Assembly: GCA_039815185.1 (NCBI GenBank)
Contig: JBCBZT010000003.1
Coordinates: forward strand, 1-64,000
DNA length: 64,000 bases
Origin: Cyanobacteria bacterium P01_A01_bin.123
Lineage (GTDB): Bacteria > Cyanobacteriota > Cyanobacteriia > Phormidesmidales > Phormidesmidaceae
Direction: 5' to 3'
Under the pieces are notes generated by a model that made no database searches, was not told the DNA's origin, and saw only the letters and a program-made list of their open reading frames with translations. Below, piece after piece: positions 1 through 64,000 of the stretch. The position numbers and the translations under genes were made by a program. Every line of letters begins with the position of its first letter. Positions within the stretch are counted from its first letter, which is position 1.

Positions 1-660
1 CGCCGCCGCTGAAACGATTGAAGACGCCAGGTCTAAATCGTCGGCGTTGAGTACCATTGCCGCTGCCTATGTCGAGTTAAACGATAATCCCCATGCCGCG
101 CAAGTGTTAGAAAAGGCCCTCGCCGCCGCTGAAACGATTGAAACGATTGAGGACGACAGGTATAAATCGTCTGTGTTGAGTGCTATTGCCGCCGCCGCTG
201 TTGAGTTAAACGACGATGCCCAGGCCGCGCAAGTGTTAGAAAAATCCCTCGCCGCCGCTGAAACGATTGAAGACGACGAGTATCAATCGGAGGCGTTGAG
301 TGCTATTGCCGCCGCCGCTGTTGAGTTAAACGACGATGCCCATGCCGCGCAAGTGTTAGAAAAATCCCTCGCCGCCGCTGAAACGATTGAGGACGACTGG
401 CGTAAATCGGAGGCGTTGAGTGCTACTGCCGCCGCCGCTGTCGAGTTAAACGACGATGCCCAGGCCGCGCAAGTGTTAGAAAAATCCCTCGCCGCCGCAA
501 AAACGATTGAGCACGACTGGCATAAATCGGAGGCGTTGAGTGCTATTGCCGCTGCCGCTGTCGAGTTAAACGACGATGTCCAGGCCGCGCAAGTGTTAGA
601 AAAATCCCTCGCCGCTGCTGAGACGATTGAGGACGACGGGGCTAAATCGAGTGCATTATC
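1..660 (+). repeat. Coding tandem repeat, 120-bp unit, about 5.5 copies visible
   Basis: Units start at 1, 121, 250, 370, 490 and 610. The second unit carries an in-frame 9-bp duplication (gaaacgatt). Confidence 0.95.
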
Positions 661-1408
661 TCTGATTATTGAAACTATTGATCAATGGCCGGATCAAGCC
701 TTCAGACAAGCGCTGCTAGAGGCTGCACTACAGTCAGCCAATGGAGAAAATGCGTCTGTACCAATGGTAAAAATTTCTGCCCTGTATGCTAAGCAGCATC
801 GGTGGGGCAAGGCGCTGGCTGCTCTGAGACAATGTCAGGAGAGCAAGAAAATTGTGGGGCTGACGCAGATTTTCACTGCTCAGGCGGAAGGGAGAAACCT
901 CAGATTGATTCAGGGAGCCCTTGTTTTACCGGAGGGTGAACAAGGTATACAGGTGATGGGGAATGCTGGCAGTTACACCTTTGAAGTCTCAGTGCAAAGC
1001 CCTGACGAAGATTGCGACAACTATGCCGACTGGATAGAAATCATCACCCCAAACGGGATGCTCAAGGGACGAGAAGTTTACACCCATCCCCATCTAGGCA
1101 ACCTCACCTTTACCGCGACGCTGTCATCCCTTGAGATTCAACCCAGTGACGAGGTGATCGTCCGTGCCCACTTCCATGGTATCTATGCCTCTGGGGAGGA
1201 TCCATTAATAGATATTGTGTTTAGAGACCAGATGGGTGGAGGCCGTTACGAAAAATCTGGTTACACAGATCAAGCCTTGAGGGGCAGCGTAGCTGAAGGT
1301 TTTAGGTCGGTGCGGATTTCAGAGCACTATGCAAAATGGCTGGAGAAAGCAGAGCCGCTGCCCGTATGGGAGGACTGTGAGCTGGCGTCACGGGGTGATG
1401 GCACATGA
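2..1408 (+). CDS. Partial (5'-truncated) protein with 40-aa TPR-like helical tandem repeats and a C-terminal His/Cys-containing beta domain
   Basis: The frame is open from base 2 (AAAETIEDARSKSSAL...), so the TTG at 47 is internal. It carries repeats of ETIEDDxxKSxALSAIAAAAVELNDDAQAAQVLEKSLAAA and C-terminal motifs SPDEDCDNYADW..HPH..VRAHFH. Confidence 0.85.
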   Translation, partial: AAAETIEDARSKSSALSTIAAAYVELNDNPHAAQVLEKALAAAETIETIEDDRYKSSVLSAIAAAAVELNDDAQAAQVLEKSLAAAETIEDDEYQSEALSAIAAAAVELNDDAHAAQVLEKSLAAAETIEDDWRKSEALSATAAAAVELNDDAQAAQVLEKSLAAAKTIEHDWHKSEALSAIAAAAVELNDDVQAAQVLEKSLAAAETIEDDGAKSSALSLIIETIDQWPDQAFRQALLEAALQSANGENASVPMVKISALYAKQHRWGKALAALRQCQESKKIVGLTQIFTAQAEGRNLRLIQGALVLPEGEQGIQVMGNAGSYTFEVSVQSPDEDCDNYADWIEIITPNGMLKGREVYTHPHLGNLTFTATLSSLEIQPSDEVIVRAHFHGIYASGEDPLIDIVFRDQMGGGRYEKSGYTDQALRGSVAEGFRSVRISEHYAKWLEKAEPLPVWEDCELASRGDGT

Positions 1409-1476
1409 CTATTGCGCAACAGTGGTATCCCTGCCGCCAGGCCGCCTAGCCTAACCGTCAACCCAACACTCAAAAC

Positions 1477-1502
1477 CCCCGGATTCTTAAAGAATCCAGG
1501 GG
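1477..1502. terminator. Stem-loop between convergent genes (possible terminator or REP-like palindrome)
   Basis: ccccggattct-taa-agaatccagggg. Confidence 0.5.
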
Positions 1503-1570
1503 CCTTAAATAGTTCCAGCAATTGATGTCTGAGGTTACGGTAACAACCCATCAAATCTGTGGGCCAACCG

Positions 1571-3577
1571 CTACGCCAATAGCGCTTTAGCCTTAGCCAG
1601 CACATTCTCAACCGTAAAGCCGTACGCCTCCATGATCTTGCCCCCGGGTGCAGACGCGCCAAAGCGATCCACACTGACTGTATCGCCCTCAGTTCCCACG
1701 TAGCGATACCAGCCAAAGCTAGCCCCTGCTTCAACTGCCAAGCGCTTGGTGACAGCCTTAGGCAACACAGACTCACGGTAGGCGGCATCTTGGGCATCAA
1801 ACAATTCCCAAGATGGCATGGAGACGACGCGCACCTTCTTTCCTTCTGCACGCAGCGTTTCAGCGGCCTGCACACACAGATTCACTTCGCTCCCTGTGCC
1901 AATTAAGATTAAATCGGGGGTGCCATCGCTATCAGACAACACATAAGCACCTTGGGCAACTTTAGTCGCAGTAGAACCGTCCAGATTAGGCAAACCTTGG
2001 CGAGTGAGGGCCAGTAAGGTCGGTGCTTTACGATTGGCGATCGCGACCTGATAAGCACCCGACGTTTCATTGCCATCCGCCGGACGAATCACCGTCAAGT
2101 TAGGAATCACCCGCAATGACGCCACTGTTTCAACGGGTTGGTGGGTAGGGCCGTCTTCCCCTAACCCGATAGAGTCGTGGGTCATCACATAGATGACACC
2201 CGCTTCAGACAGAGCTGACAGGCGAATCGCAGCCCGCATGTAGTCCGCAAAAACTAAGAAGGTGGCACAGTAGGGAATCAATCCAGAATTGTGCAGAGCA
2301 ATACCGTTACAGATTGCCCCCATGCCGTGTTCTCGTACCCCAAACCGCAGGTTACGATTTTCATACTGCCCCTTTTGGAAACTGCCCGAAATTTTCAATT
2401 CCGTCAGGTTAGAGTGGGTCAAGTCAGCGGAACCCCCAATCAATTCAGGAATAGCGGGAGCCAACGCATTCAGACATTTTTCTGAATGCTTGCGGCTGGC
2501 TATGCCCTTGTCGGCTGGGGTATAGCTCGGCAACGTATCAGACCAGCCTGCGGGCAGCTGACCTGAGAGCATTCGCTCAAACTCGGCGGCAGCTTCAGGA
2601 TATTTGGTGCGATAGGTGGCTAGGGTTTCTTCCCACTCAGCCTGATAGCTCGCCCCCCGTTCAATGGCTTGACGCATGTGAGCGAGGGCATCGTCAGGAA
2701 TCTCAAATTCGCCGTAGCTCCAACCTAGATTCTCGCGGGTTGCCTTGATTTCGTCTGTGCCCAGGGCAGCCCCATGAATCCCTGCGGTATTTTGCCGATT
2801 GGGTGAACCATAGCCGATGGTAGTGGTGACCTTAATAAAAGAAGGCTTGTCGGTCACGGCTTTAGCCGCTTCAACTGCCTTGGCGATCGCGTCTAGATCG
2901 TTGTTGCCGTCTTCGACATGCTGAACATGCCAACCATAGGCTTCAAACCGCTTGGCCACATCTTCAGTAAACGAAATATCGGTTGAACCATCAATGGAAA
3001 TATGGTTGTCGTCATAGAGGGCAATCAGCTTGCCCAACCCTAAGTGCCCGCCCAAAGAGCAGGCTTCCCCGGAGACCCCTTCCATGTTGCAACCGTCACC
3101 CAAAATAACGTAGGTGTAATGGTCGACTAAGGTGCAATCTGGCTTATTGAAGCGAGCCGCCAAGTGGGCTTCAGCCATGGCCAACCCAACGCCGTTAGCA
3201 ATTCCCTGGCCTAAAGGCCCCGTGGTTACTTCGACACCAGGCGTCTCAAAGTTCTCTGGGTGACCTGGGGTGCGCGATTCCCACTGGCGAAACTGCTTGA
3301 TGTCGTCAAGGGTAACGCTGTCGAACCCAGTCAAATACAAGAGTGCGTACTGCAACATGCAACCATGACCGGCTGAAAGCACAAAGCGATCGCGGTTGAA
3401 CCAGTCAGGATTTTTGGGATTAACCCGCATAAACTGATTCCATAGGACAAAAGCCATGGGCGCTGCCCCCATGGGCAACCCTGGGTGACCAGACTTAGCT
3501 TTCTCCACAGCGTCGATGGCGAGAAAGCGAATAGAGTTGATACAAAGTGCTTCGAGTGATTGGGTTGCGACAGCCAT
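1571..3577 (-). CDS. tkt: Transketolase
   Basis: [26 protein letters not shown] ThDP motif, [16 protein letters not shown]. Confidence 0.98.
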
Positions 3578-3951
3578 ATTCCTAGTGTGTATTAACGACG
3601 GTACAACGGCGGGTGGGGAAGGCTAACAGGCAGCCTCTACAATTCCGAGCAAACAGGTGGGCGTTCAAACCACTTCCAATTAAAAGCTTGAGTAGGGCAT
3701 CAGGCCCAATCATTCCCATTGGGAAAAATCATGAATTTTGGATGTGGACGAACTCCTCAATCATCCCATCCTCTCGGATCAAGGAGCAAGGGGGATACGG
3801 GTAGATAAAGCATGGGGGAGCACTAAACGACCTAGCGACTTGATAGGTCATTATACCTATTGACAACCCAATTTGTATGCCAAACATTGTCAGATTAAAC
3901 GCTGTGGCGCTCCCCAAACTCAAAAAAGCAAGTTTTCAAATCGGCTGGCGT

Positions 3952-5205
3952 TTAGTGACGATACTTTCGAAATGCCAGGGTGACATTGTGTCCGCCAAAG
4001 CCGAAGGAATTGGAAAGGGCAACTTCAACCGTTTGAGCCCGCCCTTGATGGGGAACATAGTCCAGATCACACCCTTCGTCGGGATTTTCAAGGTTGATCG
4101 TCGGCGGTACCCAATCGTTGGCAACCGCCATCGCAGCCGCTACCCCTTCAATCCCACCAGACCCACCCAGCAGATGGCCCGTCATTGATTTGGTTGAACT
4201 CACGGCAATTTGATGGGCGCTGGCTCCCAAAGCAGCTTTGATCGCCTTAGTTTCTGTCGGGTCGTTGGCGGGGGTGCTGGTGCCGTGGGCATTGATGTAG
4301 CTCACTTGATCGGGGGTCAGGTTGGCATCTTTCAACGCCATGCTGATGGCCCGACTCGCCCCTTCCCCACCTGGGGTTGGGGCTGTCATATGGTAAGCAT
4401 CACAGGTCATGCCGTAGCCCACAATTTCAGCGTAGATCTTAGCGCCACGACTGACGGCATGATCGAGCGCTTCAAGTAATAGGATGCCGCACCCTTCACC
4501 CATAACAAACCCGTCGCGATCGCGATCGAAAGGTCGGCTGGCATGGCTGGGATCTTCATTGCGGGCTGAGAGTGCCCTGGCTGAGGCAAACCCGGCTATC
4601 GCTAAAGGGGTAATGGAGGCCTCTGTACCGCCACAAATCATGGCTTGGGCGTAGCCATTTTGGACAATCCGAAACGCATCGCCAATGGCGTTGGATCCAG
4701 CAGCACAGGCCGTTACCGCGCAAGAATTTGGCCCCTTAGCGCCAGTATGAATCGCCGTTAAACCTGCGGCCATGTTGGCAATCATCATGGGCACCATAAA
4801 GGGGCTGCAGCGGCTGGGCCCGCGGGTCAGATAAACTTCCTGTTGAGCTTCCATCACCTTGAGGCCGCCCACCCCTGTGCCGATCATGACGCCGACTTGT
4901 TCCGCGTTGAGATCTGTAATCTCAAATTTGGCATCCCGCAGTGCTTGGGAGCTGGTCGCCACCGCAAATTGGGCAAAGCGATCCATGCGCTTGGCGTCTT
5001 TGCGATCGAGATAGGCGAGGGGGTCAAATCCTTTTACTTCACCGGCAATGCGACAGTTGTGTTTAGCCGCATCAAAAGCTGTGATCGGGCCGATGCCATT
5101 TTTAGCGTTGACTAACCCATCCCAATACTCAGCTAGGGTATTGCCCAAGGGCGTAATCGCCCCCATGCCAGTAATCACAACGCGCTTTTTAGTCGAATCT
5201 GTCAT
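3952..5205 (-). CDS. fabF: Beta-ketoacyl-ACP synthase II
   Basis: RVVITGMG, TACAAG, NAHGTST, GHLLG, SNSFGFGGHN; start moved to MTDSTKKR; follows acpP. Confidence 0.97.
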   Translation of the reverse strand: MTDSTKKRVVITGMGAITPLGNTLAEYWDGLVNAKNGIGPITAFDAAKHNCRIAGEVKGFDPLAYLDRKDAKRMDRFAQFAVATSSQALRDAKFEITDLNAEQVGVMIGTGVGGLKVMEAQQEVYLTRGPSRCSPFMVPMMIANMAAGLTAIHTGAKGPNSCAVTACAAGSNAIGDAFRIVQNGYAQAMICGGTEASITPLAIAGFASARALSARNEDPSHASRPFDRDRDGFVMGEGCGILLLEALDHAVSRGAKIYAEIVGYGMTCDAYHMTAPTPGGEGASRAISMALKDANLTPDQVSYINAHGTSTPANDPTETKAIKAALGASAHQIAVSSTKSMTGHLLGGSGGIEGVAAAMAVANDWVPPTINLENPDEGCDLDYVPHQGRAQTVEVALSNSFGFGGHNVTLAFRKYRH

Positions 5206-5441
5206 AATCTCGTTCAAATACATTGAGTGACCTGGCACCCATACCGTGATCTAAGTCCCTCTGCACTCAATACCGTTGCCTAAGTTCTGTTGCACCCATA
5301 ACTTTGCCTAAGTACTGTCCGTATTCATGATCAGCAAATGCGGTTGCATTCCACCCATGAGCTTGCTCCATGAATACGCTGCCCCGTCGCCTTAGCCATC
5401 CACGAAAACCTGGAAGGCTGGCAACGGGGCGATCGCAATTG

Positions 5442-5684
5442 CTAAGCAGCTGATTTTTCTTTGATAAAGTCAACGGCAGATTGAACCGTACCAATGCCTT
5501 CTGCGGCTTCATCCGGAATCTCTATGTCGAATTCCTCCTCTAAAGCCATGACCAACTCAACAGTGTCTAGGGAATCGGCCCCTAAATCATTGGCAAAACT
5601 AGCTTCAGGCTTGACTTCAGCTTCGTCAACGCCCAGTTGTTCAGCCACGATTTTTTTGACTTTCTCAAAAACTTCTTCGCTCAT
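5442..5684 (-). CDS. acpP: Acyl carrier protein
   Basis: [20 protein letters not shown]; start at MSEEVFEK. Confidence 0.98.
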
Positions 5685-6148
5685 GGACTCCTTACCCTTT
5701 ACTGACATAGAGAAAATTACGGTTCCCGCTACTTTGACGGCAAATCAGGTTAAGCACAGCGCTATTCACCGAATTTGTCCGCAAAGCAGCTATCCTTTGC
5801 CTGAATTGGCCGAGCTTAGCCTCCAAGCATTTCATCATATTATCTGAAAGCGTGCCGCTCCATTCAGTTGTCTGTGCCTGAACAGGATTAGGCACAACCC
5901 CTCAAAAGTCAGCTTGAGGCGATCGCCCTACACAGTCGCCCAACCCCTTTTCCAATCAGGCATTGCTGCGAAACAAACTTCCCCAGCTTTATTACATTCC
6001 ATAAAGTTTTGTAGTGCCAAGCTCAAACAGGAAAAACCGTCGCTATAGACTATTCATTGATTGGAGAACCCTTACTCGCAGTCGATTCTAAGTCTCTCTG
6101 GGATTTTCCTATGAGAATGCTTAGCGTCGTACTGTGCAATACCTATAA

Positions 6149-6412
<264 letters not shown>

Positions 6413-6463
6413 GCCTGCCGATAGCGATCGATTTTCTAATCGCAAGATGACAAAATCGACTCG

Positions 6464-6497
6464 AAGCTCTCCCGATTCTATGTCGGGAGAGCTTTTC
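6464..6497 (+). terminator. Rho-independent terminator of psaC
   Basis: aagctctcccga-loop-tcgggagagctt followed by T-rich bases. Confidence 0.8.
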
Positions 6498-6578
6498 TGT
6501 TGCTTATTAGGGCGTGTCATCAATTAAACGCGAAAAACTTTATGGCTGAGCCTTGTCACGCCCGACCAATTAAACGAA

Positions 6579-6638
6579 CTAGGGGCTGTCACCACTGTGC
6601 TGCGAGTAATGAACCCCTGATAGTTGACAGCCCCCTAG
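6579..6638. mobile_element. About 60-bp MITE-like element with CTAG-bounded inverted ends
   Basis: ctaggggctgtca (6579-6591) and tgacagccccctag (6625-6638); the right end contains the ftsX stop codon. Confidence 0.45.
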
Positions 6639-7537
6639 CGCACAGCAAACTTGCGAACCGCGAGTAGGCTACCCAGCAGCCCCACGATAATTCCCAAAGA
6701 GAATAAAGAGATGGGTAGCAACATCGCTTGGTCAGCCGTGAGTTGTAGGCCATTGAGCAAAAACTGGACAAAATCCGGTTGTTGGGCCGTAAATTCCTGT
6801 AGCGCCCGGTGAATGCCGTACAGTGACACCCAAGATAACCCCGCACCCAAAACACCAAAAGTAGCCCCTTGCAAAATGAACGGCAAATAAATCCAAACGC
6901 GGGTTGCACCGACTAACTGCATCACTTCAATCTCACGACGACGGGCCATGACGATTAAGCGAATCGTGGTGGTAATCACTGCGATCGCAGTCAGGCTCAA
7001 AATCGCAATGATAAAGAATCCCACCCAGCGTAAACCCTCGTTCAATTGGGCCAGTCGCTTCACCGCTTCAGCAATGTAGAGTACTTCATCCACCCCTTCA
7101 ACCGCGTCCAGCTTTTGGGCCAGTGTGGGTACATCCTCAGAAGTGCGCGCCCGCACTTTTAGCTCATCAACTAAGGGATTGCCTTTGAGCTGCTCCGTTG
7201 CGCCTTCGATATCAGAGACGCCCAGATCTTTGACCAAATTTTCCCAAGCGGCTTCTTTGCTAACAGTTTCAACCCCACTTACCTCAGGGAAAGCCTCTAC
7301 CTGAGGCTTCAGGGTGTCGGCATTAACGCCACTCTCCAAATAAACCGAAACTTCCAACTGGCTACCAAATTGGTTGAGCAAGCTCTCCAACTGCCAGGTG
7401 GACTGGAGGCTAATGCCAAAGAGAAACAGCAGCACCGTCATCGTGCTCACCGCCGCCCAGTTCATCCAACCGCCCCGCTGTAGCCCCAAGAGGGTTTCCC
7501 GCAGCAAATAGTCAGACTTGGTTAAAAGCTTAAACAT
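6635..7537 (-). CDS. ftsX: Cell division permease FtsX
   Basis: Four-TM pattern, TTIRLIVMARRREIEVMQLVGAT..I..PF..QG; start MFKLLTK. Confidence 0.92.
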   Translation of the reverse strand: MFKLLTKSDYLLRETLLGLQRGGWMNWAAVSTMTVLLFLFGISLQSTWQLESLLNQFGSQLEVSVYLESGVNADTLKPQVEAFPEVSGVETVSKEAAWENLVKDLGVSDIEGATEQLKGNPLVDELKVRARTSEDVPTLAQKLDAVEGVDEVLYIAEAVKRLAQLNEGLRWVGFFIIAILSLTAIAVITTTIRLIVMARRREIEVMQLVGATRVWIYLPFILQGATFGVLGAGLSWVSLYGIHRALQEFTAQQPDFVQFLLNGLQLTADQAMLLPISLFSLGIIVGLLGSLLAVRKFAVR

Positions 7538-7889
7538 GGTCGTAATCCCCAGATGTGGAGCCGTCTTGAAGTGTTGGACTCTACCGATAGCGAAAAGATG
7601 ATCAAGATGCACCCGCCACAAGTTTGGCATGGCTTAAGTTAGGGCGGTCTTAAGCAAATGTCAAGATCTGGGGCCGCTAGCGTTAGTTTCCGCTGAAATC
7701 ATCAGGGGTCAGGGGTGAGCGCGTTAGGTGCAAAAACACCCCCTTCCCCCTAACGCTTTGCCCCCAACGAAATCCAACATGTCTTGCCTGTCAGTAGCAG
7801 ATTTTTTCAACTTAAATAGATCCTCCCTTGTGTTGTTAGGATGGGGAAGAAAATAACTATTCCTACCGTCGTTCACGGTTTGCGCATCC

Positions 7890-8453
7890 ATGGCTGTCGA
7901 GATTCAAGTTGCAAAGAAAAAGCTTAAAACCCCACCTTTAGAGATTCATTACTTGGGCGATCGCGTTTTAAGACAGCCCGCTAAGCGGATCGCAAAGGTT
8001 GACAACGACATCCGCGCCCTGGCACGAGAAATGCTACAGACGATGTACAGCGCTGACGGGATTGGCTTAGCTGCCCCCCAAGTGGCCGTAAATAAGCAGT
8101 TAATTGTGATTGATACCGAACCCGACAAAGCCACCAATCAGCCTTTGATTTTGATCAACCCCAAAATTACCCGCAACAGCAAAGAGCTTTGTACCGGGCA
8201 AGAAGGTTGCTTAAGCATTCCGGGGGTTTATTTAGACGTGATCCGGCCTGCGGCGATCGAAGTGTCCTATAAAGACGAAAATGGTCGGCCCCAAAAACTA
8301 CAGGCAGCCGATTTATTGGCACGAGCCATTCAACACGAAATGGATCACCTCACAGGCGTCATGTTCGTCGATCGGGTTGACAATGCCTTGGCCTTAAACC
8401 AAGAGCTCCAAAAAAACGGCTTCTCTGCCAAGGATGTGCGGACGACAGTTTAA
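7890..8453 (+). CDS. def: Peptide deformylase
   Basis: GIGLAAPQV, EGCLSIP, QHEMDHL. Confidence 0.98.
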   Translation: MAVEIQVAKKKLKTPPLEIHYLGDRVLRQPAKRIAKVDNDIRALAREMLQTMYSADGIGLAAPQVAVNKQLIVIDTEPDKATNQPLILINPKITRNSKELCTGQEGCLSIPGVYLDVIRPAAIEVSYKDENGRPQKLQAADLLARAIQHEMDHLTGVMFVDRVDNALALNQELQKNGFSAKDVRTTV

Positions 8454-8581
8454 TCTGTAGTTAAAGGGCAGAGGAAAGAGGATACCGTCATCGTTTCAGC
8501 GCCAACCTGTTATCAATGCTGGGATGTGTACGGTCTATTTGCTAGTCTCTGCAATATCAATCGTTGAGGAGATAGAAATCT

Positions 8582-8779
8582 GTGACTCCAAAAAGTGGTG
8601 CTTTGCTGGGGGGCTGCTGTCTCACTGCGATCTCAGCAGTGGCGGCGATCTTTGAACTGTCAACGGGAGAACCCGATTGGGGGACTTTGCCCACGGGCCT
8701 TTTCCTAGCCGTCTGCATTCCCCTGACCGGGCTGTTTTTCTATGCAGCAGTAAAAGACGCACGGGCCAATCAGCCCTAA
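8582..8779 (+). CDS. Small two-TM hypothetical membrane protein
   Basis: GTG start preceded by GAGGA; two hydrophobic segments. Confidence 0.7.
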   Translation: MTPKSGALLGGCCLTAISAVAAIFELSTGEPDWGTLPTGLFLAVCIPLTGLFFYAAVKDARANQP

Positions 8780-8912
8780 GGGATTGTTTAACCAGTGCAG
8801 CGGTTCGGTATGCCTACAGCGATCGCGACCCTGCCCTTGCACTGTCTTTCAAGGTTGATATCAGGATCGCGATTTTATCTACAGGTTGTCCTGGCAACGA
8901 GGCAATCTGAAT

Positions 8913-9980
8913 TTATTCCCAACCCGCGCGATCGCAGACTTGCAGTGCTAACGGATTATTGCGTCCAAAAACAGCGGCGCTCACCGTATCCTCTTTGAAG
9001 TCACCAAAACTTGCGACTACTGGATCAAGGGGTGCCCCTTCAACAACAGGGTACTCATTATTACCCTCCGCAAAAATTTGCTGGGCCTCTGGGCTGACCA
9101 GATATTCCAGGAACTGGATAGCTGCTTCTTTATTGGGAGCGGACTTCAAAACCCCTGCGCCACTGATGTTGACGTGCGTCCCCCGCTCGCCCTCACCCTG
9201 ATTGGGGAAAAAGACCCCCATTCGGTCAGCGATCGCTTGATCTTGAGGGTCATCCGACTTGGCTAAACGCGCTAGATAATAGGTATTCGCGATCGCAATA
9301 TCGCCCAACCCAGCCGCAGCCGCTTTGATCTGAGCTGTGTCGTTTGCTTCCGGATCGCGGGCAAAATTCGCCACAAACTCACTCACCCACTCCTCAGTGG
9401 CTTCCTCACCGTGGGCTGCGATCAAAGACCCAACCAAGGACTGATTGTAGATATTCGTAGACGAACGGACTAAGATTCGTCCCCGCCATTTTGGATCAGC
9501 CAAATCTTCGTAAGTTGACAATTCACTTGGATCAACAGCATCTCGGTTGTACATAATCACCCGAGCCCGTTTGGTTAAACCAAACCATAGTCCTTCTGGA
9601 TGTCGCAAGTACTCAGGAATCGCCTGTTCCAACGTAGAAGAGGCAATTGGCTCAAACAAATCTTCCTGATCGGCTCGCCACAGTCGCCCTGCATCGACCG
9701 TCACTAACAAATCCGCCGGGCTATTGGTTCCTTCGTTTTTAATCCGCTCAATCAGTAAATCAGCCTCTGCTTCGATTAGATTGACGCGAATCCCCGTGGC
9801 GTCTGCAAAGCCTTCATAGAGAGCATCATCAGTATCGTAGTGCCGAGAAGAATATAAGTTCAGCGACGAATTGCTGCGTCCACCAAACTGGGCGCTTGCC
9901 GTCTTGGGTCGGAACTGTCCAAAGGCCGCCGCCGTGACTGCGGCTCCAGCACCTAGAAATACTCGTCTGTTGAATTTCAT
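8913..9980 (-). CDS. futA: Fe(III) ABC transporter periplasmic binding protein (FutA/IdiA family), Tat signal
   Basis: NRRVFLG Tat motif, LYSSRHY, YNQSL, ANTYYLAR, HVNISGAG. Confidence 0.95.
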   Translation of the reverse strand: MKFNRRVFLGAGAAVTAAAFGQFRPKTASAQFGGRSNSSLNLYSSRHYDTDDALYEGFADATGIRVNLIEAEADLLIERIKNEGTNSPADLLVTVDAGRLWRADQEDLFEPIASSTLEQAIPEYLRHPEGLWFGLTKRARVIMYNRDAVDPSELSTYEDLADPKWRGRILVRSSTNIYNQSLVGSLIAAHGEEATEEWVSEFVANFARDPEANDTAQIKAAAAGLGDIAIANTYYLARLAKSDDPQDQAIADRMGVFFPNQGEGERGTHVNISGAGVLKSAPNKEAAIQFLEYLVSPEAQQIFAEGNNEYPVVEGAPLDPVVASFGDFKEDTVSAAVFGRNNPLALQVCDRAGWE

Positions 9981-10237
9981 TGCATGTTACCTCACAGGTG
10001 AAAGATGGGGCTTGCTTCAACTCCGTCAGTGACAGAGATTTAATTGAGACTGTCTCCTATTAAAATAGATTTACCATGGAATCAAGCTGTTTCAGTATCA
10101 ATCTCTTAATTCACCGTACTATAGGCTTCAATAGCCTTTCAGACTAAGTTTGTATTGGATAGTCCCAAATTTCTAATGATGAGTCGTTGTCATCATCAAA
10201 GCGATTAAAACAAGAATGATCCTATTAGTTTTTGTCA

Positions 10238-10975
10238 ATGATTGACAAATCATCTCATTTATCGCGTAAGGTCTGGAAAGATCATCGCAGATTGCTCACA
10301 GTTGCCTTGTATTTGCTGGCATCCGTAGGGCTGCACAGTGTTATGTTGCGACTGCCAATGCTGTCTCTCAGTCAGTCTGAAGATATCCGCCAAGATTTAT
10401 CCATCATTGACGAGGCCAGCGACAACTTTTTTGATGTGGTTGAGCTACCCTCAGCACAACTTCCTGAAACCGCTCCCCCAGGCGATCCAATACCACCGCC
10501 ATCCAATCCAACGCCCCAACAACAACCCCCGCCTAACCCGGCCACACCACCTACCCTGACGCCAGAAACACAACTAACGCCAAATACAACATCTGATCCA
10601 GATTCCGAAAACCCTCGCTCTGCAACCACTGGGTCCGAGACGAACGAAACACCCGATCCTCTCCCCTACGCCAATTTCACCCACCCAACTGGCGCAACTG
10701 CGGGTTGCCAGGGGAATGAAGACTGTTGGGAAATGCCGGGTAACTGGAGAAGCAATGCCCCTCTACTTGAAGCCCAAATAGAAGCAGAGGGATACGAATT
10801 TCGCGACTTAACGGACGATCTAGCCGAGACTCCAGGCGTCCAGATCTACGCAGCCTACAAAGATGACCAACCTCAGTACTACATCAGCATCGTGTCAGTG
10901 CTGGGGGGAACTCGATATGTGTTTAGTGATCAGTCAATGACGACTGAGGAACTCAGTGCTTTGCAAGGCCCATAA
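10238..10975 (+). CDS. Membrane-anchored Pro-rich protein with TonB-like N-terminus
   Basis: TM helix with ASVGLH (SxxxH), long Pro/Thr-rich linker, globular C-terminal domain. Confidence 0.65.
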   Translation: MIDKSSHLSRKVWKDHRRLLTVALYLLASVGLHSVMLRLPMLSLSQSEDIRQDLSIIDEASDNFFDVVELPSAQLPETAPPGDPIPPPSNPTPQQQPPPNPATPPTLTPETQLTPNTTSDPDSENPRSATTGSETNETPDPLPYANFTHPTGATAGCQGNEDCWEMPGNWRSNAPLLEAQIEAEGYEFRDLTDDLAETPGVQIYAAYKDDQPQYYISIVSVLGGTRYVFSDQSMTTEELSALQGP

Positions 10976-11297
10976 AGTCAGAACAACACCTGCTCCAGCC
11001 GCCAATTTTCTAAAAGGTCGTATGATTGCCGCCCGGATTGTTTCAATTAAAGTCCTTTCGACCCCGAGGGGGCAAAGACTCTACGTCGTTTTCAAAACCT
11101 CCAAGACCCCAAAAGCACTGGGACTATGGCTAACCCCTGGTCGCTCTAGTATCCAAGCTATCCAAGTTGGCGACCGAGTCTTGCTGCAACAGAGCGATGA
11201 GGGACATTTACGACTCGCCCTCCGCCCACTGCCCCAAATAACTCAGCTAAAGCTGTTTTCCTGGCTAAATCGGTGGATTGAATTATTTAACAGGTAG
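10956..11297 (+). CDS. Hypothetical protein
   Basis: 113-aa ORF; true start uncertain (possibly an internal ATG). Confidence 0.5.
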   Translation: MLCKAHKVRTTPAPAANFLKGRMIAARIVSIKVLSTPRGQRLYVVFKTSKTPKALGLWLTPGRSSIQAIQVGDRVLLQQSDEGHLRLALRPLPQITQLKLFSWLNRWIELFNR

Positions 11298-11555
11298 ACG
11301 CCAACAACCTTCGAGCCATTGGGCTAGCTCTCGCTGGGATGCGGTTACCTGTTTAACGACACTCCAAAGCTGAACCGCAGCAACAGCCGTGCTGGGGTCG
11401 GCTTGTAAAGGCTGATAGGCCCGGCATTGACAGGGCACACCAAGCTCTTGTAGCCGATGATAAACTCGCCAGCGATCGCAGCAAGTAATCTCAATCCAGT
11501 TGCCAGTCCAGCTATCGGGCAGTTCTGCCGATGATGAACAATCTTGATTTGGCAT
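11283..11555 (-). CDS. Asr1405/Asl0597-family small protein
   Basis: DRWRVYHRLQELGVPCQC...AAVQLWSVVKQ...RELAQWLEGCW pattern; iron-island context. Confidence 0.8.
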   Translation of the reverse strand: MPNQDCSSSAELPDSWTGNWIEITCCDRWRVYHRLQELGVPCQCRAYQPLQADPSTAVAAVQLWSVVKQVTASQRELAQWLEGCWRLPVK

Positions 11556-12067
11556 GAAAGATGAGCTCCAAACGACGGTTGCGTCAAACCTTAAATAAAA
11601 TCCAACAGATTTAGGGTCTCCCCAAAAAGCCCTGTGCCCAAACGATTATCTTTAGGCCAGATAATGAAAGTAACTTCTGATTAAGCACATTAGAAATACT
11701 GCGTTTATGCAAGCCAGCTTTTAGTTCTTTAAATCGATCGAGATCAAATAAGAGTTATTTTCAATAACTTAGATAAGGAGTATTTTGCTAATCATCAAGC
11801 AGATCTCTGAGAGTTGTGGTCAACAGTCATTAGCCTGATAAACCTCCTGACCCAATGGCGTATCCTAAACATCACTATTGAGAATAGCTATTAGTTCAAA
11901 CTCAATGAAACCTTGATTTACAGAGATTTTTATCAATTCTCAATAAGTTAGAATACAAATATGCCGCTATTTTTTTGATAGCTGCAGCTAGAAGGGTCAG
12001 CGAATAAATAGACTTTTATCAATGATCTCCCTTTGCTATCCAGACCTCAGAACAGGAGACCAAGCAT

Positions 12068-12613
12068 ATGCCTGATACATCCGTAATGGTTACCCCCTTT
12101 GGTGAAGTTAGTGACAACGTTGTTTTGTTTGAAAAATCAACGACTGAACCCATTTGTGAAGGGTTGAACATCGCACTGGCAAGTTTTCAAGCCCTGTATC
12201 TTCAGTATCAAAAACACCATTTTGTCGTCGAAGGCGCTGAGTTTTACCAACTGCACCAATTTTTTGAAGACAGCTACGATCAGGTCAAAGACCATGTTCA
12301 CGACCTGGGTGAACGCCTCAATGGACTAGGTGGCGTACCTGCAGCAAGCTTTAGCAAACTAGCAGAGCTTTGCTGCTTTACCCCAGAGTCTGATGGCATT
12401 TATCGTTGCCGCACGATGGTCGGAAACGATCTCCAGGCTGAACAGGCTGTGATTGGTGTTTTGCGTCGGCAAGCCGCTCAGGCTGAAAGCCTAAGCGATC
12501 GCGCAACCCGCCACCTATACGAAACGATTTTGTTGAAGACCGAAGAACGGGCTTATCATCTCGCACATTTCCTAGCGCCAGACACGCTAGTCAGCTTCAA
12601 CGGACAAAATTAA
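12068..12613 (+). CDS. dpsA: Dps family DNA-protection / ferritin-like protein
   Basis: [34 protein letters not shown]. Confidence 0.93.
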
Positions 12614-12674
12614 AAAATCGCCATTGGTCGATGGCAAGACTGGTAGATCGCAAATCACCATGACATAGCAGTAG

Positions 12675-12705
12675 AAAGAGCCCTAGTAACAGGGCTCTTT
12701 TTTTT
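12675..12705 (+). terminator. Rho-independent terminator of dps
   Basis: aaagagccct-agtaac-agggctcttt followed by a T run. Confidence 0.88.
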
Positions 12706-12999
12706 GCTTTGCCCCCTTAAACATTCTACCCGTAGTTGAGAAATAGTATCAATAGTTTCATTCTAGCAGCTCAAGATCTGTTCCCTTGGCTAGAGACATT
12801 TTCGTTTACAAAAAAATTTTTTAACCCGTAAAAGATCGATGAAGACATTTACCAGAGCCAGATTAGCCCATATTTGAGTGGCTAACTAGAAGGGGAAGAT
12901 GGAGGTTGACATCAGCAAAGCACACCACTCGTTATTACTGCCGTTTTGACTAAGATCAGGTTAAAATGATTCTCAATAACTCCGACTTGTTCATCTGCT

Positions 13000-13623
13000 A
13001 TGACTCGCAAAGATCTAAAGCCCATACCCCAACGATTTTGCCTAGAGGGTCAGTTTCTTGGATTTGCACCCGGACCCAAGTCTCCATTCAAGTATCTACA
13101 GTTAGCGACGGTCGAAGGTTTAACGACAATTAAGTTGGGCAAATCCCTGCGGTTGATGATGTTCCGCTACCTTTCACCGGGAGACAACATCCGGGTTGTT
13201 GGGCAGCAGAAACTCGATAAGAAGACAGGAGAACCTTGTTTCAAGGCTGAAGAGGTGATGAAACTGTCCACCGGGGCGGGTTCAGCGTTGCCTGTTCAAA
13301 TAGGTGATAACCCGACTACACCTGTGGCAGCGTCCCCACCCCGCCCGGCCAAAACCAAAGCTAAGATCTTAGTGTGTCAAAAATCAAGTTGTCGCAAACG
13401 CGGCAGTCAGGCCGTGTGTCGCAGCTTAGAAACCGCGATCGCTCAGCAAGGGTTAACCGACCAGGTTAAAATCGTACAAACGGGCTGTATGGATCGCTGC
13501 AAGGCTGGCCCCAATGTTGTCTTTATGCCCAACAAAGCTCGCCATAGTCGAGTTTCACCTGATGCGATCGCAGCTTTGATTAACCAGCACTACAGTGCCC
13601 TCACTGCCGATCAACAGACTTAA
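13000..13623 (+). CDS. Thioredoxin-like [2Fe-2S] ferredoxin-domain protein (IdiC-like)
   Basis: C-terminal VCQKSSC...TGCMDRCKAGPN; lies between dps and a Crp regulator. Confidence 0.85.
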   Translation: MTRKDLKPIPQRFCLEGQFLGFAPGPKSPFKYLQLATVEGLTTIKLGKSLRLMMFRYLSPGDNIRVVGQQKLDKKTGEPCFKAEEVMKLSTGAGSALPVQIGDNPTTPVAASPPRPAKTKAKILVCQKSSCRKRGSQAVCRSLETAIAQQGLTDQVKIVQTGCMDRCKAGPNVVFMPNKARHSRVSPDAIAALINQHYSALTADQQT

Positions 13624-14201
13624 CCAATGGGTCTCAACCATCGCTCCGTTGATTTGTGCCGATTAAGATAGACAACCTGGTGGTGACGAGACCACTGTAA
13701 GGTTTTTGCCAGCTCAAATTGTCGAATTAGTCGTGTGACGGTGACGCGAGTGCTGCTGATGGATTCGGCAATTTGCTGATGGGTTAGGGGGAGTTCCATA
13801 TAGATGCGATCGCGCGAACGGGTGCCAAAATTTTGGGCAAACCAGTCAATCAGCTGTAGCAAGCGCACCTCGACTCGGCGACAGTGTAGGATTCTCATCA
13901 ATTCCCCAGATTGATGGATGTGCGTGAGTAAGGTTTGGGTGAATATTTGACCCTCTAGCACGAGGGGTTCAACTTCCACCGAATTGAGACACTCAAACTC
14001 GTACGGTGTGATCGGATTTAATTGAGAGCCAATGATGCTGCCTTTACCCCAGAAGCCAAGCGGGGCAATTTGGCCCTGATCGTCCCAGGTAATGGCACGA
14101 ACCATGCCACAGTGAATTCGCCAAAGCTGCCCTTCATGGGTCGAGAGCAGCGTATGACGCTTAAAACAGGTATTCTCGATTCTCAGGCGGTCAGTCATCA
14201 T
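13620..14201 (-). CDS. Crp/Fnr family transcriptional regulator (IdiB-like)
   Basis: LTHQQIAESISSTRVTVTRL HTH; short effector domain. Confidence 0.88.
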   Translation of the reverse strand: MMTDRLRIENTCFKRHTLLSTHEGQLWRIHCGMVRAITWDDQGQIAPLGFWGKGSIIGSQLNPITPYEFECLNSVEVEPLVLEGQIFTQTLLTHIHQSGELMRILHCRRVEVRLLQLIDWFAQNFGTRSRDRIYMELPLTHQQIAESISSTRVTVTRLIRQFELAKTLQWSRHHQVVYLNRHKSTERWLRPIG

Positions 14202-14215
14202 TTGAAATGTCCTGA

Positions 14216-14953
14216 TTACAAGGCGAGCGTTGAATAACGGTTATTTGAGGCTGGCAAGCTTTGCCAATAGTCATGGATGACTTGGGCAACACGCTTGGGG
14301 TAGTCATAGTGAAAGAAGTGTTTGCCTTCGGGGCAATGCCAGAGGCGATCGTGAGGTTTGAGCCAGTCGCGCCATTGCACTTGGGTGTTGCTATCGATAA
14401 CCACATCGTGGGCACCGTGACATACGAACAACGGCGGTTCAATGCCGCCACAGGTGAACACAGTGTGATTCACCAAAGAATGAAGTGTGAGTTGAGAATC
14501 TAGATCTTGTTGCAGCAGTTGAATTAACGCGGTCATAGCGGCCATACTTTGCACGCCAAACAGCAAACGCGCCATTTGACCCAAAATCATCTCCCGACGA
14601 CAAGGCAGCAACTGTCGCAAGGCGTAGTAATGGGCATGCCAGTTCACTGCTGGATTTGCACCGACGGAAATCAACGTTAGCGATCGCACTCGCTGGGGAT
14701 ATTGCTGAGCATAATGTAGCCCCACCAACCCGCTAATACCGTGGCCTAAAAGATGCACTGGGCGATCGCGTTGCTTTAGATAGTCGTGGAGTACAGTGAC
14801 CGCTATCGCCAAACAACAGGGTTCATCAGCGGTTTGAGCATAGTCCCAACAGCGGATTTCACTTTTTCGAGCCAGTTGAACCAGCAGGCGTTGATCAAAC
14901 CGCTTGAGACAGGGACTCACACTCAGCCAGAGCGCTTCAGAAGGGTGTGCCAT
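14216..14953 (-). CDS. Alpha/beta hydrolase fold protein
   Basis: VHLLGHGISG elbow, YAQQYPQRVRSLTL, HGAHD, GKHFFH. Confidence 0.8.
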   Translation of the reverse strand: MAHPSEALWLSVSPCLKRFDQRLLVQLARKSEIRCWDYAQTADEPCCLAIAVTVLHDYLKQRDRPVHLLGHGISGLVGLHYAQQYPQRVRSLTLISVGANPAVNWHAHYYALRQLLPCRREMILGQMARLLFGVQSMAAMTALIQLLQQDLDSQLTLHSLVNHTVFTCGGIEPPLFVCHGAHDVVIDSNTQVQWRDWLKPHDRLWHCPEGKHFFHYDYPKRVAQVIHDYWQSLPASNNRYSTLAL

Positions 14954-15427
14954 GGTTTTAGGGTTTGTATTTCAGATATTTAGATCAAATTTCGTTGTTG
15001 AGAAAAGAAGGAAGCCAGCGATCGCGATTCCCCATCGCTGGCGGTTTTGCTGTTAGCGGGAATGCTGAACGGCATTGGTATTTTTTGAATGCCAAGGCCA
15101 TCTAATGCCATAAATCGGCTCAATTTGCTTGTAACTGCGAATTGCTTGTGACTACAATTTATTTGTTACTGCGAATTAGATTCAATAGTAAACTGCAACC
15201 AGTATACAGGCTTTAGTGCTTTAACGAGAAAAATTCCCAATAAATTTGTAAATCCTGGTGATCGCCCTGTATAGGGCTGACCAGATTGCTTAAGGCACCA
15301 AGTATTGCTAAGACGCTGAGTACACAACCCTTTGCAGCGACTGCTAAAAGCCTAACGCTGAGGGTTTAAAGCTAGAGAGATGGCCTCTAAGCCAGTTTTA
15401 GATCGGGAGCGAACCCTTGTATTAGAT

Positions 15428-15874
15428 TTAACCCGAGCGACTACAGTCTGAGCAAACTGCATACAGGGTCAGTTGGCAATCCAGCAGGTAATAGCCAGAA
15501 TCGTCGGCCTGCCGCTTGCCGATTTGATCAACCGAGGATTCTCGAAATTCTATGGTTTTATTGCAGTGAACACACACCAGATGATGGTGATGTTCTTGCA
15601 TAGAACGGTTCAGTTCGTAGTGTTTATGACCTTCAGCCAATTCCAACTCCCTCAGTAAGCCCATATAAACCATCAGATGTAAGGTTCGATAAACCGTGGA
15701 GAGGCTAATGCGCTCACCATGTTTAACCAGCGTGATGTGCAACTCTTCTGCACTCAAGTGTTCTCCCCGAGGTAAGGCTTGCAAAATGCTCAGAATCTTC
15801 TGGCGCTGTGCAGTTAAGCGATATCCCTTGGCGTTGAGCTCTGTTTTGAGGATCTGATCAGAATAGAAGGCCAT
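15428..15874 (-). CDS. fur: Fur family transcriptional repressor (FurA-like)
   Basis: RLTAQRQKIL, HLSAEELH, STVYRTL, HHHHLVCVHC, CSDC. Confidence 0.93.
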   Translation of the reverse strand: MAFYSDQILKTELNAKGYRLTAQRQKILSILQALPRGEHLSAEELHITLVKHGERISLSTVYRTLHLMVYMGLLRELELAEGHKHYELNRSMQEHHHHLVCVHCNKTIEFRESSVDQIGKRQADDSGYYLLDCQLTLYAVCSDCSRSG

Positions 15875-16501
15875 AGCCTTAATTGCCGATTAATTAGGAG
15901 TAATTCTCGTTTATTCTCTACACAAAGTCAAGCGCTTACTAAGAAACAGTTCAGTATCTATGGTTGGGCTAATTCGGAACCAGCAGCGATTGATTCTTGA
16001 ATTGAGATGATTAGAGCATTCCAAGATGGGCCATGAAAGGCTACCTCGTAACCGATATCTGAAATTCTGCAGAAGCCTATAGGAATTACTATCAATAAAC
16101 CATCATAGGGCACCATTAGTCCCTCAAGTTCAAATCTTGCTCCAAACTGGCGACTGACTCAAGTCGCTTCACTGCAAATCAGCATCCAGACTCTCAAGCA
16201 AACCCAGGGATAGACCCTGAGTAAATGCTTAATTTATTACAAAGTTTAGGCAGCACACTTTGCAGGCTTATACATCCTACTGTCAGTGCTTACGGCCTTG
16301 TAAGCAGCATCAGCAGCCTATTCATGGGCAGTCTGTACTATAGCGATTCCATCTGCGATAGAACAGCAGTAAAACACGGTAAAGGCTTGATTTTTATAAG
16401 AACTAATGTCAATAGTAAAGGGGTCATGGATTGAACTCAGTCGCAAACCCTGACTGCTATTGAATCAATGGCGTTTGCTAAAGCGTTTTACGGAGAAAAG
16501 T

Positions 16502-17833
16502 GTGGTGAACAAGAGATTAAAACTCTGGACAGGGATCGGAACCTACGCCTTGGTCAATGTAGGTTTAACGCCGCTTGCGCTTGCAGACGCCGCCCATGCC
16601 GAGGAGTTATTAACCCTATCCGACGAAACACCTTCTATCCTGATTAGTCAAAACAATGCCTGTGTCGCCGTCGCGGTTGAAGGCGGTGGTGAAGGCGGTG
16701 GTGAAGCACCTGAAGGCGGTGAAGGTGGCGAAGGCGGTGAAGGTGGTGAAGGTGGCGAAGGCGGTGAAGGCGGTGAAGGCGGTGAAGGCGGTGAAGGCGG
16801 TGAGGCGCTGAGTCCGAGTAGGGTTTACTTGCCCCAGGCCCAGCGATTTCGCAATCGCCAAATCCTCAACACATTTGTGGATCAATTGGTCATTCCCAAC
16901 TATGAGTTGCTGACCCAGCGGACTGGAGAACTTTCAGAAGGCATTACGGCCTTTGTTAACAATCCCACCCCTGATACTCTGGCCACCGCTCGGCAGATTT
17001 GGCTCGCCACCCGCACGCCCTGGGAGCAAAGTGAGTCCTTTGCCTTTGGTCCTGCAGCGTTCCTGGGGTTAGATGCCGAGCTAGACGATTGGCCATTGAA
17101 CGAAGTTGACGTCATCGCCGTTTTAGAAAGCGGGGATTCGCTTACCCCTGACTATGTAGATGGTCTGCAAACCAGCCAAAAGGGGTTCCACGCCATCGGG
17201 TTTCTGCTGTTTGGCACGGATGATAATAAGGAACTTTCTGCCTTCACCTCACGGGATTTTGAGTACCTAGCCGCGATCGCCCCTGTATTTGACCAGACGG
17301 CTAACGATCTGTTGCTGAGCTGGACTGAGGGCATAGACGGTCTGCCACCTTTCCAAGGGGAGTTTATTAACGCTGGGGAAGGTAGTGAAATTTATCCAAC
17401 CGTTCAGGCTGCGGGGGAAGAAATCGTCCAGGGGATTATCGGCATTTTGGACGAGTTGGGTAACGTCAAGATTGGCGAAGCCGTCGATACCCAAAATCCA
17501 TTTCTGCTGGAAAGCCGTTTTTCGCAAAGCTCCCTACAAGACTTTAAGGCAAACCTCCGTAGCGCCCACAATGCCTACATGGGTGATTTCTACGGTAGTG
17601 GCACCTCAGGAGTCGGCCTAAGCGATTACATTGCCAGGGTTGATCCAGAGTTAGATGCTCAGATTCGAGTCCAATTGCAGCTTGCGTTGGCCAATTTGGA
17701 GGCGATTCCTGGCCCCATCGAGATCACCCTATGTGACAGTAGTGCCCAACCGGCGATCTCGGCAGCTCAAGACAGCGTTTTGGAACTGTTTGAGGTGTTT
17801 CAACAGCAGATTTTACCATTAGTGCAGCAATGA
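16502..17833 (+). CDS. irpA: Imelysin-like iron-regulated protein (IrpA type) with N-terminal (EGG)10 tract
   Basis: ARQIWLATRTPWEQSESFAFGP, LDDWPLN, KGFHAIG, ESRFS; GTG start after GGAG. Confidence 0.85.
   Translation: MVNKRLKLWTGIGTYALVNVGLTPLALADAAHAEELLTLSDETPSILISQNNACVAVAVEGGGEGGGEAPEGGEGGEGGEGGEGGEGGEGGEGGEGGEGGEALSPSRVYLPQAQRFRNRQILNTFVDQLVIPNYELLTQRTGELSEGITAFVNNPTPDTLATARQIWLATRTPWEQSESFAFGPAAFLGLDAELDDWPLNEVDVIAVLESGDSLTPDYVDGLQTSQKGFHAIGFLLFGTDDNKELSAFTSRDFEYLAAIAPVFDQTANDLLLSWTEGIDGLPPFQGEFINAGEGSEIYPTVQAAGEEIVQGIIGILDELGNVKIGEAVDTQNPFLLESRFSQSSLQDFKANLRSAHNAYMGDFYGSGTSGVGLSDYIARVDPELDAQIRVQLQLALANLEAIPGPIEITLCDSSAQPAISAAQDSVLELFEVFQQQILPLVQQ
16679..16804 (+). repeat. 9-bp coding minisatellite gaaggcggt-like, encoding (EGG)n
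   Basis: Ten EGG units at 16712-16801, preceded by two EGGG units. Confidence 0.95.
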
Positions 17834-19245
17834 TGACATCACCCATGCAGTTAATTCGACACCAGAGGCATTGGGTTCATCGTCTAGTGCTGGGTTTGGG
17901 GACTGCGATCGCAGGCATTGTGGTTTCAACACTGCTTCACTTGCCAGTACAGGCCCAACTTTCACCCCTGTCAGGAGGAGATACAACCCTAAACATCCGC
18001 TCTTCCCAGGCCTACACCCAACCGGCCCCCAATCTAGATGAATTTTGGGATGACCGTCATGCCGCTGGCGACCTGGCCTTTGAAGCAGCCTTTGTGACGT
18101 CCCCAGCCAATGTCAATCCCGGCTTGGGACCATTGTTTAACAGCAGTTCTTGTGTCGGCTGTCACATTAACAACGGTCGAGGACTGCAAGAGAAGGGGCA
18201 ACGGGTCGTGCGGGTGAGCCAACTGGACACAGCGGCAAACACTGCCTTACCCCCAGTGCATCCCTATGCAGCTGAGGCAGTTGCGCCCACTGCAAATACA
18301 CCCCCCGTACCTGGCCTCGGCACCCAGGTCCAGGAGCAAGGGATTTATGGCAATCCCCCCGAGGCGAGGATAGAAATCACCTGGCAAGATGAGGCGGGTA
18401 CCTATGGGGACGGCAGTCCCTACACGCTGCGATCGCCTGAACTGACCCTGTCGCCTTGGGATGGCAAGCCACTGTCGGAAGGGGTAGTGATATCCAATCG
18501 AATTCCATTGCCAGTCTTTGGCTTGGGGCTATTGGAGGCTGTTTCGGAAGAAGTTGTCCTGCAATCGGCCGATCCTGAAGATTTAGATGGAGACGGTATC
18601 TCCGGTCGCCCCAATCGAGTTTGGGATGTTTTGCAGCAGACAGATGTGCTAGGTCGGTTTGGCTGGAAGGCTAATGCCCCCGATTTACTCCAGCAAACGG
18701 CCTCTGCATACGCTAATGATATGGGGGTCTCCAATCCCCTGTTTCCGGCAGCAGACGGTACCGAGGATATTGATATGGATATTCTCGAAGCTGCCACCAT
18801 CTATGTACAAACCCTGGCGGTTCCGGCTCGAACTGAGATCAACGATACCCAGGTCAGACGGGGAGAGCAGTTGTTTGCTGATGCTAACTGTGCTGCCTGC
18901 CATTTGAGCGAACTGCGGACAGGCCCTCATGAAATTCCAGCATTAGTGAATCAAACCATCCATCCCTATACGGATTTGCTACTGCACAACATGGGGCCAG
19001 ACCTAGCGGACAATCGCCCTGATTTCCAAGCCTCTGGGGAAGAATGGCGTACGCCTGCGCTGTGGGGGCTTGGCCTCGTACAAACGGTGCTACCCTACTC
19101 GACCTATCTCCACGATGGCCGGGCCCGCACGATAGAGGAGGCCATCCTTTGGCATGGGGGTGAAGCCGCCGATGCCCAGGAGGCGTTTCGGACGATGGAC
19201 AGCGTTGATCGCGACGCGTTGATCGCGTTTTTGAAATCGCTATAG
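17830..19245 (+). CDS. Di-haem oxidoreductase (DHOR) family protein, IrpB-like
   Basis: CVGCH and CAACH haem motifs, GLGPLFN, GRFGWKA, WRTPALWG, YLHDGRA; overlaps the imelysin stop. Confidence 0.9.
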   Translation: MMTSPMQLIRHQRHWVHRLVLGLGTAIAGIVVSTLLHLPVQAQLSPLSGGDTTLNIRSSQAYTQPAPNLDEFWDDRHAAGDLAFEAAFVTSPANVNPGLGPLFNSSSCVGCHINNGRGLQEKGQRVVRVSQLDTAANTALPPVHPYAAEAVAPTANTPPVPGLGTQVQEQGIYGNPPEARIEITWQDEAGTYGDGSPYTLRSPELTLSPWDGKPLSEGVVISNRIPLPVFGLGLLEAVSEEVVLQSADPEDLDGDGISGRPNRVWDVLQQTDVLGRFGWKANAPDLLQQTASAYANDMGVSNPLFPAADGTEDIDMDILEAATIYVQTLAVPARTEINDTQVRRGEQLFADANCAACHLSELRTGPHEIPALVNQTIHPYTDLLLHNMGPDLADNRPDFQASGEEWRTPALWGLGLVQTVLPYSTYLHDGRARTIEEAILWHGGEAADAQEAFRTMDSVDRDALIAFLKSL

Positions 19246-19271
19246 CCCTGTAATGCCAAAACGCAATGTCG

Positions 19272-19303
19272 TAGTAGGGGTGCGATTAATCGTGCCCCTA
19301 CTA
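19272..19303. repeat. GTAG-type REP-like palindrome / bidirectional terminator
   Basis: tagtaggggtgcgatt-aatcgtgcccctacta between convergent genes. Confidence 0.7.
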
Positions 19304-19320
19304 TCATGTTTTTTGAGAAG

Positions 19321-19995
19321 TTAACAATCCGCCCATTTCCGCAGCAAATTGGCGTGGGTTTTGGATAACAAATCAAATTCCTGGGTTTTGCCGTGCTGTT
19401 CAAATAACGACTGGCGGGCCGTATCAAGGTCGAATAAAATTTCTCGGTCTTGGGGGTCGCGTACCAAACTTTGAACCCAGCTCACTGCCGCCAACCGCAT
19501 CCCGGCGGTCACCGTTTCTACCCGGTGGAGTGTTGATGACGGATAAACAATCATGGCTCCGGCAGGCAGTTTATAGTCTTGTTCTCCCTGGGCACTATCG
19601 ATGATCAGCTCACCCCCTTGGTAGGCATCGGGGGGATTGAGAAATAGGGTAAACGAGATATCCGATCGCATGACCTGCGTTTGCCGATTCATCAAAGCAT
19701 CATCGGTGTGGGTGCCGTAGGCCATACCAGCCTCGTAGCGACTTACTAATAGGGGATGAATGCGCTTGGGGTAAGCCGCCATCTGAAACAGGCGATTGCG
19801 ATGGAGGGCAATGTCGATCAGCGATCGCAGCGCTTTTAAGGCTGGCGATTCCTTGGGCAATTGGGTATTTTGCTTCACTAGGCGGGCATGCCAACCCGCT
19901 GTGAGTTTGCCATCGGCAAATTCAGCCGTTTTGAGTTTTTCTGCGATCAGGGCTAACTCATCTGGAGTTAATACATCGCCAATACACAAAATCAT
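19321..19995 (-). CDS. piuC: PKHD-type Fe(II)/2OG hydroxylase (PiuC/YbiX)
   Basis: FADGKLTAG, YGTHTDDA, RSDISFTLFL, YQGGEL, YPSSTLHRV, SWVQS, NLLRKWA. Confidence 0.93.
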   Translation of the reverse strand: MILCIGDVLTPDELALIAEKLKTAEFADGKLTAGWHARLVKQNTQLPKESPALKALRSLIDIALHRNRLFQMAAYPKRIHPLLVSRYEAGMAYGTHTDDALMNRQTQVMRSDISFTLFLNPPDAYQGGELIIDSAQGEQDYKLPAGAMIVYPSSTLHRVETVTAGMRLAAVSWVQSLVRDPQDREILFDLDTARQSLFEQHGKTQEFDLLSKTHANLLRKWADC

Positions 19996-20086
19996 GGGGG
20001 TTTCCAATGTGCGGTTGACCTTTTTTACCCTGTCGGCATAGCCAAGGATTCTGCTAAACAACCGACGGAATGTTTAAGGTGGCTTA

Positions 20087-20773
20087 TCAGACTGACGGCA
20101 CCGTCAATGGGGTGCCGTTATCGCTGGGTTTAATCCCCAGTAAAAAAGGGACTGCCGTTTTGCCCCACGCTTCTATCGGGGTATATTGGGCGGCGGCTTC
20201 ACCGTAACAGGTTTCGAGCATGTCGGTGTGGATGATGCCGGGGTTAAGCGCCACGGCAGCCATACCCTTAGGCAGTTCTTGGGCGAGCGATCGCGTCAAA
20301 CCTTCCACGGCCCATTTGGTGGCGCAGTAGGGTGCCACGTCTGGCGAGGTCGAGCGCCCCCAGCCAGAGCTAAAGTTAACCACAATACCTTTCCCTCGCT
20401 TGATCATGGCGGGTAGAAAATGGCGAATGATGTTGGCAGTGCCCTTAATATTGACATCGATGACCTGGCTAAATTCTGCAGCGCTAATTTCCCATAGGGG
20501 AGCGGGGTGATTCACTAACCCGGCGTTATTGATGAGTAGATCAGGAGCGGCTTGGCTTGCCAACAACGTTTGGCTCCAGGCCTGGACTTGGGCATCATCG
20601 GCAACATCGGCCACGGCAAACTGATGGGGATGTCCGTAGAGTTTGGTCAGTTCAGCCACGCTATCAGGGTTGCGGGCACAACCATAGACCGTATGCCCTG
20701 CTTTGATAAAGCCTGCTGTCATCACCTGCCCTAGACCACGACTTACCCCGGTAATCAGAATTCGTTTTGTCAT
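20087..20773 (-). CDS. Short-chain dehydrogenase/reductase
   Basis: ITGVSRGLG, NNAG, YCATK. Confidence 0.92.
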   Translation of the reverse strand: MTKRILITGVSRGLGQVMTAGFIKAGHTVYGCARNPDSVAELTKLYGHPHQFAVADVADDAQVQAWSQTLLASQAAPDLLINNAGLVNHPAPLWEISAAEFSQVIDVNIKGTANIIRHFLPAMIKRGKGIVVNFSSGWGRSTSPDVAPYCATKWAVEGLTRSLAQELPKGMAAVALNPGIIHTDMLETCYGEAAAQYTPIEAWGKTAVPFLLGIKPSDNGTPLTVPSV

Positions 20774-20888
20774 ACCAAGCGCCCGCCTGAATCCGCTACC
20801 ATGAACTGTTGTAGTCAACATCAATGATTCTGCTGAGCAAGTCAAGGCAGTCACTCAGTTAAGACAAGCAGTCGGCAAGGAAATCACT

Positions 20889-21488
20889 ATGTCTCAGGTC
20901 ACCACCGTCTCAGGTCGGGGAATTCCCCTCAAAGGAAATGATATTGATACGGATCGGATTATTCCGGCTCGGTTTTTGCGCTGCGTCACCTTTGATGGAT
21001 TAGGAGAGCAGGTGTTTGCTGATGATCGGACTCAGTTAAAGGGCGAACACGCCTTTGACCAACCCCAATATCAGGGGGCCAAGCTGTTGGTAGTGAATCA
21101 TAACTTTGGCTGTGGCTCCTCGCGAGAGCATGCCCCCCAATCTATTCACCGTTGGGGGATCGATGCCTTAATCGGGGAAAGCTTTGCAGAAATCTTCTTG
21201 GGTAATTGTGTGGCGATGGGCGTGCCCTGTGTGACAACTGACCCAGCAGTGGTGCAGCAAATCCAGGATGCGATCGCGGCCAATTCCCAACTCTCCATCA
21301 GTATCGATCTCAATACGATGACGGTGCAGTGGGGTGATGACAGCGCTCCGATTGCTATGGGAGACGGGCCTCGGCAGATGTTTCTCGATGGGAATTGGGA
21401 TGCCTGCGGTCAATTGGTAGCCCAAGCTAAGCAGATTCAACAAACGGCGAACCAGTTACCCTACATTCGTTGGAGCGCAGCCAGTTGA
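20889..21488 (+). CDS. leuD: 3-isopropylmalate dehydratase small subunit
   Basis: [25 protein letters not shown]. Confidence 0.96.
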
Positions 21489-21973
21489 TTGTGATTGTGA
21501 TGGGGGTCTCTGGTGTGGGCAAAACCACCATTGGCCAGCAGTTAGCGGCAGATTTTGGTTGGCAATTTATCGATGGTGATGACTTTCACCCCGAGATCAA
21601 CATCGACAAAATGCGTCAGGGCATCCCCCTCACTGACGGCGATCGCTTGCCATGGTTAATCGCTTTGCAAGCTGCGATTGCGGACTGGCTCACCCATCAT
21701 CAAAATATAGTGTTGGCCTGTTCTGCCCTCAAAGCCAGCTATCGAACCTATCTCCATGTTGATCACCCTGAAGTGCATTGGGTTTATCTGCGTGGAGATA
21801 AAGATCTAATTCGCGATCGCCTGAAAGCTCGTACCCATCATTTTATGTCTCCTGCCTTATTAGATAGTCAGTTTGAGGCGTTGGAGGTGCCGAAGGGCGC
21901 GATCTCGGTAGATATTGCCAACTCGCCTGAAGCTATTTTGCAAGCGATTCAGACACAACTAATCAAGTCCTAA
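21470..21973 (+). CDS. gntK: Gluconokinase (GntK/IdnK type)
   Basis: [43 protein letters not shown]. Confidence 0.9.
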
Positions 21974-22012
21974 GATAATGCCTGCCCTGCTTCCATAGAC
22001 GCATCTCGAATC

Positions 22013-22915
22013 ATGTCAAACACGTTTATGAGCAGCCCTGGATTACAGCATCAAAGCGTTGGGCAAAATGAGTTGGGCGGTTCGCTATGGGAATATCGCT
22101 CAGGGAAGCCGTCCCTTGCTTTGGCCGATTGGGTGTACTCCTACGGGGGGTATCGCGAAAACGTCGGACAGCCCGTACGCCGACTTGAGGTCCCTAAAGA
22201 TCGAGTCATGTTGATTTTGGGGTTTGGCGATCGCTTACAGATCCAGCCTGTAGGAGCGAGCCCAACCTCTAGCCAATACGGTGCCTTTGTCGTTGGCTTT
22301 GGTAAACAACCACTCGTCACAAAACATGACGGTATGCAGTCCTGCATTGAGGTTGAACTGCCACCATGGGCAGTCAGTCAACTATTAGGCACCCCAGCTC
22401 CTGAATTTACTCAAGGGCCGATCCATTTACAAGACATTTGGGGCAACGAGGCTCAGTTACTGATTGAGCAACTCAGTGAACTGCCAACGTGGCAAGCGCG
22501 ATTTGCTTGGGTCGATCGCATGCTTGCAGAAAAAGCATCCACCTTTAGCACAGGCGTCTTGCCGGAAATTCAATGGGCGTGGAAACAACTCGATGTCCAT
22601 GGCGGGTGTCTTTCCATCCGCCAACTTGCGAAAACGATCGGTTGGAGCGATCGCTATTTTGCTGTCCGCTTCCGAAAGCAAGTTGGCATCACTCCCAAAG
22701 CTGCTGCTCGGCGAATCCGGTTTAATCGGTCGCTGCGTTTATTGGAAGCTCCAGATTGTCTGGGATTGAGCGCGATCGCAGCCATCTGTGGCTACAGTGA
22801 CCAAAGCCACTTCACGCGCGAGTTCCATTTGTTCTCTGGGTGTTCTCCTAGGGCTTATCGGAGCGCGCGGTTCACAGATCTGCTAGGGACACCCAGCCAT
22901 ATCATCGACGCTTAA
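22013..22915 (+). CDS. AraC family transcriptional regulator
   Basis: C-terminal FRKQVGITPK...GYSDQSHFTREF. Confidence 0.9.
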   Translation: MSNTFMSSPGLQHQSVGQNELGGSLWEYRSGKPSLALADWVYSYGGYRENVGQPVRRLEVPKDRVMLILGFGDRLQIQPVGASPTSSQYGAFVVGFGKQPLVTKHDGMQSCIEVELPPWAVSQLLGTPAPEFTQGPIHLQDIWGNEAQLLIEQLSELPTWQARFAWVDRMLAEKASTFSTGVLPEIQWAWKQLDVHGGCLSIRQLAKTIGWSDRYFAVRFRKQVGITPKAAARRIRFNRSLRLLEAPDCLGLSAIAAICGYSDQSHFTREFHLFSGCSPRAYRSARFTDLLGTPSHIIDA

Positions 22916-22995
22916 GTGGGGTCATTTTTATTCAAGACAAAGCTACGTTGCTTTGCCTACCATGGTCTCTGAAATTTATAGCAGGGAAATACAGC

Positions 22996-23340
22996 ATGGT
23001 TAGCGACGTGTCTTACCTGGAAATCGGCACCGCAGCGACAGAACCCTCTCGCCTGTTTTTTGAGCAACTTTTTGGTTGGCGTTTCAATCCCATGGGCGAT
23101 GATGGTGAGGGCTGGTTTCAAACCCCGTCACTTAAAGTTGGCCTGCATGGAAATGACCCAGAACCGCAGTTCTCAATCTTTTTTAGTGTCATTGATTTAG
23201 ACGATGCCATAGTCCGCGTCAAGGCATTAGGTGGGCAAGCCGATGAACCCGGCCCCGATGAACCTGGCTTTGGCAGGTTTTGCCTCTGTCGCGATCCGCA
23301 AGGGATTCAGTTTGGGCTCCATCAGCCTCCCTCAGGCTAA
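22996..23340 (+). CDS. VOC/glyoxalase family protein
   Basis: FFEQLFGW, DLDDAIVRVKALGG, GRF..CRDPQGIQFGL. Confidence 0.88.
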   Translation: MVSDVSYLEIGTAATEPSRLFFEQLFGWRFNPMGDDGEGWFQTPSLKVGLHGNDPEPQFSIFFSVIDLDDAIVRVKALGGQADEPGPDEPGFGRFCLCRDPQGIQFGLHQPPSG

Positions 23341-23494
23341 TGAAAACCTTTTTAAGCTTTAAGAACAAGCGTTTTGAGCAGGATGTTACGGCAGAAGTGA
23401 TGAGTGTGGTTTGCGATGGGTGAATAGCGCGATCGTGATAACTGGCCGCTTTAACTGGCCGTTTTAACTGGATCTTCAGACCACAGATGACCCT

Positions 23495-23522
23495 AAAAAA
23501 GGGACGCAAATCTGCGTCCCTT
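23495..23522 (-). terminator. Terminator downstream of psaK
   Basis: aagggacgca/tgcgtccctt stem with A6 on the plus strand (U6 on the minus strand). Confidence 0.75.
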
Positions 23523-23642
23523 AAGGATTTGACAACGTGTGAGTAGCCTCTAGGTTTGTTCTCACCCCAGTTTGATTATGTTGCCAGCTAAGGCAATGAG
23601 TTGGGTTGAGGTCGGCTACTAAGGTTAGCGTTAGGGAGCTAC

Positions 23643-23903
23643 TTAGAGCGCACCCATGGAGGCTAGCCCAAGGATCACGCCAGCCCCTAACACATGCCCG
23701 AGGCTTGTGGTACCTAAAAGTGCCCCTAGCCCCATGCCGCCAAACAGTTCAGGGGAAGGTAACGCAGGGCCAACGCTGGGGTATTTAATGGTGAATTTAC
23801 CAATGGCGATCGCCAACACGTTGCAAATCACCATCACGATGGCAACTTTTGGGCTCCATTCCAGGGTTGTGGGCACCGCCGCAAGCAGAGGTAGATAAGC
23901 CAA
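23643..23903 (-). CDS. psaK: Photosystem I subunit PsaK
   Basis: WSPKVAIVMVICNVLAIAIG...TTSLGHVLGAGVILGL. Confidence 0.96.
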   Translation of the reverse strand: MAYLPLLAAVPTTLEWSPKVAIVMVICNVLAIAIGKFTIKYPSVGPALPSPELFGGMGLGALLGTTSLGHVLGAGVILGLASMGAL

Positions 23904-24054
23904 TGTCCAGTCTCCTAAACAACAGTTTTGCTATCAATTTGGTTATGAGCCCCACAGCAGACTGATGGCCAATGACCGCTGTTGTGTAGGCTTTTGACCT
24001 AGCCCTCATCTTTCATCAAAAGATGAAGCAGCATACCTATCTCTTCGTAAGACT

Positions 24055-24294
24055 TTACACAAGCTCGAAATCAAACACCTCGAAGATGGGGCCAATCATG
24101 GCTATCGTCATTACATCCTGGCGGACTTGGCCAGTCGCTTTGACGCGCTGGTTGGCTTTGAGTAAGCCTTCTGGTGCATTCTGTTGGTAGATCTCATAGG
24201 TTTGCCCCTCTGGGGTCACCAATGCCCAGGCGCCCAGCCCCATCGTTGAACGCTCCACGCTGCCTTCCACAGTCATCTCATGGTTTTGACTCAT
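24055..24294 (-). CDS. Conserved hypothetical small beta-rich protein
   Basis: GAWALVT..GQTYE...GQVRQDVMTIAMIGP; directly follows the S8 peptidase. Confidence 0.75.
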   Translation of the reverse strand: MSQNHEMTVEGSVERSTMGLGAWALVTPEGQTYEIYQQNAPEGLLKANQRVKATGQVRQDVMTIAMIGPIFEVFDFELV

Positions 24295-24296
24295 GG

Positions 24297-26093
24297 TTAG
24301 GCCGTTCCAGTCGCAGATTCGGTGACAATCGACTTAGTTGCCAGATAGGCCAAGCTGTAACAAAGCAGAGCATTGATGATCAAAAAGCTCCGTGCTGCTA
24401 TGCCGCTGCCTAGCCACAGTAATGCTGGATCGCTAATAGCACTGACACTCAGACACGCTGCTACTCCTACTGTTGTCCCAATCGCAAACCAGCGCAGAAC
24501 GGGATTACCTAACAACAAGGCCACCAAAGCAAATGGAATTAAGACGCTGGCAAAAATTGGGTTAAGTAGCCCGCTCCCCTGGATTGCCGTGCCGAGTTCT
24601 GGCAGAGAGCTGCCTGCGACCCGCAAGGGCCACTGGGGTAAGTCGAAGATGTAGAGCCCCCGAAAGATAAATAAACCAGAACTACCCATCACCAGTCCCC
24701 ATCCGAGGGAAGCTGTCCAAGCAAAGGGGAAGTAAATGCGTAATAACCAAGCTAATAGGTAGGAGCCTACCACCATTGCCAGCTTTGGCCATAGGGCAAT
24801 TACACCGCCATCGAGCCAGAATTTGGGGCTGAGGAAGCCATTGTCGCGCAGCCAGCGGAAGAAATGATCAACCCCAATTTGACCCTGGTCTGCTAGTTTG
24901 ACGGCGGCGGCAGCGTCCAGTTGACCCGCGCCAAAGTGGTTCAAGCTATCGTCTTTGACTTGACGGGCTGCTTGCTTCAAAATGTCGACCACCCTATCGG
25001 GTTCCGCGACCCCAGCGGCTTTGACAAGGGCAGCGACGCCAGCCACGTGGGGTGACGCCATGCTGGTGCCCTGGAGAGGAACAAAGACAGACTCACCGGT
25101 TTGGGGATTGATGGTGTTTTGCAAGATGCCACCCGCTGGAGCATCTGGTTGTACAACCCCACCGGGTGCCGCGATATCGACGCCAGCCCCATAATTTGAG
25201 TAGAAGGCTTTTTCGCCTGCTGGGCCGACGGCAGCAACAGCTAACACATGGGGGTAACGGGCGGGGTAGCTGGCCGAATTTCGATTCTCATTGCCCGCAG
25301 CAGCAATGACGACGACGCCTTTACGATGGGCGTATTCTGTGGCATCTCTAAGGACATGGCTATCGCCTGCACCCCCCAGACTGAGGTTAATCACATCGGC
25401 TCCGTTATCGGCAGCGAAGCGAATGGCATCGGCGATATCGGCAACGGTTCCCCCACCGCTAGCACTCAACACTTTGAGGGGCATAATGGCAGCATCAAAG
25501 GCAACCCCAGCAACGCCAAAGCCATTATGGGTGGATTGGGCAATGGTGCCAGCGACATGGGTGCCGTGGCCATTATCGTCGGGAATATCGGTACCGCCGC
25601 GATCGCTGATGAAATCGTACCCCCGCACAAATTTTGTCTCTTTCAAATCGGGGACGCGGCTGACGCCCGTATCAATTACCGCGACAGTGACCCCTTTGCC
25701 AGTGGAAAGATCCCAAGCAGATTCTGCTTGAATGCTACGCAAGTTCCATTGCTTGGCGTAGTCCGGATCGTCGGGGATGAACTGTTTGCTGTATTGATAG
25801 TTGGGTTCAATATGTTCGGTAACATCGGCCAATTCAGACTGGCGTAGGGCTTTCAATAGGGTGCGATCGCCCTCTAAGACATAGACTTGCTCAGCATCTG
25901 CAAACTCACTATTCAAACGAATGCCACGATCTGACCAAGGCTTGAGGTGCAGCTCAACTTGGGCAGGCGATAAATCATCATTGAAATCTAAGACGATACT
26001 GTCATAGCTACCTTGAGCAGCGAGGCCTGGAAATCGTGCAATCGCCAGGACGATCCCCACTAAAAATAGTCCAGCCAATAGCCATCGCTTCAT
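24297..26093 (-). CDS. S8 (subtilisin-like) serine peptidase with C-terminal membrane domain
   Basis: Catalytic triad motifs VIDTG, HGTHVAG, GTSMASPHVAG; signal peptide; multi-TM C-terminus. Confidence 0.93.
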   Translation of the reverse strand: MKRWLLAGLFLVGIVLAIARFPGLAAQGSYDSIVLDFNDDLSPAQVELHLKPWSDRGIRLNSEFADAEQVYVLEGDRTLLKALRQSELADVTEHIEPNYQYSKQFIPDDPDYAKQWNLRSIQAESAWDLSTGKGVTVAVIDTGVSRVPDLKETKFVRGYDFISDRGGTDIPDDNGHGTHVAGTIAQSTHNGFGVAGVAFDAAIMPLKVLSASGGGTVADIADAIRFAADNGADVINLSLGGAGDSHVLRDATEYAHRKGVVVIAAAGNENRNSASYPARYPHVLAVAAVGPAGEKAFYSNYGAGVDIAAPGGVVQPDAPAGGILQNTINPQTGESVFVPLQGTSMASPHVAGVAALVKAAGVAEPDRVVDILKQAARQVKDDSLNHFGAGQLDAAAAVKLADQGQIGVDHFFRWLRDNGFLSPKFWLDGGVIALWPKLAMVVGSYLLAWLLRIYFPFAWTASLGWGLVMGSSGLFIFRGLYIFDLPQWPLRVAGSSLPELGTAIQGSGLLNPIFASVLIPFALVALLLGNPVLRWFAIGTTVGVAACLSVSAISDPALLWLGSGIAARSFLIINALLCYSLAYLATKSIVTESATGTA

Positions 26094-26357
26094 GAGCCCA
26101 TCTCCCGCTTGCCTGTTGATTTACAACTTCGTTTGCACCCGATTGACTTCAACCATAGCCCATCCTTTTCCGAATCGGCATGTCGGGCAATAGCAGATTA
26201 AAATGCCAAAGGCCACATCGCGATCCCAACCGCATTTGACTTGAAAACCTGAGTGGGGGCGCAAAGCCTTGCACCCTCATAGGTCGGAAACATAAGTCGA
26301 AAGATGACGGCTCTAGCAGTGGCCAGGTTCAATACCTAAAAATTTCACAGGAAGACT

Positions 26358-26795
26358 ATGGAACGGGGATTGCTCTGGTTGCCGCTACTGGGAGTTTTTG
26401 CCTGGTTAGCTTGGGCGGGGTGGAATGAATATCGAAAAGTTGAAGCCTATAAGACTTGGGCAGCCCAGTTTGAAAAAGCAAAATATGACATCTATGCTGT
26501 GCTAGGGCAAAATCAGGCAACGCTGACTTGGGGACAACCGACCCGACAGGGGCCTGTTAACCTTAGCAGTGCCTCCCTAGCTACGGTTGAAAGTTTATCG
26601 GTGCAAATCGATGGCAAAATCATCGACCTTAAAGCTCTACCTAAACAAGCTGGGCGGCCAATGTTGGTGCTGAGTCTAATGGGCGATCGCCAGGTCGAGA
26701 TTCCCTTTACTGACTTGACACTCGCTATTCAATGGTCTGAATATCTTCAAAAGCAAGTGCAAAAGTTTCAGCATGACAGCTCAACGCCTACGTAG
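26358..26795 (+). CDS. Conserved cyanobacterial hypothetical membrane-anchored protein
   Basis: MERGLLWLPLL..WAGWNEY; upstream of ftsQ. Confidence 0.8.
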   Translation: MERGLLWLPLLGVFAWLAWAGWNEYRKVEAYKTWAAQFEKAKYDIYAVLGQNQATLTWGQPTRQGPVNLSSASLATVESLSVQIDGKIIDLKALPKQAGRPMLVLSLMGDRQVEIPFTDLTLAIQWSEYLQKQVQKFQHDSSTPT

Positions 26796-26917
26796 ATAGG
26801 GTGTTCAGTGTTTTCGGAGGTGATTCAGAGGGTGGATGTGAAGTTTGTTGTCGAGCGGTGTTGATTATTAAGATGTGATGAATGATTGGAACGCAGCATG
26901 GTAATTGACGAGCAATA

Positions 26918-27778
26918 ATGACCGACCCAGGATTTTCGCCCCCTTCTCAAATCGAGTTGGCAGAGCGACGACGACAGCTGCGACGACAACGGCGTCTCAA
27001 GATTTTGCAAGGGCTTTGGCGTACGACCGCGATCGCTTGGTTGACCGCAGGCTTAGTGTGGGCCGCTAACTCGCCAAAAACTTTGATTCGCAGTGAAGCT
27101 CAAGTTCACATTAGCGGCAATCAAATGTTAGCTGCTGAGGCCATCCAATCGCTGCTGCCTATCGACTATCCTCAACCGCTGATTGAGCTCCAACCCGAAG
27201 CGATCGAAACCCACATTAAAGCCAACGCACCCGTTGCCAACGTTACCGTGCGGCGGCGACTATTTCCCCCTGGATTGACAATTGAACTCCAAGAACGCCA
27301 GCCCGTTGCTGTCGTCATCGCTGATGGACATCAAGCCGCGCCTCAGAGTGAATTCAGCCAAAATGCGGATTATTTGCCCGCAGGTCTGCTGGACGCTCAA
27401 GGGGTTTGGATTGCCGAAGATAGCTTTGTCTTCTTTGAAGACGTGTCCTTACCCGAACTTAAAGTGCGCCAAATGCGTCGTCAGTATTTAGCCGATTGGC
27501 CCAAAATCTATGCGGAGATCGATCAAAGCCCCGTAGATATCTTTGAAGTGGACTGGCAAATGCCGAATAATTTGGTACTACATACCGAATTAGGTCGAAT
27601 TCATTTGGGCCCCTACGGGCATGACTTTGCCCAACAATTAGCGGCATTGGGGCAATTGAAGGATCTCAACCAGCAGGTAGATCCCAAAGATATTGCTTAC
27701 ATCGACATCCACAATCCTGATCAGCCTGTAGTGCAGATGCTGCAAGCTAATCAGAATGCCGAAAGTCAGACACCTTGA
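26918..27778 (+). CDS. ftsQ: Cell division protein FtsQ/DivIB
   Basis: Basic N-terminus, single TM, POTRA-like region (RRRLFPPGL..ERQPVA); upstream of ftsZ. Confidence 0.9.
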   Translation: MTDPGFSPPSQIELAERRRQLRRQRRLKILQGLWRTTAIAWLTAGLVWAANSPKTLIRSEAQVHISGNQMLAAEAIQSLLPIDYPQPLIELQPEAIETHIKANAPVANVTVRRRLFPPGLTIELQERQPVAVVIADGHQAAPQSEFSQNADYLPAGLLDAQGVWIAEDSFVFFEDVSLPELKVRQMRRQYLADWPKIYAEIDQSPVDIFEVDWQMPNNLVLHTELGRIHLGPYGHDFAQQLAALGQLKDLNQQVDPKDIAYIDIHNPDQPVVQMLQANQNAESQTP

Positions 27779-28139
27779 TCCATATCCTTAACTTATGACA
27801 GGAGGTCAACGCTAAGTTTGGCCCACGGGTAAAGCGCCGAGCAGCTTTGAACGGCTTTGCTAAAGAAGCAATTTGGTTCGTTGTTGCACAAAATATTGTG
27901 TGGAAGTTGTACTTGTCGATCGCCCAATTGTTTAATATGATCCTGAAGTTTTGGCCCTTGCCCCTTGATTTGTTCTGAATCTGAGGTTAAATAGTCCTTA
28001 TTCTTTTGCCAGGACGGTTGAATAGTTCAATAGTTGTCGGTTTTAGAGGGTTTGGTTTTTCTAGCGAGTTACTCTATAGTTGACTAGAACTGCCTGGGGT
28101 TTGGTGAAGTCGGAGTTGAGTTAACCTTCTTTTAGTCTT

Positions 28140-29459
28140 ATGTCTGCAGTTCAAAGGCCTTCTGAGAGTTCATTGGCGAATATGCAAGTGATTGATGAAG
28201 ACTCTGGTCAGTCTGAACCGTTTCATACATCAGAATCTGCAAACATTAGTACTGCCTCCGACGGTAATCTGTTTGCTCACTCTGGGTTGGGATTGGGGCA
28301 GTCCAGTGAGCTCAATGTTATGTCATCAGAAGAGACAGCGAAAGGCGGTGAAATTGTGCCGGGTAGTATTGCCAAGATTAAAGTGATTGGCGTTGGTGGC
28401 GGTGGCTGTAATGCTGTCAACCGTATGATTAGCAGTGGCGTATCAGGAATTGAGTTCTGGTCGGTGAATACCGATGCCCAGGCACTCAGCGATACATCGC
28501 CTACCAATTCTTTGCAGGTGGGTCAAAAACTAACGCGCGGACTTGGCGCGGGCGGGAACCCAGCCATTGGTCAAAAAGCGGCAGAAGAATCCCGCGACGA
28601 AATCGCAGCAGCGCTGGAAGAAACTGACTTGGTATTTATTACCGCTGGTATGGGTGGCGGTACAGGTACGGGTGCCGCTCCTATTGTGGCTGAAGTTGCT
28701 AAAGAGGCGGGGGCGCTAACGGTTGGTGTTGTGACCCGGCCATTTACCTTTGAAGGCCGTCGTCGCACTGCACAGGCGGAAGAAGGCATCACAGCACTGC
28801 AAAGCCGAGTCGATACACTAATTATAATTCCGAACGATAAGCTGCTGTCGGTGATTTCAGAGCAGACGCCGGTTCAAGAGGCCTTTCGGGTTGCCGATGA
28901 TATTTTGCGGCAGGGGGTTCAAGGCATTTCCGACATCATTACCATTCCAGGGTTAGTCAACGTTGACTTCGCCGATGTGCGTGCGATTATGGCAGATGCG
29001 GGTTCTGCCTTGATGGGGATTGGTATTGGCTCGGGCAAGTCAAGGGCCAGAGAAGCGGCGATCGCCGCTATTTCTTCTCCCCTGTTAGAAGCCTCTATTG
29101 ATGGTGCTGGGGGGGCGGTCTTTAATATTACGGGTGGGAATGATATGACCCTGCACGAGGTCAATGCTGCCGCCGAGATCATTTACGAAGCGGTTGATCC
29201 AAATGCGAACATCATCTTTGGAGCTGTCATTGATGATCGGCTCCAGGGTGAAGTCAGAATTACAGTGATTGCCACGGGGTTCAATACCCAAAGCCGGATC
29301 CAAGCCGCAACGGCAACGGCAGCTGAGCCCCGAATTACGCCGTTAAAGCGCTCTTTGGGTAATACTAACCCGGCAGGGCAAGGAACCTCGTCAGCACCCG
29401 GGCCTGGGGGCTTGGACATTCCCGATTTCCTGCAGCGTCGCCGTCCGGGTGGTCGATAG
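28140..29459 (+). CDS. ftsZ: Cell division protein FtsZ
   Basis: [20 protein letters not shown]-terminal LDIPDFL. Confidence 0.99.
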
Positions 29460-29477
29460 GCTCTGCCTGAACCCATT

Positions 29478-30287
29478 TTGACTATGGCCTTTATCCCCAT
29501 TGCTTTGACGATTGCAGGTTCGGATAGCGGGGGAGGTGCAGGGATTCAGGCCGATCTGAAAACTTTTGCAATGCACTGCATCCATGGTGCTAGTGCACTC
29601 ACCTGTATCACGGCGCAAAATACTCAAGGGGTTAGTCGGGTTGATGCCTTGCCCCCAGAAGCGGTGACTGCCCAAGTAGAAGCGGTGATCACTGATCTTG
29701 GCGTGCAAGCGATCAAGACAGGGATGCTGCTCAATGCAGCCATTATTGAGGCAGTCGCAGCACAGCTTGGTACATTACCCAACGTTGCCCTTGTGGTGGA
29801 TCCGGTGATGGTCTCTCGAACAGGGGCGCAGTTAATTGATGACTCAGCGATCGCCACATTGCGCCATGCCCTGATTCCCCTTGCAGCGGTGCTAACGCCT
29901 AATCGTTATGAAGCCCAAATCCTGAGCGGCATGGAAATCAATTCTTTAGCTGAGATGCAGGCCGCAGCCAAGGCGATTTATCAGCTTGGGCCTCAGACCG
30001 TTTTGGTGAAGGGGGGCGGTATGGCTGCCGACCTCAAAGGTGTTGATGTGTGGTACGACGGACACCAACTCGAAACCCTGCGAACAGAAGTCATAGACAC
30101 GACCGATACCCATGGCACGGGATGTACTTTATCTGCGGCGATCGCCGCAGATCTGGCCCTAGGGCATGATCGCCTTAGTGCTACTCAAAGAGCCAAAACC
30201 TACGTCACCCAGGCCCTCAAGCATTCACTGAGAATTGGCCAAGGTCAAGGGCCTGTTGGCCACTTTTACCCCCTGCTGGCTCCGTGA
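29478..30287 (+). CDS. thiD: Hydroxymethylpyrimidine/phosphomethylpyrimidine kinase
   Basis: TIAGSDSGGGAGIQADLKT, DPVMV, THGTGCTLS. Confidence 0.96.
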   Translation: MTMAFIPIALTIAGSDSGGGAGIQADLKTFAMHCIHGASALTCITAQNTQGVSRVDALPPEAVTAQVEAVITDLGVQAIKTGMLLNAAIIEAVAAQLGTLPNVALVVDPVMVSRTGAQLIDDSAIATLRHALIPLAAVLTPNRYEAQILSGMEINSLAEMQAAAKAIYQLGPQTVLVKGGGMAADLKGVDVWYDGHQLETLRTEVIDTTDTHGTGCTLSAAIAADLALGHDRLSATQRAKTYVTQALKHSLRIGQGQGPVGHFYPLLAP

Positions 30288-30345
30288 ATACCTCAGCATC
30301 ATCCTGACGATTGATAATTGGTGGGCACACAGGACTTTGCCCATC

Positions 30346-30867
30346 CTAGAAATTATCCGGTTCGCTGGGTTCAGATTGTTCCCAGGTTGATTCCCAGTCT
30401 GTGCAGCGATCGCTGTCGGGGCCATAGGGATACATGGCGCAAACCAGCATCGTATCACCATAGATTTGGCCATGATAATGACGACAGCCGATGCAAGCTG
30501 AATGTTGATTGACGAGTGGCTCTATGGTTTGGCTCACTGGCGTTGATGCCTGGTTGACCCACTGATCTACATCGGTGAGCCATTGTTCGATGACAGGATT
30601 AATAGCGGCATTGATTTGATCAGCTGTGCGTTCAATTTCAGGCGCGATCGCAGCTTCCAAAGGCTCCAACCAGTGATGGATCGATTCCACCCAATGATCG
30701 ACCTCAGGGGCAACATGGGTTTCAAGCTGTTCAGCCAAGGCTTCTGACCAATCTGCCATGGCATTAGCATTCTCTTCTAGCTGCTGAGCAACCGACTTGG
30801 CCCACTGCTCTGTTTCATTGGCGACTGCTTCAAAGGCTTGAAATAATTGTTTAGACCAATCTTCCAT
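30346..30867 (-). CDS. Hypothetical helical protein with C-terminal Cys/His motif
   Basis: Amphipathic helices, then CIGCRHYHG..LVCAMYPYG..CTDW. Confidence 0.8.
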   Translation of the reverse strand: MEDWSKQLFQAFEAVANETEQWAKSVAQQLEENANAMADWSEALAEQLETHVAPEVDHWVESIHHWLEPLEAAIAPEIERTADQINAAINPVIEQWLTDVDQWVNQASTPVSQTIEPLVNQHSACIGCRHYHGQIYGDTMLVCAMYPYGPDSDRCTDWESTWEQSEPSEPDNF

Positions 30868-30870
30868 TAT

Positions 30871-30962
30871 TAAATCTCGTTCACATCCAGAGCCGTAACT
30901 TTACCTTTTCGGGCCGCAGGGCTCTACGCCCCGATCCAAGTTTTGAAATCGGATGTGGTTTA
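30871..30962 (+). repeat. Dispersed MITE/REP-like element, copy A
   Basis: taaatctcgttcacatccagagcc...gaaatcggatgtggttta; similar to 42131-42204 and 45623-45714. Confidence 0.7.
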
Positions 30963-31331
30963 GGACTGATGCTTTATATCTTTGAGTTCTTGGCGCAAAG
31001 CTTCAACCTGTTGCTTTAGAACCTCTGCTTCATCCGTTGTAGAACCAGTCGGCGTGGGCTCATCATTATCGTCTAAAATCTCGATTCGGCGAGGTTCCTT
31101 GGGTTGTTCGGTAACGGGTTTTGGTGCAGATTCGGCCCGATTTACCATTTCGTTGACCACACGCTGCGCTTCTTCAGTGGTCAATTCTCCCCGAGCTACC
31201 AGTTCATCAGCAATTTTTTGGGCCTGTACTCGGAGTTCACCCAGGGTACTGCCTGCCTTTTCACTCGCATAGGAGGCTGCGCCGACACCCAAGTAAAATG
31301 CTTTTTGAACTAAATCACCAAACCCTGCCAT
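30960..31331 (-). CDS. Phasin-family-like protein
   Basis: LVQKAFYLGVGAAS..DELVARGELTTEEA, C-terminal coiled coil. Confidence 0.8.
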   Translation of the reverse strand: MAGFGDLVQKAFYLGVGAASYASEKAGSTLGELRVQAQKIADELVARGELTTEEAQRVVNEMVNRAESAPKPVTEQPKEPRRIEILDDNDEPTPTGSTTDEAEVLKQQVEALRQELKDIKHQS

Positions 31332-31465
31332 TGTTCAGGACTCCCTCACTGGTCAAGACCCGTCTGCTTGAAGAATCTTGCAAACTCGTCTCTAGCATAG
31401 GCTCAAACAACCGTAAACGGCTATTCGGGTTACCGTAGCCAGAGAATCTTACCCCAAATAAAAGA

Positions 31466-31559
31466 GACCCGGAGACCACGCCTATCACAAGCATCCCGTA
31501 TTGCTGCTACCTTCCGGTCCTGACAAGATTTGGGCGTTGTAATTGCGTGGATCCGAGTC
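31466..31559 (-). ncRNA. ffs: Signal recognition particle RNA (small bacterial type)
   Basis: The minus strand contains the SRP domain IV core GTCAGGACCGGAAGGTAGCAGC inside a long hairpin with paired ends (gactcgga...tccgggtc). Confidence 0.95.
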
Positions 31560-31641
31560 AACTACAGGATAACATCATCAAGGTGAAACCCTACAAATTT
31601 GACCCCACCTACTTCCCGTTGCAACGTTCAGGAGTTTCCCT

Positions 31642-32226
31642 ATGGAACGGCTGTCCCAGCAAATGCAGTTCATTGTCGAAATCGATCGGCTCAAAACAGT
31701 TCTGCGCCAAACCCCCCTGATCGATCAATCGCGTCGGGAAAATAGCGCGGAGCACTCTTGGCATTTGGCAATCATGGCGATCGCATTAGCAGACTATGCC
31801 CCTGAGGGTGCCGATATCTTCAGTGCGGTCAAGCAAGTCTTGATCCACGACATTGTTGAAATCGATGCGGGCGACACCTTTTGCTATGACGCTAACGGCA
31901 ATCTGGATAAAGCCGCCCGCGAAATCGCCGCTGCGGATCGCATCTTTGGCCTATTGCCTCAGGATCAGAGCCAAGAGTTTCGTGCCCTATGGGATGAGTT
32001 TGAAGCCCAAGCTACCCCCACTGCCCGCTTTGCCGCTGCCCTGGATCGAATTCAGCCCCTGCTGCACAACTACCACACCCAAGGCGGTACCTGGAAACAG
32101 CACAGCATTAGTAAGGCGCAAGTGATGAAGCGGATGCAGCCTGTTGAAACTGGGGCTCCCAAGCTATGGCCGATGGTGTTAGAAACGGTCGAAAACTCGG
32201 TTGATGAAGGGTTTTTGACGGCTTAA
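31642..32226 (+). CDS. HD-domain phosphohydrolase
   Basis: RENSAEHSWH, IHDIVEIDAGD, ALDRIQP. Confidence 0.92.
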   Translation: MERLSQQMQFIVEIDRLKTVLRQTPLIDQSRRENSAEHSWHLAIMAIALADYAPEGADIFSAVKQVLIHDIVEIDAGDTFCYDANGNLDKAAREIAAADRIFGLLPQDQSQEFRALWDEFEAQATPTARFAAALDRIQPLLHNYHTQGGTWKQHSISKAQVMKRMQPVETGAPKLWPMVLETVENSVDEGFLTA

Positions 32227-32279
32227 ACGGCTAGGTTGCATGGGCTTCTTAGCAGAGATTGGGAATTTGAGGTTTGGGC

Positions 32280-33809
32280 CTACTGCATCCGATCGATAGT
32301 GCGATATTGAATTGCCTCAGCTACGTGGTGTGTTTGGAGCGCTGCAGCCGCATCAAGGTCAGCAATAGTTCGAGCCACTTTGAGGATGCGATCGGTGGCG
32401 CGGGCGGAGAGACCCAGTTTACGTACCGCGTTTTCTAACAAACTGCGGCTCGACTCATCGAGGGGGCACCACTCTTTCAAATGGCGGCTTTGCATATCGG
32501 CATTGCACTGTAGCTGAGTGACCGATTGAAAGCGATCGCGGGCGCGATCGCGAGCTTCTTGTACCCGGTCTCGCACCGCTGCTGACGGTTCCCCCTCCAT
32601 TTGGCGGGTCATCTCTTCTGGCTTCAAACGACTCACCACCACTTGCAAATCAATCCGATCCATCAGTGGCCCCGATAACCGCGCCCAATATTGCTCACGG
32701 CCACGCGGGGTGCAGGTACAGGGTTGAATCGAATCGCCAAAATAGCCGCATGGACAAGGATTGGTGCTAGCCACCAAAGTAAATTGGGCCGGAAACACCA
32801 CTGACTGTCGTGTACGAGAAATAGACACATGGCCGTCTTCCAACGGCTGACGCAGAAATTCCAACACGTCGCGCTTAAATTCAGTTAATTCGTCTAAGAA
32901 CAAAACTCCCCGGTGAGCCAAGGAAATTTCCCCTGGTTTTGGGAAACTGCCGCCCCCAACGAGAGATGGGCCAGAAGCAGAATGATGGGGGCTGCGGAAG
33001 GGCCGTTGACTGACCAAAGTGCCTTTATTCTTCAGCAGCCCTGCTACAGAGTGAATTTGGGTGACATCAAGGGCTTCTTCAAAGGTCAGGGGGGGCAAAA
33101 TTGAAGGTAACCGTCGGGCCAACATGGTTTTGCCGCTCCCAGGAGGGCCAACGAAGACAAGGTTATGACCCCCCGCAGCAGCAATTTCTAAGGCGCGCCG
33201 GGCTTGGGCTTGACCCTTAACATCCTTGAGGTCGAGGGAATTTTTAGGCGATCGCACCAGTTCCGCCTGTCCATTCACCTCGACGGGTTGATGATCTTGG
33301 GGTTGGTTCAAACAATCCACCACATCAGACAGATGATCGCAGCCATAGACTACAAGCCCAGGGACTACTGCTGCCTCTTGACCATTATCAGTGGGCACAA
33401 CTAAGCGGGTGATGCCCAGTTTTTTTGCTGCCGCTGCGATCGCTAAGACCCCTGCCACTGGGCGTAACGTTCCGTCTAAAGACAATTCGCCCAAGAACAA
33501 CGTATCGTCTAATAAATCGGTGCTGACCTGTTCAGAAGCCGCTAAAACCCCGATGCTAATGGGTAAATCAAAACTCGGTCCTTCTTTTCGCAAATCCGCC
33601 GGGGCTAGGTTCACCACAATTCGCCGCATGGGAAAAGCGAACCCGGCATTCTTTAGAGCCGCCTTGACTCGCTCTTTTGATTCTTGGACTGCCGTATCTG
33701 GCAGTCCGACAACGATAATGGCTGGCAATCCACCAGAGACATCGACTTCAACCCCAACTCTAACTGCGTCAATCCCAACCAGGGCTGCGCTCCAGCTCCG
33801 TGCCAGCAT
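32280..33809 (-). CDS. comM: YifB/ComM family Mg-chelatase-like AAA+ ATPase
   Basis: VGLPDTAVQES, NLAPADLRKEG, GPPGSGKT, PFRSPHH, NPCPCG, SGPLMDRID. Confidence 0.94.
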   Translation of the reverse strand: MLARSWSAALVGIDAVRVGVEVDVSGGLPAIIVVGLPDTAVQESKERVKAALKNAGFAFPMRRIVVNLAPADLRKEGPSFDLPISIGVLAASEQVSTDLLDDTLFLGELSLDGTLRPVAGVLAIAAAAKKLGITRLVVPTDNGQEAAVVPGLVVYGCDHLSDVVDCLNQPQDHQPVEVNGQAELVRSPKNSLDLKDVKGQAQARRALEIAAAGGHNLVFVGPPGSGKTMLARRLPSILPPLTFEEALDVTQIHSVAGLLKNKGTLVSQRPFRSPHHSASGPSLVGGGSFPKPGEISLAHRGVLFLDELTEFKRDVLEFLRQPLEDGHVSISRTRQSVVFPAQFTLVASTNPCPCGYFGDSIQPCTCTPRGREQYWARLSGPLMDRIDLQVVVSRLKPEEMTRQMEGEPSAAVRDRVQEARDRARDRFQSVTQLQCNADMQSRHLKEWCPLDESSRSLLENAVRKLGLSARATDRILKVARTIADLDAAAALQTHHVAEAIQYRTIDRMQ

Positions 33810-33888
33810 AGTGTTTTTCTAAGATACACCTGGGATTAGCATGCCCCTAGGGTTGCGTTAAAGAACAGCATCAGGGGGGATAATAATT

Positions 33889-34239
33889 GTGTTGGTTGAG
33901 GTACTGAGCATGCAGGTTCTTTCTGGAAAACCCGTTAATCTTTCGACTTACCAGGCGGAACAGCGCATGGAACAAGAGCGGATGAGCGATGTGCTGCTAA
34001 TGTTAGAAAACCTGATTTTGCGCGAAGAGGCAACCGTCAAAATCATTGTGGACTGCCTCTACGATGTCGGTTCTGTGAATCTAATCAATCAGCGATTTCA
34101 AGCCCGCCCACTGAACCGCCTGCTTAAAGCCATTGCCCGCATGAGCAAGCCCGCATTTCGCTTTTTTGCACTGCGCTGGCTTAAACGAAACTGTCCGCGC
34201 CTAATTACAAAATGGTTGCAGTCTAAAGTTTCATTTTAA
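33889..34239 (+). CDS. Conserved hypothetical protein
   Basis: 116-aa ORF (start may be the ATG at 33910); REEATVK..DCLYDVGSVNLIN. Confidence 0.75.
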   Translation: MLVEVLSMQVLSGKPVNLSTYQAEQRMEQERMSDVLLMLENLILREEATVKIIVDCLYDVGSVNLINQRFQARPLNRLLKAIARMSKPAFRFFALRWLKRNCPRLITKWLQSKVSF

Positions 34240-37200
34240 AGCTGGGGAACCGCTTTTTGTTCTTCTAGCCAAGCTTCTATTTGATAGTGGTCTAGAGGGT
34301 GCGAAAATAAATAGCCTTGACCGAATTCACACCCCAGCGACTTTAGCTGCTTTAGCTGCTCTGGGGTTTCAATGCCTTCTGCAATGATACAAATATCTAA
34401 GGTTCTTGCTAATGTCGCAATGGCTTGGACGATGCCTAATTTACGCCGATCTTGGGTGAGACGATAGATAAATGAGCGATGAATTTTCAGGATATTGACA
34501 GGCAGTGATTGCAAGTAACTTAAGGAAGAATATCCGGTACCAAAGTCATCAATGCTGAGTTTAATCTGGCGATCGCGCAATTGCTTGAGCGTCTCAATCG
34601 CAAATTTGGTGTTGGTCATAATTGCACTTTCGGTGATCTCAAGCTTTAGACAGTGTTCTGCGAGTTGGGTTTCTGCGAGTACCGTTTCAATTTGTTCTAG
34701 CAAATTGGGTTGAGAAAACTGTTTCCCAGATAAGTTAACACTGATCAAAGTTTGTTCAGTGACGAGACGTTGCTTTTGCCAGGTTTTCATTTGTTGGCAG
34801 GCTTGCTGCAAAACCCACTGTCCCATCGGTAAGATCAGTCCGGTTTCTTCCGCCACGGGGATAAACTTGCCCGGTAGAATTAATCCTCGTTCGGGGTGAT
34901 GCCAGCGTAGCAAAGCTTCAAATCCAATCGGTTGACTATTATTATTTATGTCTACGATAGGTTGATAGTAGACTTCGAGCTCTTGCTGTTCTAAGGCGAT
35001 ACGGAGCTCTGTTTCCATTTGCAGTGAGCTTCGTACCGCTAAGTGCATACCGCCTTCAAAAATTTCAAAGGGTAGGCCTTGGTGTTTGGCTTGATACATG
35101 GCGGTATCAGCATCGCGCAAAATATCATCCGCCCGCTGATAATTTTGGTCGGCGACGACAATGCCAATGCTAGTACTGACAAAAATCTGCTGGGTGCCAA
35201 TGTGAAAGGGCGTTACCAAATGCTCTAGGATCCGATTGGCCACAACAATAGCCGTTTCGCGGCTTTCAATTTTTCGCAACAGCAGCATAAACTCATCCCC
35301 CCCGAACCGGGCAATCCAGTCGCGAGGACGCAAACTGGATTGCAGACGATTAGCAAAGGCTTTGAGCAACTGATCCCCCACTAAATGTCCGAAGGAATCG
35401 TTGATCAGCTTAAATCGATTAAAGTCTAGGAAAAGGACGGCAAATTGATAATTGGTATCTTGTTTGGCTTGATCCAGGGTTTTGCGCAACTGATAGATGA
35501 ACTGACTCCGGTTCGGTAACCCTGTGAGTTCGTCGTGGAAGGCTCGATAGGCCAGTTGTTCTTGGGCTTGGCGACGGCTTGAAATTTCGCGTCTGAGGTC
35601 GGCATTGGCCGATTCGAGTTCAGCTGTACGATGCTGAACTTGGGTTTCCAGGGTTTGATTGAGATCGCGCAGTTGGGTTTCGATTTGTTTCCGGTGGGTA
35701 ATATCTTCTAGCAATAAAACCCAGCCTTCGCGCAGCGTTGACCCAGGATTTCGGAGATCAGCAACCGAGTAAGTGAGCTGCTCTAGGGTGAGCTCAAACC
35801 AGCGATCGCCTCGACAAATCTCTCGATGAACAGGCTGGCGATCGCGGGTCAGTACCGCCAAATCAGCTTGCCATTCATCGGTGGTTATCCAGGTGGGAAT
35901 TAAACTATCCAGCAGCGAAGCCCCAGTCGTGACCTGTAACCAATGCTTCGCCACCGGATTGCAAAACCAAATGGTACCTTGGGTGTCGGCGGCTAGGAGT
36001 CCCAACGATAGATTGCGGGCGATCGCGGCCTGGGTTGATTGGGAGCGGCCAAAGGATTCAGCCAATACTGTCAATCGCTGCATGCTGGGGCTAATCGGTT
36101 CAGCCGCAGTAATGGTTTCTGTCTGCGGAGAGACCTGAACCGAAGGCAGCACCAAATCAGCCTGATAATTTTGCCAAAGCCGATTGATATGCTGTTGCAG
36201 TAGGCGATTCTCACGCAGATTGCGATAGATGACTGACGTGCTACCCGTCATGCCGATTAAGGCTAATGGCTTGGCCAAGGGCAACCAGTAATCCATGAAA
36301 AATAATCCACTAAACACCCCACACCAGCTTGCCCCTAAGGCTAGGATGATTAAAAACTGATTGCGCGATCGCACAGAGACAAGGCACCAACTTAATCCGA
36401 GGGCTCCCAGTATGAGCCCCCCCCAGACCCAGATTCCATTCAGAGGCTTGAGGGGGCGATTGAGCAACAGATTGTCTACTACCGCCGCGTGGAGAATCAG
36501 ATTACTGGTCGGTGTCTCTAGATCGAAAGGGGTTCTGAGGGCATCAATTCCCGTAGCCGACACGCCTACCAAGACAACTTTCTGATGAAATACGCTCTTA
36601 TCGACCTGATCCTGCATCACATCAGCAAAGGAATAGGTCGATAATCCACGAGCCGAGCCGGGCCAGTTGATCCAAAACGTGCGACTTGGATTTTGGCTCA
36701 GCTGTTTCTCAAAGGACGGCTTTGCCATGTCAACCGCCATCCAAGGCAAGGCCAGACGGCCACGCCTCAAAGGCTGAATCGATCGGACGAGGCCATCGCT
36801 GTCCTGCTCATTTTGGTCAATGTGCCCCGTTTCAAGGGCAGCTTGCTGTAGTCCCCCTGGTAGTGCCAGTAATTCCCCAGTTGCATCCCACGCTTCGGCC
36901 AAGACAACTTGGCCAACGTCCTGCATGGCTAGAGCCAATGCCCCATCTTCTAAGGTCGGTTCTGAAAATAAGACGTTAAAGGCAACTACCCTGGGTTCAG
37001 CGGTGTCTAAAATGGTTAGCAGCTCAGCATAGTAATCTCGCGGCCAGGGAAAACGACCCAACTTAGCAATGCTGTAATCGTCAATGGCGATGACAGCCAC
37101 ATCTTCACTCCAGGTTCGTTCCCCACGGAGCTGAAAGGCAAATCGATAGGCACTTTGTTCATAGGGCTTAAAAACAGACAGCTTTGCTAGCCCTGCAACC

Positions 37201-37256
37201 AAAATTACAGTAACCAAGCCTGGTAACAATCGCCATCCCTGTCGATAGAATCGCAC
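34236..37256 (-). CDS. CHASE2-PAS-GGDEF-EAL c-di-GMP signalling protein
   Basis: IDDYSIAKLGRFPWPR (CHASE2), 3 TM, RFGGDEF, EALLRW, DDFGTGYSS, EGIE, QGY. Confidence 0.93.
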   Translation of the reverse strand: MRFYRQGWRLLPGLVTVILVAGLAKLSVFKPYEQSAYRFAFQLRGERTWSEDVAVIAIDDYSIAKLGRFPWPRDYYAELLTILDTAEPRVVAFNVLFSEPTLEDGALALAMQDVGQVVLAEAWDATGELLALPGGLQQAALETGHIDQNEQDSDGLVRSIQPLRRGRLALPWMAVDMAKPSFEKQLSQNPSRTFWINWPGSARGLSTYSFADVMQDQVDKSVFHQKVVLVGVSATGIDALRTPFDLETPTSNLILHAAVVDNLLLNRPLKPLNGIWVWGGLILGALGLSWCLVSVRSRNQFLIILALGASWCGVFSGLFFMDYWLPLAKPLALIGMTGSTSVIYRNLRENRLLQQHINRLWQNYQADLVLPSVQVSPQTETITAAEPISPSMQRLTVLAESFGRSQSTQAAIARNLSLGLLAADTQGTIWFCNPVAKHWLQVTTGASLLDSLIPTWITTDEWQADLAVLTRDRQPVHREICRGDRWFELTLEQLTYSVADLRNPGSTLREGWVLLLEDITHRKQIETQLRDLNQTLETQVQHRTAELESANADLRREISSRRQAQEQLAYRAFHDELTGLPNRSQFIYQLRKTLDQAKQDTNYQFAVLFLDFNRFKLINDSFGHLVGDQLLKAFANRLQSSLRPRDWIARFGGDEFMLLLRKIESRETAIVVANRILEHLVTPFHIGTQQIFVSTSIGIVVADQNYQRADDILRDADTAMYQAKHQGLPFEIFEGGMHLAVRSSLQMETELRIALEQQELEVYYQPIVDINNNSQPIGFEALLRWHHPERGLILPGKFIPVAEETGLILPMGQWVLQQACQQMKTWQKQRLVTEQTLISVNLSGKQFSQPNLLEQIETVLAETQLAEHCLKLEITESAIMTNTKFAIETLKQLRDRQIKLSIDDFGTGYSSLSYLQSLPVNILKIHRSFIYRLTQDRRKLGIVQAIATLARTLDICIIAEGIETPEQLKQLKSLGCEFGQGYLFSHPLDHYQIEAWLEEQKAVPQL

Positions 37257-37550
37257 TGCTTTAAACCCACTCCAGTCCCACTGTGGAAAACCTGAACCGA
37301 CAATGCCTAATGTTCAATCACAAAAGTATGAAGATTCCAGAATAACCTCTGTTCATACTTCACCAACCCACCACTGGTTCAATAGCCGTTAAAAGCTTTA
37401 ATCTCAAGCATAAGACATTGTCCCTAGGCGGCAGAGGAAGGCATCTCTGGGGGTGAATGAGTTTCTGCATCCCTAGTATTGCATGTGTCTTTTATTACTG
37501 CCAGTTGACTCAGCATGTCAATTGGGCCTAGCCTAGCCCTGAAACTCGTC

Positions 37551-39395
37551 TCAAGCAGATTTGCTGAAGTGCTGATTCAGCGCTGAGCTTTCTGGCTCAG
37601 TGGTTTGAATCTGAACAAATTGTTGTGGCGCACCAATCGGAATATCGGCCTGATCGAAGGCGATTTTGAGTCTGCGGCGGTATTCACGGGCAACATCCCA
37701 CTGCTTCAGGGGTAGAGTTTTAATCCAAATGCGAACGGTTGCCCCATAGTGATCGAGACGATCAACCCCCAGGATTAATGGGGATTCTAAAATTAGGTGC
37801 TGCCACGGAGTCTCTTGGGCCATGTCATCGGCCACTTGACGGATTAAGGCGATCGCCTGGTCGATATCTGCCCTGGGGGCAACAGAAACCATCAAGTCTA
37901 CCCGAGACCACTCCTTCGACAGATTTTGCACAATGGCGATTTGGCTGTTGGGAATGGTAATTAACCGCCCTTCTTCGTTGCGGAGCTGGGTAATGCGCAG
38001 GTTCATCGTTTCCACAAAACCGGCTACATCCCCTACAACGATCACGTCGCCGACCCCATACTGATCTTCAAACAGAATTAAAAATCCGTTGATAATGTCT
38101 TTGATTAGGCTTTGAGCCGCTAACGAGATACCTAAGCCAATCAGGCCAGCCCCGGTTAGCAGCGAGGCTAAATTGACCCCCATTAGCGCTAGCCCAGCCA
38201 GGATGCCAAGGGCAATTAGAGTAGAAGCCACGATACTTTTGGTGACCTGCGAAAAGGTGGAAAGGCGCAGAGACACCCGTTGCGATCGTTCTGGGGTGAG
38301 TATGGCTTCATTTTGTAGCGCCAGGCATAAGCGATTCACCACCATATTTCCCAGACGGGTTAAGGCATAAATCACCAAGGCCAATATCGTTAGCCGCAAG
38401 GGGAGTTTTAGCCCATCAACTAATACGGGTTGCAGCCATCGGGTATGGGGGAATAGCCCCAAAACTCCCAAGATGGAGCTGATCCAGAGGCCAAGCTGGA
38501 TCAGCATCAAGCTTCCCCGTTGAATTTCTAGCAAGTTGCGTTTTTGCCGCTGCATCATTTGCTGGCGCAGTGCCGTGTTGATCGGGGTTTGGTCAATGGC
38601 ATTTTGAGTCTGGGCAGTGTTGGCTTCGATCTGCTGCTTGAGATATTTGCGTTTCTGATAGAGGCCGTATTGCAACCGAGTTAATCCGGCACTTAGCAGG
38701 GTTGTCAGGGCTAAAATCCCGATACCGTAGCGGGCATTTTGCCAGAGCATGTCGGGTTGACGTTCTTGCTTGTATCGCAACAGGTTTGATTGCAACAGGC
38801 TGGTCAACTCATTGGCTCGAATCGTCAGATCTTCGAGGCCTTCGAGTTGGGCATCTGCTGAAGTTACCGTCAGTAAGAAATCCCCATTGACATAGATAAC
38901 CGGTTGGTTACTCTCGGATTCAGGCTCCCAGAACACATCTAATGTCTCGGCGGTATAGTCCTGCTGGGCCAAGTCTCGCAGGCGGCGTTCAATATCTTGC
39001 GATCGCGCTTCAGCGGACACACTTGAGTCAGCAACCTGAAACAAAATGCGACCGTCAAATTGGACTGGGGCTGCCTTCACTGCCACCGCGTTCTCGATGA
39101 GGAAGTTTTGGATATCCGGTGGCACAAGCTCTTCGATAGGTTGCTGGAATATAGAGATTTGGGATAGTAAGGGGGATTCTCTACTAGAGGAATCTCTACT
39201 ACCGTAGGTAGCCGGAGATAAGAGCAGCGTCAGACAGCAGGCCGCGATCGCAGCCATGACCAGCTTCGTACGAGTCCACCGAGATTGACTGCATAGGAAT
39301 GGTCGAATGGGTCTTGGCACACCAAGTAGAACAGCTTGTGGCTTCAGAAGTTGGATTGTGGGACGCAAGATCTTGCCCTTAAATGCGGTAATCAA
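37551..39395 (-). CDS. MscS family mechanosensitive channel with large N-terminal domain
   Basis: GLGISLAAQSLIKDIINGFLILFEDQYGVGD, ITIPNSQI; start uncertain. Confidence 0.9.
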   Translation of the reverse strand: MITAFKGKILRPTIQLLKPQAVLLGVPRPIRPFLCSQSRWTRTKLVMAAIAACCLTLLLSPATYGSRDSSSRESPLLSQISIFQQPIEELVPPDIQNFLIENAVAVKAAPVQFDGRILFQVADSSVSAEARSQDIERRLRDLAQQDYTAETLDVFWEPESESNQPVIYVNGDFLLTVTSADAQLEGLEDLTIRANELTSLLQSNLLRYKQERQPDMLWQNARYGIGILALTTLLSAGLTRLQYGLYQKRKYLKQQIEANTAQTQNAIDQTPINTALRQQMMQRQKRNLLEIQRGSLMLIQLGLWISSILGVLGLFPHTRWLQPVLVDGLKLPLRLTILALVIYALTRLGNMVVNRLCLALQNEAILTPERSQRVSLRLSTFSQVTKSIVASTLIALGILAGLALMGVNLASLLTGAGLIGLGISLAAQSLIKDIINGFLILFEDQYGVGDVIVVGDVAGFVETMNLRITQLRNEEGRLITIPNSQIAIVQNLSKEWSRVDLMVSVAPRADIDQAIALIRQVADDMAQETPWQHLILESPLILGVDRLDHYGATVRIWIKTLPLKQWDVAREYRRRLKIAFDQADIPIGAPQQFVQIQTTEPESSALNQHFSKSA

Positions 39396-39597
39396 GTGTG
39401 ATCAAGATGCGGCTTGATCGGTAGGCTGTCTGCAACGGTTTCTACAGAAGAGAACGCGTTAATATAGGTTCCCGCCTAGCATCAGAAGTCGCCTCAAGCA
39501 GGGTTTATAAAATAATGACGATGAGATCCATCCAGGTTGAGCCACCTGAGCAGGCCGAACCCAGGCATAGCTGCCCTTAAAATGACGTGTTATTGCT

Positions 39598-40749
39598 GTG
39601 ACTAAGCTAACTGATTTATCCCCAATTGAGACTGACCGTGTCTGGATGCAGCGGGCTTTAGCACTGGCCAGGCAGGGATTGGGTCGAACCAGCCCCAATC
39701 CCATGGTGGGCGCGGTGGTGGTGCAAGCGGGAGAATCGGTTGGAGAAGGGTTTCATCCGAAGGCGGGGGAACCCCACGCAGAGGTCTTTGCTTTGCGGGC
39801 AGCGGGCGATCGCGCCCAGGGAGCCACCCTCTATGTCAATCTAGAACCCTGCAATCACTATGGTCGCACCCCACCCTGTAGTGAAGCGGTGATTCGGGCG
39901 GGTATTGGTCGTGTCGTTGTCGGTATGGTTGATCCCGATCCCCGAGTTGCTGGGGGCGGCATCGCCCGGTTAAAGGCTGCGGGTATAGCAGTGACGGTTG
40001 GGATTGAAGAAGCTGACTGTCAACAGTTGAATGAAGCCTTTGTCCATCGCGTGCGATATCAGCGCCCCTTTGGTATTTTGAAATACGCCATGACCCTGGA
40101 TGGCAAAATTGCCACGCCGACTGGCCATAGTGCTTGGGTTAGCGGCCCGGAATCGCGGGCCCAAGTGCATCAACTGCGAGCTGAGTGCGATGCGGTGATT
40201 GTCGGAGGAAATACGGTACGCAGAGACAACCCGCTCTTAACCAGTCATGGCAGGGGCGATCGCGATCCGCTGCGGGTCGTGATGAGTCGGCAACTCGATT
40301 TACCCCGAGAGGCTCAACTGTGGCGCACCGATCAGGTGCCCACCCTGGTTTTGACAGAGACTAGCGCTGATCCAACGATGCAGGATGCGCTCGCAACCCT
40401 GGGCGTAAAAATAGCGGCCTTTCCGAAACTAACGCCGGAGGCAGCTATGAGCTATCTTTATGATTTAGGAATCTCTAGAGTGCTTTGGGAATGTGGTGGA
40501 ACGCTTGCCGCCGCCGCGATCGCAGCGGCGGCCGTGCAAAAAGTCTGCGCCTTTATTGCCCCTAAGCTAATCGGCGGCGTCGGCGCCCCTTCCCCAGTAG
40601 GGGAATTGGGTTTATTAAAGATGTCCGATGCGCTCCCCTTGAGCCGCGTGAGTTGGCAGACCGTAGGCAACGATCTGCGGGTTGACGCGTACCTAAACTC
40701 ACCTAATCCAAAGCAGACAGCTCAGACGTCATTGACATCTGAGCCGTAG
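39598..40749 (+). CDS. ribD: Bifunctional riboflavin deaminase/reductase
   Basis: SPNPMVG, PHAE, LEPCNHYGRTPPC, AMTLDGKIA. Confidence 0.97.
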   Translation: MTKLTDLSPIETDRVWMQRALALARQGLGRTSPNPMVGAVVVQAGESVGEGFHPKAGEPHAEVFALRAAGDRAQGATLYVNLEPCNHYGRTPPCSEAVIRAGIGRVVVGMVDPDPRVAGGGIARLKAAGIAVTVGIEEADCQQLNEAFVHRVRYQRPFGILKYAMTLDGKIATPTGHSAWVSGPESRAQVHQLRAECDAVIVGGNTVRRDNPLLTSHGRGDRDPLRVVMSRQLDLPREAQLWRTDQVPTLVLTETSADPTMQDALATLGVKIAAFPKLTPEAAMSYLYDLGISRVLWECGGTLAAAAIAAAAVQKVCAFIAPKLIGGVGAPSPVGELGLLKMSDALPLSRVSWQTVGNDLRVDAYLNSPNPKQTAQTSLTSEP

Positions 40750-41095
40750 CAGATAGGTAGGATTCGCCTCCTCGACTACGCATGGCAGCCTCTAGCGCTT
40801 GACGCAAATCATCTCGCCCCCGAAAGCTATCGATGCGTTGGATCAAATCACCCCGTTCTAGCAGTAGCAAGGTGGGTAGCGTCGTCAATCGATAAAAATT
40901 GGCCAGCTTCAAGTTTTCATCGGCGTTGACATCAACCAGTTGAATCTTGCCTTCCCATTCCTGTTGGAATGTCATCAAAAGGGGTTTGATCATGCGGCAC
41001 AGCCCGCACCAGGGGGCCCAAAAATTAACGATTACAGGGGTTGGCGCATTCAAGACATCGCGGCTAAACGTCGTTTCATTAACGGACAAAACCAT
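40703..41095 (-). CDS. trxC: Cyanobacterial thioredoxin C
   Basis: WCGLC active site; start MVLSVNE. Confidence 0.85.
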   Translation of the reverse strand: MVLSVNETTFSRDVLNAPTPVIVNFWAPWCGLCRMIKPLLMTFQQEWEGKIQLVDVNADENLKLANFYRLTTLPTLLLLERGDLIQRIDSFRGRDDLRQALEAAMRSRGGESYLSATAQMSMTSELSALD

Positions 41096-41225
41096 ATCTT
41101 TATATAAAGGCATAATCAATAAGCTTTGCTTTGGGATCATTGTAAAGCGAAGCCAGGATATAAGGAATAGCTATAGGTCAAATTAAGCGCATTTGTTGGC
41201 GTCTGGTAACAATGCCAACCAATGC

Positions 41226-42017
41226 TTAAATTCCCAGAGCGACTAATCCCCAACCCAAGCCTAAAGCGACTGCTGCGCCGATCAGCGTGTTGATAATATT
41301 CACCAGTTCATTGGTCAGCCAGTCAAATCGATCTTGGAGGGTTGCCCCAATCACGCTTTCTAAATTGGTGGCAATAAAGGCCGCCATCCCACAAATCCCG
41401 ATGCCGAGGGGACTGATTAACCCGACAAGCCAGCCGACCAATGCGATCGCGATAGAGGCTACGATCCCGGCCAGGGTGCCCTCTAGACTGACAGCGCCTT
41501 CGGTGCCGGGGGGGACGGGTTTGAGGGTCGTAATTAAATAGGTAGATTTGCCGTAGACCTTACCGATCTCGCTGGCGCAGGTATCTGAAAGCTTGGTGCT
41601 AAAGCTGGCAACATAGGCTAAACCCAGCAGGACGCTCCAAGTCAGCGCTGTGCTTTCAGAAATGTCACCATAGACGACTGCGATCCGACCCAAGGCACAT
41701 AGTGCACCGATTAGGGCCGATCCCCAGACATTTTCTGGTCCACGGGCACCGGAGCGCTTTTCAGCAATGCCTGCGGCTTCTTTTTGGGCCATGCCTATCC
41801 GCGTCACCGCTGAGCCTGCGATGAAATAGCACAACACCACGGCATAGCCCCGCCAGCCCATGGCTCCCCAAATGAGCACGCCCAATACCCAGGCATGGAG
41901 ATAGCCTGCGGACGTCAATAGTTTCTTGGGGGCAACCCACGCGATTGCCAACAGCACCGTGTTCAGTCCAACAGCAAAGAACCAAGGATTGATAAACAAC
42001 AGACCATCCATAGGCAT
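41226..42017 (-). CDS. DUF92/TIGR00297 membrane protein (VTE6-like)
   Basis: GIAEKRSGARGPENVWGSA, KLSDTCASEIGK, GTEGAVSLEGT. Confidence 0.9.
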   Translation of the reverse strand: MPMDGLLFINPWFFAVGLNTVLLAIAWVAPKKLLTSAGYLHAWVLGVLIWGAMGWRGYAVVLCYFIAGSAVTRIGMAQKEAAGIAEKRSGARGPENVWGSALIGALCALGRIAVVYGDISESTALTWSVLLGLAYVASFSTKLSDTCASEIGKVYGKSTYLITTLKPVPPGTEGAVSLEGTLAGIVASIAIALVGWLVGLISPLGIGICGMAAFIATNLESVIGATLQDRFDWLTNELVNIINTLIGAAVALGLGWGLVALGI

Positions 42018-42130
42018 AAGCAGGGTTAAAGCGACCGACTAAAATGAGGCTAATGGTTTTTCGGTTTATCAGCTTCCGAGCTTAGCTCGGGGTATTGGGG
42101 AACACAGCCCATTCAAGCCTGGATTAAAGC

Positions 42131-42204
42131 TAAACCGCGTCCACATCCAGATCCACAGTTTTTCTTTAAGCTAAAACTCCAGGTTTCAAATCGGATGTGG
42201 TTTA
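42131..42204 (+). repeat. Dispersed MITE/REP-like element, copy B
   Basis: Terminal inverted repeats taaaccgcgtcc / ggatgtggttta. Confidence 0.7.
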
Positions 42205-42259
42205 TATTCAGTCCTATTGTTTCAAATAATGGTCTTTTCCACCTACTCGTTTTGATCCC

Positions 42260-42694
42260 ATGAACAATGTTATTTTTCATCTGGCCTTTCCCGTAGCTAA
42301 CGTGGTTGAAACCAAAGCTTTTTATGTGGATGGCTTAGGATGTGCCGTTGGACGAGAATCCCCCAGCTCTGTAATTCTGAACTTGGCAGGGCACCAGCTC
42401 GTGGCCCACGTCACCCGCGAACCAATCGATCCCCAACCGGGCATCTATCCTCGTCACTTTGGTCTCGTCTTTCGCCAAGAAGCGGATTGGGAAGCACTGC
42501 TGGAACGTGCCCAGCGTCAGGGACTCACCTTTTATCAACCGCCGAAACGCCGCTTTACGGGTTCCCCCCTGGAACACAGAACCTTTTTCTTAGCCGATCC
42601 GTTCCAAAATCTATTGGAGTTTAAGTTTTACTGCCACGAAAGCGCGATCTTTGGCGAAGCTCAATTGGCCCAAGTCGGCGATGCCGTAGGCTAA
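42260..42694 (+). CDS. VOC/glyoxalase family protein
   Basis: FHLAFPV, GHQLVAH, PRHFG, FLADPFQNLLEFK. Confidence 0.9.
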   Translation: MNNVIFHLAFPVANVVETKAFYVDGLGCAVGRESPSSVILNLAGHQLVAHVTREPIDPQPGIYPRHFGLVFRQEADWEALLERAQRQGLTFYQPPKRRFTGSPLEHRTFFLADPFQNLLEFKFYCHESAIFGEAQLAQVGDAVG

Positions 42695-42698
42695 TCAT

Positions 42699-43004
42699 TT
42701 AGGTCAACACTGCCTGCAATCGACTGCGAAATTCGCCTTTGGGATGACCGCCTTTGACTTCGCCCAGAATTTTGAAGTCTGCCTCTGGGTTTTCGCAGAC
42801 CAAATAGGTGGGCCAGCCCATGTCTGCTTTGTCGGGGTATTGAGCTAGCAAGATTTTGCGATACTTGCGATAAGTGGCCGTGTCTTGCATCTTGACATCA
42901 ACAAAGTCTAGCCCCAATTCTTGGGCTATTTTTTGGTCGTAGAAAGCCATCTTGTGGCAAATTCCGCAGTCTTCAGAGGAAAATTTAATTACGGTTCGAG
43001 TCAT
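42699..43004 (-). CDS. Small thioredoxin-fold protein
   Basis: KFSSEDCGICHKM, GWPTY. Confidence 0.8.
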   Translation of the reverse strand: MTRTVIKFSSEDCGICHKMAFYDQKIAQELGLDFVDVKMQDTATYRKYRKILLAQYPDKADMGWPTYLVCENPEADFKILGEVKGGHPKGEFRSRLQAVLT

Positions 43005-43052
43005 GGCGCTGGGGAAGTAAGGGGCTCTAAAGCCAGTTTAGCGAGCCGCGTT

Positions 43053-45356
43053 TTATTCCATGACCAACTTTTGCAACATTGGCAACGCCGGACAGGGAGG
43101 CATGTCTTGTAAATTGTCGGGTTTTTGCCAGCTAAAGGGGGCTTGGGTCGCTGCCGCCATCCACAACAGGCGTTTGGCACGGGTCATGGCCACATAAAGC
43201 AGGCGATATTCTTCTGCTTCTTTGAGATAGGCAGCTTGTTGCCAAGCCTCGATTACGGTAGGGATGGGTGCTTGTTTTTGCTCAGCGTGGGTGTGGGCAC
43301 GGATTTGGGCGCGGGCCACTTCTGCCAGGGTAAAGTCGCCGAGAAAAGCCCCTTGGGGAGGCACCCAGAGGTTTCCAGGGATGGTACGGCTTTGCAAAAA
43401 CGGTAGAAACACGACGTCCCAATCCAGCCCTTTGGCTTTGTGCATGGTCAAGATCGTCAGCTGACCTTTGCGGGTGTAGATGGCTTCTGCATCTTCGGTG
43501 TCGATGCCTTCAAATCGTTCTGAACTCGCGATTTCGCTCAAGATCTGAATCATGGTGCTGAGGCGGCTGTCTTCTGCGGTCTGTTGGGCCACCCGAGCGG
43601 CGAGCTTATCGGCAGTGGCCAGTTCGCTTTGGTTGTAGTGCAGCGTTAGGGCCAAAAACGGCATCAGATGATAGGGTGGCAGGGCCAGACGAGCCCTGAG
43701 AATCTTGCAGCAGAATGCTTGGGCTTGGCGGGCGGGTTCAGTGGTCGGCAGATCGTCAAGGGGGCCGGGGTAGAGAAAGGTTTCGGGTTGTATGACTAGG
43801 GTATTGAGATCTTGGCTGGGGATGCGTTGGCGATCGACCAAAACCTTGAGTGCTGCTTTGAGATAGTCGGGGGAGTGGGGTCGCTCGATGAATTGCAGCA
43901 GCGTCAGCATCTCTGTGGGGATGTGGGACTGGCGATCGCGATCGCCCACATCAAACAGTCTGATCCCCATTTTTTCTAAATCCACCCCAGCCCGATCTGG
44001 ATCTTGCAGCAACCGACTGATGAAGCGGCCCTGGCGATTTTCGCGCACCAATATAGCAGCACTAGTGTCAGGGCGCTGCTGCAAAATAGTTTGCAGTCGC
44101 TGGGCGATTAGCTGTCCGGTGTGATGAATATCGGGGGGGATCACAACTTCTAATCCTTGCCCTAAAGCTGGCGGATTGGCATTGGGCTGGGGATCCTGGG
44201 GGCCAACGGCGGTAATGGCCTGGGGGCGAAAGGGTTTTTCTACCTGGGCCGCATAGGTTTGGTTGACCCAGTCCAGCACCGTATTGGCTGCCGTCATAAT
44301 GATTGCCGTGCTGCGCCCAGCTTGATCGATAGTGGCCAGCCGCTGCTGTTGCCGACAGGCTTCACAAAACTGATTGAAAAACACCGGATCGGCGGGGGTA
44401 AAGGTGGAGTTAATTGCCTGGTTGGGGTCTCCCACCCGCACTAGGTTGGGCGTCTGTTCTGGGCGATCGGGATCGCGGGCCAAAATGTCGAGCAGTTGGG
44501 TTTGCAGAGGTGAGGAGTCCTGGGCTTCGTCTTCAAAGATGGCAAAGACACGCGACTGCCAAAAGTGCCGGGTAGTGTCGTCCTGCAATGTTCTCAACGA
44601 CGCTAGCACCATGTCGTCATAATCAATCAAGTCTCGACGGGCCAGCAGCGTCTGGTAGCGTTCGTAGAGCCCCGCCGCGATCGCGATCACGTCATAGTCT
44701 TCTACGCCATCGGGCAACCCTTGGGCCAGATTTTCTGCCAGGTGAGCTAAATCCTGGGGTAGCAGCCCCGAGCTTTTGGCTTCATGGATAACGGTATGGG
44801 CCAGAGCGGGCAAAATTTCAGTCCGCAGTACTGACTGCCGCCGTAGGCGTTCTGCCTCTTCGCCATCAAACTGTGCCCCAGCGATCAGGCGTTGATAGCG
44901 TTTGGGATCAGCGGCAATCCACTGTTCTACACTGGCTCGAATCAGGCGATTGCCCTGGGTAGGCGACACCAAAGTCAGCGTCTCCAGATTAAGCCCAGAT
45001 AGTTCTGGGTTACGGCTGGCCACATTCAACGCCAGCCCGTGCAGAGTGGAGACCCAAAAGCTATTTTGCGGCAGTCCTAGCTCCTTCAAGTGATAACGAA
45101 CTTTGGCTTTGAGGTTGGCGGCGGCTGAACGCGTAAAGGTGACCAATACCAGTTGACGGCGGGCGTGGAGTTGGTGCTGGGCAATCGCGATCGCGGCGGC
45201 GGCAGCCATTCCCGTCGATTTACCCGAACCCGGCACTGCCGATACGGCCAAAGCTCCCCCCTGCCAATCAGCCAACCGCTGCTGTCCCGATCGCAGGCGA
45301 TCGCGTAGCGCCGTCAGTGGTGGAGTCAGGATTGCCATGGTGGGTGGGGTTGCCAT
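43053..45356 (-). CDS. UvrD/REP family ATP-dependent helicase
   Basis: AVPGSGKS, VTFTRSAA, EDEAQD, VGDPNQAI, TMHKAKGLDW, RLLYVAMTRAK. Confidence 0.92.
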   Translation of the reverse strand: MATPPTMAILTPPLTALRDRLRSGQQRLADWQGGALAVSAVPGSGKSTGMAAAAAIAIAQHQLHARRQLVLVTFTRSAAANLKAKVRYHLKELGLPQNSFWVSTLHGLALNVASRNPELSGLNLETLTLVSPTQGNRLIRASVEQWIAADPKRYQRLIAGAQFDGEEAERLRRQSVLRTEILPALAHTVIHEAKSSGLLPQDLAHLAENLAQGLPDGVEDYDVIAIAAGLYERYQTLLARRDLIDYDDMVLASLRTLQDDTTRHFWQSRVFAIFEDEAQDSSPLQTQLLDILARDPDRPEQTPNLVRVGDPNQAINSTFTPADPVFFNQFCEACRQQQRLATIDQAGRSTAIIMTAANTVLDWVNQTYAAQVEKPFRPQAITAVGPQDPQPNANPPALGQGLEVVIPPDIHHTGQLIAQRLQTILQQRPDTSAAILVRENRQGRFISRLLQDPDRAGVDLEKMGIRLFDVGDRDRQSHIPTEMLTLLQFIERPHSPDYLKAALKVLVDRQRIPSQDLNTLVIQPETFLYPGPLDDLPTTEPARQAQAFCCKILRARLALPPYHLMPFLALTLHYNQSELATADKLAARVAQQTAEDSRLSTMIQILSEIASSERFEGIDTEDAEAIYTRKGQLTILTMHKAKGLDWDVVFLPFLQSRTIPGNLWVPPQGAFLGDFTLAEVARAQIRAHTHAEQKQAPIPTVIEAWQQAAYLKEAEEYRLLYVAMTRAKRLLWMAAATQAPFSWQKPDNLQDMPPCPALPMLQKLVME

Positions 45357-45622
45357 TGGCTTTATGGTAGCTGGATTCTAAGTTCCGACTCCTGCATTCT
45401 GATTTCTGAATTCCGTCCCTGAAATAACCTACTCCCTTTAGCTCATCACCCCTGAATCATCCGAAGCCTGAAAAAATCGTGATCAGTTAACGGTTTATGG
45501 TCGCCGACCCAGTTACGATTAACCATGACAAAATAAAACTTAAGACTCAATCACGACTGGTTCGCCAGCGCGACTTATCCCTCCTTGGGCTTGACTCAAT
45601 GCATAAGGCTAGATTTGTTTAG

Positions 45623-45714
45623 GACACCGCAGCCGATTAAAGCCTTGATATAGGGGCGTACAAGCTTGCGCCCTGACCGGGGAAGACTATGGATCTGGAT
45701 GTGGACGGGGTTTA
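45623..45714 (-). repeat. Dispersed MITE/REP-like element, copy C
   Basis: Minus strand taaaccccgtccacatccagatccatagt...cagggcgcaagcttgtacgcccct...aatcggctgcggt. Confidence 0.7.
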
Positions 45715-45735
45715 AAATTGATTTAAGACAGGAGT

Positions 45736-46830
45736 GTGGGCGTGCCCAAATTAGCAAAACATTTACTCATCGGCTCTACTGAATCCTACAGTGGCAAATC
45801 GGCCGTTATTTTAGGTATCGCCTTTCAACTGCAAGCGAGGGGGGTACCAATTGCTTACGGTAAACCCTTAGGAACCTGTCTAAGTGAACATCCAGAAGAT
45901 GCGGTGGACGAAGATGTCCGCTTTTTGGCGAGCACGTTAGACTTACCCGCTGATCGCATCCGCAATACCTTGGTGACCCTAGCCCCGGCTATGGTTCAAA
46001 GTCAGTTGGCCCAAGGGGGTGACTTTGACTCCAATGGTTCCTTGACGCAGTATCTGGAACCGGTTCCTGGTGCCGATTTAACTCTGCTAGAAGGGCCTGG
46101 CACCCTAGAAGAAGGGACGTTATTTAACCTATCTCTGCCCCAACTTGCTAATTTCCTGGATGCGCCAGTGGTATTGGTTGCTCGTTATCATAGCCCTCTG
46201 ATTGTAGATAGTTTGGTGTCGGCAAAGCAGCGATTGGGCGATCGCCTGTTGGGTGTTGTGATCAATGACGCGCCTGAAATCTCCGCTGATGAAATCGCAT
46301 CGATGGTTACCCCTTACCTGGCGAAACACCAAATTCCGGTGCTGGGCGTGTTGCCCCAAACGCCACTGATGCGCAGTATTAGCGTGGGCGAACTGGTAGG
46401 GCGATTAAAAGCTGAGGTGTTGTGTTGCGAAGATCGGCTTGACCTGATGGTTGAAAGTTTGACCATTGGGGCGATGAACGTCAACTCTGCCCTGAAGTAT
46501 TTTCGCAAAGCGACCAACATGGCGGTGGTCACTGGGGGCGATCGCACTGACATTCAGCTCGCCGCATTGGAAACCTCGACCCAGTGCTTAATTCTCACGG
46601 GGCATTTGCCCCCTTCGCCCCAGGTGTTGAGTCGGGCGGCTGATCTAGAAATCCCCATGCTGTCGGTTGATCTCGACACGCTGACCACGGTTGAAATTAT
46701 TGATCAAACCTTTGGTCAGGTGCGGTTCCATGAACCGGTTAAGGTTGAGTGTCTGCGTCATTTAATGGATACTCACTTTGATGTCACGGGTCTGATGGGG
46801 CAGTTGGGCTTGTCCCCTGTGAGTGCCTAG
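45736..46830 (+). CDS. Phosphotransacetylase N-terminal-like (BioD/DRTGG) protein
   Basis: SYSGKS, YGKPLG, IGAM, VTGGDRTDIQLAAL. Confidence 0.88.
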   Translation: MGVPKLAKHLLIGSTESYSGKSAVILGIAFQLQARGVPIAYGKPLGTCLSEHPEDAVDEDVRFLASTLDLPADRIRNTLVTLAPAMVQSQLAQGGDFDSNGSLTQYLEPVPGADLTLLEGPGTLEEGTLFNLSLPQLANFLDAPVVLVARYHSPLIVDSLVSAKQRLGDRLLGVVINDAPEISADEIASMVTPYLAKHQIPVLGVLPQTPLMRSISVGELVGRLKAEVLCCEDRLDLMVESLTIGAMNVNSALKYFRKATNMAVVTGGDRTDIQLAALETSTQCLILTGHLPPSPQVLSRAADLEIPMLSVDLDTLTTVEIIDQTFGQVRFHEPVKVECLRHLMDTHFDVTGLMGQLGLSPVSA

Positions 46831-46896
46831 CTGTGCGTTGTCATTAGGTCTGATACAATGGGCGCGTTCGTCTTAGTCCATAGTGTGTAGCATCTT

Positions 46897-47412
46897 TTGA
46901 GCCAACCTATCGAAGCCTCGGTTGATTCCCCTAAAGTTGATGTCTTTATGCAAGAGCTAGCTGCGCTTCAGCAGTCTGGTTCTAAGCGGATCGCGATTTT
47001 AGGATCTCGTCACGTACCCATTACCCATCAGCGATTGATTGAGCTGCTGACCTATGCCCTAGCGCTGGGGGGCAACCGCATCTTAACGTCAGGGGCAACG
47101 GGGACGAATTCAGCAGCCATTCGGGGGGCGATGAAGGCCGACCCCAGCTTGCTGACGGTGATCTTGCCCCAGAGTTTGTCTCGCCAACCCCGAGAATCGC
47201 GGGATCAGTTAGAGCAGGTGATGCATTTAGTGGAAAATGCCCACAATGACAGCTTATCTTTGGCGGAAGCCAGCGCGATTTGCAACCAAGAGATTATCTC
47301 TCGCTGTCAGCAGTTAATTTGCTTCGCGTTTCACGATAGCAATACGCTGCTGAAAACCTGCGAAGATGCAGAAGACCAGCGAAAATTAGTCACGCGCTTT
47401 TATTTTGATTAA
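46897..47412 (+). CDS. DprA/Smf-like (SLOG-fold) protein
   Basis: RIAILGSRH, TSGATGTNSAAIRGA, AFHDS. Confidence 0.8.
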   Translation: MSQPIEASVDSPKVDVFMQELAALQQSGSKRIAILGSRHVPITHQRLIELLTYALALGGNRILTSGATGTNSAAIRGAMKADPSLLTVILPQSLSRQPRESRDQLEQVMHLVENAHNDSLSLAEASAICNQEIISRCQQLICFAFHDSNTLLKTCEDAEDQRKLVTRFYFD

Positions 47413-47420
47413 TTTTAGGT

Positions 47421-47855
47421 ATGGCATTTATTAACCAGTTTGTCAGCGAACAATCTGTGCCAGGGCTTTTTTTAGTGGCGATCGCGATCGCAGCTATTTT
47501 GGTCTATGTGCCCTTTGGGGTGGTTGGGTATGGGCGGCTGGTGGTGGGTTATGACAGCACCCAGCCCCGAGCTCTGTTCGACAAGCTGCCTCCCTATGCT
47601 CAACGAGCAACCTGGGCGCACGAAAATGGATTTGAGTCGTTAGCGTTTTTTGCGCCAGCAGCGTTGATGGCTTATGTAACCGGGCAAAGTTCAACGGTGG
47701 CGTTGGGGGCTGCGATCGCCTATTTGATCGCCCGCTTGCTGTATCCCCTGTTTTATATTTTGAATATTCCAACGCTGCGATCGCTGATGTTTGGTGTTGC
47801 TAATATCGGGGTATTCACGTTGTTTTTCTTGAGCTGTCGTACCGCGTTGTTTTAG
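47421..47855 (+). CDS. MAPEG family membrane protein
   Basis: QRATWAHENGFES, ARLLY..FY..NIP.LRSL. Confidence 0.88.
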   Translation: MAFINQFVSEQSVPGLFLVAIAIAAILVYVPFGVVGYGRLVVGYDSTQPRALFDKLPPYAQRATWAHENGFESLAFFAPAALMAYVTGQSSTVALGAAIAYLIARLLYPLFYILNIPTLRSLMFGVANIGVFTLFFLSCRTALF

Positions 47856-47874
47856 CGCATTTTGGGGTTGACCT

Positions 47875-48366
47875 ATGGCTTCTTCCTATTCTTTTGACGT
47901 TGTTAGTGACTTTGATCGACAGGAGTTGGTGAATACTCTCGATCAAGTACGGCGAGAAATTATTAGCCGCTACGATCTCAAAGACACGAAAACCGAGGTG
48001 GAATTGGGTGAAGATGTGATCACCATTGAAACCAACAGTGAGATGACACTGCAGGCGGTACATACGGTGTTGCAAACGAAAGCGGCAAAACGAAATTTGT
48101 CGTTGAAGATCTTTGACTTTGGCAAAATCGAATCGGCCAGCGGCACTCGCGTGCGTCAGGAAGTCAAATTGCAGAAGGGCATTAGCCAGGATATCTCTAA
48201 GAAAATCACCAAGCTGATTCGCGACAATCTGAAGAAGGTGCAAGCTTCGATTCAGGGAGATGCGGTGCGGGTTTCGAGCAAATCGAAAGATGATCTGCAA
48301 GTTGCGATGCAGGTGATTAAGCAGGAGGAATGGCCTGTGGCGATTCAGTTTACGAATTATCGTTAG
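47875..48366 (+). CDS. yajQ: YajQ family cyclic di-GMP-binding protein
   Basis: [25 protein letters not shown]. Confidence 0.95.
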
Positions 48367-48773
48367 GGTAGATCTAGGCTATAAACGAGCAGTAATGCGA
48401 AACAACTGGTGTATGTGGCGGCGCTTTTGAGCTTGTGATCGTTGAGCAGACTGCTTTTAATGGCTACGACGCGGGGATAGAAGCTATGTTGAAAGTGTTT
48501 CCATCGAGCATCGCGATTTGTTCCCAGTGGGTAACAAGCAGAGGCATTCGCGCGCGTTAATCACTAAAGGAATATCAAACTGAAACAAAAGCATCTAAAG
48601 TCGCTAGGAGAATTACTTTGTTTGCGAGCCAAGGTGCTCCCACAGTCAAGTCTTATCAAAAGCCCACTCTACAAATTCCTCAATTAAAACTACCGAACTA
48701 ACGGTCACCTAATGATCTGATGGCTATGGAGTAGCTCGCTCTAAACAAATTCCTAACAAGAACGCTTGAAATC

Positions 48774-49067
48774 ATGAAAACACTTGAGGAAATCAAACAA
48801 TGGTTTGTACAGCATAAATCAGTATTGCAAGAAAACTACAAAGTCAGAGAGCTAGGAATTTTTGGTTCGTACATTCGACAAGAACAGACAGAAACGAGTG
48901 ATATTGACGTGCTGGTAGAATTTTCCGAAACACCAAGCTTGTTGAAGTTTGTCAATTTAGAGAACTATCTCAGCGACAACTTAAGCGTCAAGGTCGATCT
49001 CGTGCATAAAAGTGGTTTAAAACCCCGCATAGGTGAACGGATCTTGTCAGAGGTTGTCTATTTGTGA
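48774..49067 (+). CDS. Minimal nucleotidyltransferase (MNT) antitoxin
   Basis: [26 protein letters not shown]. Confidence 0.92.
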
Positions 49068-49411
49068 CTAAAAGAAATTCAGAAGATTATTTGAAAGATA
49101 TTTTGGATGCCATTGCTGCCATTGAGAAATTTACGGCAGATGTTGAATTTGGAGCGTTCTCACAGAACCTAGAGAAAGTTTTCGCAGTTTCCAAAGCGAT
49201 TGAGATTATTGGTGAAGCCGTTAAGCGAATACCAGATTCTGTCAGAGGCCAATATCCTGATATTCCTTGGCGAGATATTGCTGGTATGCGGGATAAACTG
49301 ATTCACGATTATTTCAACGCAGATGTAGCCATTATCTGGCAAGCGGTTCAAGAAGATATTCCACAATTACGAGTTATGGTCACTAGGGTTCTGGAAGATT
49401 TGAAACACTAG
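49064..49411 (+). CDS. HEPN/DUF86 ribonuclease toxin
   Basis: [23 protein letters not shown] (RxxxxH-x-Y); GTGA overlap with the MNT gene. Confidence 0.92.
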
Positions 49412-52344
49412 GCCATCTGTCGGGCAATCAACTTAGCAAACAATCCCGGCTCCGCCGCTAGCGTCTCAAAATTGCCCTGCTGCACCACATGCCCATTCTC
49501 CAACACATAAATCCGATCGGCATTGCGAATCGTGCTGAGCCGATGGGCTACTACTAAGCGGGTGACCTGCAATTCATCTAAACTCTTGCTGACAATTGCT
49601 TGGGTGCGATTATCCAAGGCGCTGGTGGCTTCGTCTAGCAGCAAGATTCGGGGTTTTAGCGCCAACGCGCGGGCAATAATCAATCGCTGCCGTTGCCCCC
49701 CCGACAAGTTGCCGCCGCCTTCACTAATCACCGTGTGCAGCTTCATCGGCATGGCCTTCAGGTCATCGGCCAATCCCGAGCGCTCCGCTGCAATCCAGGC
49801 GTCTTCTAAAGAAATTAACGCCCCGCCCGCGATGTTTTCAAAGATTGACCCGGCGCTGATGCGACCATTTTGTAGCACGACGCCCAACTGCCGCCGCACT
49901 GCCGACACATCCAAACCCGCTAAATCTTGCCCATCAAAGTAGACTGACCCGGTGATCGGCGTTTCAAACCCCAACAACAATCGAAAAACGGTGGATTTGC
50001 CTGAGCCAGAGGGGCCGACTAGGGCAATGAATTCTCCGGGTTTGGCTTCAATCGAGACCTGATTCAGAATCAATGGACCATCGTCACGGTAGCGAAAACT
50101 CACTTGTTCGACTTTGATATGACCGGTTAGCCGTCCTGGGTCAGCTTTGTCTCGGGTGACTTCAGGCTCTGCAATGAGAATGGGCCGCGATCGCTGCCAC
50201 AGGGGGATCACATCCAGCACTTCTAGCAGGGTGAGGCTGAGGCTAGTAGCCCCCCCGATGAACGTGCCGTAGGCCACGCTAAAGGCGATAAACATGCCTG
50301 CAGTAAAGCCAGAATTGCCATCGCCAATTAACGTACTGGCTAACCAAAATAAAGCCACCGTCGTCAGGGTTGGCATCAGTGTGTTGAACACGCTGACGCC
50401 GTCTTCTAACCGCTGGGTACTGCGCACTAAGCGCAACTGTTGGCTATACTTGTGTCCCCAGTGCGCAAAGGCGCGGGTTTCGGCCCCGGCGACGCGCAGC
50501 TTGGGCACCCCGTTGATTAACTGCACCAGCAACCCGTTGATTTCGCCTTCAAGCTGCATCAGGGGACGGTGCGTGCGAATTAACAAGACCCCGGTCACGG
50601 TAGTCACGGTAATGACAATCAGGGCGACGATCAGCGCCAACACTGCCAAAGATGCACTGTAATAAAACAGCAGACCCAAGTTCAGTAGAGAAAACAGCCC
50701 TACAAATATTGATTGCAGGGTATTGCCGCTCAGCCTGCGGCGAATGGCGCTAATCGCCGACACCCGCGAGTTCAAATCGCCAATGGAGTAGTCTCGGAAA
50801 AAGGCCGTGCGGAGTTGCAGCAATCGGTCCCACACTGCCGCCTGTAGGGTGGCGTCAGAGGCCGTTTCAATGCGCATGGAGGCGATCGCTTGGGCGAGCT
50901 GAAACGCGGTTTGACCAAAGGCTGCGGCCAACAAGCCAATGCCAATTTGCACCAGCAGACTGGCGTTGCCGTAGGGTACGGCTTCATCGATTAGCACTGC
51001 TGTGGCCTGGGGCACCACCATGCCCATGACTGTTGCCGCCACCCCGGTCGCCAGAATGGCGAGCATGTCCTTTTGCCGACCGCGAAAGGCAAACCCCAGT
51101 AGCGTCAAAACGTTCAGTTTGCCGGGGGGGAGCGGCGGATAGAACACGAAGGCGAGGGGATCGAGGGTCTGAGCGATGGCCAGATCGATAGGTACGCGAG
51201 GGGGGCGATCGCCGTTGTTGCCGACCGCTTTGGGATCAAACAGCTCATAGGCCTTAGCACTGACGGGTAACAGGGCTACCGGATGGCGATCGCCCCGGGT
51301 ATAGGCTAAAATTGGCCCCCCGTCTTGGGTCCACCACTGGCCCCGCAGCAGTACGCGTCGCAGCCGCAGTTGAGAGGCCCGCGCGATCGCTTCCAAAGGC
51401 TCTTTCAAGCGTTCTAAGTTTTCAGACCGGGCCGGGGGTTCGATGGTGACCCCCATAGCTCGACCCACAGCCCCTGCCGCCATCAACAATGGCCCATCTT
51501 CGGCGCGAAATGGCAAGTCATCGGCCTGTAAGACTGCGGCCAAATCCTGCACTGTAGTTTGGGTGGCTTGCTGATCTAGCTCCTGTCTGGCCTCAAACCG
51601 TCGCCGCTCTACCTCAGTGGCTTTGGCTTCGAGTTGGATCAGCTGCTGCAAGAAATACCGATGGAACTGGGCCACCCCTTTGATCAAAATTTTGCGGTTT
51701 TTGACCTCAAAGGTATTGCGGGCGTAAAACTCAATGTCGTCTTCGGCTTGAAAAAAGGCGCGATCGCCCACTGGAAAACACCCCAACTCCGACGTCATCG
51801 AAAACTGGGCATCTCCCATCCACTGTGCCTGACCCTGCTGCATCCGAATCCACAGCACTTGGTGATGATCGGGACGACAGCTTTGTCCCGGTAGCAGCGA
51901 CAAATAGTGGATGTCTGGTACAATCGCATCCGTTTTCACCGCTTTGGGAAACTGTGGCCAGCCCTCGACCTGATTGAACCGCTGCAGCCAATCATCAACG
52001 AGTTGCTTCAGGGTATTGAGATCAGGGTCAGCCCCCTCTTCTAACGAAAGCGGACGATAAACAATCTCCGTTGGTTCTAGCGGCACCGCCATCAATCCGC
52101 CAAACGCTGCCTTTGAACCAGATGGCTGGCACTGTTCTTCCACGCCGAATAAGGCGTCACCCGTGTCAACCGTGAACAAATACCGCCGCGCTCCAACGGG
52201 TTGACCGTCTGCCATCGGTGTTGCAAAGACCGCCAGTGACCCTGAGACAATCTGCCACATGGCCTGGGGATGATTCAGTACCAATGGCTGGTGGGCCTGG
52301 ATTTTGAACTGTTGGATGGTTTCGGTGGCTAGGGATGGGGTCAT
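49408..52344 (-). CDS. NHLP bacteriocin-system ABC transporter permease/ATPase subunit
   Basis: [49 protein letters not shown]. Confidence 0.93.
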
Positions 52345-54671
52345 GCTTGCGCCTCCTGCAAAGAACCGCCTTCACTGCGAATCAGTTGGGCATAGGCACC
52401 GGGTTGTTGCCATAGATCATCATGGGTGCCGCGTTGCACCACCTTGCCATACTCCAAGACGATAATTTCGTCGCAGTCGCGGATAGTGCTGAGGCGGTGG
52501 GCCACGATTAAACACGTACATCCCCGTCGCCGCAGATTTTGGTCAATCACTTTTTCGGTTTCGGTGTCTAGGGCGCTGGTGGCTTCATCCATGATTAAGA
52601 TGCTGGGGGTATTCACCAGCGATCGCGCGATTTCCAATCGCTGCCGTTGACCGCCACTCAGGTTGGTTGCTCCCTCCAACAGCGGCGCATCGTAGCCCCC
52701 CGGCATGGCTAAAATCACATCTTCAATCAGAGCATCCTGACAGGCCCGCCGCACCCGATCCTCTGGAATGGTGGTATCCCACAGGGTCAAATTGTCGCGC
52801 ACCGTCCCCTCAAACATCAAAATATCCTGTTCTACCACCGCCAGCGAATTGGTTATTACTGCCCGCGGAATTTGCTGACGCGGGATGCCGTCAAACAAAA
52901 TTTCCCCCGACCAAGCCGGGTACAGCCCTGCCACTACCTTCGCCAGCGTCGATTTACCTGAACCGCTACCGCCCACCAACGCCACCCGTTGTCCCGGACG
53001 AATCGACAAATTAAAATCTTCAATCAGCGGTGCATCCAGCGGGCTATAGCCGTAGTTGATATGGCGCAACTCAATTGCCCCCGCCAACTTCGGTGATGCG
53101 AATTGGATTAGCGCAGGTTCAGCCACACCATTTCTGTCTGCGTGCCGTCCATTACCATTCGCCGATGGGCTGGCTGTTCCCCCCTGATCCTTTTCCTGTG
53201 GAGCGCCGCGATTAATCGCGTCGCTCCGATGTTGTTCTCCCAAATCATCCACCGGATTTTCCAACACGTCATCCAATCGGCGCAGATTACCTTGCAGGTT
53301 TTGTAGCGTACCGCCAAAGCGCACGAGGCGATTCACCGGGCCTTGAAAGCTGCCCATCAGCAACTGAAAGGCCACTAACATGCCGATCGTGAGACTGCCG
53401 TTGATCACGCGCCAACCGCCAATCACCAGCAGCGAAAGGGACATCAGTGCCGTTAAAAGTGACGGTAAAATCCCCATTAGACGGTTGATCAACCCCAGCG
53501 ACTGTTGAGCGTTGACGGCTTTGGTATAGTAGCCTGCCCAACGACCAAAAAAATCTGATTCTAGCCCCGACGCCTTTAAGGTTTCCATGCTTTGTAGACC
53601 CGAAATGGCCACCCCAGACACCTTGCCGTACTCTTGGGCCAAACGCAGGTTGGCATCAACCCGCTGCCGCGAAACCCACTGCAACGTCGCCACATTTACC
53701 CCAGCAAAGGTAATCACGATCAACGTCAGCAGCCAGTCGTACTGGGCCATGGCGATCGCATAAAAAACGACCATCACACTGCTAATCATGGTGCGGGTCA
53801 ATCGCCCTGACAGCACATCCGCAACGTCGTCATTGAGCCCCACCCGACTGCTAATTTCCCCAGCAAAGCGTTGGGCATAAAAGGTCACGGGCAACCGCAG
53901 GACATGCCACACAAAGCGACTGGCCATACCCACGGCAAGTTTGATTTTGAGCGCCCGCAGATAGCGCAGCTGCAGCAGCGTCAATAAGGCTTGCAGGACA
54001 ACGGTAACCAACAACCCCAGCAGGATGTAAGGCAACCAGTCGAGGCGGGCTTCGAGCAAAATGCGATCGATAAAAATTTGGGTAAAGGCGGGCATCACCA
54101 AATTGGGGAACACCAGCAAAAAACCAGCCAGCACGCAAAACAATAGTGCGCCAGTTGACCCCTTGAGCCGCTGTGTCAAGGACGTCACAACGCTAGTGGT
54201 TTGGCCCCCCTTAGTGAACATTTCCCCCGGTTCAAAGGTGAGGGCGATGCCGGTGTAACCTTCGTCAAACTCGCTGTAGGTGACGCCCCGTGGCCCCACA
54301 GCCGGATCGTTTAAGTAAACGCGATCGCGACCAAATCCCTCCACCACCAAAAAGTGATTGAAGTGCCAAAACACGATAAACGGGGGTGGCAGTTGTTGCA
54401 GCGCGTCTAAGGATTTTTTGAACCCCTTGGCGGCTAAACCGTAGTTACGGGCGGCCTTGAGCACATTAGCGGCGGTTACCCCATCCCGAGAAACACCGCA
54501 AGCCTGGCGCAATTCTGCCAGGGGAACCTGCTTGTCGAAATGTCCTAGGATGCTGCCCAGGGCAGCAGCCCCACATTCAACCGCCTCCATTTGTAGAACG
54601 GTGGGTGTTTTGGCGCGTTTAGGCGATCGCGTTTGGGTTGCTGGTTTTGCTTCAGTCACCATAGGCTCCAC
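52341..54671 (-). CDS. NHLP family peptidase-containing ABC transporter (C39 peptidase/permease/ATPase)
   Basis: QMEAVECGAAAL (catalytic Cys), [35 protein letters not shown]. Confidence 0.96.
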   Translation of the reverse strand: MEPMVTEAKPATQTRSPKRAKTPTVLQMEAVECGAAALGSILGHFDKQVPLAELRQACGVSRDGVTAANVLKAARNYGLAAKGFKKSLDALQQLPPPFIVFWHFNHFLVVEGFGRDRVYLNDPAVGPRGVTYSEFDEGYTGIALTFEPGEMFTKGGQTTSVVTSLTQRLKGSTGALLFCVLAGFLLVFPNLVMPAFTQIFIDRILLEARLDWLPYILLGLLVTVVLQALLTLLQLRYLRALKIKLAVGMASRFVWHVLRLPVTFYAQRFAGEISSRVGLNDDVADVLSGRLTRTMISSVMVVFYAIAMAQYDWLLTLIVITFAGVNVATLQWVSRQRVDANLRLAQEYGKVSGVAISGLQSMETLKASGLESDFFGRWAGYYTKAVNAQQSLGLINRLMGILPSLLTALMSLSLLVIGGWRVINGSLTIGMLVAFQLLMGSFQGPVNRLVRFGGTLQNLQGNLRRLDDVLENPVDDLGEQHRSDAINRGAPQEKDQGGTASPSANGNGRHADRNGVAEPALIQFASPKLAGAIELRHINYGYSPLDAPLIEDFNLSIRPGQRVALVGGSGSGKSTLAKVVAGLYPAWSGEILFDGIPRQQIPRAVITNSLAVVEQDILMFEGTVRDNLTLWDTTIPEDRVRRACQDALIEDVILAMPGGYDAPLLEGATNLSGGQRQRLEIARSLVNTPSILIMDEATSALDTETEKVIDQNLRRRGCTCLIVAHRLSTIRDCDEIIVLEYGKVVQRGTHDDLWQQPGAYAQLIRSEGGSLQEAQA

Positions 54672-54719
54672 TCCTTATCTTTAACCCGAGGCCACTGCCC
54701 CTCGACTCAGCCTTTACGC

Positions 54720-55334
54720 CTATTCCAAAAACGGTAATACAAAGGTAATGGGTGCCTTCTCCTCTAAAATCACGCGGGCCGTGGTTGAAGTGCCCGCCAT
54801 TAGTTGCGGATGGGAGCTACCCAGAGCACTCCAGCGATACCCATCAGGCGATCGCGGGTCGCGTTCAATTTCAGCAACCACTTCCACCCGTCCGTCTTGC
54901 ATCGTGTCGGGGGCTTCGTCTTGCTTAAACCGCGCCATTTCTAGGGTGCGAATCGGCGGTTCTGACACGTCGACCACGGTAGCCACTAAGCCCCCAGCGC
55001 GATCGCCCGCCATGGCCGCTGGCACGATTAAGATTTTCATCCCAGGCTCAATGCGGGTGCCCGTGCTTTGGTCAAAAAAGGTGATGCCCACTAGGTCATC
55101 GGTGCCTTCGTTGGGATACACCAAAATGCCTTCCCCGACACCGTGAATGGGAATCCGACCAAAGATGCTCCAGCCGATCGCGACAGTAATCACTAGCGCT
55201 GCTGCGCCCAACGGCAACCAACTGCGCGGATTAACAATTTGCATCAGTTGGTCAAGCCGCTCAGGGGAAGAGAGCCGCTCCAGCGCCTCTTGACGAAATA
55301 GAGAATTTTGATTGTCTTTGGCGGAATCAGACAT
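54720..55334 (-). CDS. NHLP-system secretion (HlyD-like) protein, short form
   Basis: LFRQEALERLSSPERLDQL N-terminus, TM, GYRWS..GT...PITFVLP C-terminus; only 204 aa. Confidence 0.85.
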   Translation of the reverse strand: MSDSAKDNQNSLFRQEALERLSSPERLDQLMQIVNPRSWLPLGAAALVITVAIGWSIFGRIPIHGVGEGILVYPNEGTDDLVGITFFDQSTGTRIEPGMKILIVPAAMAGDRAGGLVATVVDVSEPPIRTLEMARFKQDEAPDTMQDGRVEVVAEIERDPRSPDGYRWSALGSSHPQLMAGTSTTARVILEEKAPITFVLPFLE

Positions 55335-55335
55335 A

Positions 55336-56382
55336 TTACAATCCCAACTGTTCTAACATCCAGTTAAACCGCGCTGCCCCTTGGGAAACCTGCTGGAGAT
55401 CATCGAGATCCAGCTCATCGTCGTCCATGACATTGCTCATCGCTTGAACTCCGCCATTGCTCCCTTGCGTAGCGGTTGACCCTCCAACTAACTGTTCCAT
55501 TACCGTTTGCAGCAGCTCCGAAATTTGCACCGCAATCACGCGGTAAAACCGGGAGGCGAAGCCCATGTCTGTTTGCAGCTTCACCGTCATCGCCGAACGG
55601 GGGATGGTAAACACCAGCGAGTCTCCTAAACTCCGAATGGTGACGGGCATCGGACGAGAATCTAAGAACGATATAATTCCTGGTAGCCCCCCCTTAGAAA
55701 TCTCAGCAAAAACTTGATAATTGCGCGATCGCTTCTCCAAACTGATGAAGCACATGGACAGGGGGTTACAGTAACTATCGGGCACCGCGATAGAAAAGCG
55801 CCCGTCAAGAACCAGATGCAGCGCATCCACCGGACGCCCCACTTGCAATAGCACTCGGTCGGCAGATAACTTTTCCACCTTGCCTGCGCTAATCAACCAG
55901 TCCACATCACTGTCGCGCAGCTCGCTAAAGATAAACAGCGCCTCTTTGACGGCATGGGCTTTACCTAAGTTCAGCTTGTCAGACATTTCAAACATGCTGC
56001 GTAGGCGTTCTGACAGCATCACCGCGATCGCCCGATAGAAGTGAGCCGCAAAGGTCATATCTTCGGCTAACTTAGTCGTCAGCAACCCTTTTGGAATGGT
56101 AATCACCTGGGAGGGTTGAACTGCTTTCACCATCCCGAGTGAGGGTAGGTCGAACAAAGGCGCCTCGCCAAAAATTTCCCCCCGGTTAATGGTGGTCAGG
56201 GGGCGATCGCCACTATCCCCTTGAAACAGGGTTACCCCGCCCTCTAACAGTACATAAATGGCATCCCAAGGATCGTTGGGGCGTAGCATCACTTGCTCAG
56301 CCGATACGGTATCGTGCTGTCCAGTGGTGACGAGCCAGTCGAGGTCAGTATTAGTCAACTCACGCAACAGAACATCTGCCAT
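55336..56382 (-). CDS. Tandem cyclic-nucleotide-binding-like domain protein of the NHLP export operon
   Basis: Internal duplication ELTNTDLDWL / ELRDSDVDWL and FAAHFYRAIA / FASRFYRVIA; GEIFGE. Confidence 0.87.
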   Translation of the reverse strand: MADVLLRELTNTDLDWLVTTGQHDTVSAEQVMLRPNDPWDAIYVLLEGGVTLFQGDSGDRPLTTINRGEIFGEAPLFDLPSLGMVKAVQPSQVITIPKGLLTTKLAEDMTFAAHFYRAIAVMLSERLRSMFEMSDKLNLGKAHAVKEALFIFSELRDSDVDWLISAGKVEKLSADRVLLQVGRPVDALHLVLDGRFSIAVPDSYCNPLSMCFISLEKRSRNYQVFAEISKGGLPGIISFLDSRPMPVTIRSLGDSLVFTIPRSAMTVKLQTDMGFASRFYRVIAVQISELLQTVMEQLVGGSTATQGSNGGVQAMSNVMDDDELDLDDLQQVSQGAARFNWMLEQLGL

Positions 56383-56779
56383 AGGGTCTAAGGGAAGTTA
56401 GGTTGGAACATCCATGATGCAGTTTTAGTATAAATCCGAGTTATGAAGAATCAGATTTTGCTGGGCTTTAGTTTCCAGACAACGTTGATCTAGAGAACCA
56501 ATTGCTGGTTTTTGATGCTTTTAGCCGTGAACCTATCAAGTCAAAAGGATTTAGTCAATTCATAAAAACTTCAGTTCGTCTTCTGCTACTTATGATCAAC
56601 CCTTTAAGAACCAGGGGTTACTGACGTTTCATCAGCTAAGGTTATGCCGGGATTCAATCCGCAGCCATAAATTAGTCTCTAAACAAAAATTAATTTACTG
56701 CTCAGATTCAAGAGTTGATTATTCCTTTTGGAGGCGCTAGGGTGGAGCTGTCAACATTCAACTTGAATGGGGTTTAACC

Positions 56780-56968
56780 ATGGGTATGGAAGATATCAAG
56801 AAAACAGCTGAGGACATCAAAGAAGCTGTCTCCGACGGTGAACTGTCTGTAGATGAACTCAAGGAAGTTGCTGGTGGTGTCAATCTTGACCAGCTCCGTC
56901 GCGAAAACCTAGATAAAGATGCTTCTAACTTGGATGAAATCCGCAGCGAAAATCTTGACAAGGACTAG
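56780..56968 (+). CDS. Double-glycine-leader peptide precursor with tandem-repeat core
   Basis: ELSVDELKEVAGG leader end; core VNLDQLRRENLDKDASNLDEIRSENLDKD; divergent from the C39 exporter operon. Confidence 0.88.
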   Translation: MGMEDIKKTAEDIKEAVSDGELSVDELKEVAGGVNLDQLRRENLDKDASNLDEIRSENLDKD

Positions 56969-57206
56969 GTGATTGTTCCGGAGAAGTTGACTGCTATTGA
57001 AGCTGACTCCTTGACTCCCAAATTCTCTGGGTGTTGAGCCTAACTTCCTTACCATTCCTTCCTTGGGGCATACCGTATGGAAGATTGCAGGGCTTTTAAT
57101 CCATGTCAGCAGAGGAAAGCTAGTAGTCTGTTGAGCACTTTTCAAACGTTTTCATAGGGCTAAAGTTTTTGATGCTAAAGGCTTTAGCAGGTTCATCACC
57201 ACAAAT

Positions 57207-57240
57207 AGAGCCCCTAGCGCTTAGCTGGGGGCTTTTTATT
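57207..57240 (+). terminator. Rho-independent terminator downstream of the precursor gene
   Basis: agagcccctagc-gctta-gctgggggcttt followed by ttatt. Confidence 0.8.
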
Positions 57241-57519
57241 ATGACAAAAATAGTCATCGCTACTCAATCTTGAGAAATAGTATTTTGGATAACTCTTTTG
57301 AATTGATGTTGATCAAGTGTTTGATGTTTGGATTTGGGGTTAAATCTTGACCATATCCAGCTCCCTGGCTTGCCTGAGCTAATTAAAGAAATGGGGCTTG
57401 CAATCGCACAAGACATTGTGGCGGTTACTATAAGAGCTTTGGGTCAATGCGATCGCTGAGTCGTTCGTTGCATTGGTTTTGCGTTCTGTTTGCTCCCCTT
57501 GCCTTCCCGCCTTTAAGTC

Positions 57520-60500
57520 ATGGGTTCTCTAGCGCTAGCTCATTCTCAGTCAGTTGCTCCGACGTCTGCATTGCTGCACGCCGTGATTGAACACATCCGC
57601 GACCCGCTGTATGTGAAAGCGCGGGATCATCGCTGGGTGTTGTGCAACCAGCCCTTATGCCAGCTTGTGGGTAGGGCAGATGATCTGTCGTTAATGCAGC
57701 GCAATTTAGATCAGACATTGGCTGATGAGGGTAGACAGCTCGATGAGCAGGTATTTGTGACCGGGCAATCCAGCGCTGTAGAGACGACGGTAATTGATCA
57801 CCAAGGAGAAGCGAAGGTTGTCACAATTCATCGCTCCCGTTTGCAAGATGAGCGCGGGACTTTCTACGTGTTGGGTACGCTGCAAACTCAGGACGCCGAG
57901 ATCATCACACCGACTCAGATAGAACATGCCTTGGCCGAGAGTGAAACTCGCTTCCACAATCTGATGAGCAATCTCCCAGCCATGATTTATCGCTGTTGCT
58001 ACGATGCTGATTGGACGATGAACTTTGTCAGCGACTTTGCTTCAGACCTCACTGGCTATAGCGCAGAAAGCTTTGTCAATAACCGCGATCGCAGTTGGGC
58101 CAGCATCATTCACCCTGAAGATCGGGCTCATGTTGAAGTTGAAGTCACCATTGCGATTGTCACCCGCCAACCCTACCAAATCGAATACCGATTGCGACAT
58201 CAAGATGGCCATCTGCGCTGGGTCTTAGAACGGGGCCAAGCGCAGCTTGATCAAGACGGGGAGGTGGCGTATCTCGATGGGGTCATTTTTGATATCACCC
58301 AACACAAACAGATGATTGCCGCGCTGGAACAGAGCGAATTAACTAACCGCGCTTTAGTTGGCGCCATTCCCGATTTGTTGATTCGGGTGCGTCGAGACGG
58401 CGTCAATCTCAATGTGCTAACCAGTGGTGACATAGCCCCCCTCAAAATTCATCGGTTTGTCGACGGCTCCCGAGTGGAGGATTCCCTGCCGCTAGATCTA
58501 GCCCAGCGTCGCATGGCTGCTATCCAGGCCGCGTTGGCAACCGGGGAAATGCAGCAGTATGAACAGCGATTAGAGTATCAAGGTCAGCCTCAATACGAAG
58601 AAGTGCGCGTGGTGCCTTGCCAAGCCGATGAGGCCCTCGTAATCGTCCGGGATATTAGCGAGCGGAAACGGCTCGAAGCCGAACGCCAACAGACCGAACT
58701 CGAGCTCCATCGCCTCAATACTGAACTCGAAGCCCGCGTTACCGAGGGGACTGTCGCCCTGCAATCGAGCCAGCGACAGTTAGAGCTGCTGATTCAGCAG
58801 ACCCCCATGGCGGTGATTGAATGGGATCTTGACGGTAAAATCCAGGCTTGGAATCCCGCTGCGGAAAGCATGTTTGGCTACTCTGCAGCTGAAGTCATTG
58901 GCCAAACCTTTGAACGATGCGTTCCCCCAGAAGAATGGCCCGACGTGCAGCAAACCTTCAGGACCCTGTTGAATCAGCGAACGGTGATCACTCGGGTCAA
59001 TGAAAATCTCACCCGCAATGGCCACACTATTTTGTGTGAGTGGCATAACTCGCCCTTGATTGATGAAAATGAGTCAGTTGTCGGCATCGCTGCCTTTGCG
59101 GCTGACATTACCCAGCGCCATCAAGCCGAAAAAGAGCAGGCCAAACTGCTTGCTATCTTAGAAGCCACCCCAGACTTTATCGGTATCGCTGATACCCAAG
59201 GTCAGCTGTTGTATATCAATCGAGCTGGGAAACAGATCCTGGGGCTCGATACTGATGCGCAACTGCCCAACATTAACCGAGTTCTATCGCCTAAGAGCAG
59301 CATTCGGCTAATGCAAGAAGGTATCCCCATCGCCCTCAAGCAAGGCATTTGGCGTGGAGAGAATACCCTCAACAGCCGTACTGGACAATCAATTCCCATT
59401 TCCCAGGTGATTGTGACTCACCGAGACGACACCGGGCAGGTCGGTTTTCTCTCGACCATTGGCCGAGACATTACTGAGCGTAAACAAGCTGAAAATGCCC
59501 TGCGCAAGAGCGAACGGCGTTTCCGAGACATCAGCGAAGCGGCTGGAGAATACATTTGGGAGATAGATACGCAAGGGTGCTATACCTTTGTCACAGATAA
59601 AGCCAAAGCGGTTAAAGGCTACTGGCCCTCTGAGTTGATTGGGCATACTCCTTACGAATTTATGCCCCCTGAAGATGTGTCCAGGGTCAACGCCATCATT
59701 GAAAGGGCTGCTATCCGGCGCAGAAGTTTTCGACTCGAACATCGCACCCGCACTCCAGAAGGCGAAATTGTTTGGGAAGAAATGAGCGGCGTTCCTCAGC
59801 TCGATGCTGAAGGCGAGGTGATTGGCTTTCGCGGTGCGGGGTTGAGCATTACTGAACGCAAACGCTCAGAAATTGCGCTGCAACAATCCGAGCTGAATCT
59901 GCGCTTAAAAGCAGCCCAACTCGAACAGGCAATCAAAGAACTACAGCAGACCCAGGCAAAAATGATTCAAAGCGAAAAAATGTCGAGTCTGGGGCAACTG
60001 GTGGCTGGGGTAGCCCACGAAATCAACAACCCAGTCAACTTCATCCACGGCAATTTGGACTATGCCACTGCCTACACCGAAGATTTATTAGAGCTGATTG
60101 CCCTTTACCAAACCTATTATCCAGAGCCTGTCGACGCGATCGCCACCCGAACTAGCACTATCGATCTGCCCTTCCTACAGCAAGATTTGCCCAAGCTGCT
60201 CAAATCGATGAATGTGGGAGCCCAACGCATCCAAGACATCGTTAGGTCGTTGCGGACCTTTTCGCGCATGGATGAAGCGGAGGTGAAAGCGGTTGATCTG
60301 CACGAGGGCATTGACAGCACGCTGATGATTTTGCAAAGTCGTCTCAAAGAACAACCCAACCGCCCTGCCATTGAGGTGGTGTTTGATTATGACACGCTCC
60401 CCAAGGTGGAGTGCTATGCGGGCCAGATGAACCAAGTGTTTATGAATATTTTGGTCAATGCCATCGATGCCCTAGAGGAGGCCTATGAAGCAGGCCAGTG

Positions 60501-60819
60501 CCCGCAACCCCAAGTCACGATTCAAACCCGATTGATTCATTTGCCGAGTGCCTCTTTACCCCAGGCGGTAATCGGCATCCACGACAATGGTCCAGGCATT
60601 CCTGAGGATATCCGCAACCGTTTATTTGACCCCTTCTTTACCACGAAAGCGATTGGTAAAGGCACAGGGATGGGCCTTTCCATCAGTTATCAAATCATCA
60701 CTGAAAACCACAACGGCATGGTGGAATGTCTTTCTGAAGTCGGTCGAGGCACAGAATTTCGGATCACGATTCCTTTTAATCCTGATGTCGTGCAAGGCAT
60801 CACAGGTTCAGAAAACTAG
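57520..60819 (+). CDS. Soluble multi-PAS sensor histidine kinase
   Basis: About six PAS/PAC units; [13 protein letters not shown]-box, [34 protein letters not shown]; no TM or receiver domain seen. Confidence 0.94.
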
Positions 60820-60844
60820 CAGCCATTTTCCAGACTGTTGCCAC

Positions 60845-60875
60845 AATCCACAATCGCCAATCTAAAATCCAAAAT
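60845..60875. repeat. Degenerate heptamer tandem repeat (STRR-like)
   Basis: aatccac aatcgcc aatctaa aatccaa aat. Confidence 0.5.
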
Positions 60876-61188
60876 GGTACAACCAGCCACCCATGGTCTA
60901 CCCACAAGATAGATCGGTTATTTCCCCTAGGGTTAACTAGACGTGCCACTTAAGCTGTAACCGTAGCGTTTATGAAGCTTTATGGCGTCTTTGCTTACCC
61001 TATTTATCTTCCTCTGGGGCGTGTTGGTCGTGATGTATCAGTTCAGCAGCTTTTGAGTATGGGCAACGCGCGTTGCCCTAGCCCCCCCCTTCCGCCTGCA
61101 CTCTTTTCTCCCCTTTTGTCCCAGTCGATACAACACCGACCCGCATCCTCCGACACATTAATGAATGTTCCTTAGAAGATAGCGGCTA

Positions 61189-62526
61189 ATGGTTGTGGCG
61201 ATCCCCTCTGCTGAGGCAATTACTGATTGGGTTGAATCCTTAAGGGCTCAGGATGTCAAATATGTGCGTTTTGAACTGCCCGATTTGCATGGGGTTTCTC
61301 GGCTGAAAGTCATCCCTATTGCTAAGGTCGAGGGCTATGCCCGCAAAGGGCTTAACTTTTATGGCGGCACCCTGGCTTTAGATACGGCGTCATCGGTGGT
61401 GTCTTCATCGGGATACCACGAAGAACGCAAATACCAAGACCATCTGCTGTTTCCTGATATCAATAGCTGCACTGCTGTGCCCTGGATGGACAGCACCGTA
61501 AAGGTGGTGTGTGATGCCTACTGGACTCCGGAAGAGCCCTTGTTGGGGGCTCCCCGCTACGTGCTGCAATCATTGCTCGACACGGCTCAGCAAATGGGCT
61601 TTGACGTGATGATGGGGCACGAGTTTGAGTTTTACTTGCTTGATCCGGAGACCCATAAACCGCTGTTTGACGGGTTACACATTTTCAATCACATCCGCAA
61701 TCAATATGTGCCTGAGATTGGTCAGATGCTTGACTATCTGCAAGCCGCAGGCATAGACGTGATTACCCATAACTGTGAGTATGCGCCCTCTCAATTTGAG
61801 ATTAACTACGGGCCAGGTATAGGTATTCAGGGGGCAGATAAGGCATTTACGTTTAAGAATGCGGTGAAAGAAATTGCCCACCATCTGGGCTATCACGCCA
61901 GTTTTATGTCAAAACCATTTGCGGGCTTGGCAGGCTGCTGCTGCCATTTCCACCTCAGTCTTTGGCAAGACGGCACGAATGTTTTTTTAGACCCCAGCGA
62001 TCGCGATGGTTTGTCCTCAACCGCTAAGTCTTTCATTCAAGGCATTCTTGACCATGCCCCAGCGATGCTACCGCTCATTGGGCCAACACCGAACTGTTAT
62101 CGACGGCTAAAGCCCCATACCTTCGCCCCGTCCAATATTAGCTGGGGCATTGAAGATCGCACCGCGATGGTGCGGGTGAAGGCCACTAAAGACGAGGGTA
62201 CCCATTTGGAAATGCGGGCAGGTTCAGGATTGAGTAATCCCTACCTGAGCGCAGCGGCAACCCTGGCAGCGGGGCTACTGGGCCTTAAGGAACAGCGAGA
62301 ACTACAGCCGATGGTCAACGGGCCCAGTGAAGAAGATCCCAGTTTGCTGCCCTTCCCGAAAACGTTAGACGCGGCCTTAGAAGCGCTGACCGCAGATGCA
62401 TCAATGCAAGAGATGCTGGGGGCCGAGTTTTGCAAATTGTTCTCGACCGTCAAGGAATTTGAACTGGCGCGCTTCCATGACCACATTACAGATTGGGAAG
62501 TGGCGGAGTATTTGGAGGTGTATTAG
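61189..62526 (+). CDS. Glutamine synthetase-like (probable gamma-glutamyl-amine ligase) protein
   Basis: GHEFEFYL, EYAPSQFEIN, ASFMSKP, HFHLSL, NCYRRL, WGIEDRTAMVR; lacks the FDGSS of true GS (has FYGGT). Confidence 0.88.
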   Translation: MVVAIPSAEAITDWVESLRAQDVKYVRFELPDLHGVSRLKVIPIAKVEGYARKGLNFYGGTLALDTASSVVSSSGYHEERKYQDHLLFPDINSCTAVPWMDSTVKVVCDAYWTPEEPLLGAPRYVLQSLLDTAQQMGFDVMMGHEFEFYLLDPETHKPLFDGLHIFNHIRNQYVPEIGQMLDYLQAAGIDVITHNCEYAPSQFEINYGPGIGIQGADKAFTFKNAVKEIAHHLGYHASFMSKPFAGLAGCCCHFHLSLWQDGTNVFLDPSDRDGLSSTAKSFIQGILDHAPAMLPLIGPTPNCYRRLKPHTFAPSNISWGIEDRTAMVRVKATKDEGTHLEMRAGSGLSNPYLSAAATLAAGLLGLKEQRELQPMVNGPSEEDPSLLPFPKTLDAALEALTADASMQEMLGAEFCKLFSTVKEFELARFHDHITDWEVAEYLEVY

Positions 62527-62667
62527 GGAGGAAGTGGTGATGTGCTGTCGGTTTAAACCTTGTCCACATCAACTTAATGGGTTCTCCCTGACGCTAATTA
62601 GATGTGGCCTAACAACGGCAGTGATAGCAAAAAACTGAGTGGTTTATCAGGAGCTTAAGAATTGAGC

Positions 62668-63573
62668 ATGATGACAACAAAAACTCAAGGGTCCATTACA
62701 TCTGAGCAGGCTGAACAGTTTCACCGCGACGGGTTTTTGGTCGTTGAGAATCTCATCGAGCCAGATTTGGTAGCGCGTTTAGTGGCGCGGTTTGATCCCT
62801 TGTTCGCAGGGGAATTTGAAACCGGGGTTTATCCTGACGAGTGGCACTGGAATCCGTACCTGGGCAAGCCGGGGGCTGCGGGGCAGATGACGGGGGCATG
62901 GAAGTGCGATCACACGGTGGCCTCAGCCATGCTATCGGCCAAAATGGGTCAAATAGCAGCAGTTTTAGAAGGTTGGTCAGGGGCACGGCTGCTAGCAGAT
63001 GGTCTTTGGCAAAAACCCTATGGGGCTAGGGAAACAACCCTGCACCAAGACTCCATGTACATCAATTACCACACGCCACCGGGCGTGATTACCTGCTGGA
63101 TTGCTCTTAGCCATGCCGTTGCTGGGGCCAGTACGATTGAGTACGCGCGGGGATCCCATCGATGGAAGCTGTCTGAGGCCGTCCCTGAATTTCATAATCA
63201 GGACAAAAGTTATCTGGCTGAAATGGAGCGGGCGGCTAAGTTGGCAGGGGTGGCGCAACCTGAAGTCGTGCAGCTCGACATTCCTCCTGGGAGTGGTGTC
63301 TTTCACCACGGCAATACCTGGCACGGTTCCGGCCAAAACACAATGAACGTTGTTCGCCGCAGCATGGTGGTGGCCTATGTGCCTGCTGAAGCCCGGTTTA
63401 AGCCTTTTGGTGCCTATGTCCCAGGGGGCTACATCGCAGGCAAATACCGTCGCCATGGCGATGACACGATGGATGAAAGCTTCTTCCCAATTGTTTGGCG
63501 CGAGGACGGTTATCGTAGCCCGTTCCTGGCGGATTATTGCGACAACGCCCAGACATCCCATTTGGCTATCTAA
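62668..63573 (+). CDS. Phytanoyl-CoA dioxygenase (PhyH) family Fe(II)/2OG enzyme
   Basis: FHRDGFLVVE, LHQD (HxD), TCWIAL, GSH, FHHGNTWHGSGQN...RR. Confidence 0.92.
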   Translation: MMTTKTQGSITSEQAEQFHRDGFLVVENLIEPDLVARLVARFDPLFAGEFETGVYPDEWHWNPYLGKPGAAGQMTGAWKCDHTVASAMLSAKMGQIAAVLEGWSGARLLADGLWQKPYGARETTLHQDSMYINYHTPPGVITCWIALSHAVAGASTIEYARGSHRWKLSEAVPEFHNQDKSYLAEMERAAKLAGVAQPEVVQLDIPPGSGVFHHGNTWHGSGQNTMNVVRRSMVVAYVPAEARFKPFGAYVPGGYIAGKYRRHGDDTMDESFFPIVWREDGYRSPFLADYCDNAQTSHLAI

Positions 63574-63587
63574 TTTCTGAATATCCT

Positions 63588-64000
63588 ATGCCTGCTTTGC
63601 AAACCCCTATCTCCCTGACATTGGCGCAAATTGCCCAATTTCAATCCCAGGGCTATCTCATCCTTGAAAACCTGTTGACGCCTGCTCAGGTTGACCAAAT
63701 CAGCGATCGCTTCGATCCCCTTTTTGACACCCAATTTGAAACCGGCATCTATCCCGATGAATGGTATGGTCGCCCTGGCCTTAGCCAGCCTAATGCAACT
63801 CGCCAGATGACTGGGCTGTGGCGCTGCGATCGCACCCTAGCCAGCTATACCCTCTCTCGCGAAATTGCCCGCCTCAATGCTACCCTCATGGGCTGGGACG
63901 GCGCTCGTTACGCGTTTGATGCCTGCTGGATCAAGCCCCCTGATGCCCCAGAAGTTTCGTTTCATCGCAACAATACTTACGTCTCTAGCGTTGCCCCGGC
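63588..64000 (+). CDS. Second PhyH-family dioxygenase paralogue (3'-truncated by the window; absent from the ORF track)
   Basis: Manual translation MPALQTPISLTLAQIAQFQSQGYLILENLL...RFDPLFDTQFETGIYPDEW...WIKPPDAPEVSFHRNN, colinear with the upstream gene. Confidence 0.9.
   Translation, partial: MPALQTPISLTLAQIAQFQSQGYLILENLLTPAQVDQISDRFDPLFDTQFETGIYPDEWYGRPGLSQPNATRQMTGLWRCDRTLASYTLSREIARLNATLMGWDGARYAFDACWIKPPDAPEVSFHRNNTYVSSVAP

Follow-up and report, generated by a model that had tools for sequence, protein, structure and literature searches.

Does a small gene with a double-glycine (GG) leader that lies beside bacteriocin-type export machinery encode an antibiotic precursor, or a peptide of another kind? 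The question is raised by a 62-aa gene in the window, by which we mean the whole stretch of 64,000 nucleotides analysed here (Cyanobacteria bacterium P01_A01_bin.123, contig JBCBZT010000003.1, positions 1 to 64,000). A first-pass annotation, made from the letters of the window, had proposed an uncharacterised class of exported charged peptide and had offered several roles for it: a signal, a metal-binding or self-assembling peptide, or a multi-core substrate for modifying enzymes encoded elsewhere.

A conserved precursor beside a known type of exporter

Translation of the ORF yields what had been described: a 33-aa leader ending in ELSVDELKEVAGG and a 29-aa core that contains two 13-mers and a total of four NLD motifs (Table 1). 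The 13-mers have 10 residues in common, and our recount agrees that nine of these ten are encoded by different codons. From this the annotation had argued for an old repeat kept by selection on the peptide, and the homologues bear the argument out. In their alignment the core is nearly invariant and the N-terminus of the leader is variable; compared with 37 homologous cores, 398 codons are identical, 448 synonymous, and 227 non-synonymous, and this roughly twofold excess of synonymous over non-synonymous changes indicates purifying selection on the core. The protein database supplied 15 homologues of 55-72 aa from 20 candidates (14 GG precursors and, in one case, part of a repeat protein). At genome level, 51 loci for the precursor or the repeat were found in Nodosilinea, Halomicronema, and related Leptolyngbyaceae records. 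The precursor gene is conserved and is not a chance ORF. No Pfam or NCBIfam family scores above its cut-off, in agreement with the proposed uncharacterised class.

The composition of the core required some correction. Cys and Thr are lacking, as had been stated, and Met is lacking as well, but two Ser are present, which are not conserved. The lack of aromatic residues is true of the window's core and is a strain-specific quirk rather than a family trait, since position 1 of the unit is usually Phe (97 of 133 GG-type units). The core is acidic and very hydrophilic (GRAVY -1.46). The end of the leader fits the pattern L-S-x-x-E-L-x-x-V-x-G-G, and the leader as a whole gives weak matches, all below cut-off, to the CCRG-2, Nif11-like, and CTB models; when tested as an NHLP/Nif11 leader, the precursor scored 16.9 bits on TIGR03798 (cut-off 32.3) and did not match TIGR03793.

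Table 1. Features of the precursor locus and of the candidate regulatory operon; positions without a prefix refer to the window
Feature	Position	Strand	Basis or remark
GG-leader precursor gene, 62 aa	56780..56968	+	translation, homologues, genome loci
Leader, 33 aa, double-glycine cleavage motif at end	56780..56878	+	sequence
Core, 29 aa, net charge -4, 3426.7 Da monoisotopic if unmodified	56879..56965	+	
Repeat unit 1	56882..56920	+	
Repeat unit 2	56927..56965	+	
Terminator-like hairpin 3' of precursor	57207..57235	+	weak; 1 found versus 0.9 expected in shuffles
Candidate regulator site, 11-bp-period direct repeat, weak copy	56559..56574	-	divergent intergenic region
TIGR03896 double cNMP-binding-domain protein	55336..56382	-	271.7 bits, cut-off 161
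Short HlyD-like adaptor, 204 aa	54720..55334	-	N-terminus, one TM helix, beta-barrel; no lipoyl/alpha-hairpin part
NHLM C39 peptidase/permease/ATPase (TIGR03796)	52341..54671	-	above cut-off, catalytic residues intact
NHLM permease/ATPase without peptidase (TIGR03797)	49408..52344	-	989 bits, cut-off 709
Sensor kinase and NblR-like regulator operon	G000:C94:174717-176777 (L164), L197-L206		opposite arsS or VTT genes; NblR-like regulator at G000:C94:176103-176777

The annotation had also named the precursor a substrate of a divergently encoded C39 exporter. This assignment is supported: the protein exceeds the TIGR03796 cut-off, carries Cys33, His106, and Asp122, and is the sole such peptidase in the genome, the only other C39-like domain being without the catalytic Cys motif. 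The exporter gene is divergent but not adjacent, as the genes for the TIGR03896 cNMP-domain protein and the short adaptor intervene. The three-gene NHLM export cassette (TIGR03794/03796/03797) has been described before (Haft et al., 2010; PMC2887384), and the arrangement in the window (a short C39 ABC protein, a peptidase-less ABC protein, an HlyD-like gene, and a double CAP_ED protein, all next to a GG precursor) is that of the group V clusters (Wang et al., 2011; PMC3140520). The locus differs from these systems in its short leader, which falls below the NHLP/Nif11 cut-offs, in a core without heterocyclisable residues, in a hairpin-less adaptor, and in the recurrence of the core unit behind Sec-type signals.

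A GG precursor is present in 42 of the 51 loci, and in 25 of these 42 it is divergent from a TIGR03896 gene, with the short adaptor visible in 24; the linkage of homologues to NHLM-type exporters thus holds, although kinship inflates neighbour counts across loci. The other 17 are not beside a cNMP gene, and seven of the 17 have less than 1.6 kb of upstream sequence. The TIGR03896 gene itself is accessory: it is missing from some lineages that retain the rest and from all 22 members of genus g164. Chlorite dismutase lies 3' of the precursor in 10 of the 51 loci, and in 11 (6 + 5) the flanking genes encode DM13 proteins. Elsewhere in the window, an MNT-HEPN type toxin-antitoxin pair lies directly 3' of the exporter operon (48774-49411; both members below cut-off and not conserved in related loci), and a glutamine-synthetase-like gene followed by two phytanoyl-CoA-dioxygenase-like genes occupies 61189-64000 and is unrelated to the precursor.

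One repeat unit in two export formats

Within this genome, the 12-residue unit (hereafter type A) is found in three GG precursors, which carry one, two, and three cassettes, and in six genes with a Sec-type signal peptide ending in A-x-A (read by eye) and three to nine units. Every cassette of the multi-cassette precursors bears its own GG recognition sequence; across the GG precursors, 29 of 45 have one cassette, 15 have two, and one has three. Sec-type forms overall contain 3-13 units and no GG sites. The GG and Sec repeat genes of this genome have no neighbour gene in common. Their unit profiles are near-identical (133 GG versus 125 Sec units), a comparison that is partly circular because the units were picked by pattern. 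One Sec-type gene (G000:C76:73845-74266) is frameshifted after two units, which could be an assembly error within the repeat. Some Sec-type polymers (L045, L051-L057) have a spacer ending in QVKG after each two units; it is placed where GG forms have the recognition sequence and may be a decayed or alternative processing site. Parallels exist both for one core type on two routes and for several cores per precursor: class IIa bacteriocins are exported by either GG or Sec leaders, and cyanobactin PatE and yeast alpha-factor are multi-cassette precursors. Unlike in these cases, a single genome here combines both routes under one promoter motif, and the peptide does not resemble an antimicrobial.

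The type-A unit occurs in three of the 401 genomes of a phylum sample, all three from the window's family; within this family, 63 of 173 genomes carry it. Of the 95 representatives obtained in an exhaustive profile search, 93 are at most 201 aa long and have no other domain; the remaining two long matches were considered as fusions of the repeat to another domain and rejected as unrelated repeats. No Pfam or NCBIfam family above its cut-off describes the repeat; TolB_N in one paralogue and a 15-residue leader model in another do exceed their cut-offs, but neither describes it. The ESM Atlas returned unnamed cyanobacterial clusters only, and no PDB sequence matched the repeats with an E-value below 0.38. 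In the text of the open-licence literature searched, the cargo family does not appear, and none of three core words occurs in the text of the supplements to Wang et al. (2011), which give coordinates rather than sequences, the alignment figure of that paper being an image. The repeat marks an undescribed family, confined to one cyanobacterial family among the genomes searched. While the exporter type has been known since 2010/2011, the cargo family is absent from the literature searched.

A sister unit, type B, was found 5' of TIGR03896 genes. Twenty such stretches, mostly chosen from genomes without a type-A match, contained 14 diverged GG precursors of two units, one CTB-like precursor, and in five cases (two of them short stretches) nothing. 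The type-B profile matches 75 of the 173 family genomes and nearly complements type A, overlapping with it only in this genome, G410, and G520. Type B likewise comes in both formats, as GG two-unit peptides and as signal-peptide polymers; its 63 homologues are unnamed or called 'hypothetical protein', their median length is 59 aa and median charge -4.5, and no Met occurs in the 63 cores. Sequence comparison gives little support for homology between the types (HHalign probability 3%, E 0.015), the case for which rests on position, architecture, and the pattern hydrophobic-x3-Arg-x-acid-x-Leu-Asp. The single type-B gene of this genome is on a 9-kb contig and may be contamination (assembly contamination 5.99%). 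A type-B member may already be catalogued anonymously, given that the size (58 aa) and charge (-4.5) of the group V 'NHLP' precursor S7335_2492 fit this type (Wang et al., 2011, Table S3; PMC3140520). The core also varies at the exporter locus (L092, L105, L191), where cores of an RFxxARxxNLDS type and others of one and a half units occur, as does a second GG peptide that is unrelated. A search of the phylum sample for RFDxARxxNLxK as a third type of unit, which had no positive control, gave 0 of the 401 genomes.

Adaptor, promoter repeat and candidate regulator

The adaptor of the cassette matches TIGR03794 only at positions 1-55 and 292-420 (144 versus a cut-off of 156.2), and the middle part is missing in all 21 aligned sequences. 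Its structure model consists of a TM helix and a beta-barrel; fold matches to BesA, HlyD, EmrA, and MacA are weak and non-significant, and a PDB sequence search with the adaptor returned nothing. The short form goes with the cargo. In 13 chosen cassettes, the five with CTB-like cargo all have adaptors of 489-494 aa, whereas the other eight have adaptors of 160-221 aa, and seven of these eight have repeat cargo in the stretch read. In genus g164, where TIGR03896 is absent, a short adaptor lies less than 1 kb from a type-B match in five of five genomes. Cassettes of the CTB family bacteriocins (NF038167) also have TIGR03896 and an NHLM exporter, in the same genus, and differ in their longer, Gly/Ser-rich cargo and full-length adaptor; on NF038167 the window's precursor reaches 15.4 bits (cut-off 32) and the multi-cassette paralogues 28.8-29.3 bits, in the leader region only. 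Genus g165 (L184, L186-L189) has a paralogous TIGR03896/NHLM cassette with a conserved 91-aa CTB-like precursor and two conserved upstream genes that have no NCBIfam match at 1e-12.

The adaptor hairpin underpins recruitment of the exit duct (PMC3807786). The association of a hairpin-less adaptor with repeat cargo, and of a full adaptor with CTB-like cargo, suggests periplasmic delivery, which would be the same destination as that of most Sec cargo. BesA lacks the hairpin and yet works in a tripartite pump (PMC3807786), an exception that makes periplasm-only export uncertain; we consider such delivery of the GG-derived peptide somewhat more probable than its opposite. The Sec-type signal peptides, which were read by eye, could also route their cargo to the thylakoid lumen.

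The repeat genes are preceded by a direct repeat in which TGA-N8-TGA spacing is found in 30 of 52 upstream regions, against 9-18 for other spacings. Tandem repeats of 11 bp are typical of OmpR-family sites. Scored with a matrix built from other genomes, each of the 10 repeat genes here ranks within the top 1.6% of the 7763 upstream regions of this genome. The two formats also predict each other: with a Sec-trained matrix, all three GG genes of this genome reach at least the 95th percentile, and with a GG-trained matrix six of seven of its Sec genes and seven of nine type-B Sec genes do so, one Sec gene of this genome reaching only the 76th. Exporter-linked GG promoters attain the 95th percentile in 10 of 26 cases, and type-B GG promoters in 6-8 of 30. 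The copy in the window lies 205 bp from the ATG of the peptide gene and 176 bp from that of the cNMP gene, and is at the 98.8th percentile with the repeat-trained matrix and at the 92nd with a matrix trained on kinase promoters. Overall, the site is strong before the Sec genes and before GG paralogues that stand alone, and weak before the gene in the window.

These kinase promoters belong to an operon of a sensor kinase and an NblR-like regulator, which the direct repeat precedes in 10 of the 11 genomes examined; opposite the operon lies an arsS-like gene in seven, a VTT gene in three, and another gene in one. HMM checks confirmed ArsS for one genome and gave the regulator 288.7 on NF045914 (cut-off 300). 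The matrix from kinase-operon promoters alone ranks eight of the 10 repeat genes at or above the 98th percentile (the window's gene at the 92nd, as above), and its top class includes SelD-like, DUF547, VTT, DUF3326, and MerA-like genes. Single-site matches are near chance genome-wide (4.2% of upstream regions) and the arsS gene of this genome has no site, so that the regulon is a lead only; as such, the kinase/NblR-like pair is a candidate regulator of the repeat genes and of an arsenosugar/selenium-associated gene set. One invariant Cys and two sites that bear Met are found in the sensor domain and would suit the sensing of oxidants or soft metals; E. coli HprSR provides a precedent for oxidant sensing (PMC9805139). 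RpaA was considered as the regulator but is not supported: the promoters of kaiB and two group-2 sigma genes lack the site, and the published sequences that matched look different. Literature on control by NblR, CopR/NrsR, or slr0303-0305 yielded nothing usable. A strong copy of the motif also lies upstream of a gene for an 81-aa lipoprotein of ADPCA repeats without a family match (G000:C15:80124-80369, L168).

What the peptide may do

We give even chances to the reading in which the gene encodes a periplasmic stress peptide that is co-regulated and left unmodified, and not the precursor of an antibiotic. Activation of the sensor kinase and the NblR-like, OmpR-family regulator would cause precursors and polymers to be made together. 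Cleavage of each cassette at GG would fall to the neighbouring C39 domain, and transfer of unmodified peptides of 29-31 residues into the periplasm to the ABC pair, while Sec would carry the polymers, so that free peptides and multi-repeat paralogues could do the same periplasmic job. What each unit (hydrophobic-x-x-x-Arg-x-acid-x-Leu-Asp) binds may be damaged proteins, envelope polymers, cations, or the like, and the copy number of the unit would raise the dose. That the core is unmodified and equivalent to the Sec forms is probable. The multiplication of the unit by gene copies, cassettes, and repeats suggests that large amounts of the product are needed. We tentatively propose that it acts stoichiometrically, as an abundant protectant against envelope stress, the stress most likely being an oxidant or a soft metal. 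That residues of the unit are near-invariant speaks for a specific partner and against generic protection. A fuller scenario is possible, if doubtful: loss of the adaptor hairpin would have turned a bacteriocin-type exporter into a cutter that serves the inner membrane only, Sec would deliver the polymers, and one oxidant- or metal-sensing two-component system would control both together with the arsS/selD/VTT/DUF547 set.

A partial precedent is MrpX, a periplasmic repeat protein of an oxidant response, which consists of 20% Met and is sacrificially oxidised (Melnyk et al., 2015; PMC4436054). Like the Sec paralogues, which score 23.7-33.6 bits on the MXKDX model TIGR02953 (cut-off 41), MrpX is a small charged repeat protein with a signal peptide, and it is induced by a dedicated stress regulator. 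The present repeats differ in having neither Met nor Cys, so that they cannot scavenge oxidants in the manner of MrpX, and in using the GG route as well; the regulator of MrpX is an ECF sigma factor, whereas the candidate here is a two-component system.

Given the tight conservation of the core and the cassette format, the main rival is a role in signalling, with the core as a peptide signal or feedback ligand for a sensor, possibly the co-regulated kinase, and made in many copies like a pheromone. Precursors with one to three cassettes, each with its GG recognition sequence, would suit such a role, as would a near-invariant core, lineage types A and B that exclude each other, and the NblR-like and NarL-like regulator genes that flank type-B precursors in genus g168. 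However, no receptor is conserved next to type-A loci, where the PAS kinase of the window is not conserved either, the Sec forms have no GG sites, and the types are common to whole genera rather than strain-specific. We regard a signal as unlikely.

Still less probable is self-assembly of the units, as helical bundles or fibres that would form part of the sheath or of a biofilm matrix. The precedent is EbfG1-4/PteB of Synechococcus elongatus, where small GG-motif proteins exported by a C39 transporter are needed for biofilms and thus have a non-antibiotic role (Parnasa et al., 2016; PMC4997328). Consistent with a matrix component are the number of genes, which reaches 10 in one genome, unit lengths of 15, 18, and 29 that would fit helical periodicities, and an AlphaFold model of one Sec paralogue, which is a single long confident helix. 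Against it, the pTM of this model is 0.49 and the hydrophobic moment at 100 degrees is low (0.05-0.19), so that the repeats are not classic amphipathic helices, and the adaptor lacks the hairpin needed for the usual crossing of the outer membrane. The EbfG cores are moreover 6-7 kDa in size and described as without homologues in other cyanobacteria (PMC4997328), whereas the cores reported here are 3.4-kDa tandem repeats conserved across genera.

A calcium or metal buffer, with the repeat as a degenerate EF-hand, appears improbable. N-L-D-K-D followed by V-D-F-D-E resembles the consensus of an EF loop with a deletion, and two 57-aa secreted peptides of this genome, each with a single EF-hand-like loop (G000:C8:33623-33796 and C76:66975-67148; one just below the PF13202 cut-off), have signal peptides of the kind seen in the Sec paralogues and carry the promoter motif too. 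The likeness of the repeats to these peptides is, however, non-significant (as high a score is reached by 54 of 1772 and by 339 of 1843 shuffles), and the third acidic ligand is missing from type-B units. The 12-residue loop with ligands at positions 1, 3, 5, and 12 that marks EF-hand proteins is not found in the repeats, and no EF-hand family matches them.

The suggestion of the annotation that the core is a multi-core substrate for lactam or Asn/Asp chemistry is not supported. A RiPP precursor modified in trans (by Lys-Asp/Glu lactam formation, Ser dehydration, or Asn/Asp chemistry) would find support in the invariant Lys, Asn, and Arg of type-A units and in the MvdD-like ATP-grasp and LanM proteins on contig C70 of this genome. 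Both enzymes, which were among those that the annotation had recommended searching for, lie in a separate cluster with precursors of its own. Clustering of the neighbours of the 51 loci revealed no modifying enzyme common to at least three of them, and the core lacks Cys and Thr, whereas an NHLP/Nif11-type product would call for a core rich in Cys, Ser, and Thr with a linked YcaO or LanM. MvdD-type ATP-grasp (PF21068) occurs in 8 of 173 family genomes and in two of the 63 with type-A repeats, LanM in 9 of 173 and four of 63, and no co-encoded or co-occurring MvdC/MvdD ligase pattern of the graspetide (microviridin) type was seen. With the Ser residues not conserved and the unit present in leaderless Sec proteins, we consider modification in trans very improbable. 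The cluster on C70 (G000:C70:2500-23200, L140 and L141; C70:45458-47902) is RiPP-like in its own right. Its GG precursors include multi-cassette ones with NHNET cores, which reach 481 aa, and five short ones whose cores are acidic and of the [KR]PKED type; two heme-oxygenase-like (PF14518) proteins, a TPR protein, the MvdD-like ATP-grasp (below cut-off), and a GRAS-domain protein that follows an NHNET leader in a fusion are also encoded there, with LanM further on. The search of the genome located no C39 exporter that belongs to this cluster.

An unmodified class II bacteriocin or microcin is the least credible alternative: a GG leader with an NHLM exporter is annotated as bacteriocin machinery (PMC2887384, PMC3140520), but the core is acidic and very hydrophilic, no immunity-like neighbour is conserved across the 51 loci, and the cores are conserved across genera, unlike the cyanobacterial bacteriocin precursors of Wang et al. 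(2011; PMC3140520), which have very little core conservation.

Hundreds of cyanobacterial GG precursors have been annotated as bacteriocins, and a function is known for almost none of them. The family described here provides a testable counter-case: its core is fixed, two routes of export coexist in one genome, the adaptor lacks the part for coupling to the outer membrane exactly where repeat cargo occurs, and a candidate regulator has a predicted site. If the fuller scenario outlined above is true, the family would constitute a new class of non-antibiotic, unmodified GG peptides that act in envelope stress and, if periplasm-only export holds, also an example of a type I peptide exporter that has been repurposed. 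Beyond the peptides themselves, the promoter motif points to a regulator for the poorly understood genes associated with arsS.
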